From: a bacterium
GTDB taxonomy: Bacteria; UBA8248
NCBI GenBank assembly: GCA_965213625.1
Contig: CBDBZU010000004.1
Span: forward strand, 3,872,001 to 3,936,000
Length of the DNA: 64,000 bases
Reading direction: 5' to 3'
The position numbers and the translations under genes are program-made. The notes under the pieces are model-generated. The model did no database searches. It was not told where the DNA came from and worked only from the letters and a program-made list of their open reading frames with translations. Positions 1-64,000 of the stretch are shown here, piece after piece. Each line of letters opens with the position of its first letter. Within the stretch, counting starts at the first letter, position 1.

Positions 1-841
1 GGTTGCCGGGTTCATGGGTCAAGGTAATATCCGAGAAGGCCCGCACGGCCATGGGAGCGCGATTCGGGGGCCGAGGCTTTTCCTCGTGTACCGTCACCGT
101 GAAGCTTTGCGAAACAGTGAGGCCAAAGGGGTCCGATGCTTCTACCGTGATGACCGCTGTCCCGGCGCGATTCGTATTCACGCTCAAGTAACTCGGATCA
201 GGATCCGATAGAAAAAAACTGATACCGGCACCGGCAACACTATTGTTGCTCGTAGATGCGACATAGCCCAGGCGGTCGAGATCCGGATCCGTAAAATAGG
301 TGCTAAGGTCTTCTGACAACCAACGTTGCGGGTTGCCGGGTTCATGCGTCAAGGAAAGATTCGAGAAGGCCCGTACGGCCGTGGGAGCGCGGTTCGGGGG
401 CCGAGGCTTTTCCTCGTGTACCGTCACCGTGAAGCTTTGCGAAACAGAGAGGCCAAACGGGTCCGATGCATTTACCGTGACGACCGCCGTCCCGGCTCTT
501 ATCGTTTCCATTACCAAGTAGTTCGGATTACTTCCCGCGACCCCGGCGCTGGCAACGCCTTGTTTGCTCACAGATGAGCTGTAGCCCAGACTATCGAGGT
601 CCGGGTCCGTAAAATAGGTGTCAAAGCCTTCGGACCTCCATCGTTGCGGATTGCCGGGTTCATGCGTCAAGGAAAGATTCGAGAAGGCCCGCTGGGCCGC
701 GGGAGCGCGGTTTCCGGGCGGGGTGATCATAACTTCTCTTCCAGAACCACCCCCACCGCCGCCACAGCCAGACAGTGTCAATACGAATATCACAGCAAAC
801 AAAAGCGCCAGGCATGAAGATGTAGTTTCTATGTGAAACAA
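1..841 (-). CDS. Surface lipoprotein with tandem cadherin-like/Ig-like (~106-110 aa) repeats; 3' end lies outside the window
   Basis: Manual minus-strand translation (absent from the ORF track because there is no stop in the window): signal/lipobox ...LALLFAVIFVLTLSGC-GGGGGGS, then repeats NRAP..RAFSNLSLTHEPGNPQRW...YFTDPDLD.LGY...GTAV.TV.ASDPFGL.VSQSFTVTVHEEKPRPP. DNA repeat units start at about 1, 331 and 649. TTG start at 841 is uncertain. Confidence 0.8.
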   Translation of the reverse strand, partial: MFHIETTSSCLALLFAVIFVLTLSGCGGGGGGSGREVMITPPGNRAPAAQRAFSNLSLTHEPGNPQRWRSEGFDTYFTDPDLDSLGYSSSVSKQGVASAGVAGSNPNYLVMETIRAGTAVVTVNASDPFGLSVSQSFTVTVHEEKPRPPNRAPTAVRAFSNLSLTHEPGNPQRWLSEDLSTYFTDPDLDRLGYVASTSNNSVAGAGISFFLSDPDPSYLSVNTNRAGTAVITVEASDPFGLTVSQSFTVTVHEEKPRPPNRAPMAVRAFSDITLTHEPGN

Positions 842-1047
842 CTTCTTGAGTCGAGTCTTATTCTTTGTGCTTGTGATGTAATTGATAATCCGTCCGCCTA
901 CAGATGGTGTCTTGCAAGACCTCGCCAAAAAACTTGGATGAATGTTACCCTAACTCCGCCATCCCGCATTGGTAACAAGCATTAGCCGATGAAAAATAAG
1001 GCAGAGTTCAGCTTTATAGTTCTTCGCCGAAAATTCGTAGTCAGAAA

Positions 1048-1196
1048 TCCCCCCTTCGTCCTGCGCAACCCGTCGCTCCACCTCACCCTGAGTAGTAGCG
1101 AAGCCGCGTATCGAAGAGCGAAATTCGCGTCCGCCGGAGAGATGCGTTTCCCCATCCTTCAGTACGACGCCTGCGCGCCTACTCAGGATGAGGGTT
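1048..1196. repeat. Palindromic intergenic repeat, CCTCA(C/T)CCTGAGTAG..CGTATCGAAG / CTTCGATACG..CTACTCAGGATGAGG family, copy 1
   Basis: Foldback arms CCTCACCCTGAGTAG (1081) and CTACTCAGGATGAGG (~1179); inverted homolog at 42104-42325 and further copies at 30233 and 42556. Confidence 0.8.
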
Positions 1197-1505
1197 CGAG
1201 AGCGCTTGCTCGGGACGAGATCGTCAAGCGTTCTGCGAGGCCCGATGCCGCGCAGTGGGACAATCCCGAGGAGGGGTTGTCGCTACGAAAGCGGCTTCTC
1301 GTTTCCCCTATCGGCAAAATGAGAATACGGGCCGACGCATTCCTCATGTATATCAGCATCATCCTCTCATCCCTGCTCCCGGTTCGTTTCCGGTTCTTTG
1401 AAATAGTAGTTTGATTCCGAAACAGAAGGAGATGTCTTCCGCCGGTATCCATTCGTCATTCTTGCGGCGTTCCTTGGACTGCCGGTTGATCCGGCGCGGT
1501 TTTCC

Positions 1506-3038
1506 TTATCTTATCCCGCCGAATGCTCCAAGAATTTTCTCCGTCGCATCATCCAGAATCCCGGCCGCCTCCTCGTGATTCGGGCCGTAAAACCTTCCCA
1601 TCACTTTTCCGCCTGTATCCGTGAACCCGTTTTCTTCCACCGTCACATCATACGCCAGACTGGATTTCCGCCATCCCGTGAGTTGAGCCTGCGCTTCCAC
1701 GTCAACTACCGAGCGAAGATTCATGAACTGCACCGTGCCGTCGAGCGTGTCGGCGGAAAGAACGATTTCCGCTTCGCCGAACACCGGAGCAAACTATTCT
1801 ATATCGGTAGCCAGCAAAGAGCCGTTCCACGTCAGCGTTCCCGTGTGCGCGTCGGCGAAATTCGTGAATGCCGGATTCCCGAAAACATCCGCATCCACCG
1901 TAATGCGATCGGTGATGCGCGTGGAAGAGAAAGTCAAGGTTCGAGCCGCTGTCACCACCCATGCTGAATGTTGCGCCTATGCGCCATAGCTGTATGCCTC
2001 AGGCTCCGTAGGATAGTCATCGGTCACGGTATAACCGATATCCTTCATGTAGGCGAAATCCATTTCATGGGGGATTGCAATTTCAGCGCCGCAATAGGAC
2101 ATGATCATGGGGCAGGCGCCCAGGTGGCCAAATTCCGGGTCGCCGTTGCGATCCTTCTGGAAGGCCACGTTCCGGCCCCCGTTGGCCGCCGTCAGCGCCG
2201 GGCCGGTCCACACCCCTCGCTCATAGTCCACGTATCGGGCGACCGTCTCCGGCCTCGGTCTACCATCGGGCCTCATATCATGCCCAATCGCGTGGCCAAT
2301 CTCATGAGCGGCGAGATAAGCGAACCACAATGGTCTTCTGTTGATGTCACCCGCCGCCAAATTAACCCAGCCTGTCCTGACCGTAAAATCCTCTCCTACC
2401 GTCTGATGGTACCGAAATGTCGCGCTGGAATAGCCCCATTCATAATCAATATTGGGATTCTCGAAATCAGTTTCAAAATCAAGAAGAATCCCGTCCACCA
2501 GACGCGGGATTTTATAACCGTTCTCATCCCTCCCCTTGCGGGTCACTATCAAATCCTTGGCCTGATAAGAACCGAGCACGTCCTTGAGCCTGTGGGACCA
2601 GGACTTTCCCGCCCTCTCGATGGTTCCCCGCACGTAATCAGGTAACGAATCAAAATACCCCTCAGACTCCCCGGTGAAGTCGATGTCGATCGTGTCCGTC
2701 GGACCCGACATCCGCTGCGCGTACGTGATCCCGTTTTTCGACCCCAGGACGGAATACCCCGACGCATCCAGACCATCGAACCGGGGGAGACTGCCGCCTC
2801 CTTCAAGACCGAAATAGGTTACGATCGGTTCGGTCGATTTCCACGTATCCCGAATATCCACCCCCGCAACATTCTCGATGCCGGAAGGTTCGGGGATATT
2901 TTCCATCTCTGGAGAACCCGGCATAACAACAGGTGTGGGAACAGAACCTCCGCCCCCTCCGCCACCGCACCCGGTCAGAACTGTAAGGGCCGCAAGAATC
3001 GTCACCGCAAGAATTGTCAATACTGTTCTCACATTCAC
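1506..3038 (-). pseudogene. Lipoprotein with HExxH zinc-metalloprotease domain and C-terminal TbpB/HphA-like beta-barrel, interrupted by two in-frame TAG stops
   Basis: ORF 1977..3038 has lipobox LTGC-GGGGGGGS and AAHEIGHAIGH. The same frame continues past TAG (1977-1979) and TAG (1794-1796) into ORF 1506..1784, which ends GRFYGPNHEEAAG...GAFGGIR, typical of TbpB-type barrels. Confidence 0.75.
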
Positions 3039-3258
3039 CTCTCTTTGTGAGCCCGCCCAGGAGACTTCTCAGGCGGAACATACAAGCAGTCAAACGAAAC
3101 CTCGACAAATTTGCCGGGACGTTGCGACAATAACAACGCAAATGAAGAATAGTTCCGTTTTTTACCCTTGCTCGTGGAGTTCCCCAATACCAGATTTATT
3201 TTTTTGTATTCGAATTATAGGTTCTTATAGCATACAATCAGGTAATGTCCCCGGAACG

Positions 3259-3983
3259 GGTCAAGTCCTGTAGATGCTGGATAATTTCTTTGGGCGCATA
3301 TCAGCTGAGGGCTACCAGATGTCGTTTTCCTCTTCGTAGTTCTGGTCCAGTTCCCGCCTCAGAGTGTCCATCTGGCGGCGCTCGAAGCCGGTGACCCTGA
3401 GCACCCGCCATCGCTCGGAAGCCCGGAGCAGGGCGGCGAACATGAGATTGAGCATCAGATTCTCCCAAAAGGCGTTGGGAATGTTCTTTATCCGTCGGCG
3501 CTCCTTGACTAACAAGCGCTTGAGCAGGTTCGTGGTGCGCACGGCCCGGCGGTGGTTGACGGGCGCCCGCAGGTGCGCGATGCAGGCTTCGAAGTCGTCG
3601 CGAAAGCACGCCACGGCTCCGGGCAATTCGGATTCGTAGTCCCTGACGATCCCTTCGGCCAGTTCCCGGGCGATGGCGCGCGAGGGGGTCTGGTAGGCCG
3701 CCTTGGCGCACGCCTTGAACTCCGGCCAAATGTCTTCGGGCGCCTTGGCCGCGAGGTTCCTCATCCGGTGCGCGAGACAGCGTTGCCGTTCCGAGCGCGG
3801 GAAACAGGTCTCGATCGCCTTGATGATGCCGGGCACTCCGTCGCTGACCACCAGCAGCGGGTCGCCCAGGCCGCGGGCGTGCTTGTCCTGGAAGAACGGG
3901 CTCACCGTCTCGGCGTCCTCCTTCGAGCCCGCCATCTGGCGCAGCAGGACCTTGGCGCCGTTCGCCGTGAATCCCCAGACCGC
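3259..3983 (-). mobile_element. IS256-family element remnant (C-terminal transposase half plus one probable terminal repeat)
   Basis: ORF 3312..3935 has mutator-type motifs LVVSDG..G, QRCLAHRMRN and RTTNLL.R; the frame breaks off at ~3983. Probable end GGTCAAGTCCTGTAGATGCTGGATAA at 3259-3284. Confidence 0.85.
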
Positions 3984-4208
3984 CCATGAAGACGAGGCTC
4001 AGGAACACTACCCATATCAGGGCGTTGTGGCTCAGGGGCAGGACGACGGTGACGTCCAAAAACATGAGCGTGTACCCAAAACCCAGTGGTGGAGAATACC
4101 GATCCGATAAGGAACCACCAGACGCCGCGCCTGTCCGCATAGACCCTGCCCTCATCTCCCAGGAACGGCTTCGTCGCGAGAAATACGAACTCCCCGGTTT
4201 TTCAAACA

Positions 4209-4237
4209 TTGCGAAAACGACACTGCATACTTATAAT
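4209..4237 (+). promoter_or_regulatory. Sigma70-type promoter for the PBP1A gene
   Basis: TTGCGA-17 bp-TATAAT, ending 16 nt before the TTG start at 4254. Confidence 0.6.
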
Positions 4238-4253
4238 AATCTGCCTCCGCTAA

Positions 4254-6524
4254 TTGCGGAGAGACGCTTCGAAAATTCGCCTCCCAAAGAGGACCACTCC
4301 GTTGTTGCCCCGTTCCGTACGCGGAAAAATAACCCTTATCACGCTGAGCGTGCTGGCCATTTTGTGCGGTTTGGGGATCGGCGCGAGCTTTACGTATCTA
4401 TACGATTTCCCCGAACTCGAGCGTCTCCATAACTACAAGCCGAACACGATTACGCGCATTTACGCCCGCGAAGGCGAGCTGATCGCAGAATTGTACCAGG
4501 AGAGAAGAAAACCCATCCCTTTGAAGCAGATCCCCACAAGGCTTCAGCAAGCGTTCCTGGCCATAGAAGACAGCCGCTTCTACGACCACCCGGGCGTGAG
4601 CTATCCCGATATTTTTCGGGCTTTCGTCAAGAACGTGCTCGCGGGCCAGTTCGTGCAGGGCGGCAGCACCATCACGCAGCAGTTGGCGAAAGTCCTCTTC
4701 CTGACGCCCGAGAGAAAACTCAAGCGAAAAATCCGCGAAGCCCTCCTGGCCCTCGAGATCGAGCGGCGCTTCACGAAAGACGAGATACTCGAATTCTATA
4801 TGAACCAAATCTATCTCGGCAGCGGGGCCTACGGGGTTCACGCAGCGGCCCAGATTTATTTCGGCAAAACGCTCGCCCAACTCACGCTGGCCGAATCCGC
4901 CATGATTGCAGGGCTGCCAAAAGCGCCCACGCGATTCAACCCCAAAACCAACCACGATAAAGCGCTGAAGAGACGCAACCTGGTGATAAACAGAATGCGG
5001 GTATCGGGCTTCATTTCCGCAGAGCAAGAAAAAATCGCCCTCGAGGAGCCAATCCAACTGGTTCCCCGGGTAGCCAACATCGCGCCCGAAGCCGCCTACT
5101 TCATCGAAAAAACACGCATCGGCCTCAGCCGCCGATATGGGCAAGCCCTCTACAAGAGCGGTCTTCAAATCCATACGACCATCGATATCGGCTTGCAGAA
5201 AATCGCTCACAAGGCGCTCATCAATGGAATCGAAAAGATAAACCAAAGGCGCGGCTTCAAGAGTCCTGAAACAAAAATAAAGAGGCCGCCGCGCCTTGGG
5301 GATGGATTCCAATTCCACATTCTGGACATCGCCGGGAAGCTGGTGAGCGGAATCATCGGGGAATACGAGGCGGAAATGCCTCTACCCAAGCACATCGACC
5401 CCAAAAGGCTCAGAGAAGGCGACCTGCTGCTGGGGCGCGTGATCAAGGTGGACCGCGCGTTGAAAAAACTCTTCCTGGAGTGGCAGGAGACCGTGCAGGG
5501 CGCGGTGATCGCGTTCGACGCGGGCACCGGAGCGCTCCGCGCCCTGAGCGGCGGGACCAACTTCCGCCGCTTCCCGTTCAACCGCGCCACCCAGGCGCGG
5601 CGCCAGCCGGGTTCGGCCTTCAAGCCCATCATCATGGGGACGGCCCTCTCCCAGGGCTACACGCCCGCCCACATACTCATGGACACCCCATTCGTCCGCC
5701 GGATGCCGGGGACGCTGAAGGACTGGAAACCCCGGAACTACACCAACAAGTTCTACGGCCCCGTGACCATGAGGAGGGCTCTGGAGTCGTCGCTCAACCT
5801 GGCGACCATCAAGCTGCTGGACCAGATGGGGCCCCAAAAGGCGGTCACGTTCGCACACCGGCTCGGCATCCAATCGAAAATGAACCCGTATCTCTCCCTG
5901 GCGCTCGGCTCCATCGAGGTGTCGCCGTACCAGTTCACGGCTTCCTACATTCCGTATGCGACACGAGGCGTATACGCGCGGCCCTATGAGATTACGAAAG
6001 TCACCGATGGCGGAAACCGGGTGCTGGAGAAGAACGTGCCCACGACGCACCTCGCCATCTCGCCCGAGACGGCATACCAGATGAAAATGCTGCTGCGCGG
6101 CGTCGTCACGAACGGAACCGGGAAAAAGGCCAAGAAGATCGGCGCGTTTCTGGCCGGAAAGACAGGCACCACGAACGAATTCCGGGACGCCTGGTTCATC
6201 GGCTTCTCCGAAGACCTCGTACTGGGCGTCTGGGTGGGCCGCGACGACAACAAGCACATGGGCTACCGGGCTTCGGGCGGCAGCGCGGCCCTGCCCATCT
6301 GGGTCGACGTGATGAAGGGCTGGTTCGAGGGCCGGGAATCGGAAGTCCGGAATCCCGAACCGCCGCCGGGCATCACCCTGGTGAAGGTGGATTCGCGCTC
6401 CGGGCAATTGCCCTCTGCCTGGTGCGAGGGGGAGCCGGTACTGGAAGCCTTCGTGGAGGGGACGGAACCCTCCGAGCCATGCGCCCGAAAATCGCGCCTG
6501 CCGGCGATACTGAGCGGCGGTTGA
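4254..6524 (+). CDS. mrcA: Penicillin-binding protein 1A (transglycosylase/transpeptidase)
   Basis: N-terminal TM; GT51 motifs EDSRFYDHPG and GGSTITQQLAK; transpeptidase motifs SAFK, SLN and KTG. Confidence 0.95.
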   Translation: MRRDASKIRLPKRTTPLLPRSVRGKITLITLSVLAILCGLGIGASFTYLYDFPELERLHNYKPNTITRIYAREGELIAELYQERRKPIPLKQIPTRLQQAFLAIEDSRFYDHPGVSYPDIFRAFVKNVLAGQFVQGGSTITQQLAKVLFLTPERKLKRKIREALLALEIERRFTKDEILEFYMNQIYLGSGAYGVHAAAQIYFGKTLAQLTLAESAMIAGLPKAPTRFNPKTNHDKALKRRNLVINRMRVSGFISAEQEKIALEEPIQLVPRVANIAPEAAYFIEKTRIGLSRRYGQALYKSGLQIHTTIDIGLQKIAHKALINGIEKINQRRGFKSPETKIKRPPRLGDGFQFHILDIAGKLVSGIIGEYEAEMPLPKHIDPKRLREGDLLLGRVIKVDRALKKLFLEWQETVQGAVIAFDAGTGALRALSGGTNFRRFPFNRATQARRQPGSAFKPIIMGTALSQGYTPAHILMDTPFVRRMPGTLKDWKPRNYTNKFYGPVTMRRALESSLNLATIKLLDQMGPQKAVTFAHRLGIQSKMNPYLSLALGSIEVSPYQFTASYIPYATRGVYARPYEITKVTDGGNRVLEKNVPTTHLAISPETAYQMKMLLRGVVTNGTGKKAKKIGAFLAGKTGTTNEFRDAWFIGFSEDLVLGVWVGRDDNKHMGYRASGGSAALPIWVDVMKGWFEGRESEVRNPEPPPGITLVKVDSRSGQLPSAWCEGEPVLEAFVEGTEPSEPCARKSRLPAILSGG

Positions 6525-6985
6525 TGAGGGAGCAGGACCGACATTCCCGGAGCGCATTCCCTCCGTCATCGTGAGCGTTTCAAGCCTCAGGCGAGTTCTT
6601 TCTCCGGCATGCAACCGCCATAATCACTGATATTCCGGGAAATGGCGGAACCCAAGGCGGGATTCCACCTCTCCCGCACATTGGACGCGCCGAGCGCGTT
6701 GCCGAACACTCTTACGCGCAAAACCGTCCGCATTCGCGGTCATCACAACGTTTCCGGGAAAAGGCGGAACCGCCACCCGGCGCGCAACTGGCCGCAATTG
6801 CCGTCGCGGCGGTTTCCCGGGCGCATGGCAGGATCGCCTGGCGATACCATGGGCCGTCCGTTTTTCAAAAATGGCGAATTCCTGAAAATATCGATAAATT
6901 TGGGTAAATAACGATAAATATATTCAGGATATGGAGTTGATATATATGGAGTTATATGGTTTTCTCGAAAAATGCCGCAAAAAGG

Positions 6986-7945
6986 CTATTCGCCGAAAAT
7001 CGCCTCGATGAAAGCTTCTGCGTCAAAATCGAGAAGGTCTTCCACCGCCTCACCCACGCCAACGTATATTATCGGTATGCCGCTCTCATAAGTGGCGCCC
7101 AACGCCACGCCGCCCTTGGCCGTACCGTCGAGCTTGGTGAGCACGAGGCCCGTTACGCCGAGCGCAGGGCCGAATTCCCGCACCTGGGAGAGCACGTTCT
7201 GCCCCGATGTCGCATCCAATACGAGCAGCACCTCATGGGGGGCCGAATCGATGAGGCGCTGGGTTACGCGCCTGAGCTTCTTCAGTTCTTCCATGAGATT
7301 GTGTTTCGTGTGCAGGCGCCCCGCCGTATCCACAAGCAATACGTCGACGCCGCGCGCCTTCGCCGCCTGAATGGCGTCATACACGACGGCGGAGGAATCC
7401 GCTCCTTCTTTGTGGCTGATGATTTCGCATCCGCTCCGCTCGGCCCAAATCGTCAATTGTTCACCGGCTGCGGCCCGAAACGTATCCCCCGCCGCGAGCA
7501 TGACTTTCCGTTTTTCAGCTGAGTACCGCGATGCGAGCTTCCCCGCCGTCGTCGTCTTGCCCACGCCGTTGACGCCTACCAGAAAAATAATTTGAGGTTC
7601 GCCCGCAGGAGGCTCCTGCGGCGTAAACGCAGGCGGAGATTCCGGGTATTCAAGACAAGAGCGCATGATTTCCTTAACGCGCGTCTGCGCATCCGCCCCC
7701 GCGCCCTCTCCCGCTTTCAATTTCCCCAGCAACGATTCGACGAGAGGAGGACCTAGATCCGCCATGTAGAGCACTTCTTCCAGTTCCTCGAGCGTATCCT
7801 CATCGATGCGTCCGGCGACCAAACCCTTCACTTGAGCGAGAAAACCACCTCGCGTCTTGGAGAGGCCGTCACGCAATCTGCCGAACCAGCCTTTTGCGCC
7901 ACCGCTGCTCTCCGTGCTTTCATTTTTCCTGGAATCAGACATCAA
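6986..7945 (-). CDS. ftsY: Signal recognition particle receptor FtsY
   Basis: [34 protein letters not shown]. Confidence 0.97.
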
Positions 7946-8044
7946 AGGCGTTTTCTCCGGCCCAAACCTAACAAAACCAACCCCGGCGACAATGCGCCGG
8001 GGTCATTTTCTACAAAGTCTTTCGTGAAAATTCTGCAGATGTTC

Positions 8045-11000
8045 CTACACACTCGATTCCAGCACCGCTTCTCCCACGCCATTCACCCTCTCATCCTCGC
8101 GGTTCAACTTTACGGAGACGATTTCTGAAACACCTTTTTCTCTTTGCGTCACGCCGTAGAGCTGATTCGCGTATGACATGGTCTTTTTGTTGTGTGTGAT
8201 GATGATGAACTGGCTCTGCCCCTCGAGTTCGGCAAGAACCTCGCGAAAACGTCCGACATTGGCGTCATCAAGGGTGGCGTCCACCTCGTCGAGGATGCAA
8301 AACGGACTCGGCCGAACGCTGAAGACTGAAAACAATAGAGAAATAGCGGTGAGCGCCTTCTCCCCAGCGGAGAGAAGCATGATGTTCGAAGGACGCTTGC
8401 CCGGGGGTTTCACCTCGATGTCGACGCCCGTCTCCAAGGGGTCGTTCGGATCGAGCAAGAACATGCGCGCCTCACCTCCCTGGAAAAGACGTCCGAAGAT
8501 ATCCGCGAAGGCATTGCTCACCTCCTCGAAAGCCGCCAAGAAGCGGGATTTCGTCGTCTTGTTCAGCTTTTCAATCGTAGTGTGTAGATCGGCGATGGAG
8601 TTTTCGAGATCCTGCTGCTGCTCCTGTAAAAACACAAATTCCTGGTTGATCTCATCGTATTCTTGCGCGGCCAGAGGATTCACCTCTCCCATCCGGGAAA
8701 GCCTTTGATTCAGCATCTCCAGGCGATTCAATATCTCCTGATACTGGGGCAGTTCATCCCGTCGACTCTCGGCAGTTTCCTCAAGATCGATCTGATATTC
8801 CGCCTCGGCGGATTCCAGCAGTGATTCCCGTTTTACGCTGAGCGTCGTTCGCAATTCCGCAGCATCGCTTACCGCAGCGTTCAAGCGTGAAGCCTTCTCC
8901 TTCATCTCTCGAATCGAATCACCAAGTTCCTCATCCCGCGATTGCATTTCCCTCAAAACGCGGTCTCGCTCTGCTTGCTCGGCTGCTACTTTGGCTTTTT
9001 CATTCTGAAGAACGAGTATCTCCTCTTCACTCTGCGCGATGCTCTCTTGAAGGCGCTCTCTTTTCTCTATCGATTCGCGCTGTTCTCCTTCTTTGCGAAC
9101 CTTGCGAGCCGAATTCTGAGATATGCCATCTACTATCCGCTGGAATTCGGCCTGGCCGCCGGCAACTTTTCCGTTGATTTCCGCCAAGGCGACTTTCTTA
9201 TCCGTCACATGGGCATCGACTTCTGAATTCCGCAGGCCGGCATCGCTCACTTTTTTCTCGATTCCCTGGATGCGCGAGGTGCACTCCACGATCTTCTTTT
9301 CGGAGCGAAGACTTTCATCTTGCGCCGACTGGAATACGTCCACGAGACGCATCTGCTCCGCTCGTAGTTGCTCTCGCGCAGCTTCGAGCGTGGCAAGCCG
9401 TTTTTTCAACTCTTCGTACCTGCCTTCCGCCGCCCGGAGGGCTCCCTCTCCCTCCACGCGCATCACTTCAGCCCGCTGATATGCCTCGATCGCATGGCGG
9501 CTACTTTGCTCCGCTTTCGTAAGTTGCTCGCTCAATTTTTGAGAATTCGGTCCTAATTCAATCAGTTGCGCCTTAAAATGTTCAACCTTCAGTCGCATCT
9601 CCTCACATCTTCGGGAACGCTCCAAAAAACCCTCATTACGGGTCAAGCCACCTTCCACCACACCATTTGCGTGAATAATTTCACCATCCAAAGTCACGCA
9701 AACGACGCCCTGCGGCCCATTGCACCATGCCGCCTGCGCGGCATCGATATCCTCCACCACAACAATATTTCCGAGGAGCGACTGAACGAGATGGCGATAG
9801 CCAATGTCACAACGAACGAAATCCGCAGCCACACCCAGAACACCCTCTCCCAACGGGACGACGGCGCCTGGCTGAGCACCGGCTTCGGTTGGCAGGGCTA
9901 CGCCACGTCCGGCTTCGGAACTCATCAACGCGCGAATCGCATCTACGGCATCGCCAGGAGTATTTACGACCACACCCAACAACTTATCTCCAAGCGCCGC
10001 TTCGATGGCTTTCTCAAATTTTGGATCGACACGAATGACTTCAGAAAATGTCGCAATAACTTGAGCGCCACGAGATATGAACGCTTCCGCATCCGCGAAT
10101 CCGCTCTCCCCGGAACCCAAAACGCCCTCCAGGGCCGAGAGGGCGGATTTCGCTTCCATCAAAGATTCTTTCGTTCCAGCCACGGATTCTTCATGGCGGG
10201 TCAACAACTCGGCCGCCCGTTCACGCTCGGATATTGCCTGTTCAAGCTCTTGTTTTGCCTGGCATTCAGATGCAACCAACAATTCTAGCCGGTTTTTCGC
10301 AACATCTACGTCGCTTTGGGTCAATTCGAGTTGGCCATTGATCTCCTCGATTTCTTTGCCTGTCTTCTCCGTGGACTCAGCCAGTCCCTCGCGCCTCGAT
10401 TCGATGGAAGCAATCTGCTGACGCGCCGCACTCAAGCGTTCTCTTTCCTCCTCTTGCGTGCGTCTGGCCTCATCGAGAACCCGCTCGAATTCTTTCAAGT
10501 TCTCACGAACGGCGGCTAACTCCGCCGCGCTGACGTCATACTCATGGCGCGCTAGAACAGATTGTTCTGTAAGCGCATCGAGTGTGGATGCAAGTCTGAT
10601 TCTTTCATTCTCAAAGGTCGTTATTTCGGCATCGAGAGTCTGGATTTCCTCCGCGCGACGCTCATCTTCCGTGTCGAGTTCCGCGAGGCGGTTGCCCTGC
10701 ATTTCAACTCGATTTTCCAGACGCTGAAGGGAACCCTCCACTTCCGTCGCACGTTGGCGGGTTTCCGCCAACGCCTCTGTGCGCTCGGTGAGCAGAAAAC
10801 GCCCGCTTTCCCTTTCAGCATCAAGAGAAGATATTTTCGTCGCCACCGCTTGTTCTTCATCTTTGATACGGGCATACGCTTTTTCCGCCGGAACAAGCTC
10901 ATCCACGAGTTCGAGGTAGTCGAGCGCCATAATTCTTTGGGAAAGATCGGCAACTTCAGTTTGATATTCCTTATGAAAAGTCGCTTTCCTCGCTTGACGG

Positions 11001-11629
11001 CGCAATGAGCGAAGGCGAGTCTCTTTCTCGCGCATGATGTCGGCCACACGAAGCAGATTCGCCTGTGCAAGCTCCAGTTTGCGCAACGCCTCGTTTCGTC
11101 TGCTCTTGTATTTCATGATGCCGGCGGCTTCTTCAATCAGAACTCGCCTGTCCATGGGCCTCGCGTTCACGAGAGTCTCTATCTTGCCTTGCTCCACGAT
11201 GGAGAAAGTATCGAGAGAAACACCGGTATCGAGAAATAAATCGACGATATCCTTGAGTCGGCAGGGACTGCGATTGATGAGATATTCACTTTCACCTGAG
11301 CGATACAAACGGCGGGTGACTACCACCTCGTCAAAATCCTTGAATGCAGGGGAGGTCACTACCCCTTTCAAGTCGGTGACGGTAAGCGAAACCTCGGACA
11401 TCCCGAGTTGTTTGCGCTCGGCGCTGCCGTTGAAGATGACATCTTCCATCTTCTTCGATCGCATGTTTTTAGGAGCCTGTTCGCCCAGAACCCATCGAAC
11501 GGCATCACACACATTGCTTTTGCCGCATCCGTTGGGCCCGACCACAGCCGTTAAGCCTTCGCCAATCTCAATCACGGTCTTATCTACGAAGGACTTGAAC
11601 CCCTGCATCTCCAAGCGTTGGAATCGCAA
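8045..11629 (-). CDS. smc: Chromosome partition protein Smc
   Basis: GFKSF, Walker A GPNGCGKSN, long coiled coils with hinge, signature LSAGEK, Walker B ILDEVD. Confidence 0.97.
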   Translation of the reverse strand: MRFQRLEMQGFKSFVDKTVIEIGEGLTAVVGPNGCGKSNVCDAVRWVLGEQAPKNMRSKKMEDVIFNGSAERKQLGMSEVSLTVTDLKGVVTSPAFKDFDEVVVTRRLYRSGESEYLINRSPCRLKDIVDLFLDTGVSLDTFSIVEQGKIETLVNARPMDRRVLIEEAAGIMKYKSRRNEALRKLELAQANLLRVADIMREKETRLRSLRRQARKATFHKEYQTEVADLSQRIMALDYLELVDELVPAEKAYARIKDEEQAVATKISSLDAERESGRFLLTERTEALAETRQRATEVEGSLQRLENRVEMQGNRLAELDTEDERRAEEIQTLDAEITTFENERIRLASTLDALTEQSVLARHEYDVSAAELAAVRENLKEFERVLDEARRTQEEERERLSAARQQIASIESRREGLAESTEKTGKEIEEINGQLELTQSDVDVAKNRLELLVASECQAKQELEQAISERERAAELLTRHEESVAGTKESLMEAKSALSALEGVLGSGESGFADAEAFISRGAQVIATFSEVIRVDPKFEKAIEAALGDKLLGVVVNTPGDAVDAIRALMSSEAGRGVALPTEAGAQPGAVVPLGEGVLGVAADFVRCDIGYRHLVQSLLGNIVVVEDIDAAQAAWCNGPQGVVCVTLDGEIIHANGVVEGGLTRNEGFLERSRRCEEMRLKVEHFKAQLIELGPNSQKLSEQLTKAEQSSRHAIEAYQRAEVMRVEGEGALRAAEGRYEELKKRLATLEAAREQLRAEQMRLVDVFQSAQDESLRSEKKIVECTSRIQGIEKKVSDAGLRNSEVDAHVTDKKVALAEINGKVAGGQAEFQRIVDGISQNSARKVRKEGEQRESIEKRERLQESIAQSEEEILVLQNEKAKVAAEQAERDRVLREMQSRDEELGDSIREMKEKASRLNAAVSDAAELRTTLSVKRESLLESAEAEYQIDLEETAESRRDELPQYQEILNRLEMLNQRLSRMGEVNPLAAQEYDEINQEFVFLQEQQQDLENSIADLHTTIEKLNKTTKSRFLAAFEEVSNAFADIFGRLFQGGEARMFLLDPNDPLETGVDIEVKPPGKRPSNIMLLSAGEKALTAISLLFSVFSVRPSPFCILDEVDATLDDANVGRFREVLAELEGQSQFIIITHNKKTMSYANQLYGVTQREKGVSEIVSVKLNREDERVNGVGEAVLESSV

Positions 11630-11768
11630 TTCAACACCTCGGCGGGCGGACGAACTTCATTATCAGGGGGCGGTCTAAGACACTACCAGGGCGGTAGGAA
11701 TCAATAACTTACCAGAATTCCCCAACATTCGTAAAGCAAAAATATCACATTTTTAGAACTCACTGCCG

Positions 11769-12446
11769 CTAGGCTTCCTCAAACTTATGAACGGCTTCTT
11801 TCGCAGCCACTTGCTCGGCCGCCTTTTTGGTCGTGCCTTGTCCACGCCCCATTACCTTACGACCGAGACGAACCTCAACCTCGAATTCTTTTTCATGCTC
11901 TGGTCCACTCTCTCGAACCAGGCGATAGCCGGGAGGCTTATTGCCATTTTTCTGAGCCAATCGCTGAAGCTGGCTTTTGAAATCCTGCGACAAGACATTT
12001 TCTTCATTCAAGCCCGCTGACCAGAACCATGATTCGGCCCACTGCACACAACGGGTATAACCGGCATCGAGATATATGGCGCCGACAAGCGCCTCGACTG
12101 CTCCCGCCTGAATGGAGGGCTTTTGCCGACCACCCGTTTTTTCCTCTCCTTTGCCCAAACGAAGGAAATCCCCCAACCCGCGGCGCCGAAAAACACCCGC
12201 CAAAGAGCGTCCATTCACCCGTTCTGAACGCAGATGGGTCAATACACCCTCATCATCCGTCGGAAAATCTTTCCATAGCTTTTCCGTCACGATGAGCTGC
12301 AATACAGCATCACCCAAAAATTCCAGCCTCTCATTATCTGAAGTGGGAGTTGTACTTTCTTGAGAAAAAGAACGATGGGTCAGAGCCCGGACGAGGAGTT
12401 CCTTGTCAGAAAACGAATAGCTGATCTGGACTTCGATCTCGGCCAG
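11769..12446 (-). CDS. rnc: Ribonuclease III (start codon uncertain, possibly CTG)
   Basis: ALTHRS, NERLEFLGDAVL, C-terminal dsRBD. The ORF-track start at 12734 overlaps fabF and is unlikely. Confidence 0.93.
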   Translation of the reverse strand: MAEIEVQISYSFSDKELLVRALTHRSFSQESTTPTSDNERLEFLGDAVLQLIVTEKLWKDFPTDDEGVLTHLRSERVNGRSLAGVFRRRGLGDFLRLGKGEEKTGGRQKPSIQAGAVEALVGAIYLDAGYTRCVQWAESWFWSAGLNEENVLSQDFKSQLQRLAQKNGNKPPGYRLVRESGPEHEKEFEVEVRLGRKVMGRGQGTTKKAAEQVAAKEAVHKFEEA

Positions 12447-12510
12447 GGTGACACCCCTTGAACCGAAACCGGAGAATTTCCCGTTTCTGATGTTGGCGGA
12501 ACCGCTTTTC

Positions 12511-13788
12511 CTAAGCTGCGGTGCTTTCCGCTCTCTTGAATAAGAGCGACGCGTTGGTTCCGCCGAAGCCGAACGAGTTTGTGAGGGCACAGCCGATGTC
12601 CGCTTTCCGGGCAGAGTTGGGCACATAGTCGAGATCGCATTCCGGATCCGGAATGTCCAAATTGATCGTGGGCGGAATACACTGGTTTTTAAGCGCCAAA
12701 ATAGTGTAAACCGATTCCACGCCTCCCGCCGCACCCAGAAGATGCCCGGTCATGGATTTTGTGGAACTTACACTAAGTTTGTAGGCATGTTCACCAAAAG
12801 TTCTTTTGATGGCCGTCGTTTCGAGTTTGTCTCCCGCGCCGGTGGATGTGCCATGCGCGTTGATGTAATCCACATCCTCAGGCCCGAGTCCCGCATCATC
12901 GAGCGCCATGTCCATGCAGCGGGCCGCCCCGTCACCGCCGGGGTCTGGCGATGTGATGTGATGAGCGTCGGAAGTGAGTCCATAACCACTGAGTTCGGCG
13001 TAAATGTTCGCGCCTCGCGCCACGGCATGTTCATACCGCTCCAGGATCATGACGCCTGCACCCTCCGCCATCACGAATCCGTCCCTGTCCGTATCAAATG
13101 GACGACTCGCCCGCTCGGGGTCATCGTTTCGCGTGCTGAGCGCCCGCATCGCGCAAAATCCCGCCATAGCCAACTCCGTGATGCAGGATTCACCGCCTCC
13201 GGCCACCATCACATCCACCAGGCCGCGCTGAATGCACTTCATCGCGTCCCCGATGGCGTGATTCCCGGATGCGCACGCAGTGGTTGTGCAAATGTTCGGC
13301 CCTTTAAGCCTCCAGCGCATCGAAACCTGGCCGGCTGCCAGATTTCCCAACAACATGGGGATGAAGAAGGGACTAATGCGCGTCGGTTCCCTGGTTTGCA
13401 ATAACTCCTTATTCGCCTCGATGGCAGGCAATCCGCCCAAGCCCACACCGATGATGGTGCCATACCGCGACGCCAGTTCCTCATCCGGAGCGCATAAACC
13501 CGCATCATCGAAAGCCATTTGAGAAGCCGCAAGAACATACTGGATAAAAGTATCCATTTTCTTGAGTTCTTTGCGGGAAACATAATTCTCAGGCTCAAAA
13601 CCTTTTACTTCGCCGCAGATGCGAGACGTCAGGCGATCCGGGGAAAATCGGGATACTTTACCGATACCCGAGCTGCCCTGCATCAAGGCTTCCCAGTTTT
13701 CCTCTACCGACAAGCCAAGCGGTGTAAGCAAACCGAGTCCCGTCACGACGACCCGAACATCCGACTTCAACAAACTATGATTATTCAT
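12511..13788 (-). CDS. fabF: 3-oxoacyl-ACP synthase II
   Basis: VVVTGLG, TACASG, NAHGTST, KSMTGHLLGAAG, NSFGFGGTN. Confidence 0.97.
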   Translation of the reverse strand: MNNHSLLKSDVRVVVTGLGLLTPLGLSVEENWEALMQGSSGIGKVSRFSPDRLTSRICGEVKGFEPENYVSRKELKKMDTFIQYVLAASQMAFDDAGLCAPDEELASRYGTIIGVGLGGLPAIEANKELLQTREPTRISPFFIPMLLGNLAAGQVSMRWRLKGPNICTTTACASGNHAIGDAMKCIQRGLVDVMVAGGGESCITELAMAGFCAMRALSTRNDDPERASRPFDTDRDGFVMAEGAGVMILERYEHAVARGANIYAELSGYGLTSDAHHITSPDPGGDGAARCMDMALDDAGLGPEDVDYINAHGTSTGAGDKLETTAIKRTFGEHAYKLSVSSTKSMTGHLLGAAGGVESVYTILALKNQCIPPTINLDIPDPECDLDYVPNSARKADIGCALTNSFGFGGTNASLLFKRAESTAA

Positions 13789-13823
13789 GCTTCCTCTTCG
13801 ATTTGCAGACCAACGAGATTTTT

Positions 13824-14066
13824 CTAGTCTCCAGGCACCTTGCCGAGATAATCGTACGCATCCTGTACCGTGGAGATTTTCTCCGCTTCTTCATCAGGTA
13901 TTTCAATACCGAATTTCTCCTCGAAAGCCATGACGAGTTCTACGGTATCCAGTGAATCCGCTCCCAAATCATCGGTAAACGAAGCATCGGGCACCACCTT
14001 TTCAGGCTCCACACTCAACTGCTCTACAATGATTTCTTTTATTTGTGCTTTGATTTCATCTGTCAC
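13824..14066 (-). CDS. acpP: Acyl carrier protein
   Basis: [18 protein letters not shown]. Confidence 0.98.
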
Positions 14067-14238
14067 ACCGATTCCTCCGAAAATCTTTCTCTTTAACCGG
14101 TATTGAGTCGTCCTTTCGACAAGAATTGCAACTCAATACTCATTTACACATCTGCGTGGCGACCATCCAGAATTCTATGACCCGCATCCACTCCCTTAAC
14201 CAAGATACTTAAATATCCATCATACACAGGCAAGATAT

Positions 14239-15177
14239 TCAGTTGAACTCGCCCAGGGCAGTAACTGTTTTCTCCAGACTTTGTATGTCTTCCACATTAT
14301 TCACCGGTATATCCTTCAATATCCGCCTATTCAATCCTGAGAGCACCTTCCCGGGACCCAACTCGACCATCACATCGGGGTTTTCCTCACCTGCTGCGCG
14401 TACGGCATCCTCCCATCTCACGGGAGAGCGAACTTGCCGTTTGAGCAACTCTCTAACTTGTTTTCCCTTCCGAACGGGTTGAGCGGTCACATTCGCGTAG
14501 ACGGGGATTGCAGGATCATCAATCTGCGTTCCATCGAGAACTTCACTCATCCGCTCCGCAGCTTCACTCAGCAGAGAACAATGGAAGGGTGCTCCTACGG
14601 GAAGCATGACAGCCTTCCTGGCTCCTTTGTCTGTCGCCAGCCGCGCGGCCGATTCCACCGCATCCTTGTCTCCTGACAATACATATTGGCCGGGGGCATT
14701 ATAATTTGCAACCTCCACCACGCCTTCCACTTCTTCACATATGGCCTCGGCCGCTTCTCTCTCGATGCCGAGCAAGGCCGCCATGGCGCCCCCCCGCTCG
14801 GGTACGGCCTCGTGCATGAAGCGGCCTCTTTTCTTCACCAATTCAACGCCCGTCTGGAAATCTATGGCTTCAGCCGCCAGAAGGGCGGAGTATTCCCCCA
14901 AACTATGCCCCAAGGTCAGAGAAGCCCTGAATCCGCGCTCACGCAGCAGAGTACAAGCGATATAGCTATGAACCAGAATCGCAGGCTGGGTGTGACAAGT
15001 GAGCGTCAATTCCGATTTGGGACCCTCAAAGCTGAGCTTGGCGAGGTCCCACCCCAGAATATCGCTCGCCTGTTCATAGGCTTCTCGTGCGAATGAATAC
15101 TCATCATAGAATTGTTTGCCCATGCCGACATACTGCGAACCTTGTCCCGGAAACAAAAACGCAATTTTCACAGCCAT
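14239..15177 (-). CDS. fabD: Malonyl-CoA:ACP transacylase
   Basis: FPGQGSQ, GHSLGEY. Confidence 0.97.
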   Translation of the reverse strand: MAVKIAFLFPGQGSQYVGMGKQFYDEYSFAREAYEQASDILGWDLAKLSFEGPKSELTLTCHTQPAILVHSYIACTLLRERGFRASLTLGHSLGEYSALLAAEAIDFQTGVELVKKRGRFMHEAVPERGGAMAALLGIEREAAEAICEEVEGVVEVANYNAPGQYVLSGDKDAVESAARLATDKGARKAVMLPVGAPFHCSLLSEAAERMSEVLDGTQIDDPAIPVYANVTAQPVRKGKQVRELLKRQVRSPVRWEDAVRAAGEENPDVMVELGPGKVLSGLNRRILKDIPVNNVEDIQSLEKTVTALGEFN

Positions 15178-15281
15178 CTAGCAACCCTTACCTACGGCAT
15201 GAGCGGCAAAGCTTGAATTAATTTTGCTCGCGATTAAAACAGGGCGGGGGTGAAGCGAAATCATTCCTGGCGTTTATATCA

Positions 15282-16271
15282 TTAATTCCATTCGACCAAG
15301 GCCGCACCCCAAGTGAGACCTCCGCCGAATGCAGCCATGAGCACATTATCTCCGCTACGAATTTTCCCCTCCCTCACCGATTCATCCAGCGCAACCGGGA
15401 TGGTGGCCGCGGACATATTGCCATATTTGTTAATCGTGATTATCACCTTGTCCATGGGCAATTTAAGCCGTTTCGCCACGGCTTCGATAATCCGCAGATT
15501 CGCCTGATGCGGGATAAACACGTCAATATCATCTAGCGTTAGGCCGCTCCGCTCCAGCGTTTCATTACAGACATCCTGAAAATAGCGCACAGCCGTCTTG
15601 AACGTCTCCTGCCCTTTCATTTGCAGCAAGTGTTCTTTGTTATGCACATCGTCCGGCGTCATCGGGGCGAATTTCGAGCCACCGCCAGGTACCAGAATAA
15701 GCTCTCCCCCTTTCCCGTCGCTATACACCCTGGAATCCATGACGCCTCTCGTTCCATTCTCCGACGCTCCCACAACAACGGCGCCCGCTCCATCGCCCCA
15801 CAATACGCAGGTTCCCCTGTCCTCCCAGTTCGTCACCCGCGTCATGACGTCGGCGGAAACCAGGAGCACCTTTTTCATCATGCCTGAGCGAATGTAGGCG
15901 TCAGCCGCTTGAAGCCCGTATACGAAGCCCGTACAGGCCGCATTCAGGTCGAACGCTGCGGCCCTGTGCGCACCGATATGCGACTGAAGCCAGCAGGCGG
16001 CTGCCGGGCACATCGTATCCGGCGTTAGGGTGGTTACGATGATGAGGTCGATTTCCTCAGGCCCCACACCTGCGGCTTCAAGCGCCTGATTGGATGCATG
16101 AATGGATAGATGAGAAGTCGCTTCGTCGGCTCTCGCCACACGCCGTTCACTGATTCCCGTTCTCTCACGAATCCACTGGTCGCTGGTATCGACCATTTTT
16201 TCCAGATCGGCGTTCGTGAGGACTCGCTCGGGGACGTAAGAGCCCGTCCCCAGGATGACGGAGTGGGTCAC
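15282..16271 (-). CDS. fabH: 3-oxoacyl-ACP synthase III
   Basis: AACTGF, PHQANLRII, YGNMSAA, FGGGLTW. Confidence 0.97.
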   Translation of the reverse strand: MTHSVILGTGSYVPERVLTNADLEKMVDTSDQWIRERTGISERRVARADEATSHLSIHASNQALEAAGVGPEEIDLIIVTTLTPDTMCPAAACWLQSHIGAHRAAAFDLNAACTGFVYGLQAADAYIRSGMMKKVLLVSADVMTRVTNWEDRGTCVLWGDGAGAVVVGASENGTRGVMDSRVYSDGKGGELILVPGGGSKFAPMTPDDVHNKEHLLQMKGQETFKTAVRYFQDVCNETLERSGLTLDDIDVFIPHQANLRIIEAVAKRLKLPMDKVIITINKYGNMSAATIPVALDESVREGKIRSGDNVLMAAFGGGLTWGAALVEWN

Positions 16272-16338
16272 AATAAGATTCCCTATTTGGGCGAGATTAC
16301 TGCCAAGGTTTCATCGTAGTCGAAAACAGGCTCGGATA

Positions 16339-17460
16339 TCAAGAGGTCAATTTTTCTTCATCTTCTTCATCGGCGCTCTTTTTTTCTTCCCCTGTAACCT
16401 TTTCGTAAAAAATGCCCGTTCGTATCTGATTCCACAAACGCCAGCCGACGTCACCGCTGCGCTGTATGGAGATATGCTTGTCAATCTCTTTTTGAATCTT
16501 CGTATTCAGTTCGACCTTGACGATGCTCGCCGTCGTGCGGATGGCGTTTTTCACGGCCTTCGAGTTGCTGCGGCCATGTCCAATTGTGCAAATTCCACCC
16601 AACCCCAGCAATGGCGCTGCTCCGTATTCGGAATAATCCGTCCTTTGGCGCATAGATTTCAGGCCATTCTGCAAAAACATATATCCAATCTTGCTGCGCA
16701 CCGAACCCACGATTTGCTCTCTGAGCAGCGTCGTCAGCATTTCGCTGAGGGATTCACTCACCTTCAAAGCCACGTTTCCCGCGAATCCATCGCACACGAT
16801 CACATCCGTGCCGCCTTGAAAAATGGTGCTCCCCTCGACATTGCCCACAAAATTCAAATCACTCTTCACAAAAATCTCATGAACCGACTTGAGCACGTCG
16901 GTTCCCTTGGAATCTTCTCCCCCCACGTTCAACAGACCCACCGTGGGCGCGGGTTTCTTGAACACTTCTTCGGTATATACGGATCCCATAACGCCGAATT
17001 GGAACAAGTGCTGCGCTCGCGGGGTCAGATTCGCTCCCACGTCCAGCATGACGGAAAAGCCTTTAAGAGTGGGGATTAAAGCAGCAATGGCGGGCCGCTG
17101 AACCCCCGGCATACGCTGCAATACGGACAGACCCGTGGCGAAGGCGCCTCCGGTGTCACCTGCGCTGAACACCGCCTGCGCCTCATCGTCCTTGACCAAC
17201 TGAAGAGCGATGCGCATGGACGAATCTGGCTTGGACTTCACCGACTTCGTGGGTGACTCGCCCATGCCGATGACTTGACTCGCCGAGCGAATATCGAAGG
17301 TGTCCTTGGGGGCTCCGAGACGCGTGAGTTCCGCCTCGATTCGCTCCGGCGTACCCACCAAGATGGATTCGATACCCTCTTCACGGTGAGCGTCCAACGC
17401 TCCTTCTATGATTGCCGAAGGCGCGTTGTCTCCCCCCATGGCGTCTATCGCTATTTTCAT
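16339..17460 (-). CDS. plsX: Phosphate acyltransferase PlsX
   Basis: IAIDAMGGDNAP, VCDGFAGNVALK, HGRS. Confidence 0.97.
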   Translation of the reverse strand: MKIAIDAMGGDNAPSAIIEGALDAHREEGIESILVGTPERIEAELTRLGAPKDTFDIRSASQVIGMGESPTKSVKSKPDSSMRIALQLVKDDEAQAVFSAGDTGGAFATGLSVLQRMPGVQRPAIAALIPTLKGFSVMLDVGANLTPRAQHLFQFGVMGSVYTEEVFKKPAPTVGLLNVGGEDSKGTDVLKSVHEIFVKSDLNFVGNVEGSTIFQGGTDVIVCDGFAGNVALKVSESLSEMLTTLLREQIVGSVRSKIGYMFLQNGLKSMRQRTDYSEYGAAPLLGLGGICTIGHGRSNSKAVKNAIRTTASIVKVELNTKIQKEIDKHISIQRSGDVGWRLWNQIRTGIFYEKVTGEEKKSADEEDEEKLTS

Positions 17461-17481
17461 AATCTCTTCCAGCGGTAGTTT

Positions 17482-17661
17482 TTATTCCTTCACTTCCAGA
17501 ACTTTTTGCCCCTTGTAATACCCGCAGGTATTGCACACCCGGTGGGGCAACACCGGATTATTGCAATTCGCGCAAACCGCAATCGACGGTTTCGCCACCT
17601 TATAGTGTGTTCTTCTTTTACGGCCTCGCGTCTGCGAGTGCCGACGTTTGGGAAGCCCCAC
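17482..17661 (-). CDS. rpmF: 50S ribosomal protein L32 (Cys-containing form)
   Basis: Manual translation MGLPKRRHSQTRGRKRRTHYK...CANC...PHRVCNTCGYYKG (59 aa, below the track cutoff); canonical position upstream of plsX. Confidence 0.95.
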   Translation of the reverse strand: MGLPKRRHSQTRGRKRRTHYKVAKPSIAVCANCNNPVLPHRVCNTCGYYKGQKVLEVKE

Positions 17662-17804
17662 AGCACTGCACTCCTTTCACAATAATACGTTAAACACGAG
17701 CAATTCCCGCCGATTTCCTCTCGGCCTCATGCCCGGAAACAGAATCAACATATTCTACCACATATTTCAAAATTGAGATTCCACGCTCACGAGTCATTCA
17801 AAAA

Positions 17805-18341
17805 TCAAGCTGAGCCTCCAGGTTTCCAGCCTTTGAGAGGCCCCCACCGCGGGTCCGACCCCGCGCCTACGACGACGGATTCCCCCTCATCGAGTTTCCG
17901 GCAGGTTTCAGGCGCTTCTCCCAGGCATTTAACAGGACATCGGGGCTGAATGGGTATCGCCAGCCCGATTTGATCGCGAACGGGCGTCGTCAAGTCCACC
18001 GTTTCATTTTCGATGTATGCGACCTCGAGGTCTTCTTCATTTAGTTCAACTTCACCTTCTGAACCGGAATCTTGCGGCAAACGCGAAAAATAGACAGGCA
18101 GAGGCTCATTGAATGAGTGCACAAATTCCGCCAGCCCTAAAGAACACTCCAACGTTAACCGACCTCTCAGCCGACCCTGGAAACTCACCTCATCAGAGCC
18201 AGTTTTCTCCAACTTGCCGATGAGCTTTAGACTTGAAGCCCGGAACCAATCTTCCTCCAAATCTTCCATTTCCAAATCCAGGTCAACATCCAGGCCATTA
18301 TCCGGAATTTGGGAGAGAGGAAATTGAAGTATTTTCCCCAT
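17805..18341 (-). CDS. DUF177/YceD family protein
   Basis: Canonical position upstream of rpmF; ...VDLTTPVRDQIGLAIPIQPRC...DPRW.PLK motif. Start moved to MGKIL. Confidence 0.85.
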   Translation of the reverse strand: MGKILQFPLSQIPDNGLDVDLDLEMEDLEEDWFRASSLKLIGKLEKTGSDEVSFQGRLRGRLTLECSLGLAEFVHSFNEPLPVYFSRLPQDSGSEGEVELNEEDLEVAYIENETVDLTTPVRDQIGLAIPIQPRCPVKCLGEAPETCRKLDEGESVVVGAGSDPRWGPLKGWKPGGSA

Positions 18342-18532
18342 ATCGTTTCCCCAGAGGAAGTGCGTCACAAGATGGGTTCGCGTTGCGACTTCATGTCGCA
18401 TCGGGCCCCTATCCACAACGCCTAGTTTCGAAATATAGGAAGGCGGGGAAGCAGTGTCAAACAACAAAGCGCAAGAGGGTATAACGAGACTTTCTAAGAT
18501 TCATCGAACCAACTCACGCTTCACAATCAATA

Positions 18533-19492
18533 TCAACAACTCTGAGCGCTAGACTTCAATAACTCCAAAAGCCTTCCCTCGCGAACACCGCCGGTCGATA
18601 CGCCTAACTCCTTCTTACGCCCCCACCGCAATAGCGCACGCACGACAATAAGTCCGGCGAGCGCGACATCTTCCCGTCCCGACTCGAAACCACGCAACTC
18701 TTTCCTTTGCTCGAAAGTCAGCCCGGCGAACCGACCCACCCATACTTCGAAAAAAACGCTTGGGAGCGATAGCCCATCTACACGCCCACCCGGCGGCGCG
18801 CCTTCAGTCACAAACCATGCCAGCGCCACCACTCCCCCACAGCCGATAAAGGGGAGTTCCGTCAGCTCCGCCTCGCCGAAATCAACATCCGCCAGCATCT
18901 CCTCCACCGCCTTTGAGCAAGCCCGCACCTGTTCATCAGGCGTGGGCATTGATTTCAGGTAATGCTCCGTCAGATACACCACGCCGGCGGGAAGGCTCAC
19001 CATTTCCCGAACCTCGCCACTTTCGGAGAGCATTACTTCCAGGCTTCCTCCGCCGACATCGAATACCAACGCGCGCTCGGGTTTACACGCCTCTTCGGCG
19101 AAAACTCCGGCCAGCGCCAGACGCGCTTCCTCCTCCGGTGGAATAACGCGCATCGCAATCCCCAGTTGTGAGGCGCGCGCAATGAATACATCCGCGTTTT
19201 GCGCCTCACGCAGCGCGCTGGTCGCAAGAGCATCGACAATGTTCACGCGATTCTCACGAATGATTTGCGTAAACCGGGAAAGACAGGCGAGTCCTCTTTC
19301 CATGGCGCTCTCGGATAGCTGTCCGGTTTCGTGAACCCCCTCACCCAGGCGTATCAGTTCACGCCAGCGGCCCCGCGATTCCAGCCTGCCCGCATCATCG
19401 AGCGTGGCGAGCGCCAGACGGGCCGCGTTCGTGCCCAAATCCACCACCGCGGCAAGCGGGGCCGAGGCGTCGGGGCGGAGTTGTTCAGACAT
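18533..19492 (-). CDS. Ppx/GppA family exopolyphosphatase
   Basis: VDLGTNAARL, ATSALREAQN, EEEARL, DVGGGSLE, GVREG. Confidence 0.9.
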   Translation of the reverse strand: MSEQLRPDASAPLAAVVDLGTNAARLALATLDDAGRLESRGRWRELIRLGEGVHETGQLSESAMERGLACLSRFTQIIRENRVNIVDALATSALREAQNADVFIARASQLGIAMRVIPPEEEARLALAGVFAEEACKPERALVFDVGGGSLEVMLSESGEVREMVSLPAGVVYLTEHYLKSMPTPDEQVRACSKAVEEMLADVDFGEAELTELPFIGCGGVVALAWFVTEGAPPGGRVDGLSLPSVFFEVWVGRFAGLTFEQRKELRGFESGREDVALAGLIVVRALLRWGRKKELGVSTGGVREGRLLELLKSSAQSC

Positions 19493-19516
19493 GAAAAGAG
19501 AGGATTTCTGGCGTGG

Positions 19517-20032
19517 TCAAGAATTTCTGAAACGTTCTTTGTTGTTCATGTAAGAGACGGCCGCGTTCTTGAAACGCTCTATTTCCTCATCGCTTAGATC
19601 GCGAACATATTTTGCAGGCGCGCCCAGCCAAAGGGTGCCTGGCTCGATCACTTTGTTCTCGGGCACGACGGCGCCAGCTCCCACGACGGCGCCCTCACCC
19701 ACCTTTGCGTTGTTCAGCACGATGGCGCCCATCGCGATGACGGCACCGTCTGCCACATGGCACCCATGCACGATGGCCATGTGGCCCACCGTAATGTCGT
19801 CGCCCAACACGCAGTCGTATTTGCCGCTTTCGATGTGAAGAACGGAGCCGTCCTGTATGTTGGTGCGCTTTCCCACGCGGATGGGCATATGGTCCCCGCG
19901 CAGAACGCAATTGTACCAGACGCTGCTGTGCTCGCCGATCTCAACGTCGCCGATGACGACGGCGGTCTCCGCCAGCCAGGCGGTTTCATGAACTTTCGGC
20001 AACACTCCCTCAAAGGGAATCAACATGAGCAC
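19517..20032 (-). CDS. Gamma carbonic anhydrase family (hexapeptide repeat) protein
   Basis: VIGDV.IG, LRGD, NIQDGSVLH, VGHMAIVHGC. Confidence 0.92.
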   Translation of the reverse strand: MLMLIPFEGVLPKVHETAWLAETAVVIGDVEIGEHSSVWYNCVLRGDHMPIRVGKRTNIQDGSVLHIESGKYDCVLGDDITVGHMAIVHGCHVADGAVIAMGAIVLNNAKVGEGAVVGAGAVVPENKVIEPGTLWLGAPAKYVRDLSDEEIERFKNAAVSYMNNKERFRNS

Positions 20033-20056
20033 CTTCTCCCTTGTTTCGTACTCAGC

Positions 20057-21562
20057 TCAAAGACGTGATGTTCGCTTTTCCGCGGCGCCGAAGAACGTCT
20101 CGTGGGCCGCGGGTGAAGCACGAACTTCCTTCAGGAGGGGTATATTGTCAAACATCGTTCGCCGCTCGTCCAGAATCCTTTTGAAAGCCGGACGCAGCGA
20201 ACTGGGAAGCGGCATTCCTTTGGGAAGCTCCGCTTTCAGGGGGTCCAAATAACGTCCCCTGTGAGTGATCCGGTAATCGAGATGGGGGCCGGTGGACAAC
20301 CCGGTCGAGCCCACATAGCCGATCACATCGCCCTGAACAACCCTTCTGCCCGCGCGAATCCCGCGCGCGTACCGATACAGATGGAGATAGGCGGTTCGAT
20401 ATCCTCCGCCGTGGCGCAATTCGATTGTCTTGCCGGCCTGGTGTTTGCGGCCCGCCCAGGCGACGACCCCGTCGGCGACCGCATGGACAGGCGTGCCCCG
20501 AGGCGCGGCGTAGTCAACGCCAAAGTGGGGGCGGTAGCGCTTGAGCAGGGGATGAAAACGCCGCTTCGAGAAACGCGAACTGATTCGCGTATAGCGCAGC
20601 GGAGAACGCAAAAAGGCGCGCCTCAGGGATTCTCCCTCGAAATTGTAATACTTCCCGCCTGCGTGCTTGAAATACACTGCGGTGTGCCGCCTGTCCCCCA
20701 CGATGAACTCAGCCGCCAGAATCTTCCCGTAGCCCGTGAATTCATCCCTTAAATGCTTTCGCTCGACCAGGACTTCCACCTCGTCTCCACTTTTCAAATC
20801 CTTATGAAAATCAATAACATATGCAAATATTTCACTTAGCTTGTACACCAGTACGGGAGAGCCGCCGCTATCGGCGATGGCCTTGTACAAGGAACTGTCG
20901 ATGCGGGATTGAATGCGAACGACATCGATGGAATAGGGGATGGCCTCTTTCTTGGCTGTCATCGTCCCGCTCGGTGTTCGCCAGATTCTGAGGCGACTAT
21001 TATTGTTTAGTTGAAAAACGAATTCACGGAATTCGCCGTCTTTATTGCTTTTTCTCACCTCATACCTGCGACCCGCCCGTATGCGCGAAAAAATACGTTT
21101 ATTGCGGACGCTATCCAGGACTTTCTGAATCTCCGACCGGCGCACCTTATGCGCCATCAATACGCCGATGACGGTGTCCGCTTTAGAGAATTTGCCCGCT
21201 TCCGTTGTGAGTATTTCTTCTTCTGGAGGACTCTTGATTGGCTGATTCTGAGCGGCTTTCTTCAGTGCATCTTCTTGGGATTCCTCACGCAACTTATTCC
21301 GTGGCGCCGGGGTGAACCCGCGGCCCGGCGCGGCTTCTTTTTTCACTTTCTTGAGCGTTCGTTCTCCGTGAGACGCATCACGAGTTGCAGGAGCTTTTTC
21401 GGACGAAACCGGCGGTGGAGGCATGACGGAGCGGACGCTCAAAAAAACGCCGACGCCCAACACCAGCAACACGCCTGCCAGGCAGAACTTCGCAGAACGA
21501 GTGCCGGGTTTTCGTGTGGAGCCGGATTGCTTGACGAGACGCGCTGCCTTCCTGCGCATCAC
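20057..21562 (-). CDS. M23 family peptidoglycan DD-endopeptidase (MepM-like) with N-terminal TM
   Basis: ISSRF..RRFHP, HFGVDYAAP.GTPV, YLHL, VGSTGLSTGPHLDY. Start at GTG/ATG 21562/21559 after AAGGA. Confidence 0.92.
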   Translation of the reverse strand: MMRRKAARLVKQSGSTRKPGTRSAKFCLAGVLLVLGVGVFLSVRSVMPPPPVSSEKAPATRDASHGERTLKKVKKEAAPGRGFTPAPRNKLREESQEDALKKAAQNQPIKSPPEEEILTTEAGKFSKADTVIGVLMAHKVRRSEIQKVLDSVRNKRIFSRIRAGRRYEVRKSNKDGEFREFVFQLNNNSRLRIWRTPSGTMTAKKEAIPYSIDVVRIQSRIDSSLYKAIADSGGSPVLVYKLSEIFAYVIDFHKDLKSGDEVEVLVERKHLRDEFTGYGKILAAEFIVGDRRHTAVYFKHAGGKYYNFEGESLRRAFLRSPLRYTRISSRFSKRRFHPLLKRYRPHFGVDYAAPRGTPVHAVADGVVAWAGRKHQAGKTIELRHGGGYRTAYLHLYRYARGIRAGRRVVQGDVIGYVGSTGLSTGPHLDYRITHRGRYLDPLKAELPKGMPLPSSLRPAFKRILDERRTMFDNIPLLKEVRASPAAHETFFGAAEKRTSRL

Positions 21563-21765
21563 GATTCCTTTCGCAAGATCAGGCGGACATCGCAAAAACA
21601 GTGGGTTCTAACAGAATTCCCCATCTTTCTGTTGAGGTTTGATGATAGCAGATTTTCCAAAATTTTCAAATTTGAATTTTGAGCGCCTCCCGAATGAAAG
21701 AGCTGCGCGGGCATTCATCGACCACTCTATATTTCCTGCATCTATTTCAATTGTGCCTCTTCCAC

Positions 21766-21783
21766 GCATTTGCCCGCATTTGC
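21766..21783 (+). repeat. Left direct repeat bounding the tail module
   Basis: GCATTTGCCCGCATTTGC; 17/18 identical to 28629-28646. Confidence 0.6.
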
Positions 21784-21911
21784 GAGGCGAACGCTCCTCT
21801 GCATATTCCATATATTCCATGACCTCGGGCATCCTCCCGCCCCGGAGTGATGCCAATACACGACGGAGAATGCTCCTCCTTGACAGGGAATATCTCCCCC
21901 AGGAGAGTGGA

Positions 21912-22991
21912 ATGGGACATCGCTTCATGTATCAAAATCTCATCGATGACGAGACCACCATCACCGCCACTTCCGTGGATAAGGGATTCGTCGGCGCGGG
22001 CGTGCCCCGCGTTGCGGGCGCGGGCGGTTCGATGATCTTCTCGGGCGCCTACGCCGGAGAAGACCAGGAAGTCTACTCCGTGGAAATCGAAGCTCAGGGT
22101 GATGTGGGAAACGCCCGCTTCAGGTGGCGCAAGACGTCGACCCCCACGAGTGGCTGGGAAGCATCGAACATCCTCACCTCCCGGACGGATTTCTCCCTCG
22201 ATTCGGGCGTGAAGGTCCGTTTCGTAGATGGAGTGGATTCACCCGCGTTCACTGTAGGCGATCATTGGCAGGCGACTGCGAATCGTTATTTCTCCTCAAG
22301 AAGAATTTACGATCTCGATCCCGCCACAAAGGTGAGAAGCGCCTCTCCGTCCGAAGACCCCTGGTCGCTCGACCTCGATTTCGGCGCGCAGATATCTCCC
22401 GACGCATTCATCGCCCACCTCCACAATTTCCCGCCCGGAACGAATCTCAGGATCCAGGCGAACGCATCCGCGGACTGGCGCGCGCCCGCACTCGACGAAA
22501 GGCTCACCTGGCGCAGCAACACGCTCATCCACTATCTCGCCACAACGCCGCGTACGTATCGCCACTGGCGCCTTTTGGCCGAAGGCGCCGCCGCCAGCCG
22601 GGATGCGTATCTGCAAGTATCGGAAATCTACCTGGGCGGCTTTTTCGAGCCCGCCGATCACTACTGGTTCGGAAACGTGGTGGGAGAAGAATCTTTCGAG
22701 GAACAAGGACGCACGGAAAACATGGCGGAGCGTCCCGTGCTCTTGAATCGCGGCCGCACGGTCACCCTACCTTATGAGCGCATATCGGATGCGCAGCGCG
22801 AAAAATTTCTCACCATGTACCGGACGATAAAGGACATCGAAGCAGGGCGGGCGAAACCGATCTTCGTTCATCTGGACGTGGACGACCCCGCCTCGATCAT
22901 TCTCGCCCACCTTATAGGCGGTTTCCTGCCCCGCCAGACGGGCCCGGACGATTTCTCCTTTGAATTCGCACTCCGGGAAAGACTCTCATGA
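21912..22991 (+). CDS. Phage tail-tip protein, probably distal-tail (Dit)-like with an inserted beta-sandwich domain
   Basis: AGGAG RBS at 21901; 359 aa; HNF...LRIQAN..DW..P, YRHWRL and YLQVSEIYLGGFFEP motifs that I associate with proteins encoded after tape measures in siphophage-like prophages (recognised by eye). Confidence 0.6.
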   Translation: MGHRFMYQNLIDDETTITATSVDKGFVGAGVPRVAGAGGSMIFSGAYAGEDQEVYSVEIEAQGDVGNARFRWRKTSTPTSGWEASNILTSRTDFSLDSGVKVRFVDGVDSPAFTVGDHWQATANRYFSSRRIYDLDPATKVRSASPSEDPWSLDLDFGAQISPDAFIAHLHNFPPGTNLRIQANASADWRAPALDERLTWRSNTLIHYLATTPRTYRHWRLLAEGAAASRDAYLQVSEIYLGGFFEPADHYWFGNVVGEESFEEQGRTENMAERPVLLNRGRTVTLPYERISDAQREKFLTMYRTIKDIEAGRAKPIFVHLDVDDPASIILAHLIGGFLPRQTGPDDFSFEFALRERLS

Positions 22992-23521
22992 GACGCGCCA
23001 CGGATCAGGCAGTTAAGGATATTGCGGGCCACGAGGGGAAAACCGCGTTCGTCCTCTATCACATCTCCACCGCGGGCGGGAAGCGCGTGTTCTGCGGAAA
23101 GCAGGTTCCCGACTCCCTGATCGGGCAAGGCGGGAGTATCCATTTCCTCGACGGATCGAGGATTCTCGATGGCTCCCTTCTCCTAGGAGAGGGGGTGGAA
23201 GTGCTCTTAGGCGTTCACAATTGGATAGAAGACGGCGGGCGCTTCTCTCTCGGAGCGTTTCATGGCCTCTCCATTCTCGAGGCATTCAGAGAAAAGGAAC
23301 TCTCCGGCCTCTCGATTACCATCAACAACGCTCCCGACATGGACAACCACCCGCGCATGAGCCGCATCCTCGCAACAGAGCCGTTCGTGGGCGGGAGGGT
23401 CGACGTGCGCGTCGGGTTTTCAGGACAAAACATATCCGACGTTCTTTCAATTGGGAGTTTCACCATCCGCCGGATCATCGAGCGCATCGATCTGGTCACC
23501 ATTGAATGCGAGGGCAACTAG
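22988..23521 (+). CDS. Putative phage tail hub/baseplate protein
   Basis: ATGA overlap with the previous gene; LDGSRILDGS motif; beta-rich. Confidence 0.5.
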   Translation: MRRATDQAVKDIAGHEGKTAFVLYHISTAGGKRVFCGKQVPDSLIGQGGSIHFLDGSRILDGSLLLGEGVEVLLGVHNWIEDGGRFSLGAFHGLSILEAFREKELSGLSITINNAPDMDNHPRMSRILATEPFVGGRVDVRVGFSGQNISDVLSIGSFTIRRIIERIDLVTIECEGN

Positions 23522-24733
23522 ATGAGTGAGAAAACGACGGACCGTCTCTCCGATGTCTTCCATATAGGGCGCGCTTCCAGGTACGCCGACCCTGAATTCG
23601 AAGACCAGAGCCTCCCCATCATCTATGGGGATTTGACCACTCCTTCTCGCGAGAACACAGGCGTCTACGAGCCTCCGAAAATCGACACCGCAGACGACAG
23701 CGTCTACTGCGTGGCCGCCCATGAGATATCGGGCGCCGTTGCTCTTTTTGACGACGATGGCCGCATCGAGCCGGAAAACTACACCCTGGAACTCTCCCGG
23801 AACTATCAGGGCAGAGGCGAAATCGCTACGGCCACTTTCGCCGAATCGCCGAAGGGGCGCATGACCGCCGTCTGCAGAGGCAGGAAAAACGAAAGCGGCG
23901 AACTCATCGAAAACCCCGCCGAAATCGTTTATGACCTCATGACGAGCGTCTGGGGATTCAGTGGACAGGATATCGACATGCTGGCCCTCTCGCGCGCGGC
24001 AACCAGCGCGGAGGCGCTCGGCTACCGGGCGAGCGGAATCATTCTGGATGACCATGCGCCCGCCGACGTCCTCACCGCGCTCTTGGGCGATTTCCTCGGG
24101 CGGTACGAAGTCGACCCGTTCGGTCGCTTGAAAATCCACATCGCCGGAGGGGAATCTTTCGCTAACTCGCCACAAAAGGTTCTACCCTGCTTCGGCCAAT
24201 CGCGCATCGAGGCGGAGATGGCGCGAGACACCGTCATCAATCAGGCGCCGGTGCTCTATGCAAGAGATTATCCAGGCGCGCGCTACATCAAGCACGACGA
24301 CGGGAGCGCCACCGAAAACAGATCCTCCCAAAGACTCTATGGCGTCAGGAGACCTCCTCAAAGCCCGCTCAGGCTCGAATGGGTCCGTCGCGAGAGCGTG
24401 GCCGCCACGGTTCAATCGCGGATCGTGGAGCGCTATCACGAACCCACCCGCATACTCAGCATCGAGGACGGCTCTTTGAGAGCGCTCGAAATCGAACCGG
24501 ACGACTACGTGGCGTTCAGCGTGCCCTGGATGCGCTCGAAACAACTCGAACCCCTCGTGAATCAAATCGGGGAGGTAATCGAGGTGAATTACGACCTGGG
24601 CGAGCAGGGCATGGAACTCAAAATTCGGGATACCGGTTTTTTCCTGACGACTTCCTGCCTTCTGGACGGAAGCAAAACACTCGAAGGCGGCTGGCTCCAG
24701 GGTGCCGAGCGCGACGCCGCCACCTACGCATAA
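23522..24733 (+). CDS. Putative phage tail-tip (Tal/host-specificity-like) protein
   Basis: Abuts the previous stop; LPIIYGD, LIENPAEIVYDL, SQRLYG, LEIEPDDYV and C-terminal LLDGSKTLEG. Confidence 0.6.
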   Translation: MSEKTTDRLSDVFHIGRASRYADPEFEDQSLPIIYGDLTTPSRENTGVYEPPKIDTADDSVYCVAAHEISGAVALFDDDGRIEPENYTLELSRNYQGRGEIATATFAESPKGRMTAVCRGRKNESGELIENPAEIVYDLMTSVWGFSGQDIDMLALSRAATSAEALGYRASGIILDDHAPADVLTALLGDFLGRYEVDPFGRLKIHIAGGESFANSPQKVLPCFGQSRIEAEMARDTVINQAPVLYARDYPGARYIKHDDGSATENRSSQRLYGVRRPPQSPLRLEWVRRESVAATVQSRIVERYHEPTRILSIEDGSLRALEIEPDDYVAFSVPWMRSKQLEPLVNQIGEVIEVNYDLGEQGMELKIRDTGFFLTTSCLLDGSKTLEGGWLQGAERDAATYA

Positions 24734-24744
24734 AGGAGAATACG

Positions 24745-25686
24745 ATGCCCATCGGAGCCGATTTGTCCGCCCGCTACACTGAGGAAGCCATCGGCGGTCA
24801 CCACCCTACGAAAGCCCGCGTGATCGACCGCCTGGCCCTCGCCGCATTGTTTCCGGACGGAAAAATCAGGGCCAACAGACAACCAATCGAATGCGCGGGC
24901 AGGCTCGACTACGTGAACGCCACCACCCTGGCGTTCAAGCCGACGCTGGGCTCCGCTTACTATCCCGCCGTCGTCAATCCCGTGGCGGGCTGCCACGTGC
25001 CCTTCATCGATGAAGCGTCGGGAGATGTCTATTACGAGGATTTGCCATGGGAGGGAATCTCTATTTCGAACGCGGACCTCGCGGCGGACAGATCCTATGC
25101 AGTCTTCGTCTACGATGACGAAGGCGCGCTCAAGCTCGAGTTCGATAACACGGGAAGCTGGGCGTTCGACGCCGCTACGGGGCTGGCGCACAAAACGGAC
25201 GACATGAGCCGCACCCTCGTCGGAATCGCGAGAACGGACGCCTCATCCCGGTTTGTTCTGGCAAACGACGTGTATGTCCGAAGTTTCTGGAACAAGGCGG
25301 AATACGCCGCGCAGTCCAGAGGAACACTCGCCACCACCCTGTCCACCAACTGGACCTCCGTCGCCACGCACGAAATCCTGATGTGGCCGGGCCACGACGT
25401 CATCCGCCAGGAAGCCGGCGGACAAGGCTGGGTGAATTCGACGTACATTGCGGGTCTGGTGGGCCTGGATATGGATCTCGAACTGTTTGGCGGCACGGGA
25501 CAGGCCTATCCGGAAGTCGAGGTCATCCGCCTCTCGGGCAGCGAGAAAGACAACTTCTCGATTGCGAAGACGCAAATATACACAGGCGCCCTCGCCGAGG
25601 TTCACTCCACGTTCGTCTTTCGCGTGGCGCACCCGACCATCCTGAACATTGGCGACTATCTCTTCCAAAGCGTCGTTTTGATTTAG
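24745..25686 (+). CDS. Putative tail fibre/receptor-binding protein
   Basis: AAGGAG RBS; 313 aa beta-rich; GRLDYVNATTL, YAVFVYDD.G.L.LE and RTLVGIART motifs of fibre-associated proteins. Confidence 0.5.
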   Translation: MPIGADLSARYTEEAIGGHHPTKARVIDRLALAALFPDGKIRANRQPIECAGRLDYVNATTLAFKPTLGSAYYPAVVNPVAGCHVPFIDEASGDVYYEDLPWEGISISNADLAADRSYAVFVYDDEGALKLEFDNTGSWAFDAATGLAHKTDDMSRTLVGIARTDASSRFVLANDVYVRSFWNKAEYAAQSRGTLATTLSTNWTSVATHEILMWPGHDVIRQEAGGQGWVNSTYIAGLVGLDMDLELFGGTGQAYPEVEVIRLSGSEKDNFSIAKTQIYTGALAEVHSTFVFRVAHPTILNIGDYLFQSVVLI

Positions 25687-25695
25687 GAGACAGAC

Positions 25696-26391
25696 ATGGA
25701 AATCGAAGTGACCAAAGCCATCGGCCCGCACTTTCGCGACGAACTCGAAGCCGCCAGCCTCGCGCACCTCTACCTCGGCAGCGCGCACCGGCTGAAGCCG
25801 ACCATGACGCCAGACGCCGACTGGGAACCCGGACCCGGCGAGACGGAATCCGCCCGTCCTGAAATCCATGGCCCCGGCCTGGATACGTGGGTCATCAACG
25901 TGGCCGATTCGAGCACCGGGGCGCAGCGAGAAGCCGTTCTCGCCGCTCATGCCGCGCACGCGCCCGGTGGCGTCGCGCAATTCCACCGGAACCAGGCGAA
26001 AGAGAAACTCAACCTGTTCCTGAACGCCGCCAAGGCGCGAATCGTGGGCGTGCCGGTGAGCGCTCTGGGCGGCAAGTTGGCCGAATACGAGGAAAAAGCA
26101 AAGCTCATCGACGCCTGGGCGCAGGATACGGACACCGACAAGCTCGCAAAGCCTGTGTTCTTGCTCATCAAAAACAGGAAAGACGCCTATCCGGCGCGCT
26201 ACGCGACGGGTCAAAGCGTGGTGGATGAGTGGGCGGAGCGCAGAACGGCGCTGCTCGGCAAGCTCGCCTCCCTCGTGAAAATTTACGATGAATGCGTGCG
26301 CGACACCCAGGATGCCGACGTCACAACGAGCGTAGCGTCTCTGGATTCCAGACTTGTAGAAGCCGCATCCTCGTTCGACGCGGTGCGCTGA
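25696..26391 (+). CDS. Hypothetical protein, possibly a fibre-associated chaperone
   Basis: AGGAG RBS; helical C-terminal half; position after the putative fibre. Confidence 0.45.
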   Translation: MEIEVTKAIGPHFRDELEAASLAHLYLGSAHRLKPTMTPDADWEPGPGETESARPEIHGPGLDTWVINVADSSTGAQREAVLAAHAAHAPGGVAQFHRNQAKEKLNLFLNAAKARIVGVPVSALGGKLAEYEEKAKLIDAWAQDTDTDKLAKPVFLLIKNRKDAYPARYATGQSVVDEWAERRTALLGKLASLVKIYDECVRDTQDADVTTSVASLDSRLVEAASSFDAVR

Positions 26392-26774
26392 TGGCCGCGG
26401 AAGGCAACGGTAAAGGGCTCCAGATTTTCTTGTCCATCCTGAGCATCGCCGGCCTCGGGGTGGCCGCTTACACCCCGCTCTACAACCAGATCGTGAACGT
26501 GGAGACGCGTCTGGCAGCCCACATGGCCGAGCGGGGCCACCCCTGGCTCTTGGAGAAAAACGCGGGCGCGCGCGTTCGTTTCCAGGAAGTGGAAACCCAG
26601 TTCCGCGAGGCGAAGACGATCGCCGATCTCAAATTCCGTGAACTGAAAACAATTTCCGTGAAAAAAACACGCGAAGACGCGCAAGCCTTTGAACAAATCC
26701 TGCGCCGTCTGCGCGAGGTCGAAACCGCGCTCGCCAGACTCGACGAGCGCCTGAACAAGGAGGGTCGACCATGA
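26391..26774 (+). CDS. Single-TM coiled-coil protein (holin/lysis-accessory-like)
   Basis: TGATG overlap; MAAEGNGKGLQIFLSILSIAGLGVAAY TM segment followed by coiled coil ending LARLDERL. Confidence 0.5.
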   Translation: MAAEGNGKGLQIFLSILSIAGLGVAAYTPLYNQIVNVETRLAAHMAERGHPWLLEKNAGARVRFQEVETQFREAKTIADLKFRELKTISVKKTREDAQAFEQILRRLREVETALARLDERLNKEGRP

Positions 26775-26893
26775 TTCCACATCTTCTCGCTGTGCTTTTC
26801 TCGGCCGCCGCCGTCTTTTGCACCGTCGCGGCCATCGAACCGCGACTTATCACGAACCACCTGTGGCATTTCATCAACCCCTGGGCGGATTAG
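26771..26893 (+). CDS. Small hydrophobic protein (40 aa)
   Basis: ATGA overlap, GGAGG RBS; MIPHLLAVLFSAAAVFCTVAAIEPRLITNHLWHFINPWAD. Below the track cutoff. Confidence 0.45.
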   Translation: MIPHLLAVLFSAAAVFCTVAAIEPRLITNHLWHFINPWAD

Positions 26894-26945
26894 CGCGCCC
26901 CCATGCCCATTTGATCCAGCGTCTCGTACATGAGTGGGGAACTTC

Positions 26946-28628
26946 ATGCCTGAGCAAGTCCATACAATTTCGATTACGAAGAAAATCGACCTGAATTCCG
27001 GGAAAAGCCTCAAAGCGCTCGAGCGTTTCACCAAAGCGGCGGGCCAGGCGAGAATCGCCACGGAAAAACTCAACACCGAAACGCGCGGGTCCCGAACTGC
27101 GCTTCAAAAATCGAGCCGTACCTTCGTGAAGTCCTCGGAAAGACTCCGGGGAGTCGGCGTCTCGTCCATGGATGCGGCCGAGGGGATGAACTCCCTGTGG
27201 AAGAATGCGGAACAAGCCGGCGCCCGGCTCGCCTCCGGCCCGCTCGCCAGGGGCCTGGACGAGGTCAAAAGGAAAGCCACGGACCTGCCCGCCTCTTTTC
27301 AGATCGCCGGGAGAGCCGTGACCGACTTTGCCGCGGCTAGCGAGCAAACGCTCACCCGGTTTTTCACGGACGCCCTCAGTGGCAAAATCGACAGCGCCAA
27401 GGATCTGTTCAGCGACCTGAAAAACCACGCCATCGAAACGGTGCGCAACGCCGCCGCCGAGATGGCGAGTACGCACTTCATCAAACCGGTGGTGGGCGCG
27501 CTACAGAATCTGGGGCTGAACCTGCTGGGCGATCTGGGCAAGGGTCTGCTGGGTGTGTTCGGGTTCGCAAAGGGCGGTCTGGTGAAAAAGCCCACCCTGG
27601 GACTCATCGGTGAGGCGGGGCCTGAACTCGTGGTGCCGCTGGCGAAAATCGGCGGCGAGGCGGGGCTCATGCGCCTCTTCCAGTCCGTCTCTGAACTCGA
27701 AGCGGCGAACCGCCTGGGCGGCACGGCAGTCGCCACCGCGGCTGGCGAAAAGGCGAGCGCAGAGCTGGCCTCGCGGATTGCGGCGACGAAAGCGGCGGCG
27801 GCATTGCGAGTCGCCTTTTCGGCGCTGGACTTCCTGAGCGGACCCAAAACATTGAAAACAGGGGCGAATCTGGCCATCAACGTAGCGGGCGCCCTCCCCG
27901 CGCTCGCGGGCGCCACGGGGCTCGCGGCCTTCGGGCCGGCGGCGGGCGCTTTTCTGCTCACAGACGTCTTGTTCAACAAGGGAGGAGCCATCAAGCAAGT
28001 GCTCTCCTTCCTGGGCTTCAAGGGCTTCAGGGACAGGTCAACCCCATTCACCCTGGGGATAGCGAATCTCGCGCAGGCGGGCGGGCTGTATCTCGCGCTC
28101 GAAAAATTCCGCGAAACCGGCGTGGCGGAAGAAGCGCGGCTCCTCTCGCTACCAAAAGCGGTCTACGAAGGCCGGATGAGCGTGGACCCCCCATTGCTGG
28201 AAAAAGCAGGCCTCACGTTTCAGCTCATTCAGCGGGCGGCCGGAAAGGCGGGCATCTCGCCACAGGAAGGGGTGAAACGGTATTTCGGTGGATTGTACGG
28301 CGCCTATAAGAGGGCGCTGCCCGTAGTAGTGGATGAAGGCGACGCGGCGGGGCGTTTCGTCAAGCGCTCAGCACTCAGGCTCGTGGGCGAGTCGGGACCC
28401 GAGCACATCATGAACGTGAACCACCCGCAATCCATCGATTTCTTTCAGCGCGGCGTGCGGCCCATCATCCGCGACGCCATACGCGAAGAGACGGGCGGCG
28501 GCGGGGGCGACACCCACGTCTACCACATTCACATCGAAGGGAACCTGAGCGATAACCGCACGCTGGAGAAGCTCTCGCGCAAGCTCGAAGACATCAACAG
28601 GCGCCGCCGCCGCTACGGGCAGGCCTAG
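26946..28628 (+). CDS. Phage tail tape-measure-like protein (~560 aa)
   Basis: Ala-rich helical N-terminus; GFAKGGLVKKPTLGLIGEAGPELVVPL motif; Gly-rich then V/I-alternating C-terminus (GGGGGDTHVYHIHIEG). Alternative GTG start at 26934. Confidence 0.8.
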   Translation: MPEQVHTISITKKIDLNSGKSLKALERFTKAAGQARIATEKLNTETRGSRTALQKSSRTFVKSSERLRGVGVSSMDAAEGMNSLWKNAEQAGARLASGPLARGLDEVKRKATDLPASFQIAGRAVTDFAAASEQTLTRFFTDALSGKIDSAKDLFSDLKNHAIETVRNAAAEMASTHFIKPVVGALQNLGLNLLGDLGKGLLGVFGFAKGGLVKKPTLGLIGEAGPELVVPLAKIGGEAGLMRLFQSVSELEAANRLGGTAVATAAGEKASAELASRIAATKAAAALRVAFSALDFLSGPKTLKTGANLAINVAGALPALAGATGLAAFGPAAGAFLLTDVLFNKGGAIKQVLSFLGFKGFRDRSTPFTLGIANLAQAGGLYLALEKFRETGVAEEARLLSLPKAVYEGRMSVDPPLLEKAGLTFQLIQRAAGKAGISPQEGVKRYFGGLYGAYKRALPVVVDEGDAAGRFVKRSALRLVGESGPEHIMNVNHPQSIDFFQRGVRPIIRDAIREETGGGGGDTHVYHIHIEGNLSDNRTLEKLSRKLEDINRRRRRYGQA

Positions 28629-28646
28629 GCATTTGCCCGCAATTGC
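28629..28646 (+). repeat. Right direct repeat bounding the tail module
   Basis: GCATTTGCCCGCAATTGC immediately after the tape-measure stop codon. Confidence 0.6.
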
Positions 28647-28777
28647 ACGCATCCCACCCCTGCATTTCCCCGCAAATTCCCGCATTTCCCCTCGTTAATT
28701 TACGGAAATTTATCGAATAACCCCGTGAATTTATCGATATTTATCGAATTGTTTGGAAACTCTTAAGGTTTCCCGCT

Positions 28778-30040
28778 TCACCCCAGCGGGTCGAGGCCCA
28801 GCACGGCGCGGCGCACGAGTTCCATCCCGTAAATCGGCGCGCGCGATTGCACGAACTGCTCGTTCCCCCCGAAGCTCGACGAGAAGGTGAAGGCGTCGTC
28901 TCCGGTGTCGAGCGCCATGTGGGTGTCGCCCAGGGCGGGCGCGCGGCGGGAATTTTCGGGTTCGATGTTCTCCGGCGGATTGGGGCCGAAGACGGCCAGC
29001 CCTAAGTCGGCGCCGGATTCCTCACGAATTCTCTCCGCGAGCGCTTTTGCGAAATCCTCAGGGCTTGCTCCCGCATCCACGCCGAACATGCGCGCGAGTT
29101 CCTCAGCGTGCAAGCCGACGACGCCGCGCTTTAAGAACTGCACGCGCTCGGGCCAGGCGTTCAGCCGCTGGATCAAAGCCCCGCCCGTGTTCGACTCGAC
29201 GATCGCGATGGTCTTGCCGCTCTGGGCCAGCACACGCGCCAGCGTCTCCTCGAGCGTCGCGTTCCCGGTGGCGTATACGGCCGAGCCGAGAATCTCGCGC
29301 ACCTTCACCTCGAGACCCGCGATCAGGTTGTTCGCCTCTTCGATGTCTTTCGCGCGCGCGGTGATGCGCACGTCCACCTGGCCGGGGTGGGCGAGCACGC
29401 CGATGCTCGGGTTGACCGACTCGCGGAACAGGTCCGATATCATCTCGTCCACGCGCGATTCGCCGAGGCCGCATGTCTTCAAGACCTTCGTGCGGATCAC
29501 CTCTCCCAAATCGAATTTCTCCTGCAGGATGGGCACCGCGCACTGGGTGATGATGTAGCGCATCTCGTGTGGCACGCCCGGGCTCACGATGATGACCCCG
29601 TTTTCGTCCTCGCACATGAAACAAGGCGCCGTTCCGCGCGGGTTCTCGATGGGCGTCGCGCCTTGGGGTATGTAGGCCTGCTTCTTGTTGTTGTCGCTCA
29701 TATGGAAGCCGCGGCGGCTGAAATACGCGCTGATGTAGTCATACAGGTCCTGGCGGAATTCGAGCTCCACGCCCATCACCTTGGCGCAGGCCTCCCGCGT
29801 CAGGTCGTCCACCGTGGGGCCGAGCCCGCCCGTGGTGATGACCACCTGGGAGCGCTCGTGCGCCTGCTTGATGACGCCCGCAATCCTGTCCAGATTGTCG
29901 CCGACGGTAGTCTTGAAAAACATATTGACGCCTATCGACTTGAGCTGGTCTGCGATGAAGGCGCTGTTGGTGTCGATGAGGTCGCCGAGGAGCATCTCGG
30001 TGCCGATGGCGACGATTTCGCCGCGTACAGGTTCCGCCAT
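28778..30040 (-). CDS. cinA: CinA family protein (MoeA-like domain plus PncC-like domain)
   Basis: IGTEMLLG.LIDTN, TTGGLGPTVDDLTRE, N.GTAP, PGVPHEM, ESNTGG. Confidence 0.92.
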   Translation of the reverse strand: MAEPVRGEIVAIGTEMLLGDLIDTNSAFIADQLKSIGVNMFFKTTVGDNLDRIAGVIKQAHERSQVVITTGGLGPTVDDLTREACAKVMGVELEFRQDLYDYISAYFSRRGFHMSDNNKKQAYIPQGATPIENPRGTAPCFMCEDENGVIIVSPGVPHEMRYIITQCAVPILQEKFDLGEVIRTKVLKTCGLGESRVDEMISDLFRESVNPSIGVLAHPGQVDVRITARAKDIEEANNLIAGLEVKVREILGSAVYATGNATLEETLARVLAQSGKTIAIVESNTGGALIQRLNAWPERVQFLKRGVVGLHAEELARMFGVDAGASPEDFAKALAERIREESGADLGLAVFGPNPPENIEPENSRRAPALGDTHMALDTGDDAFTFSSSFGGNEQFVQSRAPIYGMELVRRAVLGLDPLG

Positions 30041-30065
30041 GAATGGTTCCTTTATGCAGAAAATC

Positions 30066-30190
30066 AAAAAAAATGACCCCCGTAGGGAGTCGCATCTTAG
30101 GGGAGCGCTCCCCTACCGACAAGGGCGGGAGACTCAAGGAGGCCGTGTAAGACCCGAGAGGGGACGTGGAAAAACCCTCCTCAGGTGGAC
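30066..30190 (-). ncRNA. Candidate small RNA or structured leader with intrinsic terminator upstream of cinA
   Basis: TAGAAT (-10-like) at 30200-30195, three hairpins, then GACTCCC-TAC-GGGGGTC followed by A and T8. Confidence 0.4.
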
Positions 30191-30232
30191 TTTGATTCTA
30201 CCCCCCTCACATCAAGTAGCCGACACCCCAAA

Positions 30233-30330
30233 CCCTCACCCTGAGTAGCGGCGAAGCCGCGTATCGAAGGGCTGCCCCGAGCCAGTCCTCTCCCTCGATA
30301 CGGCGCTTCGCGCCTACTCGGGATGAGGGT
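30233..30330. repeat. Palindromic intergenic repeat, copy 2 (same family as 1048-1196)
   Basis: CCCTCACCCTGAGTAGCGGCGAAGCCGCGTATCGAAGGG...CCCTCGATACGGCGCTTCGCGCCTACTCGGGATGAGGG. Confidence 0.85.
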
Positions 30331-30343
30331 GGGTATTGTGGGA

Positions 30344-31069
30344 TTATTCCACAAGCCCCGCGAGGGCGAGCCAGCGCTCGAACCAGCGCGCAGCGCGCCG
30401 GTTCAAAGTTTCGAGATGCTCCGGCGCATCGCGTAATATCGCCTCGGGGTCCGCGTCCGAGCGCGGGGAGGCCATATCGCCCTCGAACGCCTCCAGCCAG
30501 GTGGTGATGTCCGCCATCCCGGTTTCCAGGTGAAACTGGAAGGCGTAGGCGCGCGCCCCCCACCGGAACGCCTGGTTCGGGTACCGCGCGGAAGACGCGA
30601 GATGCACCGCGCCCTCAGGAATATCGAACGTATCCCCGTGCCACTGGAATACGGGGAAGGTCGCCTCCTCATCCCCCAGCAGCGGGTCTCCCTGCGCCTC
30701 GGGCGTCAGGTCCACCGGGAACCAGCCGATCTCCTTTTTCTCCTCTCCCGGATACACGCGGGCGCCCAGCGCCGCCGCCATCAATTGCGCGCCCAGGCAG
30801 AGGCCGTAAACGGGAAATCCCGCATGAAGCACCTCGCCCAGGAAACGAAGCTCATCGGCCAGCCAGGGGTATTTCTCAGCCTCGTAAACGCCCATCGGCC
30901 CGCCCAGGACGACAATCGCCTCGGTGTCCTCGAGCTCACCCAAAGAGTGCGGGAGACGCTCCCCCTTGTGGAGGGCCAGGTAGCGCGCGGGAATGCCGCG
31001 CTGCGCGAGCACCTCTTCGAGCAGCGAGAGCCTCTCCACGTCGACATGTTGAAGCGCCAGAACGGACAA
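30344..31069 (-). CDS. Type 1 glutamine amidotransferase (GMP-synthase-like)
   Basis: LQHV, LGGPMGVYE, GLCLGAQL, FQWHGDTF, FQFHLE. TTG start after GAGGA; the track extension runs into a MITE. Confidence 0.9.
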   Translation of the reverse strand: MSVLALQHVDVERLSLLEEVLAQRGIPARYLALHKGERLPHSLGELEDTEAIVVLGGPMGVYEAEKYPWLADELRFLGEVLHAGFPVYGLCLGAQLMAAALGARVYPGEEKKEIGWFPVDLTPEAQGDPLLGDEEATFPVFQWHGDTFDIPEGAVHLASSARYPNQAFRWGARAYAFQFHLETGMADITTWLEAFEGDMASPRSDADPEAILRDAPEHLETLNRRAARWFERWLALAGLVE

Positions 31070-31088
31070 TCGGATATCCTCGTATAAG

Positions 31089-31424
31089 AGGTTGTTGAAA
31101 AGCCTTTGCCAGGAGAGTACCCCCCTTGTCGGGGGCTTATCTTTCATCTCTTCGTCGGGAGGCATTGCCTTTTGCGGGAAGGCCGTTTTCGCGCGAATCC
31201 CCGCCTCCCCTCGTCGCAATCAACCCCCCCTACCCCCCCTTGTCAGGGGTCAAACGCGAGTGAGGAACGAGCGTTTGCATAAGCCATTGATGAGAAACAC
31301 ATCGGTACGCAATTTCTCGCTCATCGCTCGAAATTGACCCCTGACAAGGGGGGGTAGGGGGGGTTGCTTTTCCAGTCGAAAGGGGTGTCCTCTCTACCCC
31401 CGAAAGGAACTTTTTTAACAACCC
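31089..31424. mobile_element. MITE-like element with IS1182-like terminal repeats, copy A
   Basis: Ends AGGTTGTTGAAAAG / CTTTTTTAACAACCC; internal CCCCCCTACCCCCCCTTGTCAGGGG foldback; homologous to 32934-33125. Confidence 0.65.
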
Positions 31425-31504
31425 TCAAGGGGAGAAATGTATCTCCTCTCGCGTCTGTCGATTACACACACCGAACCACGTAATCAGGCCTACCCAACAA
31501 CCCC

Positions 31505-32266
31505 CTAAATACCCAGTATCGAAAGCGTCTCCCTCAAATCCTCAATCTCGAAATCGGGCGGCTCACAGCCCTCCGGCACGGGCGCGCCCTTCCTGTTGAG
31601 CCAGGCGCACGGCATGCCCACGCTCTGCGGCCCCGTAACATCGGCATCGAACGTATCGCCCACGAAGAGCACTTCACCAGGCGCAACACCCAGTTCTTCG
31701 GCCACTTTTAGAAACAGCGACGCCGCCGGCTTCCGGAAACCCTCATCCTCCGAGATATGCACTGTATCGAAATACGGCGTAATGCCCCTTTTGTCGATAA
31801 TCCGCCTGGCGGTGGGCGCATGGTCGAAATTGCTCAGGAGCGCTATCGGCAAACCGGCTTCTTTTATCCGCCCCAGCACGTCGAGGCGGTCCGTATCGAA
31901 GACGACGGAACTCTCGATGCCGTACATGTGGGCGTTCAGGGCCGTCAGGGCGGCCCGCTCCCTGTCTTGTGCGGGAATCGACACCAGAAGCGCCATAAGA
32001 CGCCTGAAACGGACTATCGAGCGGACCTCCTTGAGTTCGGGGTCGTTGTTACGCTCGCCCCACACCTCTTTGGAGTTCTGGATCCAGAGCTGGTGGAAGG
32101 CCTGGTAATTCGGCACGAGGAATCCCCCGTCGTAAAGCGCGTCATAAGCCGCCTTCGAGGTGGTCTTCTCCTCCTTGCCGTCTATTTCCACCACCGGAAA
32201 AAGGGAGATGTCGAAATCAACGAGCGTGTCGAACAGATCGAACGCAACCGCGCGATACGAAGCCAA
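31505..32266 (-). CDS. HAD family hydrolase
   Basis: FDLFDTL, LSNFD, RKP, VGDTFDADV.G. Confidence 0.92.
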   Translation of the reverse strand: MASYRAVAFDLFDTLVDFDISLFPVVEIDGKEEKTTSKAAYDALYDGGFLVPNYQAFHQLWIQNSKEVWGERNNDPELKEVRSIVRFRRLMALLVSIPAQDRERAALTALNAHMYGIESSVVFDTDRLDVLGRIKEAGLPIALLSNFDHAPTARRIIDKRGITPYFDTVHISEDEGFRKPAASLFLKVAEELGVAPGEVLFVGDTFDADVTGPQSVGMPCAWLNRKGAPVPEGCEPPDFEIEDLRETLSILGI

Positions 32267-32302
32267 GGGAACTCCTTGCGAAATGAGGGCCGGGTTCGGG
32301 GA

Positions 32303-32806
32303 TCAGTCGTAGGAACCGTCCATGTCCATTTTCCGGTACCCGCTGCCGTAGAAAAGAAGCGGGGCGCGCACCTCGTCTTCGAGCAGGACGCGCGTCACGC
32401 GCCCGATGACGATGGTGTGGTCTCCCCCCGGAAGCTCCTCGTGCAGGTCGCACTCCAGCACGCCCACGTTCCCCGTGAGCACGGGCGATCCGTTTTCCCC
32501 GGTTTCATACGGGATGTCCGCGAACTGATCCTCCGCGTCCCTGCCCTTGCCCGCAAACCAGTCCGAAGTTTCCTTCTGCTCCTCGGACAGGAAATTGATG
32601 GCGAACTTCTTCGCATCCTGCACCATCTTCAGGCTCGAGGCCTTGTTGTCGTAACACACCAGGACGAGCGGCGGGTCGAGCGAGAGGGAGGAAAACGCGT
32701 TCGCCGTCATGCCGCGCGCTTCGGTTTCGGTTTTCGCGGTGACGACCGTGACGCCCGTCGCGAACCTGCCGAGGGCCGTTCTGAATTCTTTTCCGTCAAT
32801 GCTCAT
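32303..32806 (-). CDS. Flavin reductase family protein
   Basis: FRTALGRFATGVTVVT, SLSLDPPLV, GGDHTI. Confidence 0.93.
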   Translation of the reverse strand: MSIDGKEFRTALGRFATGVTVVTAKTETEARGMTANAFSSLSLDPPLVLVCYDNKASSLKMVQDAKKFAINFLSEEQKETSDWFAGKGRDAEDQFADIPYETGENGSPVLTGNVGVLECDLHEELPGGDHTIVIGRVTRVLLEDEVRAPLLFYGSGYRKMDMDGSYD

Positions 32807-32933
32807 GTGAAAAATCCCCTAAAGTGAACGCTTCGGTTTAGTCCGAATATCTCTCATTTTTGAACAGGTCCGCGTCGTTGAGGTACCCACGCGTCTCCCG
32901 GAAAAGCGCCGTCATTCCCAGACCCTCGTCTAT

Positions 32934-33125
32934 GGGTTTGTTGGAAAAGCCTTTGTTAAGGGAATAACCCCCCAACCCCCCTTGTCAGGGGGGCTTTTCT
33001 TCCACCTCCTCGTCGAGGTTTTTTTTTTCTTACCCCCCTGTCAAGGGGGGGTAGGGGGGGTTGCTTTTCCAGTCGAGAGGGGCGTCCCCTATACCCCCAT
33101 AAAAGAGGCCTTTCCCAGCAACCCC
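32934..33125. mobile_element. MITE-like element, copy B
   Basis: Ends GGGTTTGTTGGAAAAGCC / GGCCTTTCCCAGCAACCCC; shares GGGGGGTAGGGGGGGTTGCTTTTCCAGTCGA.AGGGG with copy A. Confidence 0.65.
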
Positions 33126-34159
33126 TACCCTATGGGCGCGAGGAGCACTTTCAGCCCGGCCCCGCGCGCCATGATGTCGAATCCTCTCTCCCACTCATCG
33201 AGCGGTAGCATATCGGATACCATCGCCTCGGCGTCGACCCTGCCCTCTTCCAGCAACTTGAGCGCCAGCAGCCACGCGGAGCGCTTCTGCCCAAAGGTGC
33301 CGACCAGGCGAATCTCCTTGAACGCCAGCCGGTCCATATCAACGGGAACGGGTGCTCCGGGCAGGCCCACCTGGAGGATTTCGCCTCCCTTCTTCACCGC
33401 CTCGACGCAGACCCCGAGAGCGCCGGGAGCCCCCGCCGCCTCTACGCCCAAGTCGACCCCCCAGCCGTTCGTGACCGCGAGAGCACGCTCCAGGACGTTT
33501 TCGGTCTCCACGTTCACCGTCCATTCCGCGCCGAGCGAGCGGGCGAGGGCGAGCCTGTGCGCGTCCTTCCCGGTCCCGGCCACCATCACCCGCGCGCCGT
33601 GGGCGATTGCCGCCTGCGCGCAGCCCAGGCCGATTGCGCCCGGCCCCATGATGAGCACGAAATCTCCCTCGCGCACGCTGCACTGCTCACACACGCCGTG
33701 CACGCAGACCGCGAGGGGTTCGGAGAGTGCTGCCGCCTTGAGGCTCACGCTATCGGGCAGGCGGTGAATCGACTCCGCCCGCGTGACCACGTAATCGGTG
33801 AACGCGCCGTTGCTCACCACGCCCGCGATGTCGCGCTCCTCGCACCGGTTGTAGCGGCCCGAGATGCAGTGCGGGCATGCGCGGCACGTGGACTTCGTGG
33901 GCTCGGCCGTCACCCTTGCGCCGAGCGGAATTCCCTCGACGCCCGCGCCCGTTTCCACCACCTCGCCCGAGAACTCATGCCCCAGCACCAGGGGCGGGAA
34001 ATAGTGAAAAAACTCGCCCGAGGCGATGTGCACGTCCGTGCCGCAGATGCCGGCGTGGGCGATTTTGACCTTCACCTGCCCGGGTCCGGCGTGAGGCTCC
34101 GCAACGTCCAGGAGCGCCATATTGCCGGTCCCTTTCGCCTGTTTCACCAGGGCTTTCAT
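33125..34159 (-). CDS. Zinc-binding (MDR) alcohol/polyol dehydrogenase
   Basis: GICGTD, GHEFSG, four-Cys Zn loop, G.GAIG. Confidence 0.93.
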   Translation of the reverse strand: MKALVKQAKGTGNMALLDVAEPHAGPGQVKVKIAHAGICGTDVHIASGEFFHYFPPLVLGHEFSGEVVETGAGVEGIPLGARVTAEPTKSTCRACPHCISGRYNRCEERDIAGVVSNGAFTDYVVTRAESIHRLPDSVSLKAAALSEPLAVCVHGVCEQCSVREGDFVLIMGPGAIGLGCAQAAIAHGARVMVAGTGKDAHRLALARSLGAEWTVNVETENVLERALAVTNGWGVDLGVEAAGAPGALGVCVEAVKKGGEILQVGLPGAPVPVDMDRLAFKEIRLVGTFGQKRSAWLLALKLLEEGRVDAEAMVSDMLPLDEWERGFDIMARGAGLKVLLAPIG

Positions 34160-34180
34160 GTCTGCCTCGCGTGAACCGAA

Positions 34181-34894
34181 TCAGGCGTTCAGCACGGCGA
34201 TCGCCCGGATCGGCGAGCCCGACCCGCCCGTAATCTTGAGCGGAAGCCCAATGTAGAGAAACTCCTTGCCCACCACCAGCTCGATGTTGCACAGGTTCTC
34301 CGTGTTCGTGCGGCCCAGTTCGCGGCAAACGAGGTGGCAGGGATAGTCCGGGCTGGTCGCCATGTCCATACTCGGGGCGTCGGTGCCCACGTTGATGGCC
34401 CCGCACTCGCCGTAGACGTACTCGGCCGCTTCGCGCGTCCAGCCTGCGTAGGCCGTCGTGTACTTCGGCGTCGGGTGGTGGCGCTTGAAGTGTCCATACG
34501 TGTAGAGGAGCGTATCGCCAGGCTTCAGCTCGTAATTGTAATGGTCGAGCCTGCGCTTCACGTCGTCCGCGTCGATGTAGCTGTTGTCTTCGACGTTTTC
34601 GAAATCAATCGCGATGCCCCGGCTGTAGAAGGAATCGAAATTCATCTCGTCGATGTGCGGCGCATCGGGCGAGGGGTCGAGATGGCTGATGGAATCCACG
34701 TGCGTAGGGCCATGCTCGCAGAACTGGATGATGCCCGAGTAATAGCTCATCTCGCTCTTGAAGCGGCCGCTGGCGGCGCTTTCCTCGTGCGTCATGTTCG
34801 TCCAGCGCCAGGTCTCGGGGTGCCCCACGAACACGGGCTGTCCCTGGTAGATGTCTTGCGAGAGATCAACGATTTCGTGATTCTTGTACGCCAT
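34181..34894 (-). CDS. Cyclase family protein (kynurenine formamidase-like metal hydrolase)
   Basis: IVDLS, EHGPTHVDSISH, GTDAPSMD, ENL, PLKITGGSGSPIRAIA. Confidence 0.9.
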   Translation of the reverse strand: MAYKNHEIVDLSQDIYQGQPVFVGHPETWRWTNMTHEESAASGRFKSEMSYYSGIIQFCEHGPTHVDSISHLDPSPDAPHIDEMNFDSFYSRGIAIDFENVEDNSYIDADDVKRRLDHYNYELKPGDTLLYTYGHFKRHHPTPKYTTAYAGWTREAAEYVYGECGAINVGTDAPSMDMATSPDYPCHLVCRELGRTNTENLCNIELVVGKEFLYIGLPLKITGGSGSPIRAIAVLNA

Positions 34895-35228
34895 GGTGAT
34901 TCTCCTCCGGCATGTACCGCTATAGGTGAACTGTTCGAATCCTTGCGATTCGCTGCTTGAAGCACGTCTTTTGATTCAGGCCAAAACCGGCGAAACGACT
35001 TGCCCGTTTCCGGGTTTCATCTGGGAAAATTCGTGGGTTTTGAGCGCTTTTGATATTAGAGTCGGGGTGAATCCTTGTCAACGGAATGGCTTGGGGGCGC
35101 GCCCGCCCGCCTTTCGCCGGAATGGCAAGGGCGAACCCGCGCGTCCGCCCCGATAGGGGCTTGTCGAAAAACACCTTAAAGGTTGGGTTTAATCTCTCGA
35201 GGGCCTTGAAGTTCACTCCCCCCTTGAG

Positions 35229-36748
35229 GGGGCTGTTGAAAAACCCCCGGCATTGTGATTGGGTGTAATGACACTATCTCGCCCGAGATGGGAGTTCCCT
35301 CGATGATAGGCAGCAAGAGGCGCGAGCAGATGGATTTGTTCGTGGCCGGTTCGCTGGATCGGCTGATCCCCGAGGATCACGTCCTGATGCGCGTGGACCG
35401 CGTACTGGATTTGAGTTGGCTTCGTGAGGAGGTGGCGGATTGCTATTGCGCGGACAATGGTCGACCGGGGATCGACCCGGAGGTGGCGCTCCGCTTGATG
35501 CTTGCGGGTATGTTGCTGGGCTACGTACACGACCGGCGTCTGCTTCGCGAGGCGCGTGCGCACCTGGCGATCCGGTGGTTCATCGGGTACGGGCTGCACG
35601 AGGATTTGCCGCATCATTCGAGCCTGACGCGGATTCGTCAGCGGTGGGGGGAGGCTCGGTTCAAGGAGATATTCCGTCGCACGGTGCAGGCTTGCCTGGA
35701 GGCGAATGTGGCGAAGGGGGAAGTGGTACACGTGGACGCCTCGTTGATACGCGCGGACGTGAGCTGGGAGAGTCTGGCGGCGCACCACGCGGAGAAGGTG
35801 ATTCGGGAGAATCCCGTCGATGATGAGGGGGAGAAGAAGGGAGGAGGCCGCGGTGGCGGGGGTCGGGTGAGCCGGACGGACCCGGACGCGCGGCTTGCGC
35901 GCAAGAGCGCGCGGGCGGGGTTCGAGCCGAGCTACAAGCAGCACGCGGCGGTGGACGATGAGCGGGGTGTTGTTCTCGACGTGTCGGTGACGGAGGGGAC
36001 GCGGAACGAGCGTGAGATGATGGCGTCCCATATAGAGGCGGTAAGCGAGTTGTCGGGCCGCGCGCCGGAGATGGTGACGGCGGATTCGGGCTACGCGTAC
36101 TCGAAGGTTTATGGCGAATTGGAGCGGCGGGGCGTGGAAGCGCTGATACCAGCGAAGAAGGAACCCAGCCAGAGCCGTGTTCCGCTGCAGTTGTTCCACT
36201 ACGACGCGCGCAACGAGGTGGTGAAGTGTCCGGGAGGCAAGACGCTGCGCCCCCGGCAGGCGACGGAGCGGGGGCGCTCCTATGTATCGAAGACGCGGGA
36301 TTGCGCGGGCTGCGCGCTCCGTGCGGATTGTCTGTCGAAGTCGCGCACGAGCAGGACGGTGTTGATTCCGCACGCGTATCCGGCGCTGTTGCGCGCGCGT
36401 CGGCGGCATGCGCGCTGGGGGGAGGAGGAGAAGCGTCTCTATGGCCGCCACCGTTGGCGCTCGGAGGGCTACCACGGCGAGGCGAAGAGCCGGCACGGAC
36501 TGGGGCGGGCGGTGCGCCGGGGCCTTGCGAACATGCGGATCCAGTCCTACCTGACGGCGATAGCGGTGAACCTCAAGCGGCTGGCCGCCGCTTTTGCGGC
36601 GCGTATATTCGCCCTCTGGACGGCCTGTGCCGCCCGGAGACGCCGGCTGCGCGCACATGGCGCCCTCACGCGCCAATTGGGCTGCCTCCCCGCCGCCGCG
36701 TGAGCCGCCAAAACGCCCGCTTCCAACACCGGGTTTTTCAACAGACCC
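35229..36748 (+). mobile_element. Complete IS1182-family insertion sequence with 5-bp target duplication TTGAG
   Basis: IRL GGGGCTGTTGAAAAACCC (35229), IRR GGGTTTTTCAACAGACCC (to 36748); TTGAG at 35224-35228 and 36749-36753. Confidence 0.9.
35303..36703 (+). CDS. IS1182-family DDE transposase
   Basis: LIPEDH, GRPGIDP, PHHSSLTR, VDAS, TDPDARL, ADSGY, CPGG/C..C..RADC zinc ribbon, EAKSRHGL, NLKRL. Confidence 0.93.
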   Translation: MIGSKRREQMDLFVAGSLDRLIPEDHVLMRVDRVLDLSWLREEVADCYCADNGRPGIDPEVALRLMLAGMLLGYVHDRRLLREARAHLAIRWFIGYGLHEDLPHHSSLTRIRQRWGEARFKEIFRRTVQACLEANVAKGEVVHVDASLIRADVSWESLAAHHAEKVIRENPVDDEGEKKGGGRGGGGRVSRTDPDARLARKSARAGFEPSYKQHAAVDDERGVVLDVSVTEGTRNEREMMASHIEAVSELSGRAPEMVTADSGYAYSKVYGELERRGVEALIPAKKEPSQSRVPLQLFHYDARNEVVKCPGGKTLRPRQATERGRSYVSKTRDCAGCALRADCLSKSRTSRTVLIPHAYPALLRARRRHARWGEEEKRLYGRHRWRSEGYHGEAKSRHGLGRAVRRGLANMRIQSYLTAIAVNLKRLAAAFAARIFALWTACAARRRRLRAHGALTRQLGCLPAAA

Positions 36749-37083
36749 TTGAGGGGGAGTCGCAGAAGCCGAGCTTTTTTTGCGAAGGCTGATGCGGTGG
36801 GGGGTGAATCGCGTTTTATCGCCACTCCGAATCATACCCCCCACCAGTTCACTTTCGGGCTTACACCCTCAGTTCACTGTCTGGCTTTCCCCTCGGGAAG
36901 CCAGACCCTCAAGGGGGAATGAACTTCAAAGGCGTTCGCGCAACCCAAATTCGCTTGCCGAGGGTTTTTCAACAGCCTTGGACAAGGGGGGGGTAGGGGG
37001 GGTGACTCTATGGAGTTTCCCTTTCAAGGGGGTTGCCTTTACCCACTCACAGGACTTTTCTCAACAACCCCGCCCGCCTGGAA

Positions 37084-37113
37084 TTGACATCTAAAAGCCC
37101 GCCTACTTACCAT
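37084..37113 (+). promoter_or_regulatory. Sigma70-type promoter
   Basis: TTGACA-18 bp-TACCAT upstream of the nucleotidyltransferase gene. Confidence 0.5.
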
Positions 37114-37156
37114 GCCGACCAGGCTTCAGTCCTTTCTCTCGTTACGGAGAATTTCA

Positions 37157-37777
37157 ATGGCGGACGCGCGCCGCGTCACGGCGATCCTGCTCGCCGCAGG
37201 TCTCTCGAAGCGCCTGGGGCGGAACAAACTCCTCCTGCCCCTCGGGGATGAGACCGTCGTCCGCAAAACGGCGAAAGCGGTGCTCGCGAGCGCTGTTACA
37301 GAAGTCATCCTCGTGACGGGCCATGAGGAGGCGATGGTGAAACAGGCCGTGGCTGGTCTGAACGTGCGCCTCGCGCACAACCCACGCTACGCCGAGGGCC
37401 AGAGCACGAGCATGATCGCAGGAATCGAGGCGGCGAAAGAGGATACCGAAGCCTATCTATTCGTTCTGGGCGATCAGCCCCTGCTGACGCCGGGAATCGT
37501 GAACGAGGTGATTTCCCTTTATAAGAGGTCCCGGCCCGACGCCCTTGTCGCGGCGCCGGCCTACGGGGGCAGGCGCGGGAACCCCACGCTGTTCTCAGCT
37601 GAACTCAAAGACGAATTGCTCCGGACGAGCGGCGATGCGGGCGGCAGGGGAATCATCCGGAGACTGGAAAACGAATCTCCGGGGGCGATCGTATTTCACC
37701 ACCTGCCCAATGATGATATCTTTCTCGACATCGACACGGAAAAAGATTACGAATCCATGCTTCGTAAATTCCAATAA
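37157..37777 (+). CDS. MocA/MobA-like molybdenum cofactor nucleotidyltransferase
   Basis: LLAAGLSKRLGRNKLLL, LGDQP, GNP.LF, GDAGGR, DIDT. Confidence 0.88.
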   Translation: MADARRVTAILLAAGLSKRLGRNKLLLPLGDETVVRKTAKAVLASAVTEVILVTGHEEAMVKQAVAGLNVRLAHNPRYAEGQSTSMIAGIEAAKEDTEAYLFVLGDQPLLTPGIVNEVISLYKRSRPDALVAAPAYGGRRGNPTLFSAELKDELLRTSGDAGGRGIIRRLENESPGAIVFHHLPNDDIFLDIDTEKDYESMLRKFQ

Positions 37778-37807
37778 TCCTCAGACGAGCAGCGAAGGAG
37801 TGTATTC

Positions 37808-38950
37808 ATGGTGAAAGCGTTTCAGATTGCATCCGGCCCGCGCGTCCGCTTCGGCCGCGGAGAAGCCACCCAAATCGGAGGGGAAGCGAAGGGCCTGGGG
37901 ATGGCGAAACCGATGCTCGTCACCGACCCGGGACTCGCGTCGAGCGGGGCGCTCGATTCGGTCATCAAGGGCCTCGAAGACGGCTCTATCGACTACCAGT
38001 TCTACGATCAGGCCGAGGCGAATCCCTCGGACGCCAGCATCCTCGCGGCGCGTGATTTCTTCAACAGCCAAGGATGCGACGGCTTCATCGCCGCGGGCGG
38101 CGGCAGCACGATGGACACCGCCAAGGCGACTCTCGCCATTGTCGCGAACGGCGGCGTGCCGAGCGACTACTATGGACGCGGCAAGGCCACGAAGCCCGGC
38201 CCGCCGCTCATCACCGTTCCCACCACGGCGGGCACGGGCAGCGAAGTCACCATGAGTTCCATCGTCACGGACATGAAGCTCATGATCAAAACCGTCCTGG
38301 CGGACGACACGCTCTTCGCGAAACTCGCGGTCGTCGACTCCGCGCTCCTGGCCAAGCTTCCCTCCCACATCGCCGCAGGCGCGATGATGGACGCCCTGAC
38401 CCACGCCATCGAATCGGTCGGCTCGCCCGCCTCCAACCCCTGGACGGAGGCGATTGCGTTTCAGTCGATCACCTATATCGGAAAGCACGGGAGAACCTAC
38501 GTGGACGACCCGTCCGACCCGGAAGCCGCCGACGGCATATCGCTTGCGGCCATGTTGGCGGGACGCGCGTTCACCAACACGGGACTCGGCATCGTGCACT
38601 CGCTCGCGCATCCGCTCGGCGCCTACCACGGGCTGCATCACGGCACGGCGAACGGCATCTTCCTGCCGCCCGTCATGGAGTTCAACCTCCCCGTTATGCG
38701 GGAGGCCTACGCGCGCATGGCGCCGCTCTTGAAAGAAGGCGCCCCGAACACGGCCGAGGCGGCGATAGACGCCATCCGCGAACTCAACACGGACATCGGC
38801 ATACCGGGCAGCTTGAGGGAGGCGGACGTCGTGAACGAGAATTTGGACGTCCTGGCGAAGGACGCGGCGGAAAGCCACCAGGTCAACACGAACCCGGTCC
38901 CCTCGACCCAGGAGGACCTGAAGGGCCTTCTACTGGCCGTGCTCGAGTAG
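37808..38950 (+). CDS. Iron-containing alcohol dehydrogenase
   Basis: GGGSTMDTAK, PTTAGTGSE, DALTHAIE, HSLAH, HG.AN. Confidence 0.93.
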   Translation: MVKAFQIASGPRVRFGRGEATQIGGEAKGLGMAKPMLVTDPGLASSGALDSVIKGLEDGSIDYQFYDQAEANPSDASILAARDFFNSQGCDGFIAAGGGSTMDTAKATLAIVANGGVPSDYYGRGKATKPGPPLITVPTTAGTGSEVTMSSIVTDMKLMIKTVLADDTLFAKLAVVDSALLAKLPSHIAAGAMMDALTHAIESVGSPASNPWTEAIAFQSITYIGKHGRTYVDDPSDPEAADGISLAAMLAGRAFTNTGLGIVHSLAHPLGAYHGLHHGTANGIFLPPVMEFNLPVMREAYARMAPLLKEGAPNTAEAAIDAIRELNTDIGIPGSLREADVVNENLDVLAKDAAESHQVNTNPVPSTQEDLKGLLLAVLE

Positions 38951-39475
38951 ATGATGCCTGCAACCGAGATACTGATACCGGAAGCGGACATCCAGAGCCG
39001 CCTTACGGAGCTCGCCGCCGAGATCAACGCGGTGCAGCCCGCCGGGCCGATCCACGTCGTCATGATACTGAAAGGCGCGATTATCTTCGGCGTCGACTTG
39101 GCCCGCGCCCTTGAGCGCAACACCACGCTCGGCTTCCTCACGGCCTCGAGCTACGGGGACGGAACGCAAAGCACGGGCCGGGTGGAGATCGACGCCAGAC
39201 ACCTGGGCGACATCGAGGGGCGGAACGTGCTGCTCATCGACGACATTCTCGATACGGGGCACACGTTCTCGAAAACCCTGGATATTCTTGGAGATAAGCG
39301 CCCCGCAACGCTTAGGACGTGCGTGTTGATGGACAAGCCTGAGAGGCGGGAAGTCGATATCCAGGCGGACCACGTGGGCTTCACCATCGAGAACCATTTT
39401 GTGGTCGGCTACGGGCTGGACTGCGATGAGGCGTACCGCACCCTGCCGGACATCCGCATCTATGCGCCCGAATGA
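38951..39475 (+). CDS. hpt: Hypoxanthine phosphoribosyltransferase
   Basis: ILKGA, ASSYG, LIDDILDTGHT, FVVGYGLD. Confidence 0.93.
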   Translation: MMPATEILIPEADIQSRLTELAAEINAVQPAGPIHVVMILKGAIIFGVDLARALERNTTLGFLTASSYGDGTQSTGRVEIDARHLGDIEGRNVLLIDDILDTGHTFSKTLDILGDKRPATLRTCVLMDKPERREVDIQADHVGFTIENHFVVGYGLDCDEAYRTLPDIRIYAPE

Positions 39476-39686
39476 GCGTTGCCCGAAGGAGACGAAGGGG
39501 CGGAGTGCGGATGAGGGGGGAGACAATACAATCCCTCCCCCCTTGAGGTGTCGGGCATCCCGAGGGGAATGCCCGATGAAAAAGTCCTCGTTGGGAGTGC
39601 GATGGTTTTGTAGGGACAGGTCGGAATTCATCACCGTCGTCATTTCGGTGTCAGACCCGATTGGGCGGAAATAACGAGAGAGGGAT

Positions 39687-39821
39687 GTAGGGGTCGCATA
39701 TATGCGACCCGTGATTTGATATCCGCCCTTTGGGGGTCATGGACGCGATTCGGGCGGGGGGATATTGCCATGAGCGTGGTTTTTGGTCCGTCCGCATGGG
39801 TCGCATATATGCGACCCCTAC
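39687..39821. repeat. GTAG-type REP doublet (REPIN)
   Basis: GTAGGGGTCGCATATATGCGACCC and the inverted partner GGGTCGCATATATGCGACCCCTAC. Confidence 0.8.
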
Positions 39822-39942
39822 AAATCAGAGTCGAACGCCCTACCCGGTCGGCTGCATACCTCGAATCATTAGAGTAAGGGCTTTTTCAAAAACCCCTCAA
39901 TCAACAAGGCCCCGGCCTTCCGTTCACACAGGAGATAGGTTT

Positions 39943-41046
39943 ATGCCAATTCAGGAGATAACGGTCTGGGATACCGCCGTGGAAGTCGATCAGGGATCCA
40001 GGAACCGCTACGGTGGCGCGTCTTTGCTTGAGCGCGTCGTGGTCCGCCTCACGAACGACGCAGGCGAAGAGGGCTGGGGCGAGGCGGCGCCTCTGATGTA
40101 CATCACCAAAGATACCGGTTCGGAGATGGCGGCCGCACTCCGCGAATCCGCCCCACGCGTAAGGGGAATGGAGGCGGATGAGCTGCTCGCCGCGTTCGAT
40201 GAGACGGTGGATTTCAAGGGAATGGGCGCCGCGCGCACCGCTCTCGAAATCGCCGCGGTCGACCTGTCCACCAAAACCAGCCAGGCGCCCTTCTCGCAAG
40301 TCTTCGGCGGGCACAAGAGAAACACCGTCACGCTTGATGCCCCCATCGGCCTCCTCCCTCCCGATGAAGCCGTCAAGAAGGCCGAACCGCTCGTGGCGCA
40401 AGGAGTCAAGACCCTCAAGGTGAAATCGGGCGTCGACATGGAGGCGGACGCCGAGCGCATCGAAAGGCTGCGCCAGCGATTCGGCCCCGACATCAAGCTG
40501 AGGACAGATGCCAACGGCGGTTTCACGCCCGAGGAGGCCCTGCGCTTCACGGACAGGATGATCGCGATCGACCTCGAGCACTTCGAGCAGCCCGTGCTTC
40601 CTTCAGAAGAAAAATGCCTCGACGTTTTCAGGGAAATTCGCGCCCGTGGGATGCAGGTCGCCCTGGATGAGTCGCTGTTCTCCATCGACGACGCGCGCCG
40701 CCTCGTCGACGCGGATGTCGTCGATATCGGCCTCATCAAGATCGCGAAATTCGGCGGCCCCCGGAACGCCTGGGAAGTGGCGCGGGTGTTCGACGCCGCA
40801 GGCAAGCCTGCCCTGCTCAGTTCGCCCTATGAATCCTACATCGCCAAATCGGCGGGCTTCGCCCTCGCGCTGTCTCTCGATGTTGCGGACAGGGCGCACG
40901 AACTCGCCCATCTGCTCGATGAGGAGCCATACGCCGAGTGGAGCCACTCCATTTCGGGCGGTGAGTTCACGCTGGCGGATACGCCCGGGCACGGGGCCAA
41001 AGGCATTCCCGCGCGCGTCGAGAAGATAGCCAGGGCCGCCGTATAA
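39943..41046 (+). CDS. Enolase superfamily (mandelate racemase/muconate lactonizing enzyme subgroup) protein
   Basis: GWGEA, KVK, DANGG, FEQP, LDES, KIAKFGG. Start at ATG after AGGAG. Confidence 0.9.
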   Translation: MPIQEITVWDTAVEVDQGSRNRYGGASLLERVVVRLTNDAGEEGWGEAAPLMYITKDTGSEMAAALRESAPRVRGMEADELLAAFDETVDFKGMGAARTALEIAAVDLSTKTSQAPFSQVFGGHKRNTVTLDAPIGLLPPDEAVKKAEPLVAQGVKTLKVKSGVDMEADAERIERLRQRFGPDIKLRTDANGGFTPEEALRFTDRMIAIDLEHFEQPVLPSEEKCLDVFREIRARGMQVALDESLFSIDDARRLVDADVVDIGLIKIAKFGGPRNAWEVARVFDAAGKPALLSSPYESYIAKSAGFALALSLDVADRAHELAHLLDEEPYAEWSHSISGGEFTLADTPGHGAKGIPARVEKIARAAV

Positions 41047-41083
41047 CGAGAACAATCCCTACTTGCGCAGGAGAATGAACCCG

Positions 41084-41998
41084 ATGAGGTTCCCCACGAA
41101 GGTCGATATCGTCGAGGTAGGCACGCGGGACGGCCTCCAGAACGAAAAAACCTACATCACGCCCGAAGACAAGATAAGGCTTCTGGACACCATCACCGAC
41201 GCGGGCGTCCGCCGCATCGAGGTGACGAGTTTCGTGAGTCCCAAACACGTCCCGCAGCTCAGGGACGCGCAGGAGGTGCTGGCGGGTTGTAAGCGCAGCC
41301 CCGACGCCGAGTACGAGGCCCTCGTTCCCAACGTCCGCGGCATGGAGCGCGCCCTCGAATGCGAACTGGACGGCGTCATGCTGTTTGTCGCCGCCAGCGA
41401 GACGTTCAACCTGAAGAACATTCGCGCAAGCCGAAAGGAAATGCTAGGCGTCGCCCGCGAAGTGGCCAGGATGGCGCAGGATGCGGGCCTCAAGCTCAGG
41501 GGCGGCGTGGTCGCCACCTTCGGCTGCCCGTATGAGGGGCGCATCTCCGATGAGGACGTCGAGTGGGTGGTCGGCGAATACGTGGACATGGGCTGTGAGG
41601 AAATCGGCCTGGCCGATACCGTGGGCATGTCGAACCCGGCCGAAATCAAGAGGCTCACCAACCACATCCGCGACAAATTCCCCTCCGTCCGCTACGCGCT
41701 CCACCTCCACAACACGAGGGGAGCCGGCCTCGCCAACCTGCTGGCGGGCCTGGAAGCCGGCGTCGATACGTTCGACGCCTCCATCGGCGGCTTGGGCGGC
41801 TGCCCCTTCGCGCCGCGCGCCACCGGCAACATCTCGAGCGAGGACACGATCAACATGCTCCACGAGATGGGGATCGAGACGGGCGTCGACCTGCCGAAAT
41901 TACTCGAGGCCGTCGCCCACGCGGAGAAAGTCCTCGACCGCCAGCTACCGGGGCAACTCCTCCACGCCGGAATCCCCGAGTGGGAAATGGCGTCTTAG
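41084..41998 (+). CDS. Hydroxymethylglutaryl-CoA lyase family protein
   Basis: EVGTRDGLQNE, LADTVG, HLHNTRG, GGCPFAP.ATGN. Confidence 0.92.
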   Translation: MRFPTKVDIVEVGTRDGLQNEKTYITPEDKIRLLDTITDAGVRRIEVTSFVSPKHVPQLRDAQEVLAGCKRSPDAEYEALVPNVRGMERALECELDGVMLFVAASETFNLKNIRASRKEMLGVAREVARMAQDAGLKLRGGVVATFGCPYEGRISDEDVEWVVGEYVDMGCEEIGLADTVGMSNPAEIKRLTNHIRDKFPSVRYALHLHNTRGAGLANLLAGLEAGVDTFDASIGGLGGCPFAPRATGNISSEDTINMLHEMGIETGVDLPKLLEAVAHAEKVLDRQLPGQLLHAGIPEWEMAS

Positions 41999-42103
41999 CC
42001 GACTCCGGCGGATGTCGTGTGTAGGGGCCGCATCTGGGGTTGTTGAAAAGCCGGCCTTGGGAGCGAGGGCGTTTAATTCTCGTCTTGTATGGCCACCTTC
42101 TCG

Positions 42104-42325
42104 ACCTCATTCTGAGTAGGCGCGCATGCGCCGTATCGAAGGTTTGACCCGGCCGAGGAGAGAGGGTCAAAAGCGGCGTATCTCTCCGGCGGGCGCGGAT
42201 ATCGCCCTTCGACAGGCTCAGGACAGGCCCCTTCGATACGCCGCCTTCGGCGGCTACTCAAGGTGAGGTGAAACCCGACCGGGGAGGGAGGGTTTGCGGG
42301 CTGCGCAGGAACGAGGAGGGGGAGG
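42104..42325. repeat. Palindromic intergenic repeat, copy 3 (inverted homolog of 1048-1196)
   Basis: CCTCATTCTGAGTAGG..CGTATCGAAGG...CCTTCGATACG..CTACTCAAGGTGAGG; shares CCGCCGGAGAGAT and CCTGCGCA.CCCG segments with copy 1. Confidence 0.8.
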
Positions 42326-42345
42326 GAAAATTGACGCGAGGGGGT

Positions 42346-42470
42346 GTAGGGACAGGCCTCCGTGCCTGTCCTGACGAAGGATCACCACGGAAGGCAGGAC
42401 AGGTCACGACCTGTCCCTACGGGATGATAGCAACCAACACGTGAAGACAGCCACAGGGGCCTGTCCCTAC
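42346..42470. repeat. GTAG-type REP cluster
   Basis: GTAGGGACAGGCCTCCGTGCCTGTCC, GGACAGGTCACGACCTGTCCCTAC and a third CCTGTCCCTAC. Confidence 0.75.
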
Positions 42471-42718
42471 GGTCGCCATTCCAGGGGATGTCTAGGGGTC
42501 GCCTGTTGGGATTGACCCACCAGCCCGACTTCGAGCTTCGCAGAACGCTTGACGCCCTCATCCCGGAACCCCGTACCCCCATCCTTCGATACGACGCATA
42601 CTCGCCTACCCAGGATGAGGGCATCAGTGGTTCCAAGAAGACTCCCCTCCACACCGGTTTTCTCCCGAAAATGCCTCCCGGCGCACTCAGAAACCCTTGA
42701 CTTTGCAATCCAAAGCTG

Positions 42719-42730
42719 ATTGTATGCAAT
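42719..42730 (+). promoter_or_regulatory. Putative GntR (FCD) operator
   Basis: Near-palindrome ATTGTATGCAAT ~20 nt upstream of an operon that ends in a GntR-FCD gene; resembles TGTATACA-type boxes. Confidence 0.5.
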
Positions 42731-42751
42731 ATACACTTTAGGAGAAGCGCA

Positions 42752-44314
42752 TTGCCGCCTGATCCGAATCGACCGGACCCGATAGATGAACTGAAGGAGC
42801 TGACCGCCCGGGCGAAGGCGCTGGGCGGCGAGGCGGCGAAAGAGCGCCAGCACAAGCAGGGGAAGCTGACCGCCAGAGAGCGTATCGACCTGCTGCTCGA
42901 GCCTGAGAGTTTTTCCGAGATCAACCTTTTCGTCGAAACGCGCTCGACGGATTTCGGGATGGATGCGCGCCGCTCCCCAGGCGACGGCGTCATCACCGGC
43001 AGCGGATACGTGAACGGCCAGCTCGTCTTCGTGGCCTCGCAGGATTTCGGCGCCCTCGGCGGCTCGCTGGGCGAGATGCACGCCGAAAAAATCGTGAAGA
43101 TGCAGGAACTCGCCATGAAGGCGGGCGCGCCCATCGTCACCATCCTCGATTCGGGCGGCGCGCGCATCCAGGAGGGCGTCCTGGCGCTTCACGGCTACGC
43201 GCAAATCTTCCACAACAACACACAGGCCTCGGGCGTGATCCCCCAGATATCGATCATCGTCGGCCCCTGCGCGGGCGGGGCCGTCTACTCACCCGCCATC
43301 ACGGACTTCGTCTTCATGGTCGACGGGCTGAGCAAGATGTTCATCACCGGGCCGGAAGTCATCAAGGCGGTGACGGGAGAAGACGTGTCCGTCGAGGAAT
43401 TGGGCGGCGGCGCAGTGCATTGCTCGACGAGCGGGAACGCGCATTTTCTCGCCAGTGACGAGCGTGAATGCTTCGAGATGGTGAAAAAGCTGCTTTCCTT
43501 CCTGCCCTCGAACAATCTCGACGATCCTCCCCTGTCCGATACGCCCGCGTGGCCGCCGGATGAAAACCCCGAGCTCGACGGCATCATACCGGCGGAGGCC
43601 ACGACCGCCTACGACGTTCGCGACCTGATAACCAACGTGTTCGATGACGGAGATTTCCTGGAGGTTCATGCGGAATTCGCCAAAAACATCGTCGTCGGGT
43701 TCGCGCGTCTCAAGGGAAGGCCCGTCGGCGTCGTGGGGAACCAGCCCACGCACCTCGCCGGCGTCCTGGACATCGACAGTTCCGACAAGCTCGCGCGTTT
43801 CGTGCGCTTCTGCGACGCCTTCAACCTCCCCCTCGTCAACTTCGTGGACGTGCCCGGCTATCTGCCCGGCACCCAGCAGGAATACGGCGGCGTCATCCGC
43901 CACGGGGCCAAGGTGCTCTTCGCCTACAGCGAGGCGAACGTGCCGAAAATCGCCCTCATCGTCCGCAAGAGCTACGGCGGCGCCTACATCGCGATGAGCG
44001 GGTTCGGCCTCGGCTACGACCGCGTTCTCGCGTATCCGTTCGCCGAGATCGCCGTGATGGGTCCCGAGGGCGCGGCCAACATCATCTTCCGGCGCGAGAT
44101 CGGCGAGGCCGAGGACCCAGAGAAAGTCCGCCAGGAGAAGATAGCGGAATACCGCAGACTTTTCGCCAAGCCCTACACGGCCGCGAAATACGGCCTCGTG
44201 GACGTCATCATTGAGCCGCGCCAGACGAGAAGCGCGCTCATCCGGGCTCTCGAGATGACCGCGCACAAGCGCGAGGAGCGGCCGGAAAAAAAACACGGAA
44301 ACATTCCGCTGTAA
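42752..44314 (+). CDS. Acyl-CoA carboxyltransferase (methylmalonyl-CoA decarboxylase alpha/PccB-like)
   Basis: GKLTARERI, DSGGARIQEG, GPCAGGAVYSPA, DVPGYLPG..QE.GG, KKHGNIPL. Confidence 0.93.
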   Translation: MPPDPNRPDPIDELKELTARAKALGGEAAKERQHKQGKLTARERIDLLLEPESFSEINLFVETRSTDFGMDARRSPGDGVITGSGYVNGQLVFVASQDFGALGGSLGEMHAEKIVKMQELAMKAGAPIVTILDSGGARIQEGVLALHGYAQIFHNNTQASGVIPQISIIVGPCAGGAVYSPAITDFVFMVDGLSKMFITGPEVIKAVTGEDVSVEELGGGAVHCSTSGNAHFLASDERECFEMVKKLLSFLPSNNLDDPPLSDTPAWPPDENPELDGIIPAEATTAYDVRDLITNVFDDGDFLEVHAEFAKNIVVGFARLKGRPVGVVGNQPTHLAGVLDIDSSDKLARFVRFCDAFNLPLVNFVDVPGYLPGTQQEYGGVIRHGAKVLFAYSEANVPKIALIVRKSYGGAYIAMSGFGLGYDRVLAYPFAEIAVMGPEGAANIIFRREIGEAEDPEKVRQEKIAEYRRLFAKPYTAAKYGLVDVIIEPRQTRSALIRALEMTAHKREERPEKKHGNIPL

Positions 44315-44330
44315 GGAAAAGGATTTCACC

Positions 44331-44651
44331 GTGGAATCATTCATGCCCGCAATTATGCTGACGATCATCGGCATGGGCGTCGTATTCGGCTCCCTGGTCG
44401 TGCTGATGGTGGTCATCCTGCTTCTGGAGAAATTCGTCGGCTCAAAGCGGCGGGAAGCCGGTGCGGACGCGATGAAGCAGGAGACTGCGCCCGATAACGG
44501 CGACCTGGACGTCGTCCTCGCGGCCGCCGCCGGGTATTTTCTGGAAACCGAAGCGCCCGAGGTATACGTTCCCCCGGTGCGCCGGAATGCAAATTCCGTC
44601 TGGGCGCGAACCGCCCGCGCAGGACATCTCCGCCAGCGGAGGCGCCGGTGA
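44331..44651 (+). CDS. Na+-translocating decarboxylase gamma/delta subunit (OadG family)
   Basis: GMGVVF..L TM segment, VVLAAA, SVWARTAR; operon context. Confidence 0.85.
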   Translation: MESFMPAIMLTIIGMGVVFGSLVVLMVVILLLEKFVGSKRREAGADAMKQETAPDNGDLDVVLAAAAGYFLETEAPEVYVPPVRRNANSVWARTARAGHLRQRRRR

Positions 44652-45055
44652 GAAATTTCCATCTGACCATCAACGGCAAGCGCTACGCGGTGAGCGTAGA
44701 GCGCGACCTCGGCTCGAATGAACTCGAGGTCACGGTAGACGGGCAGACGCATCGCGTCGGGGTGGAGGAAGAGGAGAAGACCGTCCCTTCCGCCCCCCGT
44801 CCATCCGCCGCGCGCAAGCCCTCGCCCACGCCGGTGAACTCCGGCGGGAAGATACTCGCCCCCCTGCCAGGCGTGGTTTTATCCGTCGCGGTCGCCCCGG
44901 GTGATTCGGCAGGCGCAGGCGATACGCTTTTGATCCTCGAGGCCATGAAGATGGAGAACGTGATTCAGGCGGATTCGGACTGCGTCGTTCAGGCGGTTCA
45001 TGTGCACAAAGGCGACAAGGTGGAAGCCTCCCAATTGCTCATGGAGATATCATGA
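44648..45055 (+). CDS. Biotin carboxyl carrier subunit
   Basis: [13 protein letters not shown]. Confidence 0.95.
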
Positions 45056-46176
45056 GCCAACTGTTCTCTTCGGTCGCCGATTTCATCTCTCTCACCGGGT
45101 TTTCGGCGCTGGGCTTCGGCGACGTCCTCATGCTCGCCATTTCATGCCTCCTGCTCTATCTGGCCATCCAGAAGGGTTTCGAGCCCCTGCTCCTCGTGCC
45201 CATCGGCTTCGGCATGCTGCTCTCGAACCTGCCTGAAACCGGCATATTCGATAAAGGCGGCCTCATCCAATACTTCTACTTCGGGGTGAAGGCGGGCATA
45301 TTCCCGCCCCTGATCTTCATGGGCATCGGGGCGCTCACGGATTTCGGCCCGCTGCTGGCGAACCCCAAGACGCTGCTCCTGGGTGCGGCGGCGCAATTCG
45401 GCATCTTCGCCACCCTGCTCGGAAGCATATTCCTGGGCTTCAACCTCTCGGAAGCGGGCGCCATCGGCATCATCGGCGGGGCGGACGGCCCCACGGCCAT
45501 CTACACTGCGTCCAAGCTGGCTCCCCACCTGCTCGGCCCCATCGCCGTGGCCGCCTATAGCTACATGGCGCTCGTGCCGATGATCCAGCCTCCCATCATG
45601 AAGGCGCTCACCAACAGCGAGGAGCGCTCGCGGGAGATGATGCAGCTAAAAGTTATCGAAAAACCCGTCCGCATCCTGTTTCCCATCATCACGACGCTGC
45701 TCACGGGCCTGCTACTCCCCTCGGCGGCGCCCCTTATCGGGATGCTCATGCTCGGGAACCTCTTTCGTGAGTGCGGGGTCGTCGAGAGGCTCTTGAAGAC
45801 CTCGGAGGATGCCCTGCTCAATATCGTGACGATATTCTTAGGCGTCTCCGTGGGCGCTTCGATGACGGCCGAGACTTTCCTCAAGTGGGAGACCATCGGC
45901 ATTCTCCTGCTCGGCTTCATCGCCTTCGGCATCGGCACGGCCACCGGCGTGATCTTCGGCAAGATCATGGCCGCCTTCAGCAGTACGCCGATCAACCCCC
46001 TCATCGGCGCTGCGGGCGTAAGCGCGGTTCCCATGGCGGCCCGCGTCGTCCAGAAGGTGGGCGCCGACGAGAATCCGGGCAATTTTCTGCTCATGCACGC
46101 GATGGGCCCCAACGTGGCGGGCGTCATCGGCTCGGCGATCGCGGCCGGCGTGCTGATATCACTCATCCGAATTTGA
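45052..46176 (+). CDS. Na+-translocating decarboxylase beta subunit (OadB/MmdB)
   Basis: [54 protein letters not shown]. Confidence 0.96.
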
Positions 46177-46191
46177 TGGAGCGACACTTTC

Positions 46192-47382
46192 ATGGCTGGA
46201 CCACTGGAAGGCATCCGGGTAGTCGACCTGACTCGAATTCTCGCAGGCCCCTATTGCACCATGATGCTGGGCGATATGGGCGCGGAGGTCATCAAGATCG
46301 AACATCCCGACGGCGGGGACGACACCCGAGGCTGGGGGCCCCCTTTTCTGAACGGGGTGAGCGCGTACTTCATCTCGATTAACCGCAACAAGAAAAGCCT
46401 CACGCTCAACTTGAAGGACGAACGCGGCAAGGAGATTCTGCGGGATCTGATTCGCAACAGCGACGTCATCGTGGAGAACTTCCGGCCCGGCACGCTGGAT
46501 AAGCTCGGATTCTCCTGGGAGGAGATCCACCGGCTCAATCCCTCGATGGTATTCGCCTCGCTCTCGGGCTTCGGTCAGACCGGTCCCCGGAAAAGCGAGC
46601 CCGGCTTCGACGTTGTCATCCAGGGCGAGGGCGGGGTGATGAGCCTAACGGGAGAGCCCGACGCACCGCCCAGCAAGGTGGGCGCATCCATCGCGGACAT
46701 CACGGCGGGAATGCTCGCCGCCCAGGGGGTTCTGCTCTCGCTCTACCACCGCGAGAAAACGGGCGTGGGGCAGATGGTCGACGTCGGCATGCTCGACGGG
46801 CAGGTGGCCCTGCTCACCTACCATGCGAACAACTACTTCGCGACCGGAAAGCTTCCGCCGAGGCGGGGGAACAAGCATCCCTCCATCACGCCGTACGAAA
46901 CGTATGAGTGCAAGGACGGATACTTCAACCTGGGCGTGGGCAACGACAGCCTGTGGCGGAGATTCTGCGACGCGATGGGGCTGGGGGAGATCAAGGAAGA
47001 CCCAAAATTCGCCATCAACAAAGACAGGGTGAACAACCGCCTGGAGCTGCAGGAGATTCTCGACGCCTTCTTCGCGGAGAAGACGGTGGGAGAAACGCTC
47101 GATTCCCTGCGGGACGCAGGCATCCCGTGCGGCCCGATAAACAACCTCGAGCAAGTATTGAACGAACCCCAGATTCTCGCGCGCGAGATGGTGGTGGACG
47201 TCGACGTGCCAGTCGCCGGCCCCACGAAGGTGACCGGTGTGCCCATCAAGCTATCCGAAACCCCGGGCGCCGTACGGACGCCCCCGCCCTCGCTCGGCCA
47301 GCACACCGAAGAGGTGCTCGAATCCGTCCTCGGCATGGATGAGGCGCAAAGAAACACCCTTCGGGAAGATGGCGTGGTGTGA
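46192..47382 (+). CDS. Family III CoA transferase (CaiB/BaiF)
   Basis: L.GIRVVDLTRILAGP, NRNKKS, ENFRPG, PPSLGQHT. Confidence 0.93.
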   Translation: MAGPLEGIRVVDLTRILAGPYCTMMLGDMGAEVIKIEHPDGGDDTRGWGPPFLNGVSAYFISINRNKKSLTLNLKDERGKEILRDLIRNSDVIVENFRPGTLDKLGFSWEEIHRLNPSMVFASLSGFGQTGPRKSEPGFDVVIQGEGGVMSLTGEPDAPPSKVGASIADITAGMLAAQGVLLSLYHREKTGVGQMVDVGMLDGQVALLTYHANNYFATGKLPPRRGNKHPSITPYETYECKDGYFNLGVGNDSLWRRFCDAMGLGEIKEDPKFAINKDRVNNRLELQEILDAFFAEKTVGETLDSLRDAGIPCGPINNLEQVLNEPQILAREMVVDVDVPVAGPTKVTGVPIKLSETPGAVRTPPPSLGQHTEEVLESVLGMDEAQRNTLREDGVV

Positions 47383-47462
47383 GGCGTTGAGCATGGATAC
47401 CTTCAGAAACCTCTCCGGCATCTGGCCGTTGATCCTGTGTAAGGACTCATAGGGGGATTGAG

Positions 47463-48170
47463 GTGCGGATACCGGGCGTTCAGATCGAAAAACCAAAATC
47501 CCTGAGCAAGATGGTGTCGGAGCAGATTAAAGACGCCATCCTGAGCGGCATCTTCCAGCCGGGAGACAAGCTTGTCGAGACGACGCTCACCGAGTCGATG
47601 GGCGTGAGCAGAACGCCGCTCCGCGAAGCCTTCCGGGAACTCGCAGCAGAAGGCTACATCACCGTCGTCCCGCACAAGGGGGCGCACGTGAGTCTCGTGA
47701 GCGAGGATGAGGTTCTGGACATCTACGCCATCACCAGCGTGCTGGAGGGCCTCGCCACACGCCTCGCGACCCCGAACCTCCACGAGGGAAGGGCGAACGA
47801 AAAGCTACATGCGTTTTTCGAGCAGTTGAAGCACCATCATGAGCGCGGCGAGGTGGACGCCTACTGGGCGGCGAACCGTGATTTTCACCGCCACATCACG
47901 AGCGCTTGCGAGAACTCGAGACTCCAGGGACTCATCGGGAACCTCCGGCAGCAGATCATGAAGACCCGCGTGGTGACGCTCCATGCGCCCGGGCGTCTGG
48001 ATAACTCCATGGCCGAGCACGAGGAAATTCTCCAGGCCATACTCGATGGCGACGGGAGAAGCGCCGAGCGCCTGGTGATCAGGCACCTGGAAATCCAGGG
48101 GAATTTCGTGCTGGACCTCATCAAGAAATCATCTGAAAACGCAAGTGTTTCTACCGCAGAAGACGGCTAG
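47463..48170 (+). CDS. GntR family regulator (FCD domain)
   Basis: GVSRTPLREA, N..FH, EHEEIL.AI. Confidence 0.93.
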   Translation: MRIPGVQIEKPKSLSKMVSEQIKDAILSGIFQPGDKLVETTLTESMGVSRTPLREAFRELAAEGYITVVPHKGAHVSLVSEDEVLDIYAITSVLEGLATRLATPNLHEGRANEKLHAFFEQLKHHHERGEVDAYWAANRDFHRHITSACENSRLQGLIGNLRQQIMKTRVVTLHAPGRLDNSMAEHEEILQAILDGDGRSAERLVIRHLEIQGNFVLDLIKKSSENASVSTAEDG

Positions 48171-49282
48171 GCGAGCACCTCCCGGGCGCTTGCGCTCTTC
48201 ATGCCTAAGGCTTGCGCCACGCCCGCGTGGGTGATGTGCCCCTCAGCCACGTTCAGGCCATCGGCGAGGTGCGGATTGCGCGCGACCGCTTCTTTCAAGC
48301 CTGAGTTGGCCAGTTCCAGGGCGTAGGGCAGCACCGCGTTCGAGAGCGCGATGGTGCTCGTGCGAGGGACGACCCCCGGCATGTTCGCTACGCCGTAGTG
48401 AACGACGCCCTCAACGAGGTAGGTGGGATCCGAATGGTAGGTGGGGCGTATCGTCTCCACGCAACCGCCCTGGTCCACCGCCACGTCCACGATGACAGCG
48501 CCTGCGTTCATTTCCCGCAGCATCTCGCGCGACACCAGTACCGGCGTGCGCCCGCCCGGCACCAGAACGGCGCCGATAACCAGATCCGCTTCGCGCAGGG
48601 CTTCGCGTATGGTGAAGCGCGTGGATACCAGCGTCTTGACCCGGCCATCGAAAATATCGTCAATATACTCGAGACGCGCATGATTGATGTCGAACACAGT
48701 GACGCCCGCGTGCATGCCGACCGCTATTTTGGCCGCGTTCTTCCCCACGATACCCGCTCCGAGGATGACCACGTTCCCCCGGGGTACGCCCGGCGCCCCG
48801 GCCAGCAGAACGCCGCGGCCCCCTAGGTTTTTCCCGAGATACTTGGCCCCTTCCTGAACGGCCATCCTGCCCGCTATCTCGCTCATGGGTTGCAGAATCG
48901 GCAAAACGCCGTCTGGCGAAGTCACCGTCTCGAACGCGACGCCATAGGTTCCGCTCTCAGCTATCGCGCGCGCAAGGGGCTGGCAGGCGGCCAGATGTAA
49001 AAAAGCGAACAGAATCTGCCCCTCGCGCATCGACGGAAACTCCGGTTCCAGGGGTTCTTTGACCTTGACGATCATCTCCCCCTCCGCCCAGAGTTCCTCT
49101 GCGGACGGGACGATGCGCGCACCCACCGCCTCGTATTCCGCATCCGCGATACCGGCGTCGAGGCCTGCGCCATTTTCCACCATCACGTCGTGGCCCGCCT
49201 CCACGAGAGCCTCCACGGCTCCGGGCGTCAAGGCGACCCTGTATTCATCCTGTTTGATTTCCCTGAGGAGCCCGATTTTCAT
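48167..49282 (-). CDS. ald: Alanine dehydrogenase
   Basis: [41 protein letters not shown]. Confidence 0.96.
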
Positions 49283-49719
49283 GAATCCTCCGCCTCCTCT
49301 TCCACGACATGGAACGTACTTTCCGCCTCGGCGACGGCCCGGCCGTCTTCCGCCCTGGTCGCTATTCCCTCCAGGACGACGAACCTGCCCTTTTTCTTCT
49401 TCAGCCTTCCCTCGAGCAGCAGGGGAGTACCGACCGGCAGGGGGTCGCGGTAGCGGATTTCGCTTCTCGCCGAGTAGGCGCGCATTCCTTTGAGAAACAG
49501 CCAGTTCGCCATGACGTCATCGAGAACGCTGAAGACGATGCCGCCGTGCGTCACGCCGTCGTATCCCTGGTGGACAGTCTGCGGCGTGAACTCGGCGCGG
49601 CAGACGTCGCCGTCCAGCCGGAAAACAATTTTCAAGCCAATCGGGTTCGCGGGGCCGCATACGAAACAGCCATCCGCATCCGGGCGTCCTCTTGAATCAG
49701 CCAATGGTTCGGTCTCCAC
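49279..49719 (-). CDS. PaaI family (hotdog) thioesterase
   Basis: CFVCG..NPIGL, HQGY.GVTHGG..LDD. Confidence 0.88.
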
Positions 49720-49736
49720 TTCATTTCAGGACAAAC

Positions 49737-49765
49737 AAAAAAGGAGAGCCTCGGCGGCTCTCCTT
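49737..49765 (-). terminator. Intrinsic terminator after rplQ
   Basis: 10-bp stem AAGGAGAGCC/GGCTCTCCTT followed by a T-run on the minus strand. Confidence 0.8.
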
Positions 49766-49790
49766 TCTGGAGTCTCTCATATCGGGTTTC

Positions 49791-50213
49791 CTACGATTCC
49801 CCTTGCGCCTCTCTTCTCTTCTGGCGGCGTTCCTGCCTTTCCTGTTCCCTGGTGGTGTCTCTATCGATCAACTCGAGAAGCGCCATGGGCGCGGCGTCTC
49901 CTTGCCGCGGAGGGAGACGCAGTATCCGGGTATAGCCGCCGGGGCGCTCCGCATATCTAGGTGCAATGGTATCCATGAGTTTGGCGACCGCGGCTGGGGT
50001 TTTGAGATAAGAGGCCACCTGCCGCCGCGCATGGAGCGTGCCTTTCTTGCCCTTGGTAATGATGCGTTCGGCGTGGCGGCGAACCTCCTTGGCCTTCGCC
50101 AGCGTTGTCCGCACCCTCTCCTCGTCGATGAGAGAAGTGACCATGTTCCTCGTCATCGCATCGCGATGCTTCGAGGTGCGTCCCAGTTTTCTGCCATGCC
50201 ATCGGTGCCGCAT
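49791..50213 (-). CDS. rplQ: 50S ribosomal protein L17
   Basis: MRHR..GRKLGRTSKHR, RPGGYTRI. Confidence 0.98.
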   Translation of the reverse strand: MRHRWHGRKLGRTSKHRDAMTRNMVTSLIDEERVRTTLAKAKEVRRHAERIITKGKKGTLHARRQVASYLKTPAAVAKLMDTIAPRYAERPGGYTRILRLPPRQGDAAPMALLELIDRDTTREQERQERRQKRREAQGES

Positions 50214-50224
50214 CTATCTATGTC

Positions 50225-51244
50225 CTATTCTTGTTCGGAATCGTCCTGCCCGCTGATATCGCGGGGCGTAAGATCCATATAACTTAAATCCATTCCGAGA
50301 GACAAACCCATACCCGTGAGAATATCACGAATTTCATTCAAACTCTTGCGCCCGAAGTTCCTGGTTCTCAGCAACTCGGTTTCGGTCTTTTGCACCAACT
50401 CGCCCAGCGTACGGATCCGCGCGTTCTTCAGGCAGTTATAGCTGCGAACCGAAAGCTCGAGTTCCTCCACGCTTCTGCTCAGGCTCTCCACTATCCGCTG
50501 CTTGCGCTCATCCACCTTCGGCGCCTGGGGCACAATCTCTTCCTCGAAGTTGATGAATATCTGGAGATTGTCCTTCAGAATCTTCGCCGCGTAGGCAACT
50601 GCATCCACGGGGGCGATGGTTCCGTTCGTTTCCACGTCGAGTATCAGCTTGTCGTAATCCGTAATGTCGCCCACCCGGGCCTTCTCCACCTGGAATGTGC
50701 AGCGGCGGATGGGAGAGAAGATGGAATCCATCGGGATGAACTGAGGGCCGAGGGCCAAATCCACGTTTCTCTCTGCGGGAACGTAGCCACGGCCGATGTT
50801 CGCAACGAGTTCCACGTCGAGTTCCGCTTCATCGTTCATGTTGGCGATTTCGATGTCGGGTGTCAGTACCCTTACGCCCGAGGGGGCTGCGATGTCTCCC
50901 GCCTTGAACACGCCGGCGGATCCTGCATGTTGGTAATGCATGTGAACCGGAAAGGTATCCGATTCCACCTCGATGACGACGTCCTTGAGATTCAGGATGA
51001 TTTCCGTCACATCCTCCATGACGCCCGGAATACTCGAAAACTCGTGAAATACGCCTTCGATGCGCACACCCGTGAAAGCGGCTCCCTGAAGTGAAGACAA
51101 AATCACGCGGCGGAGCGCATTGCCCAGCGTAACGCCATACCCGCGTTCCAGGGGCTCGGCGATAAAACGGCCGAAAGTATCGGTCAAACTTTCCGGCTGA
51201 GGCTCCAGGCCGGTGGGTTTGACCAGATCAGCAGTGGCTGTCAT
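50225..51244 (-). CDS. rpoA: RNA polymerase alpha subunit
   Basis: [35 protein letters not shown]. Confidence 0.98.
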
Positions 51245-51311
51245 TTCTATTGGTCCTCCGTTTGGCGGTTGACCACTTTTTGAAACAAGTTGGTCGAAAC
51301 GAGCTCGTTAT

Positions 51312-51944
51312 TTATTTGGAATACAGTTCCACAATCTGCTGCACGTTGATGTCAATCTGGGAGTCAACCAGACTTGGCGGCTCCAGGACGCGCGCCTGAA
51401 AATCAGCATGGTCCACATCGAGCCAGGCGGGAGCGCCGCGTACTTTCCCTTTTTCCGCGCTTTGCACGATAAACCCATTCTTCTTGCTTTTCTCTTTAAT
51501 CTCGACGACGTCGCCCTTGCGAACGACGAACGCCGGGCGATTCACCTTCCTGCCGTTCACCCGAATGTGGTTGTGAATCACCAGTTGACGCGCCTGATTG
51601 CGCGAATCCGCGAAACTGGCCCGGAACACGACGTTGTCGAGCCTGGATTCGAGCAGTGAAAACAGGTTGTCGCCGGTGACGCCCTTGCGCCGTACGGCTT
51701 CTTTGTAATAAAGCCGGAATTGCTTCTCCAGTACGCCGTACACCCGGCGCGCCTTTTGTTTCTCGCGAAGCTGCATCCCGTATTCGCTCAGCTTCCCCCG
51801 CGTACGCGCCGCGCCATGCTGCCCCGGCGGAAAGCTCCGTTTCTCGAAAGAGCATTTATCGCCGATGCAGCGATCACCCTTCAAGAAGAGCTTCATCCCC
51901 TCTCTTCGGCAAAGCCGACAAACCGAATCTTTGTATCGCGCCAA
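51312..51944 (-). CDS. rpsD: 30S ribosomal protein S4
   Basis: [36 protein letters not shown]. Confidence 0.98.
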
Positions 51945-51969
51945 AATTCAAACTCCCTCTTGCCTTGAC

Positions 51970-52371
51970 CTATACCCGACGCCGCTTGCGCGGACGACAA
52001 CCATTGTGGGGAATAGGCGTAACGTCACGAATGAGACTCACCTCGAGCCCCGCCGCGGCCAGCGAGCGAATTGCTGCCTCACGACCGGAACCGGGACCAC
52101 TCACGTATACTTCCACCGAAGTCACGCCCAGGTCCAACGCTTTTTTGGCGACATCCGCAGCAGCCATCTGCGCGGCGAAAGGCGTGCTTTTCCGAGAACC
52201 CTTGAAGCCTTGTCCACCGGCCGTCGACCAGCAAACCACGTTCCCGCCCGTGTCGGAAATCGAGATCATGGTGTTATTGAAGGTCGCCAATATGTGAGCC
52301 TGCCCCTTGCCGATGGCTCTTCGCTCACGACGGCGCTTTCCACCGCGTTTTCCTCTGCCCGCTTGCGCCAA
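51970..52371 (-). CDS. rpsK: 30S ribosomal protein S11
   Basis: [25 protein letters not shown]. Confidence 0.98.
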
Positions 52372-52409
52372 TTGAAATCTCCTACCTGATGAGAGACGAA
52401 TTCAAAAAA

Positions 52410-52784
52410 TCAGTTGTCTTTTTTCTTTGCGCCCACCGTCTTGCGCGGTCCTTTGCGGGTTCGCGCGTTCGTGTGGGTTCTTTGCCCGCGTACGGGCAGT
52501 CCGCGACGGTGCCTGAGACCACGGTAGGTGCCGATGTCCATCAATCGCTTGATGTTCATGGTCACCCTGCTCCTCAAGTCGCCCTCCACCGCATAGCCGC
52601 GTTCGATAATCTCGCGCAAGGTCTGCACCTCGGCTTCGGTGAGGTCCTTCACCTTGGAGACGGCATTGATATTCGCTTCTTCCACTATCTTGTTCGCGGA
52701 AGTCCGCCCGATTCCAAAGATATACGTCAGAGCGATGTTGATGTTCTTTTCATTGGGAATATCCACTCCGGCAATACGGGCCAT
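52410..52784 (-). CDS. rpsM: 30S ribosomal protein S13
   Basis: [27 protein letters not shown]. Confidence 0.98.
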
Positions 52785-52815
52785 ACGCGTTCTCCTTTAT
52801 TTCCCTGCCGCCGCT

Positions 52816-52929
52816 TCAGCCTTGTCGCTGCTTGTGCTTGGGGTTCGAGCACATGACGCGCACGACACCCTTGCGGCGGATGACCTTGCACTTGTCACAC
52901 ATCGGCTTGACGGAACTTCTCACTTTCAT
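52816..52929 (-). CDS. rpmJ: 50S ribosomal protein L36
   Basis: Manual translation [37 protein letters not shown]. Confidence 0.97.
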
Positions 52930-52958
52930 TTCCTGACTCCAAATCTCATTTGAGACAT

Positions 52959-53246
52959 CTACTTGTATCGACTCGTTATCCGCCCTCTGGTCAAATCGTA
53001 AGGGGATAGCTCTACCTTGACGTTGTCCCCCGGGAGAATCCGGATAAAGTGCATCCGCATTTTCCCAGAGATGTGGGCCAACACCTTGTGGCCGCCTTCG
53101 AGTTCAACGCGAAACATTGCGTTCGGCAGAGGCTCCACGACAATTCCATCCACCTCTATCACGCCTTCCTTTGGAGCCCTTTCCTCGCGCTCGGCCTGAT
53201 CGCGCTTTCTCTGCTTCCTGCTCCCCTGTCGGCGTGGTCTCCTCAT
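52959..53246 (-). CDS. infA: Translation initiation factor IF-1 (possible N-terminal extension)
   Basis: [39 protein letters not shown]. Confidence 0.96.
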
Positions 53247-53995
53247 GCGGCCAAGCTCAAAATATCCGGGCCATCTTCGGTGATGGCGACGGAATGTTCA
53301 AAATGAGCGGAGAGTTTCTCGTCCGCCGTAACGACTGTCCATTCATCGCTTAAAACCTTCACGTCATGAACACCCATATTCAGCATCGGTTCAATCGCGA
53401 GAACCATTCCCGCCTTAAGCTCCGGCCCCGTGCCGGGTTCGCCGAAATTCGGAACCTGGGGTTCTTCGTGCAGATTCGTTCCGACCCCATGCCCCACATA
53501 GGCGCGCACCACCGAAAACCCGGCGCTTTCCGCGTGCTTTTGCACGGCGTGTGAAATATCAAACAACCGGTTACCCGGCTTTGCCTGCTCGATACCCTTG
53601 AAAAGAGACTCTTCACAGTATTTCAACAACTTTTTCGCTCCGGATTCAACATCGCCCACGGGGAAGGTGACCGCATGATCCCCGTAGTAGCCATATAATT
53701 TCGCCCCGACGTCCACGCTGACGATGTCCCCCTCATTGAGCTTCTTAGCGGAGGGCACTCCATGAACCACCTCTTCGTTGACCGAAGCGCATATCGTATG
53801 TTGATAGCCTCTGTATCCCTTAAAAGCGGGTATTGCACCCTGTTCGCGAATAATCCGTTCCGCCAAAATATCCAGTTCCAGTGTGGTCACGCCTGGCCGT
53901 ATCGCAGCTTTGAGTTCCGACATGACGCTCATCACTACCCGGTTGCTGGCCCGCAAACGCTCTATCTCTTTTCGCGAACGAAGGATGATAGCCAT
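53243..53995 (-). CDS. map: Methionine aminopeptidase
   Basis: [31 protein letters not shown]. Confidence 0.97.
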
Positions 53996-54624
53996 TAAGC
54001 AAGCACCTGGGCAATACCTTCCTCCACCCTCTGCGCGATGTCCTCAACGCTCCCCTCACCGTCGATTTCCGCGAGCTTTCCCTTGTCGCGGTAAAAAGCC
54101 ACCAACGGCTCGGTATGTTCCCGATACAGCCTCAGGCGACGTAGCACGGTGCTCGTCATGTCGTCCTCGCGCTGGTAGAGGTCTCCTCCACAAACGGTGC
54201 AAAGCGAGGTATCCATGATGGGAAAGACGGCGCCGCATTTCCTGCACGTGAGTCTACCCGCCAGCCGAGCCACCACGGCTTCGTTCGACACGTTGAAATA
54301 GATAACCACATCCACGCTGTCCGGCAAAACTTTCTCCAGAGCCTCGCCCTGTTCAATCGTTCTGGGAAAACCATCCAGGATAAATCCGCTCCCGCAGTCC
54401 GATCTGGAAATGCGCTCCTCGATCACCGAAATAATGAGGTCATCCGACACGAGACGACCCTGGTTGATGAGTCCCCCCACCTGCTTGCCGAGCGCCGTCT
54501 TCTCCGCCACCGCCTGGCGCAACATGTCTCCCGTCGAGATTTCGGGTATCCCGAGTTCATTCGAGAGTAGAATACCCTGGGTGCCTTTCCCCGACCCCGG
54601 GGGACCTAGAAGAATGATTTTCAC
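53995..54624 (-). CDS. adk: Adenylate kinase
   Basis: LGPPGSGKGTQ, STGDMLR, LDGFPRT, Cys-type lid. GTG start at 54624. Confidence 0.97.
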   Translation of the reverse strand: MKIILLGPPGSGKGTQGILLSNELGIPEISTGDMLRQAVAEKTALGKQVGGLINQGRLVSDDLIISVIEERISRSDCGSGFILDGFPRTIEQGEALEKVLPDSVDVVIYFNVSNEAVVARLAGRLTCRKCGAVFPIMDTSLCTVCGGDLYQREDDMTSTVLRRLRLYREHTEPLVAFYRDKGKLAEIDGEGSVEDIAQRVEEGIAQVLA

Positions 54625-54625
54625 G

Positions 54626-55944
<1,319 letters not shown>

Positions 55945-55948
<4 letters not shown>

Positions 55949-56457
55949 TCGCTTTTATCCTCCGGCTTCACGGCGAGGGCCACAATCTCCACGCTGCCGC
56001 CTGCGCTCTCGATTTTCTGGCGAGCAGATTCGCTGCATTTTTGAACCTTGAGATGAATCGCGCGATCCACTTCACCCACACCCAGGAGCTTTACGCCGTC
56101 TTTGGCCACGTTTCGGATCAGACCGGCGGCACACAGGGCATCGGCGTCGACGTTCGCGCCCTCCGCCAGTACGCCCAAGCGCCCGACGTTCAACTCAGAG
56201 AACTCTTTTCTAAAACGGTTGTTGAACCCGCGCTTCGGCAAGCGGCGCTGGAGCGGCATTTGTCCGCCCTCGAAACCCACCTTTCGGCTGTAGCCGGAAC
56301 GCGATTTCTGACCCTTGTGCCCGCGCGTCGAAGTCTTGCCCCTTCCGGAGCCCGTACCTCGGCCCACACGCCGCCGGGTCTTCACCGACCCGTCCGGGGA
56401 GGACAAATCGCCCAGGCCCGTAAATGTATTTTCTGGCTTTGCGTCGTTCTCGGACAT
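55945..56457 (-). CDS. rplO: 50S ribosomal protein L15
   Basis: RVGRGTGSG.GKT, GFEGGQMPLQRRLPKRGF. Confidence 0.97.
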
Positions 56458-56471
56458 ATGAATCCGGGGAA

Positions 56472-56660
56472 CTAGGCCCCCTCCTCCACTTCTACGAGAT
56501 GCTTGATCTTGAATACCATGCCGCGAATGCACGCGTTGTCCGCCTTCACAACCGTCTGATTGATCCGCCTCAGACCCAACCCATGCAAAACGGCGCGCTG
56601 CTTCACGTTCGATCCGGACGTGCTCTTTCTCAGGGTGATTTTAATCTTATCTTGCGCCAT
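56472..56660 (-). CDS. rpmD: 50S ribosomal protein L30
   Basis: [21 protein letters not shown]; position in spc operon. Confidence 0.95.
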
Positions 56661-56668
56661 CTTTTCCT

Positions 56669-57337
56669 CTATTCTTCTTTCGCGCCGTCATCTTCGGCAT
56701 CGCCGGCGTCACCGGCTTCGTCGGCTGCGCCATCGCTATCCACGGCAACTTCCGCCACGACCTCGGCTTCCACCGCCACAGCTTCGACATCCTCCGCCTC
56801 TGCGCCACCGGCAGCGTCTTCGGCCAAACCGATTCCCCGCAGCGCGAGAACCTCGTCCCTGTTGCGCAGAGAACTCAGGCCCTGCAGCGTCGCTTTGGCC
56901 GCGTTGTGCGGGTTGTTCGTGCCGATGCACTTCGTCAATATGTCGAGCACCCCGGCGACGTCCAGAACCGCGCGTACGGGGCCACCGGCGATGACGCCCG
57001 TTCCCCGCGCCGCCGGCTTGAGCAGCACACGGCCCGCGCCGTATTTACCCATCGTCTGGTGGGGAATGGTCTCATGTTCGAGGGCGACCTTCACCATCGA
57101 TTTGCGGGCTTTCTCCACACCCTTTCGGATGGCTTCGGGCACCTCGTTCGCCTTGCCCATCCCGATGCCGACCTGTCCCTTCCTGTCGCCGACAGTCACC
57201 AGGGCGCTGAAACTGAAGCGCCTGCCGCCCTTCACAACCTTGGCCACACGGTTCACATAGATGACCCGGTCGATGAATTCACGCTCTTCGGGATTCTCAG
57301 GCTCTCTGTCCCGGCCTCTTCTTCCGTCTCGCGCCAT
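56669..57337 (-). CDS. rpsE: 30S ribosomal protein S5 with acidic C-terminal tail
   Basis: [23 protein letters not shown]. Confidence 0.98.
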
Positions 57338-57717
57338 CAGAAACTTACCCCCGTATCTCTCACGCTGTCGGCCAGCGCCTTCACGCGGCCATGATAGAGA
57401 TAGCCGTTGCGATCAAAAACCACTTTTTCCACGCCCTTGGCCTTCACGCGACCGGCCAGCAGTTTGCCGACGATAGTAGCGCCCGCCATGTTGCTCCCGA
57501 CCGCGTTTTCAACATCTTTCGCCTCGGTAGCGAAATCTTCCTCGCGCGAGGAAGCCGCAGCCAGGGTTTGACCCGAAACGTCATCTATCACCTGGGCGTA
57601 GATGTGTCCGCCACTCCTGAAAACCGTCAATCGAGGACGCTCGCTCGTTCCACGGCTCTTCTTGCGGATTCTCGTTTTTCGCTTGAGTCTTGCCTCGAGT
57701 TTACTCAGTCGACCCAC
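57337..57717 (-). CDS. rplR: 50S ribosomal protein L18
   Basis: [30 protein letters not shown]. Confidence 0.98.
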
Positions 57718-57734
57718 TTCTCGAACCTCCTGCG

Positions 57735-58280
57735 CTACACGCCGGCCTTGCCGACCTTGCGGCGAACCGTCTCGCCCGCATAGCGAATGCCTTTACCTTT
57801 ATACGGCTCCGGGGGCTTCACCTTTCTAATTTCGGCGGCCACCCAGCCCACAATCTGCTTGTCGATGCCCTTCACCTTGATCGCCGTCCGGTTGCGGTCA
57901 CTCTGAACCTCGAAGGTAATGCCCTCGACCGGTTCGATGCTCACCGGATGCGAATATCCCACGTTCAGAACAACGCCCTTGCCCCTCTCCTCCACGCGGT
58001 ATCCCAGGCCGATAATCTCGAGTTCCTTCTCGAACCCTTTCGTCACGCCTTCGACCATGTTGGCGATCAGCGTGCGCGTGAGGCCGTGCAGCGATTTGTC
58101 CTGGCGCGATTCGCTGACGCGTGTGACGACGATGTTCCCGTCATCTATCGCCACCTTCGGCCTATGGTGCAACTCGCGCTCAAGTTCACCCAGTGGACCC
58201 TTGACGGAGATGTACCGCCCATCGAGCTTCACTTCCACGCCCGAGGGAATGGGAATCGGCATTTTTCCGATACGTGACAT
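57735..58280 (-). CDS. rplF: 50S ribosomal protein L6
   Basis: MSRIGK, PEPYKGKGIRY. Confidence 0.98.
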   Translation of the reverse strand: MSRIGKMPIPIPSGVEVKLDGRYISVKGPLGELERELHHRPKVAIDDGNIVVTRVSESRQDKSLHGLTRTLIANMVEGVTKGFEKELEIIGLGYRVEERGKGVVLNVGYSHPVSIEPVEGITFEVQSDRNRTAIKVKGIDKQIVGWVAAEIRKVKPPEPYKGKGIRYAGETVRRKVGKAGV

Positions 58281-58290
58281 TCAAACCACC

Positions 58291-58692
58291 TCACCAAATT
58301 TCACAAAGAACTTCACCGCCAACACCCAGATTCCTCGCTTCATCATCCGTCACCACGCCTCTCGACGTCGTGAGAATGGCGATTCCCATGCCGTTGAGCA
58401 CCTTGGGAACCGACTCCTTGTTCACGTACACGCGGAGTCCGGGCTTGCTGACGCGCTTGAGTCCGCTCAACACCAGCTTGCCGTCCTGGGGCGGTTTGAG
58501 TTCCACCTTGATCCGGGTCTGCCCCGTCGGCCCGGGCTCGATATCGTATCCTTTAATGTAGCCCTGGGATTTCAGAATTCCGACGACACTCGCCTTAAGC
58601 GCGCTGCCCGGAATCACGACATCTTCATGACCCGCGCGCACCGCATTGCGAATGCGCGTCAGAAGATCTGCAATGGGATCCGTCATGCTCAT
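58291..58692 (-). CDS. rpsH: 30S ribosomal protein S8
   Basis: DPIADLLTRIRN, RVSKPGLRVY, GGEVLC. Confidence 0.98.
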   Translation of the reverse strand: MSMTDPIADLLTRIRNAVRAGHEDVVIPGSALKASVVGILKSQGYIKGYDIEPGPTGQTRIKVELKPPQDGKLVLSGLKRVSKPGLRVYVNKESVPKVLNGMGIAILTTSRGVVTDDEARNLGVGGEVLCEIW

Positions 58693-58708
58693 ATTCTTTG
58701 TTCTCCGG

Positions 58709-58894
58709 CTACCAACTCGACTTCGTGACTCCCGGAATCTCGCCCTTGAGCGACAATTCGCGGAAGCAAATTCGACATATCTTGAAACGTCTCAGATAGC
58801 CTCTTGGCCGCCCGCAACGCTGGCAGCGGTTATACGCCCGCACGCCAAACTTGGGCGCCTTCTTCTGTTTTGCAATCAAGCATTTTTTCGCCAC
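58709..58894 (-). CDS. rpsN: 30S ribosomal protein S14 (61-aa zinc type)
   Basis: [12 protein letters not shown]...ICRICFRE...PGVTKSSW. Confidence 0.97.
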
Positions 58895-58905
58895 TGTATT
58901 TCCTC

Positions 58906-59457
58906 TTAATTCACACGGAAGGGAACGCCCAACTCGCGAAGCAGCGCCATACCCTCCTCGTCCGTGTTCGCCGACGTATTCAGGACCACCCCGATGCCCC
59001 GGGACCTCTCCACCTTGTCGATATCGATTTCGGGGAAAATGACCTGCTCGCGAATTCCGAGGCTGTAGTTCCCGCGCCCGTCAAAGGCCTTTGGACTCAG
59101 ACCCCTGAAATCGCGCACGCGGGGAAGCGCCACGTTCACCAGTCGATCCACGAATTCCCACATCCGAACGCCGCGAAGCGTCACCATCGCCCCGATGGGC
59201 ATTCCCTCGCGCAGTTTGAAATTCGCGATGGACTTCCTCGCGCGGGTGATGACGGGCTTCTGTCCCGCAATGTTCGTCAATTCGGCCACTCCATTTTCAA
59301 GAGTCGCCGCATTCTGAACGGCTTCTCCAAGTCCCATATTCAACGTGACTTTCAGAAGCCGTGGAATCTGCATGACGTTGACGTATTCAAACTCCTTGCG
59401 GAGTTTTTCCGTGATCTCCTCACGATAAAGCTGCAACATTCTGGGTACGTACGCCAT
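58906..59457 (-). CDS. rplE: 50S ribosomal protein L5
   Basis: [29 protein letters not shown]. Confidence 0.98.
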
Positions 59458-59478
59458 TTCGATGAAAATCCTTATCTT

Positions 59479-59817
59479 CTAAACCGTATCGAGCAATTCG
59501 CCGCTGTGGTGCGTCACGCGCACATGCGCGCCGTCTTCAAGCTGTTTTCTACGAATCCGCGATGGCTGGTTGGTCTTCGGGTCTACGGGCATGACGTTGG
59601 AAATATGGATCTTGCCCTCCCGCTCCAGGATGCCTCCTTGCTGCTGCCCTTGGCTGGGCTTCGTGTGACGCTTTACGATGTTCACCTTTTCGACGATCAC
59701 GCGGTTTTCATCCTTGAGTACCTGAAGCACCTTGCCGGTCTTTCCCTTTTCGCGGCCGGCGATCACCTGAACGATGTCGCCTTTTTTTATATGCGTTTTC
59801 CTTGAATTCGAACCCAT
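59479..59817 (-). CDS. rplX: 50S ribosomal protein L24
   Basis: IKKGD.V.VIAG.EKGK.GKV, IHISNV. Confidence 0.97.
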
Positions 59818-59825
59818 CTCGTTCC

Positions 59826-60194
59826 TCACAAAACCTCAGGCGCGAGCGAAACGATGCGCATGAACCGCTTGCGCCTCAACTCGCGGGCCACGGGACCGAA
59901 AATGCGCGTCCCCATCGGTTCGCGCGCATCATTGATAATGACGATGGCATTGTCGTCGAAACGAATGTAGGTGCCGTCCTCTCGTCCGGTCTCCTTGACG
60001 GTCCGAACGACGACGGCACGCCTGACTTCCCCTTTTTTCACGGGACTGTTCGGCACGGCTTCCTTGATCGCCACGACGATGATGTCGCCGATTCGCGCAT
60101 AACGCCGGCGCGAGCCACCCAACACCTTGATGCACTGGGCGCGCTTCGCCCCCGAATTGTCCGCCACGCTGCACATTGTTTCGACCTGAATCAT
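59826..60194 (-). CDS. rplN: 50S ribosomal protein L14
   Basis: [26 protein letters not shown]. Confidence 0.98.
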
Positions 60195-60206
60195 TTTCCC
60201 CGTTCC

Positions 60207-60467
60207 CTACTTGCTTCGTTCAATAACATCCAGAAGACGCCAGCGCTTCCTCCGGCTGAGCGGCCTGGTTTCGATAATGCGCACCCTGTCTCCCGTATTG
60301 AGTGAGTTCTCCTCGTCATGGACCAGATATTTCTTTCTCCTGCGCACGACGCGCTTGAAGGTCGTATGCTTGAACATACGCACCACCTCGACGGTGGCGG
60401 TCTTGTCCATCACGTCGCTTACGACCCTTCCTTCCCGAACCTTCCGTCTGCCTCGAACCTCACTCAT
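60207..60467 (-). CDS. rpsQ: 30S ribosomal protein S17
   Basis: G.VVSD.MDKT, HDEEN, ETRPLS..KRW. Confidence 0.97.
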   Translation of the reverse strand: MSEVRGRRKVREGRVVSDVMDKTATVEVVRMFKHTTFKRVVRRRKKYLVHDEENSLNTGDRVRIIETRPLSRRKRWRLLDVIERSK

Positions 60468-60689
60468 CTACGATCCCTCTCCCTCAGCGCCTGTGGCCTG
60501 TGCGCTTTCACGCTCACGCTTTGAAGTCATTACCCGCGCCAGATCCCGTTTCAACACTCCGATGCGCGCCGTGTTGTCCAACTGGCCCGTCGCCTTGCGA
60601 AATCGCAGGTTGAACAACTCCTGGCGCAATTCCTTCTCCTTGAATCCGAGTTCATCATCGCTCAGTTCGAGGACCTCGCTGTATTTCAC
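60468..60689 (-). CDS. rpmC: 50S ribosomal protein L29
   Basis: ELFNLRF.KATGQL.N. Confidence 0.96.
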   Translation of the reverse strand: MKYSEVLELSDDELGFKEKELRQELFNLRFRKATGQLDNTARIGVLKRDLARVMTSKRERESAQATGAEGEGS

Positions 60690-60702
60690 GCCATCATCCC
60701 CC

Positions 60703-61110
60703 TCAGGAAGAGGTCACAATCCTGGTTTTACACGGCAGCTTCTGGGCGGCCAGACGAAGCGCCTCGCGAGCGATGTCATCGGCGACGCCGTCCATCTCGT
60801 AGAGAATCTTGCCCGCACGCACGGGCGCCACCCAATATTCGGGCGCCCCCTTTCCCTTGCCCATACGAACCTCGGCCGGCTTTTTGCACATGGGCTTATC
60901 GGGGAAGAGGCGAATCCATATCCGTCCGCCGCGCTTGACGTGACGGGTCATGGCGATACGGGCGGCCTCGATCTGGCGCGCCGTAATGTGCGCCGTCTCC
61001 AGAGTCTGAAGCCCGTAGGAGCCGAACGAGAGCGTCGAGCCGCGCTGGGCCTTGCCGGCCAGACGACCCTTCTGCGTCTTTCTGAACTTCGTTCTTTTCG
61101 GTTGCAGCAT
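60703..61110 (-). CDS. rplP: 50S ribosomal protein L16
   Basis: [27 protein letters not shown]. Confidence 0.98.
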
Positions 61111-61130
61111 GTCTCGCTCCTAAGCGCCTG

Positions 61131-61793
61131 TTACGTACCCAGCGTCTGAGAAGGCGTTCTTCTCGCTTGCCGGATCATCTCGCCTCTGAATATCCAGACC
61201 TTAACCCCGATGATTCCGTATGTCGTCTTACCTTCGGCGAATCCATAGTCGATGTCCGCGCGCAGGGTTTGGAGCGGAACGCGGCCCTCCCGGTACCACT
61301 CGGTTCGCGCAATCTCGGCGCCCCCGAGCCTGCCGGAGCACTGAATCTTCACGCCCTTGGCGCCGAAGCGAAGGGCCGAGGTCACCGCTTTTTTCATCGC
61401 GCGTCGAAAGGCGATCCGGCGCTCGAGCTGCATGGCGATGTTCTCCGCCACGAGTTGGGCGTCCATTTCGGCCTTGCGCACTTCCTTTATGTTCACGTTC
61501 ACCTGGTTGCCGGTAAGCTCCTGAAGGTCCGCCTTCAGTCTGTCGACCTCTGCGCCGCGCTTTCCGATGATAATGCCCGGCCGGGCCGTCCAGATGTTGA
61601 TGCGCGCACGCTCGCTGGCGCGCTCTATCTCCACGTTGCTCACACCTGCGTGTGAGAGGCGTTCCTTCACGTACTTGCGGATGCGCAGATCGTCCAGAAG
61701 CAGGTCGCCGAAATTATGCTTGGCGAACCAGTGCGAGTTCCAGCCTCTGGTGATGCCGACCCGAAAACCGATGGGGTGAACTTTTTGACCCAT
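61131..61793 (-). CDS. rpsC: 30S ribosomal protein S3
   Basis: [36 protein letters not shown]. Confidence 0.98.
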
Positions 61794-61803
61794 TTGTATC
61801 CCC

Positions 61804-62139
61804 CTAATTCGCTTCGCCGATATCCACGCGAATGTGGCAACTTCTGTGTTTGACACGGCCGATGCGCCCACGCGCGCGCGCCCGGAACCGCTTGAGCGTC
61901 GGCCCGTCGTCGACGCGAACGCTTTTCACGATAAGACCTTCGGGATCGTCGTGCTCACCCCTGTCGGTAGCGTTCGCAAGCGCAGAAAGCAACACCTTCT
62001 CCACCACCTTGGCCGATGAGCGTGTGGACAGGCGCAAAAGGTTGAGGGCGTCCGCCACCCGCTTGCCGCGGATCATATCCGCTATCTGGCGCGTCTTGCG
62101 CGGCTTGGCTCGGTAATACTTCAAAATCGCCTTGGACAT
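61804..62139 (-). CDS. rplV: 50S ribosomal protein L22
   Basis: [28 protein letters not shown]. Confidence 0.97.
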
Positions 62140-62176
62140 GTCATTCCCTTACCTGTTTTGCCTTATCCACAAAAAC

Positions 62177-62461
62177 CTATTTCAGCGTAACCTGCCGCTT
62201 CGTCATTCCCGAGTGAGAGCGGAACGTGCGGGTAGGGGAAAAATCCCCTAGTTTGAAGCCCACCATGTTCTCCGTCACATATACGGGTATGAATTTCTTG
62301 CCGTTGTGCACGGCGAACGTATGACCGACAAAATCAGGGATGATGGTGGATCGCCTCGACCAGGTCCTGATCATCCGCTTCTCGCCGCTCTCGTCCATCA
62401 CCTCCACCTTCTTTCGAAGATGAGCGTCTATGAATGGCCCCTTATGAAGAGAACGTGGCAT
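62177..62461 (-). CDS. rpsS: 30S ribosomal protein S19
   Basis: [20 protein letters not shown]. Confidence 0.98.
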
Positions 62462-62487
62462 CGCTATCCAATCTCCCTCGAAACCGG

Positions 62488-63318
62488 CTACCTGGATTTC
62501 CTTCGCCGCACGATAAATTTAGAAGAAGGCTTATCCTTCTTGCGCGTTTTGTATCCTTTGGTCGGCTTGCCCCACGGGGTCACCGGGTGCCTGCCTCCCG
62601 AACTCTTGCCCTCGCCACCGCCCAATGGGTGATCAACCGGGTTCATGGCCACACCGCGGACGTTGGGACGACGGCCCAGCCAGCGCTTGCGACCCGCCTT
62701 GCCGAGGCTCACGTTACTGTGGTCGGAATTCCCCACCTCGCCTATCGTCGCGTAGCACGTCAGGTGAATCATGCGGACCTCGCCGGAGGAGAGTCTGAAC
62801 TGCGCATAATCGCCTTCCTTCGCCATGAGCTGGGCGCTCACGCCCGCGCTTCGGGCGATTTGTCCGCCGCGCCCGGGCTTCATCTCAATGTTGTGGCACG
62901 TCGTACCCAGCGGAATCCGCTCAACTGGCAGCGCGTTGCCGATCCGAATCTCCGCGTCCGGTCCGGAACTGACGGTCGCGCCCACTTCCAGGCCGTCGGG
63001 CGCGATAATATAGCGCTTCTCCCCGTCCAGATAGACGATGAGCGCCAACCGCGCGGAGCGATTCGGGTCATATTCAATCGAGCGTACTTTACCGGGGACG
63101 CCGGTTTTCTCGCGCCGGAAATCCACCACCCGGTAGCGGCGCTTGTGGCCCCCGCCCCTTTGATAGGTGGTGATGCGGCCCCGGTTGTTTCGTCCGCCGG
63201 ATTTCGACATACCCTTTGTCAGGGACTTCTCGGGCCGATCCGTCGTAATTTCATCCCGCAGAAGAACGTCCTGGAATCTCCGCCCCGGGGAAGTCGGCTT
63301 GTATTTTTTTACCGGCAT
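62488..63318 (-). CDS. rplB: 50S ribosomal protein L2
   Basis: [34 protein letters not shown]. Confidence 0.98.
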
Positions 63319-63335
63319 AGCACTCGCCTCAAAAA

Positions 63336-63623
63336 CTATGTTGATTCAAAAAACTCGATCGTGTCGCCTTCGCGCAGCGTCACAATCGCTTTTTTCCAAG
63401 CGGGTTTCGTGCCCTGAAAGCGGCCCATGCGAACCTTCTTTCCGGGCACCCGCATCGTGTTCACGTTAAGCACCGTGACGCCGAACAGCTCTTGTACCGC
63501 CTTTTTTATCTCTATCTTGTTCGCTTCAATGGCAACTTCGAAGACGACCTTGTTCGCCTCCTCGCTGCTCGCGATACTTTTTTCCGTCACGCAGGGTCTG
63601 CGAATGATGAATGTACTCTCCAT
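63336..63623 (-). CDS. rplW: 50S ribosomal protein L23
   Basis: [24 protein letters not shown]. Confidence 0.97.
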
Positions 63624-63626
63624 GAC

Positions 63627-64000
63627 CTAGCCCGCCAATCTTTCCGAGATGCCGTTTAGCGCGCCCTTGGTGCAAACGAGGTGCTCGTGGCCCATGATGT
63701 CGTATACGTTCAGGCCTTCGGGTTTCATCGGCTTGGCGCCCTTGATGTTTCTCGTCGCCAACTCAAAATTCCGCTCACCCCCGTCATCCACAATCAATGC
63801 CTTGCGCCCGAGTTTCAGGTTCTCGATGACTTCCACCATGAGGCGTGTCTTGGGCTCGGGCAGATTGAAATCGCGCACGATGAGCAGTTTTCCCTCTTTC
63901 AATTTCAGGTTAAGAGCGCTCCTGAGCGCGCTGCTTTTCATCTTCTTGTTCATTTTCTGGCTGTAATCGCGCGGCTTGGGGCCGAAAGTGGTCCCACCGC
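63627..64000 (-). CDS. rplD: 50S ribosomal protein L4 (5' part outside the window)
   Basis: GGTTFGPKPRDYSQKMNKK, PKTR, LNVYDI. Confidence 0.96.
   Translation of the reverse strand, partial: GGTTFGPKPRDYSQKMNKKMKSSALRSALNLKLKEGKLLIVRDFNLPEPKTRLMVEVIENLKLGRKALIVDDGGERNFELATRNIKGAKPMKPEGLNVYDIMGHEHLVCTKGALNGISERLAG

Follow-up and report, generated by a model that had tools for sequence, protein, structure and literature searches.

A conserved tail-tip cassette as the predicted distal-tail locus of a dispersed, gene transfer agent-like element in Nitrospinota

The eight-gene cassette g1-g8 (21912-28628), located in a window (the whole stretch of 64,000 nucleotides analysed) from a bacterium of the phylum Nitrospinota, is probably the locus for the tail tip of a predicted particle that resembles gene transfer agents (GTAs) and is inherited vertically; the probability of this reading was put at roughly 0.8. 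The cassette (module C) and two gene sets located elsewhere on the same contig (modules A and B) are three separate modules of one phage-derived element, which is under purifying selection in the genus. The original prediction, which had preferred a dispersed particle maintained by its host to a decaying prophage, was supported by the fold of the hub protein, orphan head loci, synteny, gene trees and dN/dS ratios.

The eight open reading frames are tightly packed in the same orientation between an M23 peptidase gene and cinA (Table 1). The overlapping and abutting junctions claimed for them were all present at the expected positions, comprising ATGA overlaps at 22988 and 26771, a TGATG overlap at 26391 and an abutting pair at 23521/23522, and GGAG-type ribosome-binding sites were found upstream of g1, g4 and g7. 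All eight genes were conserved without in-frame stops in 13/13 examined loci of the genus, which, together with a median dN/dS of 0.23, identifies them as real genes rather than GC-rich chance frames. Within the genus, the M23 peptidase gene adjoined the cassette in 10 of the 13 loci and cinA adjoined it downstream in nine (one of these being merely a partial match), with a different downstream flank in the other four. The window contained neither tRNA genes nor head genes, and no tail-tube gene was detected in the cassette by comparison with Pfam and PHROG. No sheath gene was seen near the modules, and no small terminase or endolysin was identified.

Table 1. Position of the element, its flanking genes and associated repeats. 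Unprefixed coordinates refer to the window.
Feature	Position	Strand	Basis or remark
M23 peptidase with Csd3 domain; host flank, not part of the element	20057..21595	-	Pfam PF01551, E 4e-29
19-bp tandem motif CGCATTTGCCCGCATTTGC	21765..21783	+	129 bp upstream of g1; candidate promoter-associated element
g1, 359 aa, distal-tail-protein (Dit) position (putative), phrog_8610 family	21912..22991	+	PHROG
g2, 177 aa, conserved tail-tip protein between g1 and hub	22988..23521	+	Homologues, dN/dS
g3, 403 aa, baseplate hub (Tal N-terminal-type) protein, predicted	23522..24733	+	AF2 model, Foldseek
g4, 313 aa, probable receptor-binding or fibre protein	24745..25686	+	Inferred
g5, 231 aa, genus-restricted	25696..26391	+	Conserved in 13/13 genus loci
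g6, 127 aa, a single membrane helix at the N-terminus and then a coiled coil	26391..26774	+	Sequence reading
g7, 40 aa, small hydrophobic peptide	26771..26893	+	Sequence reading
g8, 560 aa, tape-measure-like protein	26946..28628 (alternative GTG start 26934)	+	PHROG
Dispersed intergenic repeat with more CGCATTT units	28628..28777	.	55 blastn hits in own genome
cinA (CinA), host flank	28778..30067	-	Pfam
Module A: two-gene large terminase and portal	G000:C4:1631179-1634233		Profile matches
Module B: protease-capsid fusion, connectors, tail tube and one more small gene	G000:C4:1642704-1648637		Profile matches

The likeness to tail proteins that had been anticipated was found in the AF2 model of g3 (pLDDT 71, with low confidence for residues 233-283), which is predicted to adopt the fold of a siphophage baseplate hub. 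In a Foldseek search of the PDB, the model matched the T5 tail tip (7zqp_b, E 3e-7), JBD30 (8rk3_b), Chi (8vjh_A), the tail tip of lambda and two Mu-type structures, 3d37 and 3cdd. The matches to siphophage hubs had E values of 3e-7 to 8e-4 and a probability of 1.0 at a sequence identity of 8-13%. The fold is shared with T5 pb3 and the JBD30, Chi and lambda tail-tip proteins, with g3 having about half the length of these hubs and target-normalised TM-scores of 0.2-0.32. The putative Dit label of g1 was taken only from gene position and a weak carbohydrate-binding-domain signal: a homologue in the related prophage L024 directly follows the tape-measure gene, and an F5/8 type C domain was weakly matched in 5/16 members of the g1 family. 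The match of g1 to phrog_8610 had an E value of 2e-4 (5e-17 for the L024 homologue), its AF2 model (pLDDT 48) was unusable, and a profile search against the PDB gave no match. Homologues of g2 (dN/dS 0.08-0.42) sit between those of g1 and g3 in L022, L024 and 12/29 viral contigs. In g4, just the first 30-40 residues were conserved in viral contigs (L079 and L091), where they directly follow g3; homologues with 37-41% identity were found in G041 and G043, and the Atlas leads were viral clusters, one of them with an Mtd second domain. These features point to g4 as a probable receptor-binding or fibre protein.

The sequence FGFAKGGLVKKPTLGLIGEAGPELVVPL in g8 was named in the original prediction as a tape-measure motif, and no second motif of this kind was found when the genome was translated in six frames. 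The assignment was backed by PHROG matches of g8 to the tape-measure family phrog_1535 (E 5e-8) and, in the motif region, to four more tape-measure families, with residues 78-263 covered; Pfam gave no match for g8. No Pfam or PHROG match was obtained for g5, which gave a weak Atlas lead to a cluster with XkdW in 15% of its members, and g6 (dN/dS 0.11-0.21) matched phrog_34951, a family with no function given, at an E value of 3e-4. Identity of g7 was 75-90% in 12/13 genus loci, with a partial match in the remaining one.

A search for orphan head, terminase and tube genes, as had been proposed, was performed by tblastn with the neighbours of distant homologues as queries and led to C4:1.63-1.65 Mb, about 2.2 Mb from the cassette on the same contig. 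Module A carries a gpA-type large terminase (TerL; phrog_675, E 9e-48; terminase ATPase domain PF05876) and a portal (phrog_10963, E 3e-47). TerL is divided into two open reading frames and might thereby be impaired; the split is conserved, and both halves had dN/dS values of 0.12-0.41. Module B carries a single-copy capsid gene fused to a protease (PF25209, E 2e-44; phrog_29592, E 3e-130), a neck protein (phrog_5) and the only tail-tube gene found (PF18906, Phage_tube_2). Metabolic genes fill the 6.8 kb between the two modules, and host genes occupy this interval throughout the genus. No integrase gene was detected within ~75 kb of any module, the shortest distances being ~77 kb for the head locus and 172 kb for the tail locus. 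An intact or recently inactivated prophage was rejected on the basis of the dispersed modules, the lack of a nearby integrase, the absence of tRNA genes from the window and the host genes between A and B. Membership in the RcGTA lineage was likewise rejected: the capsid belongs to PF25209, and PF05065 and PF04860 were absent from the genome; neither these two families nor PF03354 gave a match there, and control genomes did match.

In the genus, head and tail loci were present or absent together. Both g3 and the capsid gene were present in the same 20/22 genomes of the genus, and both loci were missing from the other two, G009 and G010, in which the M23 peptidase gene and cinA are directly adjacent. 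Traces persist in G010, namely the upstream motif and a portal relic of 26 aa. Two independent losses are indicated because G010 is nested inside the crown clade of the tree and G009 lies on a separate deep branch. Across the family, 31/42 genomes had both g3 and the capsid gene, 7 had neither and 4 were discordant. These patterns bear on the possibility that the cassette encodes a stand-alone, head-less tail device, such as the F-type tailocin or surface appendage allowed for in the original prediction. The cassette has an upstream motif of its own and no head genes share its window; however, it lacks a tube gene, the tube being encoded with the capsid genes, and in sister genera it is the 3'-terminal part of a string of genes running from head to tail. 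Since capsid, portal and terminase are conserved with the cassette and vanish with it, these options are unsupported, and a head-less device was considered exceedingly improbable.

The head and tail loci of the GTA-like element are 0.26-2.4 Mb apart in the complete genomes of the genus, and the synteny expected in relatives was found at both: the order g1-g8 was kept in 13/13 loci and the head locus was syntenic in 13/13. Other genera of the family carry the element as one contiguous stretch with g8 ahead of g1, as in G041 (MCP-h17-h18-h19-tube-h21-g8-g1-g2-g3-g4); the g8 homologue is directly 5' of g1 in G024, G041 and G043, and in G055 and G048 the element occupies the same F420-ligase locus. 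The contiguous layout, as kept in sister genera, is ancestral. In L024, genes resembling g1, g2 and g3 come after a tape-measure gene (752 aa; phrog_991, E 2e-61), and in 29/29 IMG/VR loci found with g3, g1 was upstream and colinear, with homologues of h17-h19 also on 4/29 of these loci. Uncultured IMG/VR siphophages (L064-L092) and prophages in two genomes of the same class (G027, G032) carry a g1-g2-g3 block 26-38% identical to that of the cassette, homologues of the connector, capsid and portal on the same contigs, and the order tube, tape measure, g1, g2, g3. Whereas these phages are contiguous, the modules of the genus studied here are far apart and g8 lies behind g7. The shift of g8 from before g1 to behind g7 may have arisen by translocation of the tail segment via a circular intermediate that was re-opened between g8 and g1.

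The dN/dS ratios were well below 1, as had been expected of a maintained element, with the median highest for tail genes (0.23; 45 pairs), lower for head genes (0.17; 49 pairs) and lowest for host flank genes (0.13; 58 pairs); terminase and portal had values of 0.08-0.26 in most pairs. The doubtful neighbouring open reading frames h12, h13 and h16 gave a median of 0.84 by the same method. About 17 genes were intact in 13/13 examined species at a synonymous divergence of up to 0.3-0.6 per site. A deep split was common to the tail, head and host trees, which disagreed inside the crown clade, where, for instance, G022, G008, G006 and G004 were paired differently; the predicted congruence with flank-gene trees thus held broadly, with minor conflicts in this clade. 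Selection is not universal, because decay or loss of the element was seen in a number of the family's lineages: G023, G045, G054, G056, G057, probably G049, the genus g22 (4/4 genomes), G047, G009 and G010. G023 has g3 spread over three frames and a frameshifted portal; G045 has its capsid gene joined to the end of g3; in G056 and G057, the capsid genes are truncated; and in G048, the g2 and terminase matches are split. The decay in G023, G045, G056 and G057 and the split of TerL would suit a reading of the modules as functionless leftovers of an ancient prophage that was broken up by rearrangement and has yet to decay. This is very unlikely in view of the intact genes in all 13 species, dN/dS values of ~0.2 vs those of the doubtful frames, the joint loss of the modules in two independent lineages and the conserved upstream motif.

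GTAs are defined in reviews by phage-derived chromosomal head and tail genes, the absence of a self-transmissible unit, with genes scattered or too long to be packaged and neither integrase nor replication module, and vertical inheritance with purifying selection, and further by the packaging of near-random host DNA, transfer to recipients and control by host regulators. Found here are chromosomal head and tail genes of phage origin, dispersed modules without a nearby integrase, vertical inheritance and purifying selection. The cassette would encode the distal tail of a siphovirus-type particle, with g8 as tape measure, g1 in the Dit position, g3 as hub, g4 as probable receptor-binding protein and g6 and g7 as small membrane proteins, and would set adsorption specificity. 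The three modules may be co-expressed and assemble tailed particles, which would be filled with host DNA and transfer it to related cells; because no single piece of DNA holds all genes, such particles would be unable to propagate the element. In a run labelled 'viral metagenome' (X5), the cassette and the host flanks were alike recovered on short, low-depth contigs, indistinguishable from cellular DNA carry-over.

All structural evidence fits equally well with a dispersed particle selected for killing or competition (a 'killer particle' of the PBSX type), in which packaged host DNA is incidental. Conservation of just the N-terminus of g4 across phages agrees with such a role, as specificity modules of this kind also occur in phage-derived bacteriocins. 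Purifying selection on terminase and portal argues against it, these proteins being less needed by a pure killing device, and a function in killing was rated as unlikely; PBSX also retains terminase and portal. Killing and transfer are not separable from sequence. A more specific form of the GTA reading was given slightly less than even odds: an independently evolved Nitrospinota GTA of family-wide origin that, in this genus, would comprise three separately promoted modules and mediate DNA exchange among these uncultured bacteria, with the 19-bp motif as a genus-specific tandem-repeat promoter element common to ~50 host loci.

RcGTA consists of chromosomal, vertically inherited phage-derived head and siphovirus-tail genes at more than one locus, without integrase or replication genes; it is under purifying selection and is degenerate or lost in some lineages. 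The element described here is similar in its vertically inherited chromosomal head and tail genes, several loci, lack of a nearby integrase, purifying selection and lineage losses. Its origin is independent of RcGTA: unlike RcGTA, which has an HK97-type PF05065 capsid, it has a PF25209 capsid fused to a protease, as well as a gpA-type terminase split in two, a main structural string broken into three modules, a host from the Nitrospinota and a putative function. PBSX of Bacillus is a contiguous, contractile-tailed defective prophage, a host-kept particle unable to propagate itself. Domestication of a tailed particle that is kept by the host and cannot self-propagate is, as predicted from genes, common to both systems, whereas PBSX is contiguous and contractile and the present element is dispersed and of siphovirus type, with a T5/lambda-like hub, a Phage_tube_2 tube and no sheath seen.

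To our knowledge, just a handful of independently domesticated GTAs have been described, namely the Rhodobacter, Bartonella, Brachyspira, Desulfovibrio and Methanococcus types. If true, the GTA reading would add to these another case of separate descent, from a lineage not yet cultured, and would suggest a way in which these bacteria may exchange genes. The family would also provide a comparative test of phage domestication, with steps across genera from a contiguous element through invasion by host genes and splitting to co-loss or decay. Capsid, hub and 19-bp motif may serve as correlated markers to find such elements in metagenomes, and a 'headless' tail cassette among core genes is a reason to search the whole genome for the remaining particle genes. 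The dispersed layout is best known from GTAs, and for this phylum none was reported in the literature searched, in which GTAs were not linked to Nitrospina, Nitrospinae or Nitrospinota by any paper. In one paper matched by this search, the GTAs are alphaproteobacterial. For RcGTA-type GTAs of Alphaproteobacteria, 10.1101/2022.02.18.481119 cites Lang et al. 2017.

The 19-bp motif precedes all three modules. It was found upstream of g1 and of the capsid gene in 13/13 genus loci each, and upstream of the terminase gene in 4/4 loci extending far enough. The window has two matches and the whole genome 57, at a chance expectation of ~0.02 per 64 kb. Because ~54 further sites are located outside the modules and motif-related units occur in dispersed intergenic repeats, the motif may be a common promoter or repeat mark rather than the sign of a dedicated regulon. 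A match with two mismatches was observed at 28628-28646.

The eight co-oriented, overlapping or abutting ORFs (g1-g8) originally noticed were confirmed at window positions 21912-28628; they are flanked by an M23 peptidase gene on one side and cinA on the other, both identified with Pfam and both on the minus strand. The cassette resembles the surrounding sequence in GC content. The window (G000:C4:3872001-3936000) belongs to a 4.13-Mb contig (C4) of a genome (G000) with a completeness of 96.6% and a contamination of 5.2%, which the source names of near-identical proteins assign to Nitrospinota ('Nitrospinae'). No tRNA gene was found in the window, and a scan of the cassette for sigma-70 promoters and terminators gave a result no better than chance. 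It forms the tail-tip module of a domesticated particle system of the siphovirus type whose genes are dispersed; no report of such a system for Nitrospinota was found in the literature searched.

None of the eight proteins had a significant Pfam match, and PHROGs yielded none for g2-g5. The tape-measure motif originally recognised in g8 agreed with the match of this protein to the tape-measure family phrog_1535 (E 5e-8); its GGLVKKPTLGLIGEAGPE region was matched by four further tape-measure PHROG families, and g8 is the sole gene with this motif in the genome. g1 matched phrog_8610, a family of unknown function. These matches gain meaning from the gene context in distant relatives: in G027, which belongs to the same class, g1-, g2- and g3-like genes come after a tape-measure gene of 752 aa (phrog_991, E 2e-61), and the adjoining genes of G032 are of tape-measure/tail-lysin-like, g3-like and tail-fibre-assembly type. 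Structure comparison, the check proposed for the individual ORFs, assigned a tail-tip hub fold to g3: the best matches of its AlphaFold model (built from 16 sequences, pLDDT 71) were siphophage tail-tip hubs, with T5 7zqp_b first (E 3e-7) and those of JBD30, Chi, lambda and Sf11 and the Mu-type structures 3d37/3cdd next. PDB sequence-profile searches with g3 and g1 returned nothing under E 0.4. When IMG/VR was scanned with an alignment of g3, 29 viral loci were identified; g1 homologues lie upstream of g3 in all of them, a g2 is detectable between the two in 12, and four additionally have homologues of the connector genes of the head locus (h17-h19). Since conservation of g4 is limited to its first 30-40 residues, directly after g3, in two viral contigs, which is the usual pattern of exchangeable receptor-binding proteins, we infer that g4 is a candidate receptor-binding protein. 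Atlas searches with g4 and g5 gave no more than leads. The structure model of g1 (pLDDT 48) was too poor for a fold search; a putative Dit role for this protein is suggested by its gene position and by a discoidin-domain signal, weak and seen in 5/16 relatives. g6 has a membrane helix and a coiled coil, and g7 is a 40-aa hydrophobic peptide.

Features of the tail and head loci, the 19-bp motif and the intergenic repeats (window positions unless prefixed by genome and contig; L031 is a fetched locus)
Feature	Position	Strand	Description
g1	21912-22991	+	co-oriented ORF of the cassette
g2	22988-23521	+	co-oriented ORF, start overlaps end of g1
g3	23522-24733	+	co-oriented ORF, abuts g2
g4	24745-25686	+	co-oriented ORF
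g5	25696-26391	+	co-oriented ORF
g6	26391-26774	+	co-oriented ORF, overlaps g5
g7	26771-26893	+	co-oriented ORF, overlaps g6
g8	26946-28628	+	co-oriented ORF
Motif CGCATTTSCCCGCATTTGC	21765-21783, 28628-28646; G000:C4:1631076, 1642554
Palindromic dispersed intergenic repeats	28629-28777, 30200-30345, 31220-31420, 32990-33110		37-70 blastn hits each in own genome
Large terminase, gpA-type	G000:C4:1631179-1632881 (L031:3179-4878)		split: ATPase ORF (352 aa) and nuclease-part ORF (215 aa), ATGA overlap
Portal	follows terminase at head locus		from annotation
Metabolic insert	after portal		6.8 kb; two luciferase-like monooxygenases, dehydrogenase, deaminase, others
Protease-capsid fusion	after metabolic insert		Phage_capsid_4
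Three connectors	after capsid		236-aa protein, HK97-gp10-like neck protein, 177-aa protein
Tail-tube protein	after 177-aa protein		Phage_tube_2
140-aa protein	after tail-tube gene

HK97-type capsid, portal and Terminase_1 families had no match in the genome. The absence of head genes that this implied was overturned by head genes of other families at C4:1.63-1.65 Mb, a region matched in tblastn searches by ORFs flanking distant g1/g3 homologues and containing the orphan head, terminase and tail-tube genes for which a genome-wide search had been proposed. The locus is bordered by cupin and F420-ligase genes and holds the only copy of the capsid gene in the genome, whose true start is probably the TTG at 1642704. 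The split of the terminase gene is conserved across the genus and shared by two genomes of other genera, G048 and G055, with purifying selection on both halves. In all four genomes of genus g17 (G041-G044), the protease and capsid parts match as separate stretches, which suggests two genes in place of the fusion. The distance to the nearest integrase gene is ~77 kb for the head locus and ~172 kb for the tail locus, and neither a small terminase nor an endolysin was identified near any module. The M23 peptidase was ruled out as lysin of the element, as it adjoins cinA where the cassette is absent and does not lie next to the cassette in 3/13 loci. Likewise, h14, a 466-aa ORF in the portal-capsid interval (G000:C4:1641012-1642412, + strand; L031:13012-14409), was rejected as a particle gene: it stops in frame in most relatives, is also kept where the element is lost, and is matched on the opposite (minus) strand by a 411-aa ORF of G055 (50% identity), so that the long plus-strand ORF is probably spurious.

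With a tail-tip module and head genes ~2.2 Mb apart along the contig, the original prediction of a dispersed host-maintained particle was largely borne out, except that a tailocin, one of its options, is disfavoured. The particle system would most likely function as an independently evolved gene transfer agent; the main rival is a killer particle resembling PBSX, the defective prophage of Bacillus. No free phage carrying the cassette was seen in the 'viral metagenome' run X5, which contained near-identical short contigs across host flanks and cassette alike, packaged host DNA and carry-over being indistinguishable there.

Within the genus, g3 was present in single copy in 20/22 other species (66-86% identity) and the capsid gene in the same 20 (77-91%); the two species without g3, G009 and G010, also lack the capsid gene. 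Both loci were fetched for 13 of the 20 positive genomes. As expected from the original prediction, synteny was maintained: the order of g1-g8 was identical in 13/13 loci, as were the upstream genes yceD-ppx-hexapeptide transferase and the arrangement of the head locus with its metabolic insert. M23 adjoined the cassette in 10/13 and cinA lay downstream in 9/13 loci, the flank differing in L009-L012. The distance between the two loci in complete genomes is 0.26-2.4 Mb. An inert remnant is disfavoured; g1-g8 contain no in-frame stops, and the dN/dS analysis that had been proposed gave median pairwise values of 0.23 for tail, 0.17 for head and 0.13 for host flank genes (0.84 for three doubtful small ORFs), as determined by the Nei-Gojobori method on six genome pairs only, excluding pairs with dS <=0.03 and gene-pairs with a stop in the tblastn segment (1/48 tail, 2/54 head, 14/90 host). 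Congruence of gene trees was broad: concatenated tail, head and host-flank protein trees, calculated with a 'quick' method without mixture models for the 13/20 positive genomes with long contigs (the host tree adding G009 and G010), had the deep split and most clades in common but conflicted within one four-species clade. M23 and cinA are neighbours in G010 (233 bp apart) and G009 (680 bp apart); both genomes have lost the terminase/portal genes and those from capsid to tube, G010 retaining the upstream motif together with 26 residues of the portal. Because G010 is nested inside the crown clade of the host tree (support 100) and G009 forms a separate deep branch, all modules were lost together twice.

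Across 42 genomes of the family, g3 was matched in 32 and the capsid gene in 34, with both present in 31, neither in seven and four discordant genomes that carry fragments. Other genera have the element in one contiguous piece beside the same F420-ligase genes, with the order MCP (capsid)-h17-h18-h19-tube-h21-g8-g1-g2-g3-g4 in G041 and a similar layout in G055 and the complete genome G048; in G024 and G043, the g8 end is directly upstream of g1, and G023 and G045 contain decayed remnants. It follows that the tail segment was relocated to the M23-cinA site in the genus studied here, g8 now lying behind g7; re-opening of a circular intermediate between g8 and g1 would account for this permutation. 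Homologues of g5, g6 and g7 were not detected in the contiguous elements of other genera, in which membrane-plus-coiled-coil ORFs precede the tape-measure gene, so that we can only infer that g6-g7-g8 relocated as one block. A conserved gene of G041, G043, G048 and G055 (L055-L063) adjoins the contiguous element at its tail end; it encodes a 430-460-aa protein (978 aa in G043), which by eye looks like a GAF domain with a PP2C/SpoIIE-type phosphatase and could act as a regulator of the element; the window's own genome has only a 29-38% identical paralogue (C4:1404404-1405621).

The 19-bp tandem motif CGCATTTSCCCGCATTTGC is located 85-130 bp upstream of g1, the terminase gene and the capsid gene. 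Genome-wide, 57 sites were counted, compared with ~0.02 expected per 64 kb, and the motif is kept upstream of g1 and of the capsid gene in 13/13 loci each and of the terminase gene in all four loci reaching far enough. It also precedes g8 in five loci with extra g7-g8 DNA (L013 among them), in four of which (L014, L015, L019, L020) lipoprotein genes part g7 from g8. Such genes (1-3 in tandem, encoding 184-217-aa proteins with lipoprotein-type signal peptides) occur between g7 and g8 in L018 and L021 as well, and none was found in the window. The motif was found neither at the element loci of other genera nor at empty sites, and is genus-specific among the loci examined; neither tRNA genes nor the 16S gene adjoin its sites. 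After most sites, a -10-like TATGAT, GAGAAT or TATCCT comes 24-30 bp further on, and many sites have no obvious ORF after them. Because related units are present in dispersed intergenic repeats, co-regulation of the modules via the motif is graded as plausible and no higher. The palindromic repeats look like REP or MITE-type elements. In the small-share metagenome runs X6 and X7, which contain diverged relatives only, depth reached 1000-2900 in the bins holding three of these repeats and up to 481 at 28621-29221, over a background of 20-100.
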